The notes under the pieces are model-generated. The model saw only the letters and a list, made by a program, of their open reading frames with translations. It did not search any database and was not told the origin of the DNA. DNA of 64,000 bases, from positions 1 through 64,000 of the IMG/VR virus record IMGVR_UViG_3300028888_001547; one strand, given 5' to 3'. This stretch comes from a virus. Taxonomy: Duplodnaviria; Caudoviricetes. Positions within the stretch are counted from its first letter, which is position 1, and each line of letters opens with the position of its first letter. The position numbers and the translations under genes were made by a program. Shown here piece by piece: positions 1 to 64,000 of the stretch.

Positions 1-8920: not shown

Positions 8921-9745
8921 ATGAAGAACTATCGTATCATAAAAGGCGTGAAAATTCACGTCAATCAACTTGCATCCATGAGTCGCAAGTTTACCGTTAG
9001 TAATATTACCAAGACAATCTCTCCAGTAGTAGAGCATAAGCGCTATGGAGCTAAGATTGATGAGAGTATGGTTGTTACTAATCCTCTCAGCGGTAATAAG
9101 TTTATGCAGACCAATCCTCACACTGTAACTGGCAAGTTCGGTGTGTCTATTACTGCATACGATTGGGTTCCTCTAGAGGAATTCAAGAAAAATAATGGTA
9201 GTCTCTGGGTAATACCAGAAGGTGGTTTTAAACAGCCTAAGCGACTGATTAAGTACAAAGCACGCAAGCGTCGTGAGAAACGTAATGACTTCGTGAAATA
9301 CTTTCCAAACTATCCGTACACGATCAAACCTATGTGTAAAGAGGCTTACATGGAGAAGCTTGTTGCCCACAAACTTGAGAAGTGGGACAAGAAGAACCCG
9401 AAGCCTAATCAGGATCTCTTCGATAAAGTAGAGGATTGGGAGCAGTGTCGCTTTAATGCAGAGCAACGTTTCCGAGATTTCGTCGTCTCGTGTTACAACA
9501 AATTAGATTTGAACGGTCGATTCAAGCAATCAGACCAGAAGTATACAGAGGAGAATGTAGCCAAGATTAAGGACATTAATATGGAAGGCCACCATGTTAA
9601 TGAACTTAACAAGGATTCAAAGCTGCTTCAGAAAGCTCAGAAGATAACCAATGAGACTAAGAAGAAGAAGCCGAATCTTGTGGCAACTAACCTCAAAGAC
9701 CACAAGAAGCAGAAAGGTCGTATAATACTACCTGAAGCTGCTTAA
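8921..9745 (+). CDS. Basic hypothetical protein ending -EAA
   Basis: Long ORF; ATG at 8921 follows AAAGGAGGTGA. Confidence 0.8.
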   Translation: MKNYRIIKGVKIHVNQLASMSRKFTVSNITKTISPVVEHKRYGAKIDESMVVTNPLSGNKFMQTNPHTVTGKFGVSITAYDWVPLEEFKKNNGSLWVIPEGGFKQPKRLIKYKARKRREKRNDFVKYFPNYPYTIKPMCKEAYMEKLVAHKLEKWDKKNPKPNQDLFDKVEDWEQCRFNAEQRFRDFVVSCYNKLDLNGRFKQSDQKYTEENVAKIKDINMEGHHVNELNKDSKLLQKAQKITNETKKKKPNLVATNLKDHKKQKGRIILPEAA

Positions 9746-9796
9746 TCCATAAGGCTCGGTAAAGCCTCTGTTTAGCACGTAACCGAGTTTAAGGAA

Positions 9797-9856
9797 CCCC
9801 ACTTCACTGAGTGGACTTCGTCAGCGAAACGGAGTGTCTAGCGATAGACGGTGGGG
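9797..9856 (+). promoter_or_regulatory. Four-way-junction RNA structure in the DNA polymerase leader
   Basis: Closing stem CCCCAC/GTGGGG encloses TTCAC/GTGGA, CTTCGT/ACGGAG and GTCTA-GCGA-TAGAC (GNRA loop). Confidence 0.45.
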
Positions 9857-9875
9857 AACAACAAAACAAAGAAGC

Positions 9876-11819
9876 ATGAAGATTAAAGACCTATGTGTAA
9901 ATGTATATGACATAGAGGTATTTAGCAATTGCTTCCATTGCTGTGTAAAAGATACAGAAACCAACAAAGTCATAAAATTTGAGATATCTGAACGAAGGAA
10001 TCAGCTAACCGAGTTAGTTGATTTCTTCTTTTATAAGAACAACGATAGAATGTTCTGTGGGTATAACAATAAACATTATGACGATGTTATTATAAACTAT
10101 ATGATCGATTATTATTATAAGCTCGATCAACTTCCTTGGCAGAGAGTCTGTCAATCTGTATCAAATTTATCACAGAAGATCATAGAATCCGAAGAAGGCG
10201 ATAGTTCGCCTTACAAAAGGTGGAAGTATGCTAAGTACTTCTATTCAATGGATTTACTAACCATGCAGTTTAGTCAGAAACTGCGCGTAGGTCTTAAGAC
10301 CATGCAAGTAACAATGCACTACAAAAACGTGCAGGAGTATGATGGTGATTTCACACTACCTATCCCTATGGATAAGATAGATGAAATGATTGAGTACAAC
10401 ATTAACGATGTTGAATCTACTACAGAGTTGTTTTATAGACTACAACCAGATATCGAGTTACGTTTATTTATTGAACAGGAACACGGTATTGATTGTCTAT
10501 CTATGGACTCTGTTAAGATGGCAGAAACCTTCTTGCTTGAGAAATTTAGTGAGAAATCAGGTATTCCGAAAAATGTTATAAAGGAAATGCGTTCTCCTAT
10601 GGATTATATTCCGTTGAAGGATGTAATTCTGCCATATATAAAATACAAAAACCCAAAGTTACAGAGCGTCTTAGAAGATATGAAGAAACAGGTAGTATAT
10701 TCTAAGGAGCGAAAAGGCTACGAGAAGAAGTTTGTTCTCTCGAATGTGGTATATTCTGTTGGTGTAGGTGGTATTCATACTATACATACGCCAAAGATAT
10801 TCCTTCCTAAGGATGACGAGTTCATAGGGCACGCTGATGTGGCGTCAATGTACCCTAGTTTGCTAATCGAATACGGATTTGGCCCTCGTCAAGGTGGAGA
10901 AATATTTCGCGAACTGTTTGCCCAGTTGAAAGCCGAAAGGCTAGAAGCGAAACGTACTGGTCAGAAGACTAAAAACTTGTTTCTAAAGATTGTGCTCAAC
11001 TCACCTACTGGTAAAATGCAGCAGGAAGTGAGTTGGATGTACGATCCCTTTAATGTTTTTAGAATAAGAATTAACGGTCAGTTAATCCTTCTTTTGCTCG
11101 TAGACAGGCTTTTAGATCTCGGGTGTGAGATTATTCAGTGCAACACTGATGGAGTCGTCTACAGGGCTAAAAATGGCCTTAAACAGGCTGTTTCAGACGC
11201 TATTAAGGAGGTGGAAGTCCTTACACGTCTAGAATTCGAATCTGACGAATACGAAGCATTCTATCAATACGCTATTAATGACTACTTTGGTGTCTTAAAG
11301 GGCGGAGAGATAGAGGAAAAAGGTATGTTTATTACAAAAAACAAGTTAGGCAAAGGACTTGCACCTGTGGTTATACCAAAAGCGGTGATAAACTACTTTG
11401 TGAAAGGAGAACCAATAGAAGAATTTATTAAATCTGATAGAGATATCAGGGACTTCTTAATGTCCCAACAAGTCGATAAGAAGTTCGAAGTATGGCACGG
11501 GGAAAATCGAGTGCAGCGCATTAATAGATTCTATGCAAGTACAAATGGATATTCATTGTTTAAACGAAAATATAATGAAGATGCAGGAAAAACTTATAAG
11601 TGGGAATTGTCAAATGCAGGACCTGCTGGTGAGTATACTGTTCCTGAGTACAACGAACAAAATATGTTAACTAAATCAGGGGTAACTATCCTGAATAAGT
11701 TTGATGATCGACCGATAGAAGATCGAAAGATTAACTATCGTTACTACATCAGTGAAGCAAAAAAGATAGTTGCCGACTTCACTGAACAGCAACTAAGTTT
11801 ATTTGATGACCAATTATGA
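9876..11819 (+). CDS. polB: Family B DNA polymerase (crAss-type) with 3'-5' exonuclease
   Basis: ExoI YDIEV, ExoII GYNNKHYDD, ExoIII YNINDV; polymerase motifs DVASMYPS, KIVLNSPTGK and QCNTDG. ATG at 9876 follows an A-rich leader. Confidence 0.92.
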   Translation: MKIKDLCVNVYDIEVFSNCFHCCVKDTETNKVIKFEISERRNQLTELVDFFFYKNNDRMFCGYNNKHYDDVIINYMIDYYYKLDQLPWQRVCQSVSNLSQKIIESEEGDSSPYKRWKYAKYFYSMDLLTMQFSQKLRVGLKTMQVTMHYKNVQEYDGDFTLPIPMDKIDEMIEYNINDVESTTELFYRLQPDIELRLFIEQEHGIDCLSMDSVKMAETFLLEKFSEKSGIPKNVIKEMRSPMDYIPLKDVILPYIKYKNPKLQSVLEDMKKQVVYSKERKGYEKKFVLSNVVYSVGVGGIHTIHTPKIFLPKDDEFIGHADVASMYPSLLIEYGFGPRQGGEIFRELFAQLKAERLEAKRTGQKTKNLFLKIVLNSPTGKMQQEVSWMYDPFNVFRIRINGQLILLLLVDRLLDLGCEIIQCNTDGVVYRAKNGLKQAVSDAIKEVEVLTRLEFESDEYEAFYQYAINDYFGVLKGGEIEEKGMFITKNKLGKGLAPVVIPKAVINYFVKGEPIEEFIKSDRDIRDFLMSQQVDKKFEVWHGENRVQRINRFYASTNGYSLFKRKYNEDAGKTYKWELSNAGPAGEYTVPEYNEQNMLTKSGVTILNKFDDRPIEDRKINYRYYISEAKKIVADFTEQQLSLFDDQL

Positions 11820-12382
11820 TTATTGAAGTAAACACAAAAATCCTGGACGAGTTTCCAGGTATATCTATGAATCAGTTAGTATTCCTAAGTATGATATTGG
11901 GTAAGAATCAACCAATATATCAAGACGTCCGCAACGTTATCAGCCTTATAAGCGACGACGAAATATCATACTTAGTCAATCAAGAACTAGTAACCGCGAT
12001 TGAGAGCGGTGAGTCAATTACATATCAGCCGACAGACAAGCTTAAAGAAGCAGTTCTTCCTAAGAAGGATTACTTTGATGTCTTCTATGATATGTACCCA
12101 GTGTATGTAACACGAGCAGATGGGAGTAAATCCTATCTACGAGCCAATGTAAACAAATGTCGTCATTTCTTCAACACTAAATGTGGAAGAAGTAGCGCAA
12201 TGGCCGAACACCTTATAAAGTGTCTCGACTATGAGATATCTAAACGCATGCGTGAAGGTAGTCTAAGCTATATGATGACCATGTGGAATTGGTTAACGCG
12301 TTCACAATGGGAAGCGATTGAGGAAGAAATGCAGGATACTGAACAAAAAGCAGTAAACTCTTATGGAACAGACATTATCTAA
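11816..12382 (+). CDS. Replication-module protein (possible initiator or helicase loader)
   Basis: Overlaps both polB and the helicase gene; FDVFYDMYP and MWNWL motifs resemble the C-termini of phage replisome organisers. Confidence 0.6.
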   Translation: MIIEVNTKILDEFPGISMNQLVFLSMILGKNQPIYQDVRNVISLISDDEISYLVNQELVTAIESGESITYQPTDKLKEAVLPKKDYFDVFYDMYPVYVTRADGSKSYLRANVNKCRHFFNTKCGRSSAMAEHLIKCLDYEISKRMREGSLSYMMTMWNWLTRSQWEAIEEEMQDTEQKAVNSYGTDII

Positions 12383-13286
12383 TGTACGCTCGATGAAAGT
12401 TGTGGCTCAAGAAGCCATCAACTATATCAAAGGGCGCAAAGAGCACAACATTGTGTCCTTGAAAACTAGATGGAAGAAGTTCAATAAGCAGTGTATGGGA
12501 GGTATTGAACCCAATACCGTTGTTACCATAGCTGGTATTTCTGGATCGGGTAAGAGTAGCTTTGCTAATCTTCTCCAAACTGATATTATAGATCTTAATC
12601 CTACTGAAGATGTAATAGTATTGAACTTCTCGTTAGAGATGGTTGGATTTAGGCAAGTTGGAAGGACGCTTTCAAATAAGCTCAGGAAAACGACTTCGAC
12701 TTTGTATAGCTCAGAAATGAGTCTGGATGATGCTACAATGGGGCAAGTCATCACAGTATGCAACCAGCTAAAGGAGTATCCTATCTATTTCGTAGATAGT
12801 CCTACTACTCCCATGCAAGTACAAGAAATTATATATAACTTCTATAATACTCATGTAAAAGGTACAAATAAGCATTTCGTGATCTTATATGACCACGCTT
12901 TGCTTACTAAGCCTATAGGTTCTGTATTGGAAACAATTGCAGAACTGCAGCGAGTGTTTATCCAAGTAAAGAAACTACCGATGACATCGATAGTACAACT
13001 TACTCAGATGAATAGAAATATAGAAGCTCCAGAAAGGATTAATAACCCTATGAGTCACTATCCTATGCGAAGTGACCTGTCATCGTCCGATGCGATTTTC
13101 CAGGCATCAGATTATGTCCTGGTCATTCATCGACCTGAGGTGTTGGGCATACAAGAATATGGTCCTAATCATTTACCTACACAAAACAAGGTTTATATTC
13201 ACGTTTTGAAAAACAGGGATGCTGGTAAGCCTTGTATCCTTGAATTCGAGAACGACCTTATGTACAACAACCTCCTTGAATGTTAA
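12363..13286 (+). CDS. dnaB: DnaB-like (SF4) replicative helicase
   Basis: Walker A AGISGSGKS, FSLEM, ILYDH, LTQMNR, SDLSSSDAIFQASD, KNRDA. Confidence 0.92.
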   Translation: MEQTLSNVRSMKVVAQEAINYIKGRKEHNIVSLKTRWKKFNKQCMGGIEPNTVVTIAGISGSGKSSFANLLQTDIIDLNPTEDVIVLNFSLEMVGFRQVGRTLSNKLRKTTSTLYSSEMSLDDATMGQVITVCNQLKEYPIYFVDSPTTPMQVQEIIYNFYNTHVKGTNKHFVILYDHALLTKPIGSVLETIAELQRVFIQVKKLPMTSIVQLTQMNRNIEAPERINNPMSHYPMRSDLSSSDAIFQASDYVLVIHRPEVLGIQEYGPNHLPTQNKVYIHVLKNRDAGKPCILEFENDLMYNNLLEC

Positions 13287-13328
13287 TGCGTCGGACTAGT
13301 ATTAACATTTTAAAAGAAAGGCTGAATT

Positions 13329-13832
13329 ATGACAAAGTATACTTTTAATCCTAAGAATAATCCTTCAACGTTTTATTGTCCCTTTTATAAGTCTACAAAC
13401 TATTCTAAGGTTCTTGATGACCTTATTGCTAGTGATATAGCAGAGAAGAATCCTTGGTTGTATGGCTATAACAATACTGCTACCAATACTTGTTCTGAGT
13501 GTCCTATGAATACTAAGATCAAGATTAAGATTAAGGATAACAGTGATAATCTCGAGAATGCTTTCATTTTCGGCAATAACAACGATAATTTCACTAAGGC
13601 TTATAACTTCCTGACGAACCTTGCTTTCAAGTGTCCGTTTGAGAAGAATAAGGTGATGAAGCTGTCTAACGGTGATTATATTATGATTACCGATGACTAC
13701 ATTCACATTAACGATCAGATTTTCTACTTTAATCTGATGGATGACAGCTTCTTCTACAATCTCGGTGATAGTATGAAGAAGACCATCGCTACCATTTACA
13801 CTGATGGTCTGAAGATTACGATTAAGAAATAA
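13329..13832 (+). CDS. Hypothetical Asn-rich protein
   Basis: 167-aa ORF with biased codons. Confidence 0.8.
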   Translation: MTKYTFNPKNNPSTFYCPFYKSTNYSKVLDDLIASDIAEKNPWLYGYNNTATNTCSECPMNTKIKIKIKDNSDNLENAFIFGNNNDNFTKAYNFLTNLAFKCPFEKNKVMKLSNGDYIMITDDYIHINDQIFYFNLMDDSFFYNLGDSMKKTIATIYTDGLKITIKK

Positions 13833-13847
13833 TTTAGTAATACAATT

Positions 13848-14594
13848 ATGAGCTTAGTACTACCTACACAACCGGTTCCTGCGACCTCGGTAAACCCTCA
13901 GTATTTGATACTGTATGGTTTGCCTAAATCAGGAAAGACCAGCTGCGTAGCTCAGATACCTAACAATTTGATCATAGACCTCGAAGGAGGTTCTACTTTT
14001 ATTGATGCAATGGCTGTACAAGCACGCACGATAGAGGATCTTGGTCAGATTGCTCAGGCTATTCGAGCTAAAAACGACGAAGCTGGTCGTAAATTTTATA
14101 AACATATAACAATTGATAATGCAACTCGTCTAGAGGATATTTGTATGAGTTATGCTTGTACGTTGTATCGTCAAACCGAACTAGGTAAAAACTGGAAAGG
14201 TACAGATGTAACAACGCTTGCTCGTGGTGCTGGATATGGTTACCTACGCACAGCAGTGAAGAAGGTAATTGATATGTTCAAGGATCTCTGTGATGAGTTT
14301 ATTCTTATAGGACATGTCAAAGATAGTATCACAGATAAAGATGGACAAGAAGTCAATGCAAAAGAAATCGACCTTGTTGGAAAACTTGGCAAAATCGTAT
14401 GTGGCATGGCAGATGCCGTTGGATACGTCTATCGTAAGGACAATGAGACTCACATCAGTTTTAAGTCCGGAGGAGATGGAACTATTATGGAGGCGCGTGC
14501 CCGCCATATCGCCGGAAAAGACATCATCATTGCTACAGGTAATGAAGATGGAAGCATAACAACATATTGGGATAAAGTTTATAAACCTGAGTAA
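13848..14594 (+). CDS. P-loop AAA ATPase (AAA_24/Sak4-like recombination or annealing protein)
   Basis: ILYGLPKSGKT, IIDLEGGS, ITIDNAT, ILIGH; lies next to an SSB-like gene. Confidence 0.85.
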   Translation: MSLVLPTQPVPATSVNPQYLILYGLPKSGKTSCVAQIPNNLIIDLEGGSTFIDAMAVQARTIEDLGQIAQAIRAKNDEAGRKFYKHITIDNATRLEDICMSYACTLYRQTELGKNWKGTDVTTLARGAGYGYLRTAVKKVIDMFKDLCDEFILIGHVKDSITDKDGQEVNAKEIDLVGKLGKIVCGMADAVGYVYRKDNETHISFKSGGDGTIMEARARHIAGKDIIIATGNEDGSITTYWDKVYKPE

Positions 14595-14671
14595 TGCATA
14601 TGACTATGAGCAAGGCAAAACGTCTTGCAAAAATACTAAATGTGGATTACAAACAAATATACGCAAGAACT

Positions 14672-15271
14672 ATGTATAGTACAAAAACCGCAACTACAAA
14701 CAATACTGAGTTTAGTAGTTCATATATGCCTGTAGGCATCAACGAGAATGTAACTTTGAAAGAAGTTAACGTAAACAAGACTCCTAATGGTCGTGATTTC
14801 TTGGAGATAATCTTCGAGAATGAGAATGGCCAAACAGCAACAATGACTGAGTGGAAGAACGAGAAGAATATGTGGATCAAGACTGATGAAGACCTTCAGA
14901 AGCGCGATGATCAGCAGTTTGGTCGTATTCTACAAGTTATCGATTGTCTTGGGTTACGACCAGAATTTGAAGGCTCTTCATTCGTTGAAATGATTAACTG
15001 GACTAAGGGTATCCTTGAACAGTATAAGAATATCGACAATAAGAAGCTTCGCCTTAAGGTTGTTTACGACAAGAATGGTTATACGAAAGTATCTAGTCTT
15101 GGTATTTTTGTTGAACCTATGAGTGTAACAGAGTCGCAGATTAAGCTTTGGAAGAATGATCTTCTGGAGCGTCCCGTACAGGCTGACGTTGAGAAGCCTA
15201 ACGACCCGCTCGCTGGTAACAGTGCTCCGGTGACTGCAGACTCTACAGGTGCTGACGACCTGCCTTTCTAA
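14672..15271 (+). CDS. Single-stranded DNA-binding protein-like
   Basis: Acidic-aromatic C-terminal tail ADDLPF; follows the Sak4-like ATPase. Likely start is MYSTKTA at 14672 (the frame is open from 14594). Confidence 0.75.
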   Translation: MYSTKTATTNNTEFSSSYMPVGINENVTLKEVNVNKTPNGRDFLEIIFENENGQTATMTEWKNEKNMWIKTDEDLQKRDDQQFGRILQVIDCLGLRPEFEGSSFVEMINWTKGILEQYKNIDNKKLRLKVVYDKNGYTKVSSLGIFVEPMSVTESQIKLWKNDLLERPVQADVEKPNDPLAGNSAPVTADSTGADDLPF

Positions 15272-16010
15272 TGTGTCCGTTTCTAAGATGGATTTGGAAT
15301 AACACGAAAGATGTTAAACCAATTCCATTTGATGAATCGGACTACACTTGGGAAGTAATAGTCAGTGGTGCTGACGACCAAACATAAGAACCTCAAGAAC
15401 CTCTGAAGCTGTTGAATGGGTCAAAAAGACATTAACCAGATGAAACAGAGTCACACGGATGAGAGTAACGGTCAGTGGTGGAGGACTGATTGGAGTTGAA
15501 AAGGATGCGGAGATAAGTAGATTAAGTTCGAAGTACACGTGTCACAACTGTCCGGTCAGCCCCTAACAAACTTCTTTGTCGTTGTTGCTATGGCGAGAAA
15601 TCCCATAGTAGAATCTCCCTAAAACGGTGGAACTCCTTGAGTGACGATGCAGAGATTTGTCTGGCTTCCTCTTTAGCGGAGGAAGATTGGTGGTTAAACT
15701 CCACCCTCCGAACAAAACCAAAGCGTAAATACATAAGGCGTGAGGACACTAACCAATGATGTGTAGGATAATACCGTACTAAAAACGAGAAACTGGATGA
15801 AACAGGCTGATTACCCTTCATCAACAGCACACCACCTGAATAAGGAAGATATAGTGGAATATGTGGCCACTTTCTCATAAATGTGTAGAGAGTATATAGG
15901 AGATACCTAAGTTGAAATTATAGATGTAAACAACAGCCACGTAAAATACTAGTCCGTGGATAATTGATAACAGTCTATTCTTGCAAGAATTTCGATATGG
16001 TAAAAGCACT
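15272..16010 (+). ncRNA. Candidate structured non-coding RNA region (~0.75 kb)
   Basis: No credible ORF. Stems include GTCCG/CGGAC, TGCTATGG/CCATAGTA, CTTCCTC/GAGGAAG, GGTGG/CCACC and CCACG/CGTGG. Confidence 0.45.
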
Positions 16011-16017
16011 TTCTGGA

Positions 16018-16096
16018 AATCAGTAGTCTAGAGGTTATGACGGTCAACTAAAAGGTAGTTGACGGATTGTGGGGTTCGATTCCCCATCTGATTACA
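16018..16096 (+). ncRNA. tRNA-like element A (non-canonical anticodon arm)
   Basis: AATCAG/CTGATT acceptor-like stem, D-like arm GTC-TAGAGGTTAT-GAC, T arm TGGGG-TTCGATT-CCCCA, and an 8-bp arm GTCAACTA/TAGTTGAC with a 5-nt loop. Confidence 0.65.
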
Positions 16097-16121
16097 ATTA
16101 TTAATTTTAAACATAATCAAT

Positions 16122-16412
16122 ATGGTAAAACTTAAAAGATTAACAGCAGATAAGATTGACCCTTCTGTAAATCAAAAAGGTCAAATTGAGTTTTCATTCA
16201 ACGATTGTTATTTATGTAAAGATCAGATTGGAGGAATTGTCATATTAAACAACACTTTTCCACTAAGTAATAATTGGGCAACAAAAGAAATTGTAAATTA
16301 TTGCATCGATAACAATTTACAATTGTGTACAATATGCACAATCGGAGGAATGCCTAATTTTGATAACATTGTTGTAGACGAAACGGTTAAAGATTTAATA
16401 AAACAACTTTAA
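16122..16412 (+). CDS. Hypothetical AT-rich protein inserted among the tRNA-like elements
   Basis: 96-aa ORF with an ATCAATATG leader like other genes in the block. Confidence 0.7.
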   Translation: MVKLKRLTADKIDPSVNQKGQIEFSFNDCYLCKDQIGGIVILNNTFPLSNNWATKEIVNYCIDNNLQLCTICTIGGMPNFDNIVVDETVKDLIKQL

Positions 16413-16490
16413 TCACTAAAAGTGGAGTAAGGGATTTTAGCACTTTTCGAAGATACCACTATAAAAAATTCCAAGAGAAAGTGTATATAT

Positions 16491-16570
16491 GGAGTCAGTA
16501 AGGTAACGGTAACGTCTATACATAATTAATATTGTATAGAAATGTGAGTTCGAATCTCACCTGGCACCCA
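16491..16570 (+). ncRNA. tRNA-like element B (His-like extra G:C pair, non-canonical anticodon arm)
   Basis: GGAGTCAG/CTGGCACC acceptor (one mismatch), T arm GTGAG-TTCGAAT-CTCAC, and an 8-bp arm TCTATACA/TGTATAGA with a 10-nt AT loop. Confidence 0.65.
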
Positions 16571-16635
16571 ATATATAAAGGGTATTTTGTACGTTTTACC
16601 CCGATCTAGTGTTGGTCCAAGAAACGTACATTATA

Positions 16636-16737
16636 TGGCAAGTAATAAAAAGTCTTATGACGGTGCACACGATTATAAGCAGGAATTAAAGAGTGGCTAT
16701 AGACACTCTGAGCGGTTCGAAACCGACACTTGCCACA
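16636..16737 (+). ncRNA. tRNA-like element C (no clear D stem, long variable-like arm)
   Basis: Perfect TGGCAAGT/ACTTGCCA closing stem, CTTATGA/TTATAAG arm, AGAGTG/CACTCT arm, T loop CGG-TTCGAAA-CCG. Confidence 0.55.
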
Positions 16738-16751
16738 CAAAGCTTAAGCTT

Positions 16752-17795
16752 ATGTATAGTACAAAAACAGCTATCACAATGAGTCTTAGAGACTTGTTGG
16801 AGAAAGTGAGCGACTATGACATCTATGCTTATTATCTAGGCTCATTTAAGCCTGGAAAACTTATGAACAGTCCCTTGCGCCCAGACGATAAGATCCCCAG
16901 TTTCGCTATATTTCCTAGCAAGACTGGAGATCTACTGTTTAAGGATCATGGGACTGGAGAGTCTGGAAACGCTATAAAGTTTATGAAGCTTTATAAAGGA
17001 ATACAGACTCGTGAAGAGCTTGAACGAGAGCTGTTACGCATCGTCCGAAAAATGAATCCGATGAGCGGTGAGGTTAAACCAAAATACGTAAAAACGGTGG
17101 ATTCAGGGCTAACAGATATCGGAATAGTTCGTCAACCATTTACAGAGGTTGATAAAGCCTATTGGAAACAATTCCATATTTCAATAGACACGTTGCGTTA
17201 TTTTAATGTGTTTAGTATTAAGTATTTTCTCTGCAACAGTATTGTCAGAGGAGTATACAAAGAAGATAATCCTATGTATGCATACAAAGTGTTTGATAAG
17301 TTTAAAATATATCGACCACTGGCAAGTAAGTATACTAAATGGAGGACAAACTTAACCGTGCGCCATGTACAAGGTTTAGAACAACTGAATCCTGATGGCG
17401 GAAATCTTTTGATTATTACTAAATCTTTAAAAGACGTAATGTGCCTATATGAAATGGGTTTTAATGCAATATCTTCGAGTAGCGAAACTACTTTCATACC
17501 CGATGACACGCTTCAATCTCTAAGAAGCAAATGGAAGCATATCATCATACTATACGATAGAGATGTTGCTGGTATGAAGAATGCTAGACAATATAGTAAG
17601 CAATATAAGCTAGATGCTATATTTGTTCATAAAAAGTTTAAAGCAAAGGACGTATCCGATGCTGTTAAAGCTAACGGGTTCTTTGCTGTAAAGGATTGGT
17701 TAACTAAAACAGTAGAAAGATATGATAGTAAGTGTAATAGGAGCTTCCCTGATGGGAACATTGATTGGTCTAGTAGGAAGTCTTTATATAGCTAA
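16752..17795 (+). CDS. dnaG: DNA primase (DnaG/TOPRIM type, crAss-like)
   Basis: N-terminal SPLRPDDKIPSF...FKDHGTGESGNAIKF; TOPRIM motifs IITKSLKDVM and ILYDRDVAG; KDVSD. ATG at 16752 (the upstream part of the track ORF overlaps element C). Confidence 0.88.
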   Translation: MYSTKTAITMSLRDLLEKVSDYDIYAYYLGSFKPGKLMNSPLRPDDKIPSFAIFPSKTGDLLFKDHGTGESGNAIKFMKLYKGIQTREELERELLRIVRKMNPMSGEVKPKYVKTVDSGLTDIGIVRQPFTEVDKAYWKQFHISIDTLRYFNVFSIKYFLCNSIVRGVYKEDNPMYAYKVFDKFKIYRPLASKYTKWRTNLTVRHVQGLEQLNPDGGNLLIITKSLKDVMCLYEMGFNAISSSSETTFIPDDTLQSLRSKWKHIIILYDRDVAGMKNARQYSKQYKLDAIFVHKKFKAKDVSDAVKANGFFAVKDWLTKTVERYDSKCNRSFPDGNIDWSSRKSLYS

Positions 17796-17883
17796 GTATG
17801 AATTTAACAAGGTTATAAAAGAAATCAACAAACTGATCGAGGATGCAAACACTTTTAAGATAACTCTTAAAAATGAAATCTAA
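17722..17883 (+). CDS. Small membrane protein (53 aa), not in the ORF track
   Basis: MIVSVIGASLMGTLIGLVGSLYIAKYEFNKVIKEINKLIEDANTFKITLKNEI*. It fills the gap between the primase and nuclease genes, overlapping both. Confidence 0.6.
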   Translation: MIVSVIGASLMGTLIGLVGSLYIAKYEFNKVIKEINKLIEDANTFKITLKNEI

Positions 17884-18247
17884 GGGAAGGGTTAAGAATG
17901 CGACGAAGGTCGATGCGTATGGGCTGCATTTCCGCAGCAAACTCGAACTCTATACGTATGAAGCTTTTATGAAAGCAGGTATACCTGTTAAGTATGAGCC
18001 AAAGCATTTTACTCTTCTTCCAAAGTTCGAATTTTTAGGCGAAAAAATAAGACCTATTACATATCTACCAGACTTCGTTGGACGAGGTTTTATAGTAGAA
18101 TGTAAAGGCCTTATGGGAGATTCGTTTCCCTTACGCTGGAAACTCTTTAAGTATTATTTACACAAACATCACGCTAAAACTAAGCTTTATTTGGTTAGAA
18201 ACCAAAAGCAAGTTAACGAGATGATTGAAGAACTTAAGAAAAAATGA
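17873..18247 (+). CDS. PD-(D/E)XK endonuclease (T7 endonuclease I/DUF1064-like, possible resolvase)
   Basis: FRSKLE...YEP...TYLPDF...IVECKG. Confidence 0.85.
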   Translation: MKSKGRVKNATKVDAYGLHFRSKLELYTYEAFMKAGIPVKYEPKHFTLLPKFEFLGEKIRPITYLPDFVGRGFIVECKGLMGDSFPLRWKLFKYYLHKHHAKTKLYLVRNQKQVNEMIEELKKK

Positions 18248-18492
18248 GTTTAGAAGAAGCAAACTACATTGTCAGAATGTCTATCATGTATACTGCATCT
18301 GGATGGGAGTGGTGTATTAATACAGATACTCCTTTCGGATTTATACTTGGATACAAGAAATACCCAACTCCTGATGGAGCATTAGAAGAGCTAAAACAGT
18401 TCTTGAGGTATTTCTCCAAGAATGTACTGAAAGATGGAGACAGTGTTCGTAAATATGTTGAGAAACATAAACCAAAACAAGATGGTAATTGA
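18244..18492 (+). CDS. Hypothetical protein
   Basis: 82 aa; ATGA overlap with the upstream gene. Confidence 0.65.
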   Translation: MSLEEANYIVRMSIMYTASGWEWCINTDTPFGFILGYKKYPTPDGALEELKQFLRYFSKNVLKDGDSVRKYVEKHKPKQDGN

Positions 18493-19486
18493 TAAACCGT
18501 ATTACGAGGATTTAACTCGTATCTCAAATAGTAACATAGGCTGGTTTCTACAGAAGGGACCAGCCTATTTACATAAAATGCTAACAGATCCTTCTCCAGA
18601 GGAGAAAAACCCTGTGTTGGAGCGTGGAAGTCTTATCCATATGTATCTGTTGCAGCCTGAAGAGTTCCTTAAGACATACGTAGTATGGGACAAAAGTAGA
18701 CCTTTTTCTGCACAGCAGGAGAAGTTCTGTCAGGCATTAGCAAATACCGTTGAAATAGAGCCCAATAGAGCCATTCTAAGCGCTTATAAAGAAGCGTATA
18801 GCACAGCAGGAAAGTCGGAAGACAAAATGCTGTCAGAAGGCCTTAAAATAGCCTCTACGTTGAAGGAATATATAGATTACCTGAAAGATCCTGAGAGGAA
18901 ACAGATGATCACTCCTTCAGAGTACCAAATGTTAAAGAAGATTCGCAATAACGCCGAAGCTCATAAACTAGCTTGGAAAATAATTAATATGCGAGGAACT
19001 GTCTATGAAAGTATAGATAGTAACAAGCGTGTTGAGTGGGGAGCACACGAGTTTCATATTAACTGGGAATGCAGAGGTGTACGATGTAAATCTCTGCTAG
19101 ATGGTCTTACACTAGACTTTAAAAATAAGAAGGCTATTATATACGACTTAAAGACTACAGCTAAGCTGTGGCACTTTGAAGATAGTATAGAGATGTATGA
19201 CTATTGTAGACAGTTGTGTTATTATGCAAAAGCTGTAGAATGGTATTTGAAAGAAGAGTTAGGTAAAACACCTGATGAATGGACTTTTGAATATTATATT
19301 ATTGGTATAGATACTACTGGTTCAAATGAAATCAGAGTGTTTAATATTGATGAATCTGCAGTATTCCGTAGAGAACCTGTAATAGATAGTGTTCTAGATG
19401 AAATTGCATGGCATCAGAAGAACAACAAATGGGAACATAGTAGAGCTTATTATGAAGGTGATGGCTCTGAAACCTTAAATTTATAA
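18482..19486 (+). CDS. PD-(D/E)XK exonuclease (RecE/ExoVIII, DUF3799-like)
   Basis: ISNSNI, GSLIHMYLLQP, CKSLLD, IYDLKTT, YCRQLCYY. Start 18482 is preferred over 18434. Confidence 0.85.
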   Translation: MVIDKPYYEDLTRISNSNIGWFLQKGPAYLHKMLTDPSPEEKNPVLERGSLIHMYLLQPEEFLKTYVVWDKSRPFSAQQEKFCQALANTVEIEPNRAILSAYKEAYSTAGKSEDKMLSEGLKIASTLKEYIDYLKDPERKQMITPSEYQMLKKIRNNAEAHKLAWKIINMRGTVYESIDSNKRVEWGAHEFHINWECRGVRCKSLLDGLTLDFKNKKAIIYDLKTTAKLWHFEDSIEMYDYCRQLCYYAKAVEWYLKEELGKTPDEWTFEYYIIGIDTTGSNEIRVFNIDESAVFRREPVIDSVLDEIAWHQKNNKWEHSRAYYEGDGSETLNL

Positions 19487-19505
19487 TATTATAAATAACA
19501 AAACA

Positions 19506-19961
19506 ATGGAAGAAATTTTTATAAACGAATATACTAATATGGAGAATACAGATGCTCCTGTTGAAAATACAAATGCAGAAAATACTGATTTTGAACAAGT
19601 ATTGGATAATATAAGCGATGAGTTTATACAGGAAGACGGTTTGAATATGAATAATAATTGGTATTGTTTACCGTACATTCTTTCTGAGTCTATTCTCTCT
19701 AATCAAAAAGATATAGAGAATGTTACAAGTACAGAATTAGACGGAACTGTTTTTATTAATGTTAAGTATAAGCCTTACTTTATTAAAAATAATTCATCTG
19801 CATTTGATAACGAGAAGTGTGAATATTGCATAAATGAAGATACATTTGATACAGTATCTTATACAGTACCCAAAGACAAAGAATATATTTGTAAAATGAT
19901 TATTCAGAAGGGTATTAACGTAATGGATACTGACTTCATTAAGCAGTACATATTATCTTAA
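19506..19961 (+). CDS. Acidic hypothetical protein with N-terminal ENT(D/N) repeats
   Basis: MENTDAPVENTNAENTDF; last gene of the + block. Confidence 0.75.
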   Translation: MEEIFINEYTNMENTDAPVENTNAENTDFEQVLDNISDEFIQEDGLNMNNNWYCLPYILSESILSNQKDIENVTSTELDGTVFINVKYKPYFIKNNSSAFDNEKCEYCINEDTFDTVSYTVPKDKEYICKMIIQKGINVMDTDFIKQYILS

Positions 19962-19987
19962 GCATAATTGCTTTTGTTGTTTGTTGT

Positions 19988-20035
19988 AAAAAGAAAGGGA
20001 GGTGAGTAGAAATACTCATCTCCCTTATTCTTTTT
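19988..20035. terminator. Bidirectional rho-independent terminator between the converging blocks
   Basis: AAAAAGA-AAGGGAGGTGAGTA-GAAA-TACTCATCTCCCTT-ATTCTTTTT. Confidence 0.9.
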
Positions 20036-23000
20036 ATGAATCTAATTTCATAATTTGTTTTTCGTAATACATTCGTTTTGCTTTTGAACCGTACCATTGT
20101 TCATAGAAATTATGATACGGAGTAAGCTACATAAGAGTCTTGAACGTTCTAGAGTGGTCTTTATAAACACCTCTTTGGATTAGTTCTTCGACCTTTTTAT
20201 TACTACTTAATCCGAGCATAGTATCAAATAGGGTTCCTTGCGGGAATACTCTTCGAGTTATCATGTTTTTGAACGCGTCCATCTTATCAAGAGTTCCAGT
20301 TTGAGCTGAAACAGATTTGATGTTGTTCAACATGTCGTCGAAACGATACGGAGTAAATGTTTCCCACTATGTTCTACGAGCGATGTATGCAGCAAGTTGT
20401 AGAGCTAACCAGTCCTTTTTGTCGTCGTCATCTGCAAACATACAGATTAGACTAACTAATGGAACTACCATAGTATTAAATACAATAAGCTCAGTTGCAG
20501 TTTTTTTCAAAGCTTTTTTTCTCGCTCTTGATATCTTCCAATTTTCTTCTGTTGAAGTATCGTGAGTGAACTCATTATATTTACTATTAAACGTGTTGAT
20601 AGCTTCTTGTATAGAAAGTGTTTTAAACAACTATTTTGCTGCTTCCAGTACTACGTTTGAAAAGAATTGTGCTCCTATTATATATTGACCTTGTGTATAC
20701 ATCTGCATATCAAAGTCATATATCATTGGAAGGAAACGCTGTTGAATCATAAGAGGTAAATACTGTCTATGAGTAAGTACAGCAGCACCAAAGAAATTTG
20801 TTGTTATAGCCGCTTTTTGTGTTTCTGTTGCCATACCATCAGCACTCTCTGCTGTTTTATTTATTCTATGGTACACCATGTTTTTAGAAACATCATATGC
20901 TTTTTTATATTCTTCATCTATCTATAAATGTCCATCTTTTACACTAAATATAGAATACAAAACTTTTCCTTGCTTCCATTCATTTAAAAGTCTAGTTTTA
21001 CCTTCTTCGTTTGAAGCTTCTAGCATGTTGAGGATATCTTCTTTTGATACAAATTTACCTCTAAAAAATCTATGACTCATTAATACAGTTGTCATTATTG
21101 TACTTTTAGAAGCAAAATCCACAACAGTAAGCCCACCGAAACACCAGTTGTCCAAAAATCTAACAAATCTACTTCTATTAGAATTCTTAAATTTTCTTGT
21201 CAATTGGTTTGCAACATTAAAATGTTCTGCAAGTAAAACAAGTTTATCGTCTGACATCTGATTACTTGCCATACCGACCCCACCGTAAGTTCGTATATAG
21301 TGGTTTATTACTTCTCCAGTAGCTTGGGTCCATTCACTCATTCCATAACCTCTATCTCCAGTAATTGCATTTATAAGGTGCGCGTATTGTGCAGTGAAGA
21401 AACCTGTTAATGCGACCGCAGGAGACATACCCAAGTTTAATGCCTATGTAAGTCTAGAAAAATTCTAAGCGGTTTTACCAAGATTTAGATTACCGACTTT
21501 TTTTGTATCAGAACGTATATTATATAAGTTCATTTCTACAAACTTCTTAGCTGCTTTTAGTGATTTGCTACTTTGTCCTGGTATTACTTGAGCAGATTGA
21601 CCGTCTCTTGTTGGAATTTGGTATCTTCGCTTTTCTATAGCATCCACCATTGATTCAACATAGTCACGTATTTCACTTTTATTCTCAAAATCACAAGCTT
21701 TTTGATAATATTCGCATACCATACCAATAAGGTCAGAAGATACTTGAGAAGGATCATCTAATTTATTTGTATAATATTGAGGTATTATGTTAAACTGTCT
21801 TCCGTCTGGGCGTGTACCTGTTGTTTTTGTAGCAAACGGTGAATTGTCATATACAATCTCTTGAAGGTCTGTTACTTGAGCTAAAGCTTCTTTTAACGAA
21901 CTTCCAAAACTATCATCTTGACGTAATCCTGATTCTGTGAAACCTAAATGATCTTTAGTATATTGAATAGCAGCAGCTACGCTACCAGTAGCTCCTTGTG
22001 CTTTCATATATTTCCACATAGAACCAGTCATTCCAGGAAGCTGATAGTTATCAGAATACATTCTGTTAAATAGCTTATTGTTTGATTCTGTCATATATTT
22101 GACAACACCATCGTACAGAGCTTTAAGCGTTGGTGAACTTGTTATCTTGTTATATTGAGCAGAATTATCATAAAATTCTTTTTTTGGTATATACGGAACA
22201 CCCATCTCAGGTTTATAATTTGGATTTAAAAGACTCGTGTCTTCGTCTCTATTAATCCAACCGTCTCCAGGAAGTAATTCAGTATATAAATCCTATATAG
22301 ATTCTCCATTTATCTCTACATTCTTAAGTTCTAGTTTAGTGGCCCATTTTGGTTTACGAATTTTAGATATATCTACAGTATCGAGATGAGAAAAACCTCC
22401 TTGCTGCATATAATAAGAAGTATATACTTCTTTTAAATATTTATTAAATACTTTTTTATATGCTTTATTCCACTTCTTGGCATTCTTTTTGAAGTCAGCA
22501 TCCTAAGATTCTCTTATTAATTCGTTTTGTTTCTCAAGCTGTCTTATATTAGCCTTAGCTTTTCCTGTAACAAATTCATAAATAGGTTCTCCAGTATTAT
22601 AATCTCTAAACAAACCAATGGTTTCGTTTATACGTTTTTGATTTTCTTCGTATGTAGCACCGCCATCTCCTTTATAATCATAAACTGGTTTCTTAAGACC
22701 TGTTATTTTTTCAACTTGCTCTTCGATCATTTTAAATATGGCAAGTTTATCTTCTTCTTTCTTAAATACACGTTTAGAATTTCTAGCATCCCAAGCATTT
22801 ATTAATTTTCTAAGTTGTACAGTATTTACAATACCTCCATCTCCAGTACATTTCTTAGTTGCATATTTGATAAATGCATTTCTTGCGTCAGCCCATTGCT
22901 CAGTAGCTCGTTTTATTTGTTTTTCGTCGGAATATAATATAGAATTAAGTTTTTGAATCTCTTTAGCTACTACATACTCATCTGTACCTTCTATTTTTAA

Positions 23001-25913
23001 ATCGCCGTTTATAGTATAATCAGAACCAAGAACACGCTTACTTATATATAAACCCTGCAGGCGTTTCCACTCATCAGCAGTAAGGCGTTCATAATGATAG
23101 AATTTATCATTTTCATCGTATGCCTTTTGTTTTAATTGAGAAATAGCATCTCGTATAGCTTGTAATCTCTACAATGTAATATCAGATAATTCAGCATACG
23201 CTTCGTAATATTTTTGTACAAATCTACGTTCAGCATGCTCGCCAAGCCATTTATTTTTTTCAAGATTCCACTTTTTTCTCAACTAAACATCGTCAGGTGA
23301 ACGTCTGTTTGATCTGTCCAAACCTAAACTCTCGTTTAAATCTTCAATGAAGTTTTTATAATCCTTATAAAATTTACCAAAATTAAGCTCTCTTACCAAA
23401 TATTGAGTAGTTTTACCTTCGTCATCAAGTTCATATAAATCCAACGCGCTTTCTCCTGGAGCAAGTCTTGAATTTAAATCAAGAAGGTTTGTGGCAACTT
23501 CTACTGTCTATTCTTGAGATTTTCTAATAGCTTTGTTTACAAGATATACTATGGCACGAATAATAGGATCTTTTGCACCATCCTTAGAACCAAAAGAATT
23601 TATAAAAGTATTTGTATCAAATCCAATAACTTCAAGAGAGTCAAGTAAACTCTTAGTGTTAGAAAAATTAATCTCATCTCCCAACTATGCAAGATCTCGC
23701 CGTAAGTTATTCATAAGGATGTTGTACATATAATTCATTCCATCGTGAGCAGCACTTGATGCTTTTTTAACGATCGTCATCATATCTTCAACGTCCTTTG
23801 TGGCAGACAATTTATCAATCTTGCTAAGTGTTTTAAATTCTTCTTCAAGCTCGTCTTGATGATATTTATTCTTCAAATCTCTATCGAGTATGTCAAATAT
23901 AGCATAATATGCTCCAAAGTTATCATGCATATTGTACATATACATTGAGTGAGAAGATTCTTCTATATTTCGAATAGCTTCAAGATCATCTAAAAGCTGT
24001 GGTAATGCTTGCTGTATAAAAGAAGAAAGCGCAACAACATTAGATACATTTGGGTTCTTAAATTGTTCTACCTAAGTTTGAGCACTTTGCTTAGCTTGTT
24101 CTTTAGTTTCAGCCTCAATTGTAGATACATTGATTGCTGCCAGGCGAGTTTGTAAAGCCTCAGTTATTTTAATACGAGTAGCCCATAAATGTGAATGCTG
24201 TGTAGCATCAGTAGCAGTATTAGGTTCAGCAGATACAAAATGTCTAAGTATATTGTTTGATTTTAATCTCAAAGACTTCTGTAAATTAGCTATAACCTGA
24301 TTATTCATATAATACGGTTTCTATGCAGCAAGTACTTTTTTAAAGTATTCTACTACATTTTCATCAGATTTAATAGCTTTTCTATTTACTAGATATTTAT
24401 TTATCTGTTTTTCGTATAGCTTAAGCTGGTCTTCTTTAACTCCTTTAAATACATTTTTGTTTACAAGTAACCTAGATAAAGCATTGATAAATTTCTTAAG
24501 TCTCAAAAATACTTTATTATTGTTAGCTTTATCTTCTTTTATTGCTACTTCGTACAATAATCTTCTAGAATTATCATCTGTAGCAAATACTGCTGCAAAC
24601 TCGTATTTATCGCTGAGAATATATGCACCACTTTCAAGACTGTCTCTACTCCACAGAGACTCTGGCATAAGCTAGTTAAAGGTGTCGTAGACCTTGTTTG
24701 TAGCCTCGCTAAAGGCCTTTTCTTCTACTGTAGTAGGATTATTAAGAGCTTGTATAGAAATGCCGTGTACGACCTCATGAAGTAGGTATTCCGCTGCCTG
24801 TTCTTGCGAATAATATATTATCTATTCAGGATCTATTTCAATTATAATCTTGCCAGATTCATACTCTGTAGCAGACATTGGTTTACCTTTCTCAAGCTTA
24901 TTAAATACAATTTGTATATCGTGATGTTGTAGAATCTCAGCTAAAGCTGTATTAAATTCAGCAAATACACCAGTATCAAGTAGATGTTGTATAAGAGTTT
25001 GTGTACTTACGCTACCTCCGTTTTGTAGAGTATTTATAAAATCTCCAAAGAAATCTTCAAGTATTACAGACTGTTGTTTATATTCTTGAGAATTTGGCTT
25101 AGAAGAAACGTGGTACATATTTGGATCATTTGGATTAAATGTACCAAGATTTTCTACATGTTTTATTTGGTTTGGATTAAATACAATAAATTCATCGTAG
25201 TTTTTACCAAAAACATATAAACGGTCTCTTCTTAGCATCCCATCAACATTTGGTGTAAATTCTGCAACGACACCATTATATATTCTATGATTTTCTTCTT
25301 TTTCAAAAGAAAAATTCTAGTCGTCCGACATTTTCTAAACGTTAAGATAAACAGGGTATACTATTTTATACCTATCGGTCTTTACAATATTTTCTTCAGA
25401 AAAATAAAATCCATTCGGATCTTCATCAATCAGGCCTAAACCAGAACCAATTTTGCTCTTGTCAAATATATCAAATGTGTTCTTGCTGGCATGCCACACA
25501 ACCAAAGGCTCTCCGTTCTCATCTACAACTTTAGAAATAGGACCGTATTTAACATCTTCAGACTCCTCAACATTTAAAGGCCCCCACCAATCACCAAACC
25601 ATTCTGAGAATTCATCAGAATACACATTAGATTTAGCTATAATAGCAGATTCTCTATCTCCGTTAAAATGATTTAAAAGCGTCTAGAACAGTATTGACTT
25701 TTTACCATCTGGAGTCAAATCTAAGAAATTACCACCATTACGATGATACACTTTATATGCGGTTTCCATAGCCGAGTAATCGTCTCCAGTTCGCTTATTT
25801 CTAAGCTCGCTGGAGCGAAACTCTTCCTCGGTTAATGGTTGCCCGCCTAAGGCTGTAACTATCTCGTTAAAACCTTCGAATACTTCTTTATTTTTATAAT
25901 TTGGGCAAAACAT
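20034..25913 (-). CDS. Large polyvalent virion/ejection protein (~1,959 aa, TAG recoded) with ART-PolyVal-like ADP-ribosyltransferase and zincin domains
   Basis: Twelve track fragments share one frame and the junctions checked are TAG; ATG at 25913, TAA at 20034. Motifs SKVVDENGEPLVVWH..GFYFS..VYLN..EFIVFNPNQIK and HEVVH (24765-24779). Confidence 0.82.
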
Positions 25914-25915
25914 AA

Positions 25916-28900
25916 TTAACAGATTTTATTTTCTTCAGATTTATTAGACTCCTTGAGAGATTTATTATGTTGTTTTAGCATTTCTCTTAATTCTTCAACA
26001 GATCCTCTAATTATAGTCTGCGGTTGATCATTTATCACATCTGGACCGTAACTATACTTCTCTTGTATAGCATCGGTGTTTCCAGATTTATTCTTAGTAG
26101 AACTTAAAGCGCTATCCATAGACTAAGCGCCGTCTACAACGCTTTCTTGAATTTTCAATTGTTCCTTCTTTTTATTAGAAACAGCATTGGTCTTTTCTGA
26201 AGTTTCTTGTGATACAATATAGAAAGTGTCTGTAAAATCATAATCACCTTCGTCGTAAGCCTCTTTCAGCTGTAAACCATATTCTGTATTAGGTACTAAA
26301 ATAGATTCTATCGTACCAGGAACATTATTTAATACATCCAAAGTTCTTATTGCTATATCATGTCTCCATTGTTCTTCAGAATAACCCTTATCTAAAGCAA
26401 CTTTTGGTTCGTATGTTATAGCAACAGTACCGCTCCAATTTTCATCCCACAATAAAGATGACATATCTTCGTTTATAGTATCTGCTCTATAAATAATATC
26501 TGCGTGATTAGATATATAATTATCTACGTTATTTGTGTATATTATGCTATTATTTTCAATATCATCTACGTCAGATCTAATAGAAGAATCTTCTACAGTA
26601 AGATCGTCATATGGAATAAAATCAATAAAAGATGGCTTTCTCTTAGGATTATTTAACTTTGCATATTTCTTATCGAGCAGCTATTGACTTTTATCCATTA
26701 CAGAATACATATCTTCGTCAACCGTTTCGATACTAAAGCTATCTGGAAGTCTATTCTGATCAAAAATAGAATCGCTATAAGCATTAGCAAACAATTCATA
26801 TTGATGAATATTTTTATTATGTATTCCTAATTTTTCTGTCAATACATACGTATACCACTTAATTCCTGAAAATTCGCCGTTATCGTCTTGTTTTATATCT
26901 TTTCCTTCATGTTTAAGATAAAAACCAACTTTTCTATACAAGAATGTCTCACCATTTGTTTCTACTTTTAAATAAGGTTTATTATTACCAGTAGTGGCAA
27001 ACCATGATACAACGACATCTTTTGCACGCTTGGATCTAACGTTGCGACCAGCAAAAGTACCTTTGTATCCAGTTATATCCATAGAAGACTACTTTGGGAA
27101 TTCAAATAATGGAACAATCTTATCATCCGAATAAAAGTTTCTACATATAGTATCAATAAGAGGTTTACAGTTCTATTTATAATCTTGTATTCCATTCTCA
27201 ACTCCTACTTGAGCTGCAGTAGATGACGAGAAGTTGTTAACACCTTCTTTTATAGCTTCATCATATTGCTTACGGTATTCAATGGGAACCAAATCAAAGA
27301 ATGAATAAGCGGAGTTTGTATTATATCCAGAATAATATGAATATATCGCAATATCTCTAGCCAATCTTCTTATTATTTCCATAGGATGACTTAACAAGAA
27401 ATCAAACGCAGACATGAGTCTACTCTTTTCGCTAGTAGCCGTATTTCTGTTTTGTTTCTTTAACAATAATCTAGGTATATCAAACTTATCATTTGCTGGC
27501 TATGGCCTTAAATAATTGAGTAATTCGTTTATTACTCTTCCATTTTCATTTACCAACCCTTTAAACTCACCTTTTCTATCCTCTAGATCAGATGTTTCCA
27601 ATTGATTTATTACCTCTGCAATATTTTCAAAAATACTATTTTGCTCATATGGATCTTTTGAATTTTGGTCTCCGTTCCATATACGCTTCAATTCGTTTAA
27701 CATTACATCTTCATCACCTCCAAATGTAAAGTCGATTACTCCAGAATATCCACGGTCTTTCTATACTTGATAATAATCGTAAGAATCTTTAGTAGAATCT
27801 TGTCCGGTCATTCTATCATATATCTTTGGCCCATACATAAATAACATCTTATGTCTAAATGTATTTTCCAACTCGTTCGATATACTCTAAATAGATTGTT
27901 TATCAAATACAGTTTCATACGGATGCATTATATTACCAAGAGCATCTGTAGCAGAAGTAAATCCGTATATTTCTCCAAATATCGTATTAACAATACTGTC
28001 AAACTCTTCGGATGCTGTAACAACATCATTTTTAAGAATTTTATTCATCATATTGATAGAAGCATATAACTTCTTCTCTAAGAATGTAGATTCGAAATAC
28101 TTATGTAGAGGATGTTGTGTAGAATCATCAGTATTCACCCATTTAACATCTCTTTCTCCATACTTAAACTTCTTATACTCATTTACAAAATCTCTACGAA
28201 GAGCGAGAGTATTACCAAACTTCTTAGTATCGATTCGAGATTTTTTAACTAGTTCAGACATTTCTTCTGCATACGGGTTTATTTTACTAAACGCCATAAG
28301 ACTTATTACCTAGAATTCAAGACCTATTAAAGAATCAGGATTTTTAAGTGCTTTCTTTGCAGTATCTTTATCGAATACAATCTTCCAATTGGTAAAATTT
28401 CCAGATCTTATTTCGTTAAGTTTCTTTACCCACTGCATCTTATCGTTCTTATCTTTGATGTCCTGTATTTTGCTCCACAGTCTCTTTAAATATATATTTA
28501 TTTTTTCGTCAAGTAGAGCGTACTTGGAAGTCTTTTCCGCCTCATATTTAAGGTTTTGTCCATACAGCCCGCCGGAGTTATTATACTCATCGGCATACTC
28601 TTTGAGAGCTGGTTGAGCTAAGAATAAGAATGTACTTTCACCCTTTCCTGCGCGCAACAAGAAGTTTGTTATATTATATGTACAACTATTTACATTCAAA
28701 TCAAACACATACGGATCTTTCGCTACATCAACGTGAGCATTTACCATAGCTGATAGCCAGTCTGATATACGTATACCATCCTATCCAATAATTTCGTCAA
28801 GTTTCCCAAAACCAAACTCGTTTTCTCCATAATCTATTGAAATGTGAGCAAACTGAGTAAGAGCTAGGTTTGTTATGTTAAGAGCAAACGGTCCAATACC

Positions 28901-31900
28901 AGACTTACCGATAGAGAACTCCATTTTTCTACGTAACTAGAAATACGGATCTAATTCATACATAGATTCTCTATACCTATTATTGGTTTGGCGTATTGCA
29001 GGAAGGGTGCTATCTTGAATAATATTAGTTACTACATCAATAGATCCTCTTGCATTTGATCTATTTTTAATATCTGTTAGCACAGTAATATAATTCTATA
29101 ATAACTTGTTAGATATAGCTCCTTTTGTAGAAGACGCTAAATCTTCTTCAACTTCTTCAAGTATACCATTCTTAAACGACATAGTCGCTAAATAAATTTT
29201 ATCAACGTCAAAGTCAGAACCGGTCTGCGCGGTGAATTCTCTAGGAACAATGATAACGTCCCCGGCTTGTTCTGGAAGAACATCAGCAACTCTAAATGCA
29301 AATGTAGATGACATACCTTGGGTTGGAATACGATAACCTACGCCAAACACCATACCTTCTGAAAATTCCCTTTCTCCGGTCTCTTCATTTTTAGCTTTCC
29401 ATCCTTTAATTACACCGTGATTTATAAGCCAATTACGCATCATTTTTGGTGTTTTTTGATACTCAAATGGAACTACTGCTTTAAAGAAATTCAAAGATAA
29501 CATGACTTCCATTGTACCATCTTTCTCATTCCAGTTGAGTTCTTTTCCGTCATTAGGAACCCAATATCCGTCTATTTGTTCTGCAGATGTTCTAATCTGA
29601 TTTGAATCGTAACTTACAGTTCCAAATATAGACTGCTGCACTGCGCTACCACCTTTTGTAGGTATATCAATAACATGAGAATTTACTAAAGAAGATACGC
29701 TATGTTCAAACAAAACACGTTGCATTAATGATTCTACAGTACCAGACGTATTAAGAAGATTTATGACACTACTCGGCAAACCGTTATTTTCAGCAATCTA
29801 CTTAAAATATTTATGAACTTTTTCCGAGTCAATATTTCCATCTTCTCCGCAGAATCTATTATTTAGCTCTTTTATACCAATATCTGTAAGAGTATTAATA
29901 CAATCCATAATTTCTCTGCGGATTTCTTTACCAGATCTCTTCTTATTATTTGGATCTCCTCCCGTATACTCCTCATCGTCGTATATATTACCAAACAAAA
30001 TCTTAAACATCTGCGTACCAATGTTGCGTTCTTCATCCAAGTGTGCCTCAGTGTTTAATTGCATCCTAAGACCTCTTATATCTTGAACTTCTACATTAAT
30101 AACATCGTTTGAATCATTCCATTTTTCAGTATTTTCGTCCAATATACATGCTGAAGGTTTGTCTAACGAGATATTTAATTCAGACAATGATGTGGTATTG
30201 GTATCGTATGCTTTATATGCGTCTTGAGCCATACCAACTTTAACAGCAGATTCAACAGTTATCATATCAAGAACTCCCTTGGATGTGTCGTTCATTCTGT
30301 CATATATCTTTCTACCAGTTTCGCTGCGCATTATATACTTAAACGCAGGGAATATAGCCATTTTATTGTATACAGAATACGCAATATTCTATCCAGAAGT
30401 AAGAGATTTAGGATCGTTCTTAAAGTAAGACATCTTTAGCGGATATAACTGTAACTTTGACACCTTTGCAGCTTTTTCTGGGTCTAACATCCATTCTCCA
30501 TCATGTTCAAGTATTTCAAATGCTTCGTTATCGCTGTAGGTGGTTGTCATCGTTTCTCCACTATACGTTTTATACGTAATTTTTTGTGGTATTACAGACC
30601 ATGTGCCAAGCATCATGCGAACCTTTCTATACATATCTGGACGGATAAATACTTGTGCGTCCGTTACATTTATACCAATATACGGCTTCGCTTGTTCTTG
30701 GGCTTGATATTGCACATCCTTCTTTATTTCATCAGACAGCGCATCGAATTCTTTTTTAAATGTGGTGTCGTTTGTGTATACTTCGTCAATTCTACGTTTA
30801 TCTACACCAGCATGTCTTAACTAATCTGCAACCAGTTGTCTTGTAAATATATCTTTTATCTCATCAAAATATAAAGAATCTGCTATTACGTCTTTTATAG
30901 TTGCATTTACATATTTTGTACCTTTAAGCCATGGGAATCGTTCGTATTCTTCTTTAGAAAAATCTGTACGTAATTCGGCACCAGGAGACAACAGTCCACC
31001 AAGACGCTTAATTTTATCAGAATCCTTGTCTACCAAAATTTGTAAATCTACGACTCTTTCATTTACTATAGTATGTTCTGTCTATTTTGCGTACTTCCAT
31101 TTATAGAAAGCAGGATCACCAGAGTATACTTTTTCTATCTCAATAACAGATATAATAGACTATAACGTATAATTACCTATTACCGATAACATCAGAGCAT
31201 CAGATTTATCGCTTCTACCATAAGAAGATTCTGAACTTATATTAAGAGCTACTTTTTTGACAGTATCTCCGGTCTTTACGGAAGTTACACCTATTTTTTT
31301 AAACCTTTCTGCATACTCAGATATAAGTTGGTGAGGAATTGCTCTGTTACTCCAATGCCATTCTTCTATAGAATTTGGATCTGACGCATCTTTATAACTT
31401 TGTCGTTTTATCAACTAAGTTATTCCAGGCTTTGAGAACTTATTCATGTTATCGTAAACCCTACGAATAAGCATTGCGTTTATGGCGTCGTATAATTCCT
31501 GTTTTGCATTTTCAGATATTTTACCTTCGTCACCTTCTATAGTATCTACAAAGTAATCTCGTATTTCTGCAAGTCGCCTACGAACACTTTCAAATCCGTC
31601 CATTTCTCCACTGTGCGTTCTATAAAACCAGTTTCCGTCTCCGGACATTGGATCTTCTGCTTCTTTTTGTAAATTGTATTCGTATTCGAGAATTTGATTA
31701 AGATTGAGACCTCCTAAATCTTCACCTGGTATTCCAGGGAATTCCAATCCGTAGAAATATCTAAACTTACCGCCGTTTCCAGAGAAATCCATTCTACCAC
31801 TTTTTACCTTTCCGTGATAATTTACTTTTCTAAGTTTTTTATTTTTTACTATTTCGGCAATATTGTCCTTATCATAAAATTCTTCTACAGAATTTAATTC

Positions 31901-34900
31901 ATCTAAAAAATATCTTGCAAATTGATCGAGGGTTTCGTCTGAGAATCTAAGAGCCTTTTTCCCAGGGAACATTTCACTCTCTCGCTCTATCAACAAATCG
32001 TGGGGTAAATTAAATATATTTTCTGTCGGCTCTCCTTTTCTTGAAACAAGCTCCAACACGTAATACGTCTTTTTGTCGGCCATTGTAGGAAGAACAATCA
32101 TGTTATTATTTGAAAGGAGCATTTTTGAAATAACATCTTCCATTGCGTTAATTCCGAAATAATCAACACCTTTCTTTAATTTTTCGTCCTCCATGCCAAC
32201 ATATACGTTTAATTTAAATTCTAAATTACCTTGTTTTCCGTTTGCGATGATTATTCTAGCTACATCTAGTATTTTAGAATTATGTGCATACGTTGTTTTT
32301 GTAAGATTGTTTACAAAGTCACCGTAATTTTTATTTATCCAGCGAGTTACATCAGAAATAAAATTATTTTCACCAACAGGATAAACAATTTTTCCGCCTG
32401 GGCCTGTCACCGATAACTCTCTTGACGAAGGGTGAATGTTATTATAGGCTATTGCCATTTTTTCCATCTCTCCGCCAAAACCTTCATATATTTCATCAAG
32501 CGGTTTAGGCTTACTCAGTTTATATATATTTAATCCAGCAACAGTTCTTCTTCCTACTTTAATTTGTGGAGTATGCGTAGAATTAAATACCGTATTTACA
32601 AAGAATGCGATATTTGCAGATTTATCTTTTGTAGCTTTTGCATCTTGCATTATTTCATCTACCGCAGCAAATAATTGATTTATACCAATTCCATCACCGT
32701 TCTATTTAGTATTTTTATTTTTACCTTTTGGTGTCGGAACATGCATCATTATATACTCCATCAACACATCTTCATCAAACGGTATAGACATATCGTTTAA
32801 TAAAGTGACAATCATTGGAAGTACCTCATCCAAGGCTGCTTCTTTTGCTTTAGAGTCACCATATTTTGCATTAGATATAATCTATCGAATTTGATCAAAA
32901 TTCTTCTTTATTACATTTTTTATATAATTCTTATCTATATGATAGAACTAATCATACTTTACTGCAGCAGAAGCGAAGAAATCAGTGGACCAATCTCTTG
33001 GCAACATTCTCTTTGCTTTAATACGATTATCGTTTATTATTTCTAACGCGCGTTCTTGGTCGTACTTCTGAGTTATTTTTTGCGATATAGTTGTTTCGAG
33101 ACCTGCAATTGCATCCAAATATTGTTTAGATTTTCCAATTTTTTTCCGGTCACTCTTCATCTAAATTTGAAGTACCTTTGTAAGGTGTTTGTTTACGGTA
33201 GAATAAATCTGAGTCTACAACTATATATCATTTCCTACAGAAGCTATATTTTTATATAATTCTGCAAAGAAAGCTTTTGTTTTTGCAAGCCTTTGTACTT
33301 CAGACATAAGCTCTTCAAAACTGTCAACCTCGTGTAATTCTTTAGTTATTCTCTGCCAAGCATCATCAAAAGATACATACATAGGAAGGCCAGTCTCTGC
33401 ATCTGTTTTTTGCTATAATTCCTTTTGACCTGTCTATTCATTATATACAAACTCAACATCTTTTATTTGAGTTAAAAATAGTTTTGCTCTATACGCAACA
33501 TTGTCCTTTTGGCTTATTATATAGTTGTCATACAACTAAGATAATTGAGAAATAGAATCGTCCGGTCTATTTTGTTGATTCATCTAATCTTCGCCATCCG
33601 TCACTTTCTTAACGTTTTGCTTTCTATTAGATCCAACAACACCGTATTGTTTTAATAACGCGTTTACCGTATTTATAAAAGCGGCAGGGTTTTCAACAAC
33701 ATCCTATATAAACGGGTTTTTCTTTCTTATATTTGCAATACGAATTCTAGTCAAATATTTTTCAAATGAGTCTTTATTTATCCTAGAAATATTTTCTGCT
33801 TTCTTTATATTCATAAAGTCAATAAACCCGTGTGCAATATTTTCAGCTACAGCATAGAATTGTTGATATGTAGAAATAGTCTTAAAATTGTCTATTTGTT
33901 CTTCTGTTGCCCCCTCTGCTTCAAATTTTTTATAAGCCTCACCGTTGTAAGCTCTTTGGAAATCTTCGAGAGACTCTTGATCTATGAGTTGGTTCTTATA
34001 ATTACCTTTAGCAATACCATCAAACAGAAGTTTTATCTAGTCTTTCTTTCCAAACTGTTTAATAAACTCTATAAATCTATTATATAATTTAATAGCCCAT
34101 CTAGAGAATATATTTTTGTTTGCAAGAGATTCTTCATATACTTCTAATGCTTTACAATATTCAGCAAAATCGTCAGCCAGCAATTCTTCTATTCTTCTTT
34201 TAGAAAAATCTTTATATTCTGGATGACGTTTTACATACTCCTCATATATCTATTGTCTCTTTCGTCTGGAATGTAACAGTAGGTTTACATAGTGAAATGC
34301 TTCATGATAATGTATAGCGGAACCTCCGTATTTAGGTAAGAAAAATGTACCTTCAATAACATCTGTAAGTACATTGTTCATTACTGTCATTACACCATAT
34401 ATAGTCTTATTTGATACTGACTTTAAAACTGCGTTGGTAACAATAACCTGAGCGTCGTTTAAACCAAGCGTATCTTTTATCCATTTTCTAGCTTTATTTG
34501 CATCAAGAACACCTTCTCCAGGCTCTTCTGAGAATACACCTTGGACAGTATACCCCTGTTCCTAAACAAGATTTATAATATCATCTACAGGCTCTGTCAT
34601 TACTATAGCTTTGCCATCTGGAAGAAGACTTGCAGTAAATAATGCCTACCCGGACGAAACAGAATCGTAATCAGAAGTAGAAGGAAGTTCAATATCTTCT
34701 TCTTTTAATTCTATTCCGTGCTTATCTTTTACATATTGTATGAAACGTTTTACAGAATCTTTCAGCCTTGATGTAATTTCTTCTTCTGAAGCTGGCTTTT
34801 CTATAGTACCCGCATCTATATCAAACAATGCATAAGCGTTTACTTCTCCAGATTCCTATGTTTCTGTAATATGTACAGTGTTTCCTATACGTTCAGAATC

Positions 34901-37900
34901 AAATTTACTAAGTCTAGATTGAATAGAAGATAATGTTGGAGTTTTATCGTTTTCAGGAGCTGACTATTTTTTAGATAACTTCTTCTTATTTTTAGCTTTC
35001 TATTCTGCTGTTTTAGCGGCGTTTTTAGCAGGAGTTTCTTGTTTTACACCATCACAATACACAAAAGGAGCATAGAATATAGAATCTCCAACACTTGTCA
35101 TCAATTTTTTAGTTCCAATCATCCAAGCAATCAAAGATACATTCTTATTGCTCATATCAGAATTGAATAAATCTGATTTTTTAAACGTAAGATCGTCTAT
35201 ACCTGCTATTTTATATTCCGTAGCTTTTGGATTTTTGATAAAATAATCACGCAACGATTCAAGAATACCCATATCAAGTTGTTCTGTCATAAGCTCCCAC
35301 GGTGTATTCCAGTGAAGATTATTGGCTATTGCAGCAATTACAATTCTTCTTTGAGTTTCATCCAAGAATATGCTATTTTCGCCATTTGATATATCGAATT
35401 CAGTACTTCTTGGTACTCCATTTATATCTTCAAGAGCTATAACAAGAGTGCCTTTTTCTTCGTTTATAAAGAACTGTTTCTTTGCAAAATGTTTAAATTT
35501 CTTTTCTTCTTTTCTTGTAACCCACGTACTCTTACCGTGATTTACAATAAGGCCGTTGCCTTCGTTCTCTTCGTTTCCTATAAGAGCTTCCTTTAATGCA
35601 GAAATATATTTTACAGAAATTCCAGCAAATACACTATCGTCTATTCTATCTGTTATCAAATAAAGAATAAATTCTGCTAACGACGGGACTGTATTTTCTT
35701 TTAACGTACCATCTGTATTAAATGTAAATTCAACGGAACTAGCATCTACATCTTCTGGAGTATCCTTGAATTTGCGTTCAGTTAACTGTATAGCTCTATC
35801 GTTACCGTTTACAGTTTCTGCAATAAAATATATTTTACCGGCTTTACCTCTACCTGCATGAGAATAATCTCCTTGAGAAAATAAATTTAACTTATCAATC
35901 TTCGGTTTAGTAGGCCTTCCGTTTGCGTCAAACGACGAGAAGGCTCGTTCACCGCGACCAACACCAAGACGAACTTCTTCTTTATTTATTTGTTCAGTAA
36001 GTTCTTCTAAATCAGAACTCATACCAAACCCACCGTCCAACAGACTTCTAAATACAGGATCGACACCGTCGTATTTATCGTTTATCTTTCCGTCAGATAT
36101 ACGTGGATTTAATGGACTACCTTGTTTATATTGGGTTGGATCTGCTTTTAATACATAGTTGCCATCTGCATCTTTGTCCAAAAGTGCATCTATAATTTGA
36201 TTTCTGGTATTACGAAGATTTGCAATCTGCGCTTCTATATTTTCATTAGAATGTACACTTCTACCACCAGATAAGAACGATCTTGTTATAAGATCTACTC
36301 TATTTTTAGTTTCTATATCGAGATCCTGATACCATTTATTTACAATAGTCTTTCCTTCATCGTCATATTTCAACGTAGCAGGATCTACACCTATATGATA
36401 TTGCAAATACGCATTTCTTCTAGATATAAAAGTTCCAAAGCTTACGTTTTCTGCATGTATGCCGGTTTCATCTTTTACCACATACTTTTTGCCAGAATAT
36501 TCAAATGAAGACCAGAACATCTAATCCATTTTGTTTCTGATGTCTCTTTCTCCATTCATATCATACCCTTTATACGTAGCGAGACCTGTTAAGAATGTAG
36601 CATATACATCTTCACCGTCTTGTAGTATTAAGGCTACAACAAGGTTATCTGGGTTTTTTACATCTACAACTTTTGTTTTATCTGCAGTTATTACAAAATA
36701 CTTATCTGCTTTATCAAACCACCCTGGAATAATTAATTTCTATGCTAACTCTGCAGGGGATTTTAATTTACCATTATTTTTAAAGATAATTGGAGTTACA
36801 GTATTATCTTCGTTTCTTATTCCAGCAATCCAATCTGGAGTTTTGTCTATTCTTGGATCGTATTTAAATGTTTGTCCAAGAAAATCCGTATATATTTGAT
36901 TTGGAGTAGAAACAAAACGTTCGTTATTTTCAAATACGTTTCCATCTGGGACAGCATCTGTGTTTTGATTTGCCAAATCAATAACAGCATCGGTATTTTC
37001 TCCAGCACTTGATTGTGCTTGATCAGAATCGTCCGTATTCTCTAAGTCTTCGTCATCTACTTCGTCAGTATTTTCTCTTTCTGATGAATCTTGCACACCA
37101 TCTGTATTTTCTTCAAGCATCCCTAATTTTTCTCTTAGTGCACGCTCGTCGTCACTCATTATAGTACGCTTCTTTTCCTTTTTACCATCTACAGCATCAG
37201 TGTTTTCACCTGCAAAATCTTGTATTGCATCTGTATTTTCAGCAGCGTAATCTATTATTTCATCAGTATTTTCTTTATTTGTAGGTTGCTGTTGGGCAGC
37301 GTTTGTGTTTTCTCCTTCAAACTACTGTATTACAGTATCGAAATCTTGATTTTGAACGTTTATGGCATCTGTATTGTTACCATCAGCCTATTCTCTTACT
37401 TCAGAAGGAGATGCTGTTTGCCTAAGATACTCTCTGTGATTTACACGTTTGAGTTCATCATCAAACTGCATTTCATAATCAAACAACAAATCTGCAGCTT
37501 CTTTCTGCATGGATTCAGCATCTACATCCACATTAGACACAGTATCGTCCTAATCCGTATGTTCGTGTAGGTGTTTTGTGTATTGTTCAGATAAATCTCT
37601 TAATTTCTTAAGTTTATCTGCCTGCTATTTATTATATTCAAAAACAATACCTTTATTTGTCAATGGTTTTTTACCATCCTTTTCGCGCTATTCGTTTGTT
37701 TGTTTTAAGAATAAATCTTGCTCTTCTTTTGGAAGTTGTTTCCAACTAAGTTGCGTAACAGATTCTAATGCAACACGAGGATCTATTTTTCCTTTTAATA
37801 TAGCATTCGCTACAGGTTCTATTGAATTGTATACAGATCTATTTAATATCATTCTTCGCTGAATTCTATTAAATTCGTCCTATGCCGGAAGCCTACCGTA

Positions 37901-40900
37901 TTGTTTTTCCAGTCGTTTTGCAACGTTCTAAACAAATGGGATTTTTTTCTAACCAGGTTTAGCCTTCTTATTTAATTCAGCAATAGCGTCGTTCATAACT
38001 TTTGACATGTCATCGTCAAACAGTTTTAACATTTCGCTTTCTGTTTTTTCTATAGATTTTATCATAGAACCGAGTCTTGACGTAGATACATCTATACCCA
38101 ATTCTTTTGATATTTCTTCAAGAAGCGTTTTTCTATCCTTTAATCTCTATAAAAGATCTTCACTGTTCAATACAAACCTACTGCTATACAGATGGTTTAA
38201 ATATTGCTCTACATATTCAAGATATGTATGTTCGTGTTCGGCATCATAATTATCAAGATCTTCTTTCGCTTTACTCAGCTACCAATCCTGCGCATTTTCA
38301 TTCTTTTGCAGACTGTCGTAAATATTCTACAATTTCTTTCTACCTGCAGATCTTCTATTTTTATAATCTTGATAAGAATTCCACATCATTTCCATTAAAG
38401 CGTCATATTCTGGATCCATTGCTTCACCAACTGGATTGTCTAAACGACGCATTATTTCACGATAGGTAGAATTTTTTATTTGATCTAATTCATGATTATC
38501 GTTTTCTATATATCTAGAGGCGTCTCTAAGTTGAGTAAGTTTTCTTGCACTCTATATAATAGCTTGCTTATGTTCTTTAGATCCTACAGATATTTCTTTT
38601 TCTTGTAAATACTTTTTGAATAACGGATGTTCTTGTATATAATACAGATTATTTAAAAGCTCTATGTCACGATCTATGTATTCGTCTGTAACCTAATTTC
38701 CTTTAAACGCTTTTAAATCTTCTACAGATTTTCTTAATCTATCTATAGATATACCGTGTTTTTGCAAAGCATCATAAAATATACCAAGATGCTTATCGTC
38801 CTAAGCTTGCCCATAATGTTCACCGATAAGAATGTCCATTACCTTGTCGTTTTTTATTTGAGCAAATAGGTTTCTAAGATTGTCTTTTCCGTTAGATGGA
38901 AATATATTTGATACTGCTTGAAAAGCGCCACCTCCCATCAACATACCTGTTATGCCACCAATCTGCATAGCTCGTCTAAGCTAATGCGATCCGTTGTCGG
39001 GATCTCCAGGCAACATTCCCATATATGCAGCCACAGCATCTGTTGCCAAATTAGTATCTTCGAGAATAGACGCCATTGGCAATAATGATTGTTCTTGGCT
39101 ATATTGATCATACAATCCTCTAGAATATCTACTTTGAAGTAATTCCTGTTGACCTTCTTCTATAGCCTCCAACGAACCTATATATCCAAGCTTTTTTCCA
39201 ACTCTTGTTAAATATTCTAAACTATGTTTTGCAGCAAGCTTATTTCCTATATTATTTAATCCGGAAGAACCAAGTTTACTTATCGTTCTATCAAACAAAG
39301 TTCTTGCTTGCTGTTGGTATGTCTGATCAGCAAGTTTGTTAACTGTACCTTTTCCAAAAGAACGTAAAAAAGATCCAGAATATCCTAAGAATGGCATTGC
39401 CTCTATATAATCCTTTACAGCAAGTGCCATGTTATCATTGTACACCTTCTTTAGTCCCTGTCTACCAGCTTCTTTTTCTTTTTCAAATACAGAATCTTCT
39501 GTATTTATATCATATGCAAGGGCATGCTAAACAAGATCAATATCTGTCATATTTGTAGGATCGATACCCATATCCTATAGATATTCTTTTGTCTTTTCAA
39601 GAACCTTCGGCATATCAGCGCCGCCTTGCATTGATTTTGTAAGTACTCTGGAAGACCACGCATCAATCACTTCAGAATTAGTTTCATGTTCTCTCATTCT
39701 ATTTATAAAGAACATGTTAGAAGCTGTTGTACCTAGTTTTAAACCTAAATCTGTTGTAGCAATTGCATTATTAGTAGATGATATTATTTTTTGAGCACGT
39801 TCTGCCGCTTTTGCTAATTTAGCGGCTTCTTCAATTTTTCCAGCAGCATTAAGCTTACGTAAATCATTAATAGTAGCGACGGCATTTACATATGGATTTC
39901 TTTTTATAGCAAACGTAGCAAGCCTACGAGCAAGTAATCCTGCTGCGGCATCAGAAGTCATCATTGCTCCCATGTTAACAAAATCACTGTATGACGAACC
40001 TGTTTCTGCAATGGAATATAATAATTGATCTGGTAACAATCCTCCAATTATACCAGCATCATTATTCTCAGAATAATATCTAAACTTCGGATTTATTTTT
40101 TGCGGATCAAAATACCAAGATCCGTTTTTATATTTGTTTGCTGTTTCTTTTTCTGCCTATACGCGCTCATCGTACTCTCTGTTCCAATAATTGCGCATAC
40201 TCTTAACCTTTGTCCTAAGCTCTTGAGTATTTCCTCCGTTTCCATTCAGGTTATCCCTATCGTAATCTTTAAACATTGGATCAGTCCAACGGTCATTCTC
40301 TAAACTATGCCGGATTGCTCGGCGCATATAATTTCCATCGGTACCACTATTAATAAGTCTGTTTATACCTTGCTAAACAGAACCAGCTATGTTTCCTATA
40401 GTGGACGAAAATTCTTCTAATCCTGTAATTGGATTATACCAAGCCCCCAGGTTGTGATCCGGACCAAAGTTTTCTGAAAACGCTTTAAAATACTCTTTAG
40501 ATTTAGCAGAATCTGTATCAAAGAAAAGTTGTGCATTTATGTCATTCTTTTTTCCAGTTGTCTTTATCTTCTCCTGGAAATCTGCAATGTTTTTTTCATT
40601 TTGCAAATATGCATCCTTAGCCTTCATGGCATTCTCTGTATCACCAGACTATATTGCTTTTTGATATTGATCAAGCAAACCAGATCTATTATCGAGCATT
40701 TGAGCGTACTTCTCAGCCTCATCCAAAATATTTAAGCTTTCTTTAGCTTCGTTTATTTGGTTGAGTCTGTTCGTCATTTCTGCTTGTAATCTCTTTTCCT
40801 ACCAAAGTCTATATGCATCTTTCACGCTTGCTGCATCCCAACGTTCTTTGGCGTTTTCATAATTACCAAATAAGAAATGCATAGGACCGGAGAATATAGA

Positions 40901-41134
40901 TTCTCCTCCTAACTCTTCTGCAGGAATTATTTTTCCTTCTTCTCCTACAGTAGGATAATATTCGTTTGCAATACCTGTATTAGAAAACGTAGAAACGTTT
41001 TGTGTTGTATAAGGTAATGCTTCGGAATAAGATGTACTTAAACCATAAGATCTGCGCAAGTTTTCCTCACGCAGATTTCTTCTTATGGCATCTCCCTATT
41101 GATATCTAGGGTTTATTCTGAACCTTTTGTCCAT
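25916..41134 (-). CDS. Giant virion RNA polymerase polyprotein (~5,072 aa, TAG recoded)
   Basis: All - strand fragments from 25916 to 41059 share one frame, and the gaps checked contain TAG but no TAA/TGA. Catalytic GSDFDVDK (29201-29215) with upstream YRIPTQ; zincin HEAFH (34292-34306) followed by EELLADDF. Confidence 0.85.
36955..37378 (-). repeat. Acidic linker in the RNAP polyprotein with ~10 copies of (E/Q/N)NT(D/N)
   Basis: NNTDA, ENTNA, ENTDE, ENTDA, ENTDA, ENTDG, ENTDE, ENTDD, ENTDA, QNTDA, encoded by varied synonymous codons. Confidence 0.8.
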
Positions 41135-41139
41135 AATCG

Positions 41140-43365
41140 TTATTGTAACATTTGAATAGCTAATTCTTCCAGGGTCATATCATCAATATAACTCTGATTT
41201 TCAGAGTTTATTATGTTTTTATCTGCGACACCCGCATTGAATTCAATAATATCAGAGAGAGCATTTATATCTCTAAAGTTCTAACCACCAAGATTTTCTA
41301 TAGTTCTTATAACAGGTACTTCGTAGTATGTATCAGAGCTATGTAGTTCATTATTTTTATCTCTATATGTAATCTTTTGGTCAACAGGTAATAGTCCTAA
41401 TTCTTTACACAAACTGTCAATATCTTTATATTTCTGTTTATCTGTATAACTTAAAGAATTGTAGAACTGTTGTATTTGGCTTCTAGTCATTAGTGGATGA
41501 GACAATATGTCGAGTTGTTTACCAACTCTAGTTGTACTTGGTATACCTGCAGCTTTTACGTCATTTTCATCTATAGAAATAGCCGTACGTCCTTGTAAGA
41601 ATCTATCAAACTTACTATGTATATCATTATGCTTAAATCTAGCATTACCAGATATACCAAGCTATCTTACTGGAGCATAATGATACCCACTACCAAATCG
41701 TACGTTGTAATATCCATTAGAAAGATCTGGATCTTTTATAGTATTATCAGCACCTACAAATTGTTGATGTAATACTTTATTTTGTATAGAACCAAGACCT
41801 TCTGCAGAAAATCCATCCCAGAAATCAGAAGCACGCTTCTTTGCATCTTTAACACTCATTTGGCCTCGTTTACCACCAGATGTACTCCATTCTGGAGAAC
41901 TAGACTTTGCCTTCATTATCATTTTCTGCATATCTTCCTGTTGGTAATTCTGCAAGAATGCTATTTCTTCTGGTGTCGCTTTGTCTCCTTTTTTGATTAT
42001 ATCTCGTATAACATGCACAACATATTTGCCATCTTCCGTTTTTCTAGTATCATATCTGCTTGGATAATAATTTCCGTGGTAGAAATTAGACCACCTACTC
42101 TTTTCGTATTGATATACATTATACGAAGAGTTCTGAGATTGATCATAAACGTTTTCCTTACCTTTTTCTGTTGTATGTACAGTCTTTGCGATACCTACAG
42201 AAGGACTTACACCGTACGGAGAAGGGGTTACGATTCCCTTTGCAACTTGTTTTTCAACATCTTTTTGTCCAACAACCTTTCCACGGTTCTCTACACTCTT
42301 TGCCATTTTATCCCAATAATCAATAATTGTGGCAAATGTATTACCAACAGATTCTCTACCAATTTGTTTTTGTTCAAAGTTTGCATTCATGTTCCTGTTT
42401 AATCTATCCATGAATGTAGTAGGAGCTTCAGTAGGATTATTCGGGTTTGTTTGTGCACTTCTACGTAGAGCAGCTATTTGCCTTGCTTGTTGATTTTTAA
42501 GTTCTTGTAAGTACAATTGATTTACAGATCTAGTAGGATTAATAAGATACTCCAAATTTGCTACAGCAACGTCTTTCTATAACTACTTTTCTATCTAATC
42601 TGCAGTAGGATTATCTATACCAGCCGCACTCAATTTATTCTTTGCCAACTATCTATAATAATCTGCATATATACTACCATTCCAGCCGGGAGTTTGTCCA
42701 GAAGCAATGTCAAGAAGATCTTTTGTAGTAAATCCTAAATAGTCGTATCTTGGATCATACTGCATTCCAAACGATTCAACTCCAGCTTTATCCAACATGT
42801 GAGCTGTTCTGTTATTATACCAAGATTCTGTAAGCTCTTTAAGCGTTTTTACTTCTGCTGGAGATGTTCTATCCCATATTCCATTTCCTAGAGTACTCCA
42901 ATTATCCAATGATCTCCCTTGATTAGCAAAATTCTCAAAATTAGGATCCCACTTACCAGTTGCTTCAAGAATGCCTCTGTTTTTTATATATTCTTTAGCG
43001 TTCTCAGCGCTTGTTCTGAGTTTAGCAACTTTACCAACATCAATACTATTGATCATCTGTGCAATAGCAGCACGGCCTTCAGCAGATCTAGTTAAATCGA
43101 TACCTTTAGAATACGCGTCATTAATGAAATTCCTAATTCTACCTGTAACATTGTTGTTATACCACTCTTGATCAGCAAGAATAGGAGTAATAAAATCACC
43201 GTACTCCTTCTTGAATTCCTTCATATCTTGAAGTCCTTGCTGATAATCCGCATAAACAGCATTAAAGTATTTGTCCTAAGCATCTAGGACCATTTTAGCC
43301 ATTGTTGGATCGAATATTTGCTGTCCTGTATATTCGATCGGCCTTTCATATCCTAAAAATGCCAT
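41140..43365 (-). CDS. Putative virion cargo/ejection protein (~741 aa, TAG recoded)
   Basis: Fragments 42649, 41662 and 41281 are in one frame; start MAFLGYERP; lies between the muzzle and RNAP genes. Confidence 0.75.
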
Positions 43366-43367
43366 AA

Positions 43368-45464
43368 TTATTTAAAATTTGAATTAAATGTATACGGTTG
43401 ATATGTATCATACCAAGGTATATAACTTGGAGTACTATAACGCATCAATGACGACGGAATATTATATTGCAAAGATGGTTGGTACAAAGAATTAGAAAAC
43501 ATCCGTGGAAGCGACGTATTTAATCTTGGAGCAATATATGGAGATGTTCCAATAGATGCTGTCGCTTTTGTAGATGGTGTTACAGCAGTTGGTGTATTGT
43601 TTCCGTTAAGCCAATTATTTAACCACTACTATTCAATATTTGTTTTTTTATCAATTAATTCCAACTCTTTTTCTTTAAACTTCTACGCCTACTTAAATTG
43701 ACTATAATCCATTTGATCTTTTACAAGATATGGTAAAGGTGCAAATCTATTCTTCCAATTATATGTATCTTTTAAATCCTTTGCACCAACAGCTCTTGCA
43801 TATCTATTAAGCTGATCAGTAGCAGTTTGTATACGCATATCTTCCGCATGAGCGTCAGTATTAGCTAATAGTTTTCTAGCAGTTTCTCTTCTTACTCTAT
43901 TGTGTTCGTCTATATTGAGTAGCTGCTTCATTTTTTCATTCAATCCGGTACGATCTGCAGAATCCATCAAAACAGCTCTTCCGCCCATACCGATACCAGG
44001 CATACGGCTAATTGCATATTTGTTTCTAGCAACTTCGTCGTCTATCATATTCATGTAAGGTCTAGAAGGAATCATGTCGCCTAATATAGCGTATGCCTAA
44101 TTTCTTGCAGAAGAATAATCCGGTGTTACGAGTGGTGCTTCTGCTGGACGATTTATATCCTTATTGTACTGTTGTGTGGCAGCTAGCATCTATGCTATGT
44201 TTGGCATAGCCATGAATGCTCTATCCCACCAGCCATCTTTAAGTCTAGGAAGTTTTCCGCATTTATATCCTTTTCCGTTTTTATATTTCATTTGCATATC
44301 ATTCATTGCTTCAAGCGCCACGGATTCATTTCCGCCATTTTTAATATAATCTGAAATTCCGCCTTTGTTTGTCCATACAATAGATCGCGGATCACTTATC
44401 ATTTCTCCAAGTAGCGTTCCTTTTCTTGCTACGTATTCGTCCTTATTATTCTTTTTACCTGGTACTTCTACCTTAAGTCCTCCTAGCTGTACAACTTCTC
44501 CTCCAGATAATCTAGCAACGCCTTTACCGCGCGAATATCCAGGGAGTTTTCCATTAGCCGCACCAAGACTACCAGATTTAGTTCTACCATAAAAACCCTA
44601 TTGTGCGTCTTTACTTTTAGCAATGGATTCTGACATACGTCCCTCCATTGTTGTAGCATCGGTAACATCTTGAGCAGCTTGCCTTGTTTCTTCTTCTGTA
44701 TCTCCGAATCCAGCAAGATATGCCAATCCTCCAAGAAGTGCTCCTGCTCCTGCTCCAATGGCTGTTCCTACTACTGGAAAAGAACTTCCGGCTGCCATTC
44801 CTGCCAATGCTCCAGCAGACATACCCGTTCCAATAGAAGACGCTGTAAAATTAAGGTTTCGGCTTGCACGCTAAGCTCTCGCATATTTGAGCTCATTTCC
44901 TAGATTTACACCACCATATTTAGTATACTGATTACCTAAGTCTGTTGTGTATATATTTTTAGTCAATGTATCGCGCATCTAACCAGCACTTCTATGGTCT
45001 TTGTTTGCAGCAAATTGCATACCCATATCAGCAAGACCATATGCTGTGCCTATACCAGCAGTAATACCTCCTAAAGAATTTAATCCAACTTTACTTGCTG
45101 CCTGTCCAACCCCTTTTTGTCCAATTGAATTTATATTTCTTATTACGTTAGAAACATCTCTTACTCCACTTGATGCCAAAGACGCTCCAAATCCAGAAGC
45201 CGCAGTATTCACAGCAGCATTTGCAGCTGGTACAAAACTCTTTAAATTTTTTAAAGTTTCTAAAGCAAACGATGAATTTATTTGAAGCTTATTTAGTGCA
45301 CTAGGAATAGTATTCTATCTAGTTGTCTATATCTCAGGATACAGATTCTATCCAGGTGTACTGCTCATCTATTGTCCTCCAATCCCGTAGTTGGGTTGGT
45401 AGCCTAAACTAGTAGGCATTCTTGTTCCCAGCCAATATCTGGGCAATTTATTTTTTCTTTTCAT
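43368..45464 (-). CDS. Putative cargo/ejection protein with glycine-zipper membrane segments (~698 aa, TAG recoded)
   Basis: Fragments 44979, 44598, 44190 and 43689 are in frame; AGALAGMAAGSSFPVVGTAIGAGAGALLGGLAYLAG. Confidence 0.75.
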
Positions 45465-45465
45465 A

Positions 45466-48400
45466 TCAACTATAAGATTGTCTGAATTTAGTTATTATGT
45501 GTGATATAGTAAGGAATTCTGTTGGATTTGTACTCTTTATATTTACTCTTAGCCATTTACCGCGTATTCTGTTTCCATAACCATCTCCTGTGATATATCT
45601 AGGTATATTATATATCACATTACCTTCCCTATCAGTATACGGTTCCATATTGCCGCTGAACTCTTTATTTATAATATCGCTTTCAAACGACATTACCGCT
45701 CCTTCTAAGAATGCACTATGATCTACTTGTGTGAAAGCATCTCGTTTAATTGGAATAAACTGCTGAGAATCAAATACTTTTGTTACAGATGCCATTGGGT
45801 TTACAATAAAACTAACAGCCAATGGATATAAATACGAAGTAGCTTGTTCTAGATAGTTATGCTTTTTTATATCAAGTTTTTGATGTTCGTTGTCTACAGT
45901 CAAACCATACAGGTGATTCTTTATATATAACATAAAATCATAACGTCTTGTATATATAGAAGTACCGATATTATACTTTATGTTTAGCACCATCTAGTCC
46001 TAACCTAAACATTTACACAACACTTCGTCGTTTTGTAAATCGTAATCTACATGCGGAACATCTGCCGTTATGTATCGATTTACTAAGTTTTGAATATTTA
46101 GTTGTTCTCCTACATTTATTGCCCTACTTTCTGCAAGTGCCGCAATAGCTTTATTATTTATATCTACCCAGAACACTCCTCCTTCAGTTGTTCTAGCGCA
46201 GAAATCATAAAGACGCATTCCATATCTCGTACTTATATAATCATAACGTGACAATATGCCTGCCTGTCCCAACATTATAGTGTTGCTGTTCTGATCATTC
46301 ACAAGAGAACGTTCATTAACGCTGAACCGTCCGCATGCGTGATCTTGCCAGTAATACAACATGTTCTTATCTGTGAGTAGGTTTGTTATTTGTCCGTATT
46401 TACTATCTACATCAATAAAAGATGCTGCTTTGAATATAAGGAAGTTATCTATAAACTCACCATTTGTCTTCAAATCAGAGTAATAAGTACGCTACTTAAA
46501 ACTATTTGTTTCGTTTTTGTCTGTGCTTATTAATGTAAACACATCATTAGAAGCGTCGTTATCAGAATATATCATGTTATACTGATGAACAGGGCGGTCT
46601 TGTGTAGTAACGCCATCTATTTGCCCAGGTTCATATAACAGATTTTCGCTTTGTGTGTTCATAAGATTCATTCCATAATCAAAATAAGTATTTACTTTTG
46701 ATTCAAGAGGAATGTAATTTACAACCTACGTGGACTGGAGTGTATCCATAGAGTTAAAATCATATGCTTTATACATAGTTCCCAACTCATGCGGAGTAAT
46801 ATAAACATCTCCATCAAATACAGTTAGTGTTGTATTATCTTTTGGCGTACCATTTGCATTATACGATACATTGAAATAGTTTCCAAACCCGTAATATTGA
46901 GTAAATTCATCAGATTGAACATCACTTGTCTTTGCTTCGTGAGTTATATTGCATATAGAAGTATAGAAGGCACTAGAATTCAATGGGAATAAACCGGTTT
47001 CGTTCTCAGTAGTAAGTAAGAAACAAGATGGTCCCGCACCTATATATCCTATTTTTACAGCCTGATTATCTTGTGTCATTGGATATACAGCAGCTTGCAA
47101 CCAGTTTCTATATCTTTTTGTTCTACCGTGCATCTCTGCTGAATTTGGACCATCCCCGTCACTTGTAGTATAGTCCATATTAGCCTGACTTTCTTCTCCA
47201 GGCCTTAAATCATATTTTGCGAATGAGACCCAATTGTTGTACACATAGGAGTCAATATTTGTAGTAAAACTCTTATATTTCTTTATGGCTGTATATATAT
47301 CTTCATCTTCGTTTCGTTGTACTTCACTAAATGCTGAACTCCATTCAGGTATCTTTACATCTTTTATTTGATTTACGTCCTATGTACCAAAACCAGAGAA
47401 CGATCCACCATTTGTTTTATAGAAGTTAAATATCCAATGTCTTGCCTATTTTTTGTCAGACGAAAGCTTTTCTACATAAAGTCTATTTATTCCTATTGTA
47501 CCTTCTTGCGAATCATAATCAACAGGAGGTATTCTAGTGTTTACTGTTAATACTGTAGGCTAATATTGAAGATCTACTTTAATTACTATAGATCTATTTA
47601 ACGTTGCCGCTTCGTTTATAAAATCGGTTACATTAGAATGTGATATTATGTTGTCAGAAATGCTCATGACAGGACCAGCTACTAAACTATCTGGCTCAAG
47701 TCTCATAAATTGCACGTCTGTTACGTTTGGATCGTCTACACTAAGTAGTATACTTTGAGCAGATGTACTCAATGGGCCAACTGCGAACATGTTTCCTTTA
47801 CCCTAAACAACTCCAACATTATATGTTCTTGTCGTTTCTTCTGGAGTATAATACGAAGAATTTGCACTTGCTGTCATTGAGTTTGGAAGTGCTCCGTCAT
47901 ATATAGTATCTTTTGTGCTGTTTGTATATTTAGCAAAAACAGAAGATACGTACAGCATTTCTTCTATATTTGTATCAGACGTATTTACTCTGGACAGAAC
48001 ATCATTTCTTCTAAAGTCTATTTCAGATGAAAAAATCTAATATAATTTGTGGTTTCGAGTTCTCGCTCTAAGATCTGCATAATATCCAAGGTCCTGGCCA
48101 TTTGGTGCAGATACCGTTTTACTATAATAATACGACGGAAAAATATACAACCCGTTAACAGACATAAATCCGCTAGGATAGAAAGGAGATTTTTTTGTTA
48201 CACTATCCTATGCATCAGATATTTCTTGTATATTTGTATCAAGTATTGCTTGTGATATTGGTCTAGCTAAAGCAACCTATAGTAATGTTTTTTGATATAC
48301 TTCTGAAGAAGATCTACGAATAACCTAGCAACCTACAATACTACTTATAGCATCTGGATCACCAGTAAGCGTCGGAAGTTGTATTTTTACTCCAATAGGA

Positions 48401-49836
48401 TGGGCCAATAATTTTCCATTTACACATTCAAAAGGACGTGATGTGTTATAATCAGAAATCGCTTTTTCATCTAGACTTATTACATCTGTTCGTCTTCCTT
48501 TATTGTCATAAAATACTAATGCGTATTTATACTTCTCTCCGCGTCGTAAAGATCTTAAGAGACTAGAAGTAATCATATCATTGTAGGAAGCTTTTACAAT
48601 CTAAGGATTTACTCCACGTTCTGTTAAATAACTCAATACGGAAGAACCATCGGAGAAAGTACTATATTCATCTTTATAATAGTGTTTCCCGGGATCAGGT
48701 ATATCTCCATCTATTTTATCTGATAATACAACAGTTGCTGTTATTTCACTTATTGACCCAGCTGTACCAAGGCTTACGTTTTTCAGTATTGTATCGTCTG
48801 TAACATTTCCACAAAACATATATTCCTAGTTCTGTTCTATTGTTTGTGGAATAAGTATAAGACCGGACATTGCGGCAAACTCCTCCATTGAAAGTTTTTG
48901 CAGAGGGTCTATACCAATATCGTTTAATACAAAAGAATTGTTTTGGCTTTTTATATCTCCATCGTATATCAAAGATACTTCTGCATCATGTCCGGGTGTT
49001 ATATAAGATAGTCTATATACTTGTATTTTTTTATATCTGCTAGAATACCCGGTCATATCTATCGACAACGATAATCCAACGGACGTTTCTGTGTTTTCAG
49101 CATTACCTGTCTCTTTTGATCTAGACGAATCAATAACCTATATCTTATTAGTTAGAGGAGCTAATTGAGTGGTATTACCATATTTATTGTAATATCTATA
49201 TGTGTACTATACCTACTATGTTGTAAGTCTTCCAGATATAATATCTGTTATAACCACCCTCTTGTCTGGTATCTCTCTATTATTTATAAGACTATCAATA
49301 GGTACAGGAGTTCCGTTCGTTATATAAGGATGATCCTGTTCATCGTCAACTCTTAAACTTATAATAGGGTCTTTACCAGTAGCTATGTATAGTTTTATTA
49401 CGTTTTCAAGCTCTTTATATAATACAGCTGATATCTTCCCTGGAGCATTTCCTTCCCATACACCGTTTGCAAACCAAACCTACTTAAATTCACTGCATTC
49501 ATTGTTAACTTCGTCAACAGTAAATTTCCATACGTGTAAGTCGCTATCATTTGTAGTAACAACAATAGCTAACTGATCTACAGAACATACTGCAATTATT
49601 CGTTGATTGTTTGATATAGTACCGAGAGAATCTATACTGACGCCACTGGGTACAGGAGTAACAATTCCTTCGTGCACAGAAGAATAGTCACCAGAACTAC
49701 CAAGGAGCTGATTCTTAGTAATTCTAATGTTCTGACCATATATGTATTGCGCGTTGTCTATTTGGTCAAATGCGGTGTCAGAATTCATTCCCTTCGTAAA
49801 CGAGTTTATATAGGAATTGTTCTCATTAGTAACCAT
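45466..49836 (-). CDS. Tail stabilisation/muzzle protein (~1,456 aa, TAG recoded)
   Basis: Eight fragments in frame; N-terminal NSFTKGMNSD and later SLRRGEKYKYALVFY and IDVDSKYGQITNL, as in crAss-like stabilisation proteins; synteny agrees. Confidence 0.8.
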
Positions 49837-50782
49837 AATAGTAGTCGTTATAAGTTAATTGTTCTTTTCCAATATTCTTAAAGAATGTATCATCTCCATC
49901 CCAATCAGGGATAAGCTTATTCCAATCATTCTTTATATTCTGCATATCATCAGGCGTTGGCATCATACATTCAGCATATGCCTGATTTCTATAAAAGTTC
50001 CACTGTTGCTGTGTATAATAGTATGTCTGCTGTGCATACTTCTATGCATATTTAGAACTACTAGTAGTAAGCTTACCACTCATAAACTTAGGGAACGTAA
50101 GCTTCATTACAACATACCAGTAAACTGCTTCCTAGAATGAAGGGAGGTCTGGAATAAGAGGATAACCTCTCTCATCTACTGCTATAGCTTTATATGAAAG
50201 CCGTATGAATCCGTGTCTCTTATTTGTTACAATCCAACCAGGTTTAATGAAATACTCAGGTTTATCTAAGTGATTTGGCAACCATTTGTTTGCATACCTC
50301 ATTCCATTATACATGTATAGTTGATGCTATGAAGTAGGTAACTTGTACATCATAGGCTGGTGTGGAGGTGGTGGCATTGGCATAGGATCTGGTACAATAG
50401 CAGGTTCCTGTATTGCCAAGTTAGCCGGATCGTGCATAACAGTAGCTGTGGGATGCGGGTGTGGATGAGGATGTTGCTTAGACTTAAATATCCTTGTCAT
50501 TGTACTCATCGGCTACCAGTGCACTCCATCTTTACTATATGCTACACCATCCAGAGACACTAAATCTTCTGGGATAGGAACCTAATAGTCTTGTATCTTT
50601 AGAATAGGTAAATCATCTGTCCCAGATTCTCTTGTGATATACTACATAGGAGCACCAATCTTTTCCACGGCTTCAAAAATCCACTCTCGTATATCTGTAG
50701 TACGCTGTTTCGCTTCTGTGGAATCCAAATCAGCCATGATTTTTGCTATGACTGATTCACACTTTGTATATTTGTATATCAT
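49826..50782 (-). CDS. Tail tubular/ring protein (~318 aa, TAG recoded) with a His/Pro-rich insert
   Basis: MIYKYTKCESVIAKIMADLD...EWIFEAVEKIG...YKAIAVDERGYPLIPD; fragments 50327 and 50132 are in frame. Confidence 0.75.
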
Positions 50783-51200
50783 TTATATCTATATAATCGT
50801 GTTTATTAAATATTAGTTGAGCTAATCTGCGTTTATTCTATCTTACTAAACATAACTGATATTTGTATCTATCAGGGAATGTTCTAGGTATCTTAGACCA
50901 GTATAGTCTATATTTATACCCATTAGAATGTTCATTCAAATGATAGATACGTTTATCATATTCTTTACTCGCTTTATAGTCCACAGATAACGAATCTGGA
51001 GTAAGCGTCTTGGGTCTATATTTACCCACCTAAATAAAACCTAGCCCATAAGGCATTTTAAAGCCGTCTGAGCGCTCTAACACGTATTCTAGAATAACTT
51101 TACACATCTCGTCTAAAATGCGCTTGTAGAGGCTGTAATCAACCTCTACGGGCATTGTACGATACATGTCTCTAAACGTTAGCGATTGTTTACTTCTCAT
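50757..51200 (-). CDS. IHF/HU-like small basic protein of the crAss tail module (~147 aa, TAG recoded)
   Basis: MRSKQSLTFRDMY...FKMPYGLGFIQVGKY...HLNEHSNGYKYRLYW; position between ring genes. Confidence 0.65.
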
Positions 51201-51933
51201 CTTCCTTTGGTCCGTCAGGCTTTATACCGTCCAGCGTAGAGTTGTTATCATCATCGCTAGGTCTATTGAGCATAAATGCAAGCTCATTGTTCATTATAAG
51301 CTTTTTGATATCGGGAACCATCCATGTAGGAATCTGTATATCATCCTCGTCTGGATCTTCCACGCTATCTTCGTCTGCGTCATCTTCCGGCTTCTCATAT
51401 ACAGCTAGAACGTAGATATAATCAAGGAGTCCTTGATCCTGTAAACCTTGTACATATACATGCTTATCGTCCATATAATAGGCGGTCAGTTCCCCAAACG
51501 TATACTTGCGGAAGTACTGATAGTGTCTACGAATATGATTCATATACTAAATATTCTCGCCGGCCTCATCGTGCACAGCAAGAATACTAGTCCATTTGTT
51601 TCCGTATATGTTTTCTAGAGTATCTTCGGTTTTTTTGGTAAACAAGTTTCTACCTTTATCCTCAGATTCTACAGGTATAAGCTTATGCTTAGTCTCCTTC
51701 AAAAATAAGAATTCACCGTCTATTAGATCGGTAATATCCATTCCAGCCTACTCCTTAGCTTCAACCTCATCCAGGTGTTTCTTCCACAGCATCCTGCGAT
51801 AATGATCAATCCAGGCTGCTATGTGTGCTCTTGAGAAGTCCTCGCTTTCGCTTATATTACTATTTCTAGCTATGAGAAGTATATCATCAATAATCTCTCT
51901 AAGAGATGTTTTCTATGGTGAAATCTTGCTCAT
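51190..51933 (-). CDS. Tail ring/structural protein (~247 aa, TAG recoded)
   Basis: MSKISP*KTSLREIIDDILLIARNSNISESEDFSR; fragments 51547 and 51190 are in frame. Confidence 0.7.
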
Positions 51934-51934
51934 T

Positions 51935-52600
51935 TTATTTTGTTGTTGATTCAACTATTCTTATGTTATTGCTCTTAAGTAGCTCATTAGTATTATAGTT
52001 AACATACTTACGTTTTTCTACTTTCTTCCAATCCCATGTGAATAGTCTCTTTATGAAGTTCTTTTTGTTCTTATACTCTTTAGTAGTATAGATATATAAA
52101 TACTGCTCATTCTGTATATCTAAGCCTATATTTACAGTATCTCTACCAATAGTATAGTAGACGGTAGTAAGATCATTATACTTTAAAGAATCAGTATAAG
52201 TAGTATCTTTTAGTATAGTTACTAAGTCACCCCCTACCCCCTTACTATCATTAACGTTTAAAACCTGAGATTGCGTTGCAGCAGTTAAAATAGATTTTGA
52301 TTTAAGTTTTAACTTATTTCTTATACTATCTAACTTATGTAACGTAATATCGTTTTGTCTCTCTAATTCTTTTATGTCTAGCCTTAAAACATTATTAGCC
52401 TACTAGGAGCTATCTAATAACCCCTAATAGGCTTCAATGTTGTTCTGAGCCATTTCTAGCTCCTGTGACAGCTTTATATTGCTTCTGTGGGTATTTATAC
52501 CCCACAACAGTAAAAACGCAACAGAAGCCACGCAAATGCCCTTAACGGCCATCTTCCAGTGGTTCTTCAGCCACAGGAGTGTCGTTAGTATGTTCATCAT
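51935..52600 (-). CDS. Putative spanin-like lysis protein (~221 aa, TAG recoded; absent from the ORF track)
   Basis: N-terminal transmembrane segment (GICVASVAFLLLWGI), then a coiled coil; overlaps the holin 3' end; several in-frame TAGs. Confidence 0.6.
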
Positions 52601-53084
52601 CAAAATTTAGTTCTATTCCTGTGTAGTCCTCACCTTTCTTCCTGAGAAATTTACCGAGTAAACGCCAAGGACCCTTTGGATCAAGTGTATTTAAATTTTC
52701 TATAATGGACCAAATTTCAGTCAATGTTATAATTACGGCCGCACCTCCGGTAAGTAAAAATACTCCAGATTCATCAAATACAGCCCATTCGAGGCCATGC
52801 AATAAAGCTAATATTATTGCTTCATCTTTGATCTTTCTAAGCGTACCATCCCAGTTCTTACCGCTTTCAATTTTCTTTTTAAGTTTCCTAGCTACTTTCA
52901 TTCCGTAGACCATATCTACGGTTGTAGTAACGAAACATATCGCCAACAGATACCATATAGGAGCAAAGTACGATACTACAGCAGAACCTATGCCAAGTAA
53001 AAACTTGCCTGTAGCACTACCGTTAACCATTGTATTTAATGTGTTAGCAATAGCCTATAGTGTATGTGATATGTGTTGTATCAT
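52542..53084 (-). CDS. Holin (phage holin family 4-like)
   Basis: Three hydrophobic segments, D...G, TEIWSIIENL. The upstream ATG at 53084 needs read-through of TAG at 53055-53057; a second ATG lies at 53030. Confidence 0.8.
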
Positions 53085-53087
53085 AAA

Positions 53088-54194
53088 TTAAGTAAATCTT
53101 CTCTTTGTTCCATCAGCGGCTTCGCCCATATCAGATATATAGAACCATATATTGATAGTCTTAGCAACAACTATCTGTCCGTTATACGATCCGTATATAG
53201 TAAAATCTAAAGAATCTTTCCAATATGCTTCGCTTCCTGACTGTACTGATATTCTCCAGTTTCCACCATCCACAGTTTCTCCTGGTGAAAGTTCATACGG
53301 TTTAACAATAATTGTGTGATCCCACTAATTGTATCCTCCGCCCGGTTTGTGCCAATACCAGCATCCCATTTCACTTTGACCAACATCAAATGTCCATGTA
53401 AGATCGTTGTGGCTTACACTTACTCCATTTACAGTAGCAATAGGATCATTATATGATAATTCTGTGCCGTTACTTGTATACATTGGTTCAAACCAAACAT
53501 TCAATGGAATTCTAGGACCTGCAGGTCTCATCAAATAATCAGTACTTGTTTCATAGCCATTACTAGGATCTCCATGAGGAATACCTTGGCCAGCATCTGC
53601 AGTCTTCCATCCTACATCAGCAAGCATTACTACAGGTTGAACTGGAGGAGCATCTTCTGTAAACTGAGCAGTAAACGTAGTATCTCCATTTATTTGCGTA
53701 GAAGATACACTTGGACTCCATCCGGTAAACGTATGTCCAGATTTCGTCGGTGCACTCGGTTCTGTTGCATAACCACCATGCTCGACGCTTTGCGTGTCCC
53801 AAGTAGATCCTTCGGAAATAAATGTTACTGTGTGATACACTGTATCTGGAGTATATACAGGACTATATGTAACATCTCCAGTTGCATATCCTGTGTATCC
53901 GTTATTCCATGCACCAGTGTATCCAGCCTTAGAAGGTACACCAGGATCGTCCAGAGCTGCACCTGGTTCATAATAACCAGAAGATATTACGGTGCCGCCT
54001 TCATTTACAAATACAACATAATATTTTTTAGCTACTGCACTTACTGGAACCAATCTATTGCTTGCAAAGCTTGCCAACGGCCCTTCTTGAGCATGCCAAG
54101 TAATTGCAATACTTTTGCATATGCACCTATTATTAGGTGTCAGAGAGCAACCAAGTATCTGGTTTGCCTCTGAATAAGTCATCATTTTTTTCAT
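53088..54194 (-). CDS. Tail/receptor-binding-associated protein with Listeria-Bacteroides (InlB B/Flg_new) repeats (~368 aa, one TAG)
   Basis: YHTVTFISEG...VEHGGYATEPSAPTKSGHTFTGWS...TTFTAQF plus a second degenerate copy; fragments 53325 and 53088 are in frame. Confidence 0.75.
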
Positions 54195-54196
54195 AA

Positions 54197-55108
54197 TCAC
54201 ATTGTCGAATCATAGAATCCAGCACCAGTAACAGTACTGCCAAACGTAGATGCTCCGTTAACTACAATTCCGCGGCTTGCGTTGGTAGGAGTAAGTTGTC
54301 CATTTGAAAGTTTCCACAAACCTTCTAACGCAGTTACACGAGCTTCAAGAGCATTTAAGTTTGCATTCGTGGCATAGTTATTTTTAATGTTTGTTATCTG
54401 TCCACCAAAATCTGCATCTTCTAAGGCTTTGATCCTTGCTGTATTACTAGCAATAGATGCGCCATAGTTTGCATCTTCTAGTGCTTTAATTCTAGTAGTA
54501 TTGCTGTTGATTGTACTATTCATTTGCGCAGCATCTGAGCTGTGCTGAATAATCCAATCCGCAATCTCCTTTAGAGTGTCAAACGATGCATCTGCACCAG
54601 CAACCAATTCTGCAATATATGTAGCAACAATATTTCTAACACTGTTGGTAACGCTAGCACTTCCGTTAAGCGTATCAATCGCGTTCTTAATATTGAGACC
54701 ATTTACTGTAAGATCACCTCCAACAGACAGATCTCTCTCTGCAGAAACATTACTTTTAAGTGTTGTTATACCATCTACACGAAGCGTTCCTTTTACCCAC
54801 AGGTCATTTGATACATTCTCCAGTGCACCAACTCGTGACAAGAGGTTTGATAATTTACTATAAATATCAGTAACTGTTGGTCCTGTAGTATCACCAGAAA
54901 TATAAAGGTCTCCTCCAATAGAAGTTGTTCCATCAGTATGAGATATCGCAACGACTCTCTTATTAATAACGTCTTGGAAGTTATTAACAAGTATAGAATC
55001 GCCAAAGTTACCGTCATACAATTGGAATGCATTCAAAAGAATATCGTTGTGGCTATCGTCCGAACTCGCAAGGTTTGTGTATATTTTAATATTCTTACCT
55101 TGTTTCAT
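54197..55108 (-). CDS. Tail fibre-like coiled-coil protein
   Basis: GADASFDTLKEIADWI motif, NTxRIKALEDA repeats, C-terminal GFYDS. Confidence 0.75.
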   Translation of the reverse strand: MKQGKNIKIYTNLASSDDSHNDILLNAFQLYDGNFGDSILVNNFQDVINKRVVAISHTDGTTSIGGDLYISGDTTGPTVTDIYSKLSNLLSRVGALENVSNDLWVKGTLRVDGITTLKSNVSAERDLSVGGDLTVNGLNIKNAIDTLNGSASVTNSVRNIVATYIAELVAGADASFDTLKEIADWIIQHSSDAAQMNSTINSNTTRIKALEDANYGASIASNTARIKALEDADFGGQITNIKNNYATNANLNALEARVTALEGLWKLSNGQLTPTNASRGIVVNGASTFGSTVTGAGFYDSTM

Positions 55109-55110
55109 AA

Positions 55111-56205
55111 TCACGAAATAGTTGAGTCATAAAATTCTGCACCAGTGACAGATCCTCCGAACGTAGACGCATTAGATACAGATATACCACGATTAGCCTT
55201 AGCAACAAGATTTGTGCCGTTATCTGACCACAATCCCTCCAATGCTTGAATTCTAGCTGTCAATGCTGCGATAAGGTCTGAATGTTCGTTAACAATGTTT
55301 GTGATCGTATTTATATTTGCAAGTCCGGCAGGCAGAGCGCATGTTGTTGTGTGTCCATCGCCAAACGTAAGAACAAGGTGATCACCATCCAAAGCTACAC
55401 CAATAACAGCCCTAGCTCTTGTTTCATACGTAGATGCTGCATCTGCAGATTTCAAGAACGTATTATCGGTCTATCTAGCTGTATAATAATCATCTGGATC
55501 AAATATTTGATCTCCGTCTATTGTAGTAGGCTATTTTCCAGCTGCAGTATTCCAAGTTATAATAAGTTTACGGTTTTCCCATACAACGTTGTCAATCATT
55601 CCATCGATAACAAAGTCGTCAGCATCAACCGTAGAAATAGTAACGCCATTCTTATTCTTGAAATATATCGTACGATCTGACTTATTATAAACAGCATCGG
55701 CAATAAGATCATTGTTCATATCATCTGCAAGCTGATCTACCTTGTCATCAACGCCATCTATTTTATTATCCAGATTATCAATATCGCCTCCAAGCTCGTT
55801 GCCAAGATTGTTGATCATGTCTTCGAGCTCATCTTCACGATCAGTGGCACGCTGTGTTTCGTTATCAATCTTGCGGTTGAGTGTTTCTATATCAACCTCT
55901 TCTTTTTCCGCAAGATCTCCTATCTGTTGTGTTAAATTTGAATTGTAGTTTACAATATCCTTTTCAAGCTTAACGATACGGCCAGACATGTCCGTGTTCT
56001 TCTTAGTTTCCTTTTGAAGCTTTTTGATTTCCTTTGTACATTTACAATTATCCCAACATGGGGTACAAGGTACAACAGGAAGAGTATCGCCACTCAAAAT
56101 ATCAACTTCGCCTCCGACAACAAAAGGATTATCGCAAACCTAATCAAACGGATTGCATTCGCAGCAACAGTTCTGCATTTCATTAAAACAATTTTCCATT
56201 TCCAT
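55111..56205 (-). CDS. Tail fibre-like coiled-coil protein with a Cys-rich N-terminus (~364 aa, TAG recoded)
   Basis: MEMENCFNEMQNCCCECNPFD*VCD; fragments 55531 and 55111 are in frame; FVIDGMID motif; C-terminal EFYDS. Confidence 0.72.
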
Positions 56206-56207
56206 AA

Positions 56208-56720
56208 TCACGAAGCCATTTCTGAATCATAAAATCCGTGTGCAACAGCAGCACGACCGTTCTTAGCCTGTACTCTGCCTTCACCGTTAATCTCCCAAAG
56301 CATACCAGCTTCAAGTGCATTCAATCTGTTTATTATATCAGATAGATCTACTGGTTTGTATACGTCACCGTCTTTATAATACAAATCACCATCGATATAA
56401 AGATTACCTTTGATGTTTGTATTACCATCTACAACAAGCACGTACGGATTACCTTTAGATCCGTCTCTATTGCCGATTGTAGTAACTCCACCATTTGTAT
56501 CTGCATATGAAATAGCGGACAGACGCTTGTTGATCATGTCCTGGTAGTTTTCTATAGTATCCTAGTTCGGAAAAAACCTCCCATCGTACAGTTGATACGC
56601 ATATGCAAGCGCATCATTATGAAAATCATTATCAACGCCTTTTGTTCCGTTTGACTTATTGGCGTCTAGTGTATGATTTAAAAGAGTTCCGTATACTCTA
56701 ATTTCTTTATTTGCTTTCAT
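56208..56720 (-). CDS. Short tail fibre-family paralog (~170 aa, one TAG)
   Basis: The N-terminus (HND.L..A.QLYDG.F....QD.INKR..AIS) matches the 54197-55108 product; C-terminal GFYDS. Confidence 0.72.
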
Positions 56721-58264
56721 TATGCGAATTTAATTTTAAATTTAATATCTCCAGATAAGATGGGAGCGGCGCTACGATAGCAGAAATAACCATCTTTGAT
56801 CATATCATCAGTCATGTTTGTCATTGGAATTCTAAATCCAGATGACAGTTCTGCTACAATTTCATCGTCATCTTCTGTACCTTTGATATAATGAATCTTT
56901 CTTTGAGAAAATACCCACATATAATTGCCGCTCTTATTATTTGGAACAGAATATGTACCAGTAATTATCTTATATGTGCCTAAGAAATCATCATCAGATG
57001 TAATGTTCTCAGGTTCAGACTCCGAACTAAATCCTATCTTAATAGTATCCATATATCTAACCGTGACCGTATACTATGCAGGCGCAACTTTTCCATCAAT
57101 GTCAGTTACTGTTATAGTAGCAGTAGCTTCAGCTCCGTCTATATCCTGTGCATACAAAGTACCATCTTTACCAACTTTTACAACGCTTTCGTCTGATGAT
57201 TCAAACTTCAATTCTGTGAAATGCCAATCCACTGGATTATAAAGAACGGTAGTACCATCTTTAAGTACTACAAAAATATTATAATCAGCTCCGAGAGAAT
57301 CGTATTCTCCAACGTGCATCACAGTATTACTAGCCATTGTATAATTTGAAGTGCCTGTATAGATGAGCGAGAACAAATCTTCTCTATCTCCAGTCGTATC
57401 TGGATATATTGTAATAGCTCCGGACTCTCCGGTTTCATCATCTACAAGCTCAAATACATCTCCTTTATCAATAGTGTATGTGCGAAGATTGTGACGTCCC
57501 CAACCCTATTCAAATACAGTAAGAATAACTACAAGTTTATATGTACCACACAGTTTCTATTGAACTGCAGGGAAGAAACAAGTAAGCGTATTCTTCTCAT
57601 TTAATACTTGAGAGTCTGCAAGATAGTACGGAAGATACGGATCTGGATGCCTATGATCTTCGATAGTTCTTCCAAATATATCATACGGCTCTGGCTCCGG
57701 ATGATGTGGTTCAGCACATGGCGGAAGTGGTGGATGATTTAAGCAATGCGGATCATGAATATGATCGTGCATAAAATGGTCATGATAAGGCCAATGTCCA
57801 AAATGGTCATGATGAAAATGATGATCGAAAGGCCACCACGGTTCAAATCCACAACATGACGGCTTTGGTCTAGGACCATGCTATATATGGCAACAATGAT
57901 CGTGAAAATGTTCTGGATGTAATCCAAATCCTCTATAACCAGGCCACCAGTGGAAATCGTGGAAATCTGGAGAGAATCTATCATAGTTACACATATTTGC
58001 AGGAAGCATGTGATAGCTTGGGAATCCCGCATTGTTGATATTGTGATGCGTCGGATGATAGAACTCCGGGAAACCTACTCTTAAGAATGGTTTGGGATGG
58101 ATTTCATCTTTTTTTGGTCTAAACCAAGATGTATTGATCAGATAACATCTAAGTTGTTTGACATTAGACTAATCAAATTCGTCGATCTTATCAAACCCTG
58201 CTTCTGTGTTGGGTTCGATTTTAAGTTTAAGTCTAATATCATTACCTATTCTAATCTTTCTCAT
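56720..58264 (-). CDS. Structural protein with a His/Pro/Cys-rich segment and an Ig-like (Big_2-type) domain (~514 aa, TAG recoded)
   Basis: Starts MRKIRIGNDI; FESSDESVVKVGKDGTLYA...ATITVT; fragments 57557, 57074 and 56720 are in frame. Confidence 0.72.
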
Positions 58265-58280
58265 ATTGCAATATGTTAAT

Positions 58281-58318
58281 AAAAAAAGGCCACAGATGGG
58301 CGTTGCCCACCCGTAGCC
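58281..58318 (-). terminator. Rho-independent terminator after the auxiliary capsid gene
   Basis: On the - strand: GGCTACGGGTGGGC-AAC-GCCCATCTGTGGCC followed by TTTTTTT. Confidence 0.85.
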
Positions 58319-58340
58319 AGTTTTATGTGTTTTGTTTTAA

Positions 58341-59390
58341 TTAAGCAACAAAAGCGTCGAGAATATCCTTCAGGTCACCGAGCTGACCGGTGATTCCGTA
58401 TACCTCGAGAGTCTGCTTTGTCTTACGCTGGATGTCATCAGCAGCGCGGTACATGTTCTCAAACTCGAGAGTAAGAGCATCGTACTGTGCACTGAGATCG
58501 GTCTCCATAGCGGGCTTGATGATGGGCCAAGTGCCCTCGCCACGGTTCAGGATACCCAGGTAACCCATAGCCCAAGACTCGCGGTCACGAACCAGTTTAG
58601 CTGAAGCAGGATACTGCTTGCCGGGAACCTTATTGATAGTTACGCCTTTTGGGAAATGCTTGTTCAGTGACTCCCATCCGTCTGCAGCAGGATCGGTGTA
58701 ATAAACATTAGCATTGAAACGAACTTTGTTAGCAGGGCTGATTGAATCTACGCTGTCGTCATCGTCATAAGGCATAGCGGTCAGAATAACCTTGTTTGCA
58801 ACAGAAGTATCGGCAGATACACGAGCGCGCTTCCACTCTTTGTTAATAATGCTACCAATATTAGCAGCAATAGTAGCAGGAGTATCGCCAACTTCAGTTA
58901 CATACTCGTAAGATTCTGTCCACTTGCGATAACGGTGAGGCATGTCCTTAAACGTCAGACGAACGACGATGCGCTTTCCACCATCAGCAAGCTTGTTCAG
59001 GAGCAGTACATCGAGATTAGTGAAGTCAATAGTAACCTCATCTTCAGTGTCTGCAGCATAAGTCAGAGCGTTAAAGCTCTTAATATCAGCAGCCTTAATC
59101 TCGTTAGACCACTTAATAATCGGCTGGAAAACAGTGCTGCCGTCAGGACGATGGAGAGCCATGTTCTTCTTGGTTACGATACCAACCTTAATGGTGTTGA
59201 TATTGCCTGCGTTAGCAGCAGTAACCTCGTACAGCTTGTTCTGAGCAACGTCAGGATCGCAGTTCATAATAATAAACTTGCCAGCGTCGGCAGAAGCAGT
59301 GTTCAAAGCGGCTGCGAATGCAGGAGCGGCATCAAGTACGGCACCAGTAGTAAGATTGCTAACAAGTACAGTGTTTACGTAATTTACCAT
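58341..59390 (-). CDS. Abundant structural protein, probably the auxiliary capsid protein
   Basis: 349 aa with no TAG and MCP-like codon bias; position after the ring genes matches crAss synteny. Confidence 0.7.
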   Translation of the reverse strand: MVNYVNTVLVSNLTTGAVLDAAPAFAAALNTASADAGKFIIMNCDPDVAQNKLYEVTAANAGNINTIKVGIVTKKNMALHRPDGSTVFQPIIKWSNEIKAADIKSFNALTYAADTEDEVTIDFTNLDVLLLNKLADGGKRIVVRLTFKDMPHRYRKWTESYEYVTEVGDTPATIAANIGSIINKEWKRARVSADTSVANKVILTAMPYDDDDSVDSISPANKVRFNANVYYTDPAADGWESLNKHFPKGVTINKVPGKQYPASAKLVRDRESWAMGYLGILNRGEGTWPIIKPAMETDLSAQYDALTLEFENMYRAADDIQRKTKQTLEVYGITGQLGDLKDILDAFVA

Positions 59391-59465
59391 AATTTAAATT
59401 AATTTTTTCTACTCCCCCTATATTTCAATGTCTAGACCTAACTAGCTGGGGTTTCCACGTTAAAA

Positions 59466-60158
59466 TTATTCTTGAGTATTTACTTCATTTACAATAGTAC
59501 GGTATCTTGGGTCTGCTTGATTTTCTATATACATCTAAGCAGCCATTTTGATAATCTCGTACATCGTATGATCATCGAAATCCGTGTACTCATTTCGCGG
59601 ATTATCGAGTGTTAATTCAGTAGGCTTCTTTAAGTAGCCTAAAGTATAGGATGAAATTGTATAATTCCCATCAGTAAGTAGATCACATCCACCTTCTTTT
59701 CTAATCCTAATAGGTCTTGCTTTATGATATTTGTAGTGAAAATCAGTAAGACTGTTATTTATTCTATACATGAAGCTATCCCTGGTACACTCGAATACAC
59801 AAGTGTTCATAGGGTGTCCTCCTTCTATAGAATCAATCACCACATCCTCATTAAGAGCATAAAGAAAATCGCTAGGATAAGAAACAGAAAATCTAACGAA
59901 GCTTGGATTTTCACCCTGTTCTTGTTGTAGGTCGTTCCAAGTTTGTTCTTTGAAAAGTTTGATAAGATCTTCCCTACGTTTTTCAGTTTGTTCATAGCCT
60001 GTCTTATGTATGAAGTCGCCATTGGTTCTAAGCTTAATAAACTTAGCAATGGACTAGTTTAACCAAAACAAAGAATCTTCAGTAGCAGGCTTATTTGCAG
60101 CATCATCAAGCTTATTTATTTCACGCTCAAAGTTCGCGATTACTTCAATATTTGTCAT
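59466..60158 (-). CDS. Tail ring protein paralog (~230 aa, TAG recoded)
   Basis: MTNIEVIANFEREINKLD...WLN*SIAKFIK...GYEQTEKRREDL...YLKKP. Confidence 0.72.
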
Positions 60159-60850
60159 TCTTCAGCCTCCTATTTCTTTGGTTGTTGTTTTGGTTGTGTA
60201 GCGGTAAGGTGCCTTATATACAAATCAGTTGCACCTGCGACAAGATCATTAAAACATTCCATTGGTAATTCACACGCAGTATCAGTAAGTATACTAAATT
60301 CCGCTGGTAGTTTTATATATGTAATATCTACATTATTTATTGTAGTATATTCATCATGGATTATTTTTATTTTACCTTGCTCAAGTACTGCAACAGGATT
60401 TCTAAGTATCCTATGCTGATCGTACGCTTGATTAATTATGGAGTTTGCCTCAGGTTGCTTAACCAATACGTTTGACACTTTAGCGCTCAATACTGGGTTT
60501 TTATAATTACCAGTAATACTAGAGACAGAACGTACATATGCATAGTAGTTATTAGGTAGTGTAAATACTGTGTTCCTAACATCTGCTGAGCCGTCTGACG
60601 CGCCATTTAGAAGCGTCTCGTGTGTTGTTAAGGTGCGTAAAAGATCTTCGATTAGAACGGCTGTACGTGAGCCAGAAGCCACGTTGTCATTCTATCTATA
60701 TAATTCATCTATATACTGTTTCTGAAATTGATTAAGAAACGCATATATATCTTCAGTATCAATCTTATTTTCAAGTTTAAACGTAGGCAGAATGGTTTGA
60801 AGCCTGCGCTCAACTTCTATACCAAGTTGTCTTGTTTCTTGTAATGTCAT
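60155..60850 (-). CDS. Tail ring protein paralog (~231 aa, TAG recoded)
   Basis: MTLQETRQLGIEVERRL...FLNQFQ...LPNNYYAYVRS...ITYIKLP. Confidence 0.72.
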
Positions 60851-61506
60851 GCTTCAAGTCCTCTTGTTTGTACCTTAGCAGTAAGTCTAGTAGACTCTAC
60901 ATTTTCGAGAGCAAATATTACTGCAAGGGAGATTAATTCTTCTGCCATTGTATCATTCAACTCAAACGTACCATTAAACTCGTCTGTAAACTTAGATGGC
61001 TCTTTTACATAAGTAATCTGTAATTCCCCAGGAGTCGCATCATAATAATTATCATATAGTACAATAAGCGTATTGTTTTCTATATAACCAACAGCATCCT
61101 TTATCCAAGGACGGTTGACACGTGTTTGTTTAAACTTCTTCGCGATTTCATGGTTGACAAGATCTACTATAGCGTCTTTACCAGACAACTTTACAACACT
61201 TGTTACATAATACAAGAAATCTGAAGGTAAGCTATATTGCATCGAATTATCAGCGAATCCTGATTGCGGGTTTGTATTCTAAGTAGATGTGACAACAAGG
61301 GGTTGTATGTCCGATATAGCTTTTGTATCTGCTTCAAACGGAGCTCTCCTCTAGTTGTTGCCAGTAACCTTCTGTGCTATCAAGGCAAGATAGGCTTTAT
61401 TAAGAATTGTAGCAATTTCGTAATTTGTAAGCGACGGATATGACGAAGTAACGTTGGCTTTGTCATATTCAATCATGAATTTTATTTTAATATCGTTGTG
61501 CGCCAT
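60847..61506 (-). CDS. Tail ring protein paralog (~219 aa, TAG recoded)
   Basis: MAHNDIKIKFMIEYDK...ILNKAYL...LPSDFLYYV...ITYVKEP. Confidence 0.72.
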
Positions 61507-61529
61507 ATCTCGTTGTATTGATCGTTAGA

Positions 61530-62282
61530 TCACTTATTTTCTACTTCGTTGATAATAGAAAGCCTCAAATCTTGGTTCTTCTTGTTGTCAAGATATGCGA
61601 TAGCGTCAACAAGCGAATCAGCAAACATATCTGTACCATAGAAGTAATGTGTCTTATCTTTACGAATAACACCCTTTGCAATAGCATTCTCAAGAAGGAA
61701 CTCTGTCTCTTTAGATTTGTTATTTACCCACTTATCAAAGAACTTCTTAGGATTCTTATCAACTTGATTAAACAGAGTAGACTCAACAAGTTCATTAGAC
61801 ATACGATCTGCACTCATACCAAACAGTCTGAGACACTGACGCATCTGCTCAAGCGACAACTTATCGAATTCCTTAATAGCATCACGACGCATCTTATTCT
61901 GCTTATTCTGCTCAATTGCCTCAGCCTCACGGTTGATCAACAGATAGTCTTTACCAGCATCAAGCTTATCAAGCGACGTAGCGACACGTTTGTGACCGCT
62001 AAGGAACTTAATAATCATAGCCTGACGAGGAATAGAATCGTCGAGAATAAGTGTACGTGTACCAATCTTTACTGAGAATGTAGTCCAAAAGTCAGACGTC
62101 TTAGAGAGATGTCCATCTTCATAACCAAGAGCTTTCTCAAAATACTTCTCATCTTCTGGGGTGAGACCCGTATATATCGACCCGGAACGTGTATAATATG
62201 GGGCAATGTAATCAAAACAATTCTTATACTTTACCAGCCCAATCCAGGGATTCTTCTTTTTAATCTTAAGTTCAACTACCAT
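61530..62282 (-). CDS. Conserved crAss-like protein immediately downstream of the major capsid gene
   Basis: 250-aa intact ORF with no TAG; synteny. Confidence 0.8.
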   Translation of the reverse strand: MVVELKIKKKNPWIGLVKYKNCFDYIAPYYTRSGSIYTGLTPEDEKYFEKALGYEDGHLSKTSDFWTTFSVKIGTRTLILDDSIPRQAMIIKFLSGHKRVATSLDKLDAGKDYLLINREAEAIEQNKQNKMRRDAIKEFDKLSLEQMRQCLRLFGMSADRMSNELVESTLFNQVDKNPKKFFDKWVNNKSKETEFLLENAIAKGVIRKDKTHYFYGTDMFADSLVDAIAYLDNKKNQDLRLSIINEVENK

Positions 62283-62301
62283 AATTTACATTAGTATGTT
62301 G

Positions 62302-62340
62302 AGTATCGAACAGGGGGTCTTTCGACCCCCGTCGAATACT
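62302..62340 (-). terminator. Stable GNRA hairpin after the capsid gene (partial terminator or mRNA 3' stabiliser)
   Basis: On the - strand: AGTATTCGAC-GGGGGTC-GAAA-GACCCCC-TGTTCGATACT; no strong U tract. Confidence 0.55.
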
Positions 62341-62359
62341 TATATTTTTGATATGTGCA

Positions 62360-63874
62360 TTAAATACCGCTATTAGCGATCTCAGTATCCTCTGCATCGC
62401 AGTACAGAATACCACAAGACAGCGGGTTACGTACGATGATACCAACCTCACCAAGGAAGTGAACCTGATAACCATCACGGCTATTAGAACGGAGTGTGTT
62501 AATGCTATTTGCGTAGCCATTAGGAGCTACAGAACCGCCAGTATACCACTGAACGAATTCACGACCCTTACGACAAACCTTAACGATGTTAGACTGACCG
62601 TCGAAGTTGCTAATGTTAACAAACAGGAACGTGTAAGACATCAGAGGCTTACCAGTCAGCGGGTGAAGCTGACGGAACATTTCCATATTGTCGAACATAG
62701 GACAACGCTTCAGAGACAGCGTAATACCATTAGTCATGTTGTAAGTAGTGAACTGACCACCGAGAGTCAGATTCTGACCACTACCAGTAACGAATACATT
62801 ATCGCACAGGTTGAAGCTAGCAACCTTCTCCTTCAGGATACGATCGAACTCACGAATACCCATCTCACCGGTCAGAGCAACGAACTTACGCTCGTTAGTA
62901 CCGAGGATGTTGTAGCAGAGGTCGAACAGATAATCCTCAAACAGCTCAGCTGTCAGCTTGGTGTAGTAACGAATGTTAGCCGGGCTAATCTGCTCGAACA
63001 GACCAGACATCGTGGGAACGGGACGACCGTTGGTACCCTTATTGATGTAAGTACCATCACTCAGACGGTTGCTCTTAGAGAAGAGCAGAGCGGTTTCCTC
63101 ACGCTTCTTCCACTCACGCAGAGCCTTCCAGTACTGATAGTCAGACCACAGATAAGACTTCTTACCAGTCTCAGGATCAGTCAGAGCGATAGCAAGTACG
63201 GTGCTGTAAGCATCACCAGTGATATCGTAGGTCAGACGGAGATTCTGCAGATGGTTGCGCATCTTAAACGGAGTCTGATAGTTGATGATATCAGCCTCGT
63301 CGCTGTACTCCTCGTAAGCAGAACCGATACGGCTTACCTGACGACCAGGAAGCAGGAGCTCACCAGGAATATAAGCGGCCTGTGAACCGTCAATTACATA
63401 ACACTCGTATACCCAGGTGCTACCATCCTGATAAGGAAGACCAGTAGTACGAACCTGGAAGTGGAAATCGTCGAAGCTAAGAACGGCACCAGGACCGAAC
63501 CAACGCTCCTCCAAACCGAGGTAGATAGGAGTGTTGCCAAGACCAGGAGTCATGGTGTTCTGGTTATAGTTAGCCAGAGATACCTCCTGACCATTCCACT
63601 TAGCAAAACGAATATTAACAGCGTGATCGCTGTCAATCTGTACGGCCCACTCTACTTCGCGATTCTCAACAATCATGGTCTTACCCAGACCACCTGTGAG
63701 CAGATCGATAGTCGTAGAAATACCGTCATCTTTGGTACCAAATACCAGTGAAAGCAGACCAGAGATCTCATGAGGCTTGGTCAGCAATGCGTTTGAAATC
63801 ATGTTCTCATCAACCAAATCGCTGAAACGCTTTCCGCGATAAAGCTGAAGATTGTTAAGTAAAGTATTATTCAT
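62360..63874 (-). CDS. Major capsid protein (crAss-like)
   Basis: 504 aa, very strong codon bias, no TAG; SAYEEYS, KMRNHL...RLTYDITG and GLFEQI motifs typical of crAss-like capsid proteins; heads the structural operon. Confidence 0.88.
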   Translation of the reverse strand: MNNTLLNNLQLYRGKRFSDLVDENMISNALLTKPHEISGLLSLVFGTKDDGISTTIDLLTGGLGKTMIVENREVEWAVQIDSDHAVNIRFAKWNGQEVSLANYNQNTMTPGLGNTPIYLGLEERWFGPGAVLSFDDFHFQVRTTGLPYQDGSTWVYECYVIDGSQAAYIPGELLLPGRQVSRIGSAYEEYSDEADIINYQTPFKMRNHLQNLRLTYDITGDAYSTVLAIALTDPETGKKSYLWSDYQYWKALREWKKREETALLFSKSNRLSDGTYINKGTNGRPVPTMSGLFEQISPANIRYYTKLTAELFEDYLFDLCYNILGTNERKFVALTGEMGIREFDRILKEKVASFNLCDNVFVTGSGQNLTLGGQFTTYNMTNGITLSLKRCPMFDNMEMFRQLHPLTGKPLMSYTFLFVNISNFDGQSNIVKVCRKGREFVQWYTGGSVAPNGYANSINTLRSNSRDGYQVHFLGEVGIIVRNPLSCGILYCDAEDTEIANSGI

Positions 63875-63895
63875 ATATATTTATAATTGTGTGCA

Positions 63896-64000
63896 TCAGA
63901 ACATACCACCTATAAGGTCTGTTACTGATTTTGTTTTATCATCGGCATTATAAGTGCTATGATTCTTTGCACTATGCCTTAACATTTTCCTAAGTTTATC
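63896..64000 (-). CDS. 3' end of the gene upstream of the capsid gene (partial)
   Basis: ...DKLRKMLRHSAKNHSTYNADDKTKSVTDLIGGMF* with TGA at 63896. Confidence 0.6.
   Translation of the reverse strand, partial: DKLRKMLRHSAKNHSTYNADDKTKSVTDLIGGMF

Follow-up and report, generated by a model that had tools for sequence, protein, structure and literature searches.

Conserved tRNA-like elements without an anticodon arm upstream of the primase gene of a crAss-like phage: a comparison with plant mitochondrial t-elements

INTRODUCTION

The closest described counterparts of the RNAs reported here are plant mitochondrial t-elements; like real tRNAs, these tRNA-like folds direct the RNase P and RNase Z cuts that generate mRNA ends (Hanic-Joyce 1990; Forner et al. 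2007, PMC1920247). The acceptor/T-arm half of tRNA is also mimicked by the tRNA-like structures at the 3′ ends of plant RNA viruses, which are recognised by RNase P, the CCA-adding enzyme and aminoacyl-tRNA synthetases, some of them being histidine-accepting (PMC5723415). For a crAss-like phage, a preprint (10.64898/2026.08.21.746148) lists two low-scoring loci as putative tRNA pseudogenes and speculates on suppressors that are not recognised computationally. Our full-text literature search found no description of phage elements of the kind presented below.

Punctuation of transcripts by tRNAs is known from organelles and from a few eukaryotic long RNAs, and we found no description of it for phages. 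In mascRNA/MALAT1 and MEN-beta, RNase P and RNase Z cleave a tRNA-like fold that has no proper anticodon loop; such cuts set the ends of the adjoining long RNAs and liberate a small RNA with a CCA tail, and the tRNA punctuation model of mitochondria is analogous. The tRNA cluster of phage T4 encodes species 1 and 2 (rnaC/rnaD), non-decoding stable RNAs matured by host tRNA-processing enzymes; they are not known to precede conserved mRNA leaders. crAss-like phages rank among the most abundant viruses of the gut.

MATERIALS AND METHODS

The analysed stretch of 64,000 nt (the window) covers positions 1 to 64,000 of IMG/VR record IMGVR_UViG_3300028888_001547 and is part of a 106,598-bp crAss-like phage contig. 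For comparison, 80 related IMG/VR loci were fetched with the primase protein as anchor, and further copies of the elements came from pattern scans of viral and metagenome collections. A permissive T-arm/acceptor scanner gave about as many matches as it did in shuffled sequence; therefore, only the strict version was used afterwards. The strict scan demanded a T stem with 5/5 positions paired, G53...C61 and a T[TC]CRA loop, and was run on 3 to 3.5 kb per locus. The Rfam tRNA model was applied in a search of 1.8 kb, and compensatory changes were assessed against 500 shuffles.

RESULTS

The locus

The phage is a crAss-like gut/rumen phage with stop-codon recoding. Its nearest primase kin are Suoliviridae/Oafivirinae phages, e.g. 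cr130_1 and cr131_1, at a nucleotide identity of 72%. Genes on the + strand up to ~20 kb, with products that include a Sak4-like annealing protein, primase, resolvase and exonuclease, use the standard code. The − strand carries the late genes, which stay open only when TAG counts as a sense codon; under that code, the share covered by stop-to-stop ORFs of 150 codons or more goes from 54% to 93%, and frames of 1,964 and 5,088 codons appear.

The three elements, designated A, B and C, are all on the + strand and lie in the DNA-replication operon, ahead of genes, within a 1.5-kb stretch between a gene end at 15271 and the primase ATG at 16752 (Table 1). The only ORF in this stretch has 96 codons (ORF96). 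A PHROG search gave no match for ORF96; a nucleotide homologue, 75% identical, is present in locus L012 behind a different tRNA-like element. The hairpin in the spacer between B and C has no homologue in the fetched loci. A scan of positions 14500–17200 for sigma-70 promoters and intrinsic terminators gave nothing above shuffles, with a consensus that does not fit Bacteroidota.

Table 1. Features around the elements, and the elements found immediately before the primase leader in different genomes
Feature	Position or genomes	Strand	Description
Element A	16017..16096	+	tRNA-like fold; Rfam tRNA 28.4 bits
ORF96 leader	16098..16121	+	conserved; TAATTTTAAACATAATCAAT, then ATG
ORF96, small protein	16122..16412	+	from the ORF list; ATG 27 nt past N73 of A
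Element B	16491..16570	+	tRNA-like; Rfam tRNA 26.2 bits
Spacer hairpin between B and C	16588..16633	+	stem GTACGTTT/AAACGTAC
Element C	16636..16737	+	D-armless tRNA-like fold; no Rfam match
Primase leader	16738..16751	+	tandem AAGCTT AAGCTT right before ATG
DNA primase gene	16752..17795	+	PHROG primase, 1e-30
A before primase leader	L045, L018, L026, L013		
B before primase leader	L066		
C before primase leader	window, L172		
Real tRNAs before primase leader	other loci		

Anatomy of the elements

A first-pass annotation of the window, made from its letters, had described three tRNA-like RNAs that retain the acceptor stem and T arm and have the anticodon arm replaced; both the sequence and the predicted folds bear out their positions and anatomy. 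The acceptor stem of element A has 6 bp (AATCAG/CTGATT, 16018-23/16088-93) and is followed by A at N73 (16094) and then CA. The D stem has 3 bp (16026-28/16039-41) with GG in the D loop, the T arm reads TGGGG-TTCGATT-CCCCA (16070-86, stem 16070-74/16082-86), and the elbow nucleotides U8, A14 and GG are present as in canonical tRNA. The position of the anticodon arm is occupied by a perfect 8-bp helix, GTCAACTA/TAGTTGAC (16043-50/16056-63), closed by the pentaloop AAAGG (16051-55).

Element B starts with an extra pair, G-1:C73 (16491:16568, then CA), on an acceptor stem of seven pairs (16492-98/16561-67) that includes one A.A mismatch. It has no real D stem; its arm is a perfect 8-bp helix (16515-22/16533-40) with a 10-nt loop (16523-32), and its T arm spans 16544-60 (stem 16544-48/16556-60). 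The first-pass annotation had called this extra pair His-like. The pair is real and is invariant in 6/6 copies, but the six copies are ~94% alike overall, so that the invariance adds little; the GUG anticodon of tRNA-His is absent, as is any anticodon loop. A possible pairing of the 10-nt loop with the small-ORF leader was considered and discarded, the match being 8 nt of A and U only and the two partners co-occurring only in L066; we take it as chance.

For both A and B the minimum-free-energy fold is the tRNA-like four-way shape described above. The Rfam tRNA model aligns to A from end to end (E-value 0.0025) and also finds B (E-value 0.0098), with bit scores (Table 1) to be read against a gathering score of 29; in the alignments of both, the excess length falls in the anticodon loop. 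One copy of A, from a relative, scores 29.4 bits, just over the gathering score. The D arm of A resembles that of tRNA-Glu, which we record as a lead only. BLAST searches with half-elements, aimed at a canonical tRNA ancestor, returned family members only.

Element C is further from the canonical shape. It has a 7-bp acceptor stem (GGCAAGT/ACTTGCC, 16637-43/16728-34), no D arm, a long bulged arm of 9 bp (16654-62/16670-79) with the 7-nt loop GTGCACA (16663-69), a second arm of 6 bp (16690-95/16704-09) and a weak T arm with three pairs (16713-15/16723-25), two mismatches and the loop TTCGAAA. The two long arms and the missing D stem had been noted correctly; as a correction, the outermost T:A pair is not conserved, and the acceptor is thus an ordinary one of 7 bp with A as N73 (16735), followed by CA to 16737, 15 nt before the primase ATG. 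The minimum-free-energy fold contains the acceptor stem, the two long arms and the T hairpin, with z = −3.2 relative to shuffles.

A, B and C thus each possess an acceptor stem along with a T arm whose loop carries TTCRA (the T stem of C having only three pairs). None of the three has an anticodon arm with a 5-bp stem, a 7-nt loop, U33 and a purine at 37; the loop GUGCACA of C carries C at position 37. Since a closed stable helix replaces the anticodon loop, A, B and C cannot decode. ARAGORN, one of the tRNA finders that the first-pass annotation had pointed to, made a single call in the whole window at default settings, a tRNA-Gln(ttg) at 8014-8085; A, B and C were found only at relaxed thresholds. 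We rejected the reading of A and B as intron-bearing tRNAs: with introns allowed, ARAGORN called A a Thr(agt) tRNA (4-nt intron) and B an Ile(aat) tRNA (3-nt intron) among many obviously spurious calls, and no coherent intron model resulted.

Element C and the primase start

An ATG inside C (16635) is in frame with the primase, so that C might be taken for the N terminus of the protein. We rejected this option. In >60 loci the alignment of primase homologues begins at residue 1 of the protein that starts at 16752; ATG 16635 reads ACG in L172; and in L021/L022 element C is located ~535 nt upstream of the primase, before another ORF. The three substitutions between the window and L021, two of them non-synonymous and one synonymous if read as coding, all keep the RNA pairing. 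Judged by these alignments, the true primase start is ATG 16752. The in-frame ATG would give rise to a false N-terminal primase extension in annotation.

Selection on the folds

Fifteen distinct copies of A were collected, with 98.2% of the alignment cells paired. Nine of its 22 pairs show compensated changes, distributed over all four helices and including three in the unusual arm; this level was reached in 0/500 shuffles, and slid controls gave 0–1. The loop of the arm occurs as AAAGG, CAAGA, CGAGA and AAAGA; it drifts freely in sequence, which argues against a sequence-specific payload in the loop. For B, six copies were available. Every cell of their alignment is paired (100%), and the arm and the T stem each contribute two compensated pairs, four in all, again a level seen in 0/500 shuffles.

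For C we have three distinct copies, with two to three compensated pairs. All three internal differences from the L021 type keep pairing, one G-C being replaced by A-U and one G.U by G-C, and in L172, moreover, a U-A pair of the long arm has become C-G and a G-C pair of the second arm has become U-A. The shuffle test (114/500) is not significant for C, because there are only three distinct versions. The comparison thus lends support to the fold of C, but less firmly than to those of A and B. A metagenome scan with the 18-nt T-arm core of C hit mostly unrelated tRNAs; true copies were confined to L141, L163, L172 and L201.

Between genomes, A, B and C are 86–97% identical; the adjoining primase genes are 73–83% identical overall and 48–67% identical at third codon positions. 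Element identity so far above that of primase third positions indicates strong constraint, recent exchange or both. Because each element forms a conserved family with compensatory changes, the observation goes beyond chance; and the tolerance of G.U pairs on the + strand identifies the + strand transcript as the one that folds. The earlier argument that perfect pairing speaks against simple decay is backed by the compensatory changes in all three elements. On the strength of these alignments we conclude that A, B and C are selected RNAs and not decaying pseudogenes, as relatives keep the folds through compensating mutations.

The slot upstream of primase in related phages

In relatives the slot before the primase gene is filled by ordinary tRNAs, by other mimics or by a small pseudoknot-like element. 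Real tRNAs occur there in cr130_1 (Gln and Leu) and in cr131_1 (Leu, ending 23 nt before the primase), and other loci have Trp, Lys, Glu or Gln(ctg). Ordinary tRNAs at these sites, coupled with random degeneration in the window, had been named in the first-pass annotation as the outcome that would tell against its proposal; the ordinary tRNAs are indeed there, but in place of random degeneration we found conserved families.

The strict scan upstream of primase identified 127 T-arm elements in 86 loci, about one-quarter of which are recognised by ARAGORN. Many of the elements that ARAGORN misses are good cloverleaves with ‘anticodon loops’ of 11–17 nt or with odd interiors, and up to five elements are arranged in tandem. 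In at least 40 of 76 distinct loci, an element has its N73 10–35 nt upstream of the start codon of the primase; of the other loci, many show a weaker T arm at this place or a pseudoknot-like element, GTCAGTGGTGG...CAGCCCCT. An ORF starts 10–40 nt downstream of 53% of the T-arm elements, compared with 15% of random slot positions. N73 is followed by CA in 73% of the non-canonical and 77% of the canonical elements, against a background of 5.4% for CA, and N73 is mostly A in mimics and real tRNAs alike.

Depending on the genome, one and the same primase leader, CACAAAGCTTAAGCTTATG, comes after A, B, C or a real tRNA (Table 1). The small-ORF leader TAATTTTAAACATAATCAATATG stands after A in the window and in L066, after three other tRNA-likes in L012, L025 and L016, and after the pseudoknot-like element in L040. 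In L172 the order is A, 4 nt, a 45-codon ORF, its stop and 1 nt, C, the leader and an ORF. In L066, whose primase gene is 98.5% identical to that of the window, the order is A, ORF, another mimic (X), ORF, B and primase, with gaps of 6–15 nt; relative to it, the window has the spacer and C inserted after B. The elements thus combine a non-canonical cloverleaf, a conserved T arm, a position at a gene boundary and the transcribed strand, as t-elements do.

DISCUSSION

A proposed role in transcript processing

Our best reading is that A, B and C are tRNA-derived structural mimics that appear comparable to the t-elements of plant mitochondria. By this analogy, and from the sequence comparisons above, they may serve as punctuation, with cuts by host RNase P and RNase Z freeing the ORF96 and primase messages; we put the probability of this role at about one half. 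We infer that the elements are transcribed together with the replication genes as one RNA. They would be kept for the tRNA end-processing enzymes, to which they present the acceptor/T-arm stack, an elbow (A and B) and N73 followed by CA. RNase P would cleave at the 5′ end of each element, and just past N73 either RNase Z would act or trimming would be followed by the CCA-adding enzyme. The polycistronic transcript would be divided in this way, and the ORF96 and primase messages would be released with short defined leaders, presumably to the benefit of their expression. The primase message would begin 14–17 nt before its ATG, at the tandem AAGCTT motif. Any tRNA-shaped module would do at such a boundary, the 3′ end of the module being welded to the leader of the next message.

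We favour punctuation because of the combination of selected folds, their conservation, the fixed slot, the swapped leaders, the distances to genes, the shared trailer and the t-element precedent. The first-pass annotation had listed processing signals among several options; of these, it is the one that best fits the fixed place, the leaders, the interchangeability with tRNAs and the N73-CA end, as far as comparison of sequences can tell. Several observations weigh against it. Tight gene spacing is also expected of ordinary tRNA genes in a compact phage genome, and leader distances are partly inherited, which makes the loci non-independent. A single element ahead of the primase would suffice, yet B and C stand in tandem in the window and relatives have up to five. 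Although RNase P and RNase Z need the top half only, compensatory change has also preserved the lower arms. The weak T stem of C and its missing D-loop partner for the elbow make its recognition by the enzymes uncertain, and the high identity between genomes could in part reflect recent exchange of cassettes and not constraint.

If the elements are processing marks, the phage borrows the tRNA-maturation enzymes of its host to punctuate its messages. The class appears to be unpublished for phages and is widespread. New here are three families with formal covariation, the comparison of their rate of change with that of the primase, the shared N73-CA signature, the evidence from swapped leaders and the dismissal of a recoding role for A. 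Low-scoring ‘pseudo-tRNAs’ of phages should not be dismissed as decay. An entire class of RNAs under selection escapes tRNA finders.

Other readings

The excised RNAs might themselves be the product, i.e. stable CCA-tailed tRNA mimics that act in trans as decoys, sponges or inhibitors, which we consider possible though unlikely. They could act on host proteins with affinity for the tRNA body or acceptor end, for example tRNA-modifying or tRNA-cutting anti-phage toxins, processing enzymes or synthetases; B might be charged by HisRS, and the closed arm would keep the mimics off the ribosome. Such a role would fit the maintenance of the whole molecule by compensatory change, with the lower arm, D stem and elbow included, as well as the tandem arrangement in variable numbers, the invariant G-1:C73 of B and the tRNA-like N73-CA end. 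It leaves the abutment on conserved leaders unexplained; the loop of A varies freely, and A, B and C would escape nucleases that recognise the anticodon loop. Both roles may also be combined, although we regard this as doubtful: the elements would be cutting marks that, once excised, turn into CCA-tailed and possibly aminoacylated decoys (B by HisRS) sequestering or blocking host factors that attack or exploit the tRNA body or acceptor end. If true, crAss-like phages would possess a natural ‘tRNA scaffold’ decoy system in the form of exchangeable cassettes, directed for example against toxins that modify tRNA 3′ ends.

It is improbable, in our judgement, that the elements are boundaries of recombination modules, i.e. 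portable cassettes or landing pads that move with small ORFs and persist by spreading and not by an RNA function. Mosaicism of the slot is strong even where primase genes are as close as those of the window and L066, cassette junctions coincide exactly with the N73-CA boundary, and element identity far exceeds that of the flanking genes. Against these observations stand the compensatory changes and the tolerance of G.U on one strand, which mean selection on an RNA fold; moreover, neither the ORF list nor the PHROG search shows a recombinase or homing endonuclease gene beside the elements.

That the elements are tRNA pseudogenes, dying and functionless, is very improbable. Such an origin would agree with the ordinary tRNAs in the slot of relatives, and the preprint 10.64898/2026.08.21.746148 files similar low-scoring crAss-like loci as putative pseudogenes. 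It is contradicted by copies that remain 86–97% identical where neutral sites are near saturation, by compensatory changes in every helix and by the perfect pairing of the odd arms.

The first-pass annotation also proposed that the elements are non-standard components of TAG recoding. We have abandoned this idea, along with the wider reading as non-standard decoding tRNAs, and give both almost no credence; A, for instance, would be a masked amber suppressor whose CUA is paired to an internal UAG, or a tRNA carrying a short intron. In favour of such a role are the recoding of the late genes, the failure of ARAGORN to find a canonical tRNA(CUA) anywhere in the genome and the CTA present in 14/15 copies of A. 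By aligning the tRNA(cta) genes of two relatives we found a divergent but complete tRNA(CUA), homologous to them, at 87475-87551 on the − strand, with the anticodon loop CUCUAAC, the T loop AGAUGAA and an encoded ACCA end; the real candidate amber suppressor of this recoded phage therefore sits elsewhere in the genome (87.5 kb), and in relatives, too, A occurs alongside tRNA(CUA) genes. The CTA of A is located inside a helix, and it covaries to TTA/TAA: pair 35:45 goes from C-G to U-A in L172 and to C.A in L062, and a position that changes with its partner belongs to a structural pair and not to an anticodon. Moreover, A has neither U33 nor a 7-nt loop, and the intron mode of ARAGORN yields inconsistent anticodons. 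A reading as integron attC-like sites was rejected, there being no integrase and the folds having strand-specific G.U pairs.

Comparison with known systems

Compared with canonical tRNA (RF00005) and phage tRNA clusters, the elements share the acceptor stem, the T arm, the elbow (in A), the N73-CA end and the slot and strand that real tRNAs occupy in relatives. They differ in having no 5-bp/7-nt anticodon arm with U33 and R37; A and B score below the gathering score and C gives no match, B has no D stem and C no D arm. Species 1 and 2 of phage T4 are longer and have no sequence relation to A, B and C. Nor is there a sequence relation to mascRNA, MEN-beta or mitochondrial punctuation, which belong to eukaryotic nuclei or animal mitochondria.

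The histidine-accepting structures of plant viruses (PMC5723415) offer a parallel to the G-1:C73 pair of B. Plant-virus tRNA-like structures are, however, terminal and pseudoknotted, and they belong to RNA genomes of eukaryotic hosts, with roles in replication and translation (PMC5723415). The closest likeness is to t-elements (PMC1920247), which also have a non-canonical tRNA-like fold with a GGTTCRANYCC-type T arm beside mRNA ends. t-Elements are part of organelle genomes and are backed by mapped transcript ends and in vitro cleavage (PMC1920247), whereas the phage elements are known here from sequence alone. Unlike t-elements, they are found in a phage of Bacteroidota-type hosts, they comprise several sequence families shuffled between genomes, and their lower arm is actively maintained.

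Use of the genetic code and a divergent tRNA(CUA)

On the minus strand of the window (20034-62000), the late-gene frames (1,964, 5,088, 744, 708 and 1,463 codons) are open only if TAG is read as sense, and the replication genes on the plus strand use the standard code. The whole contig of this phage (G000:C1) carries a divergent tRNA(CUA) gene followed downstream by a dUTPase-like gene. The anticodon loop of this tRNA is CUCUAAC, its T loop reads AGAUGAA rather than TTCRA, its D loop is enlarged, and the ACCA end is encoded; neither ARAGORN nor Rfam called it. The homologous tRNA(cta) genes of two related loci, L114 and L121, have a compact and unusual suppressor architecture: their anticodon stem is 6 bp long, the variable region is very short, the D loop is small, and CCA is encoded.

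tRNA-related features of the phage and related loci
Feature	Location	Strand	Remarks
Divergent tRNA(CUA)	G000:C1 87475-87551, outside the window	-	Homologous to tRNA(cta) of L114 and L121
tRNA(cta) of relatives	L114 1501-1575; L121 1497-1571		Called by ARAGORN
ORF-free stretch, 740 nt	Window 15272-16010		Upstream of tRNA-like element A; some blocks kept in relatives
Two GTCAGTGGTG hairpins	Window ~15361 and ~15471		Within ORF-free stretch
CAGCCCCTAACAA piece	Near window 15556-15572		Matches GTCAGTGGTG hairpins
Possible acceptor-plus-T-arm minihelix	Near window 15676-15722		GGTGG-TTAAACT-CCACC
T-arm/acceptor element	G000:C1 77306-77409	-	Uncalled by ARAGORN (default settings)
T-arm/acceptor element	G000:C1 87684-87743	-	Uncalled by ARAGORN (default settings)
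T-arm/acceptor element	G000:C1 105334-105413	+	Uncalled by ARAGORN (default settings)
T-arm/acceptor element	G000:C1 105531-105609	+	Uncalled by ARAGORN (default settings)
Cloverleaves with 12-17-nt 'anticodon loops', otherwise canonical	L011 2891-2973; L050 2895-2972; L051 2894-2972		Related loci

Further tRNA-like elements

ARAGORN also predicted a permuted tmRNA at 105039-105420 of the phage contig. Among the relatives' cloverleaves, a U-A pair of the anticodon stem is exchanged for C-G between L050 and L051, a compensatory change, and the inner helix is re-paired; ARAGORN reports the L051 cloverleaf as tRNA-Pro(agg). Immediately 5' of conserved leaders in the related loci L010, L019, L049 and L040, the tRNA-like element is replaced by the GTCAGTGGTGG...CAGCCCCT element in its compact form.

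Primase start and possible small-gene cassettes

A tandem AAGCTT AAGCTT followed by the primase ATG occupies positions 16740-16754 of the window, and relatives have GAGCTTATAAGCCATG, GAGCCCATGAGCCATG or GAACTTATAAGTCATG at this site; an RNA-binding regulator may use the tandem as its operator. The primase gene opens with ~29 nt (16751-16779), encoding the start peptide MYSTKTAIT, that recur where the upstream SSB-like gene begins (about 14667-14700), and this repeat matches the related locus L066 (749-777) at 89.7% over 29 nt.

ORF96 (16122-16412), the small protein gene behind element A, has no match in PHROG. Its leader and first codons are common to otherwise unlike small ORFs in L066 and four other related loci (L012, L025, L016 and L040), which suggests that the small genes behind tRNA-like elements are exchangeable cassettes.
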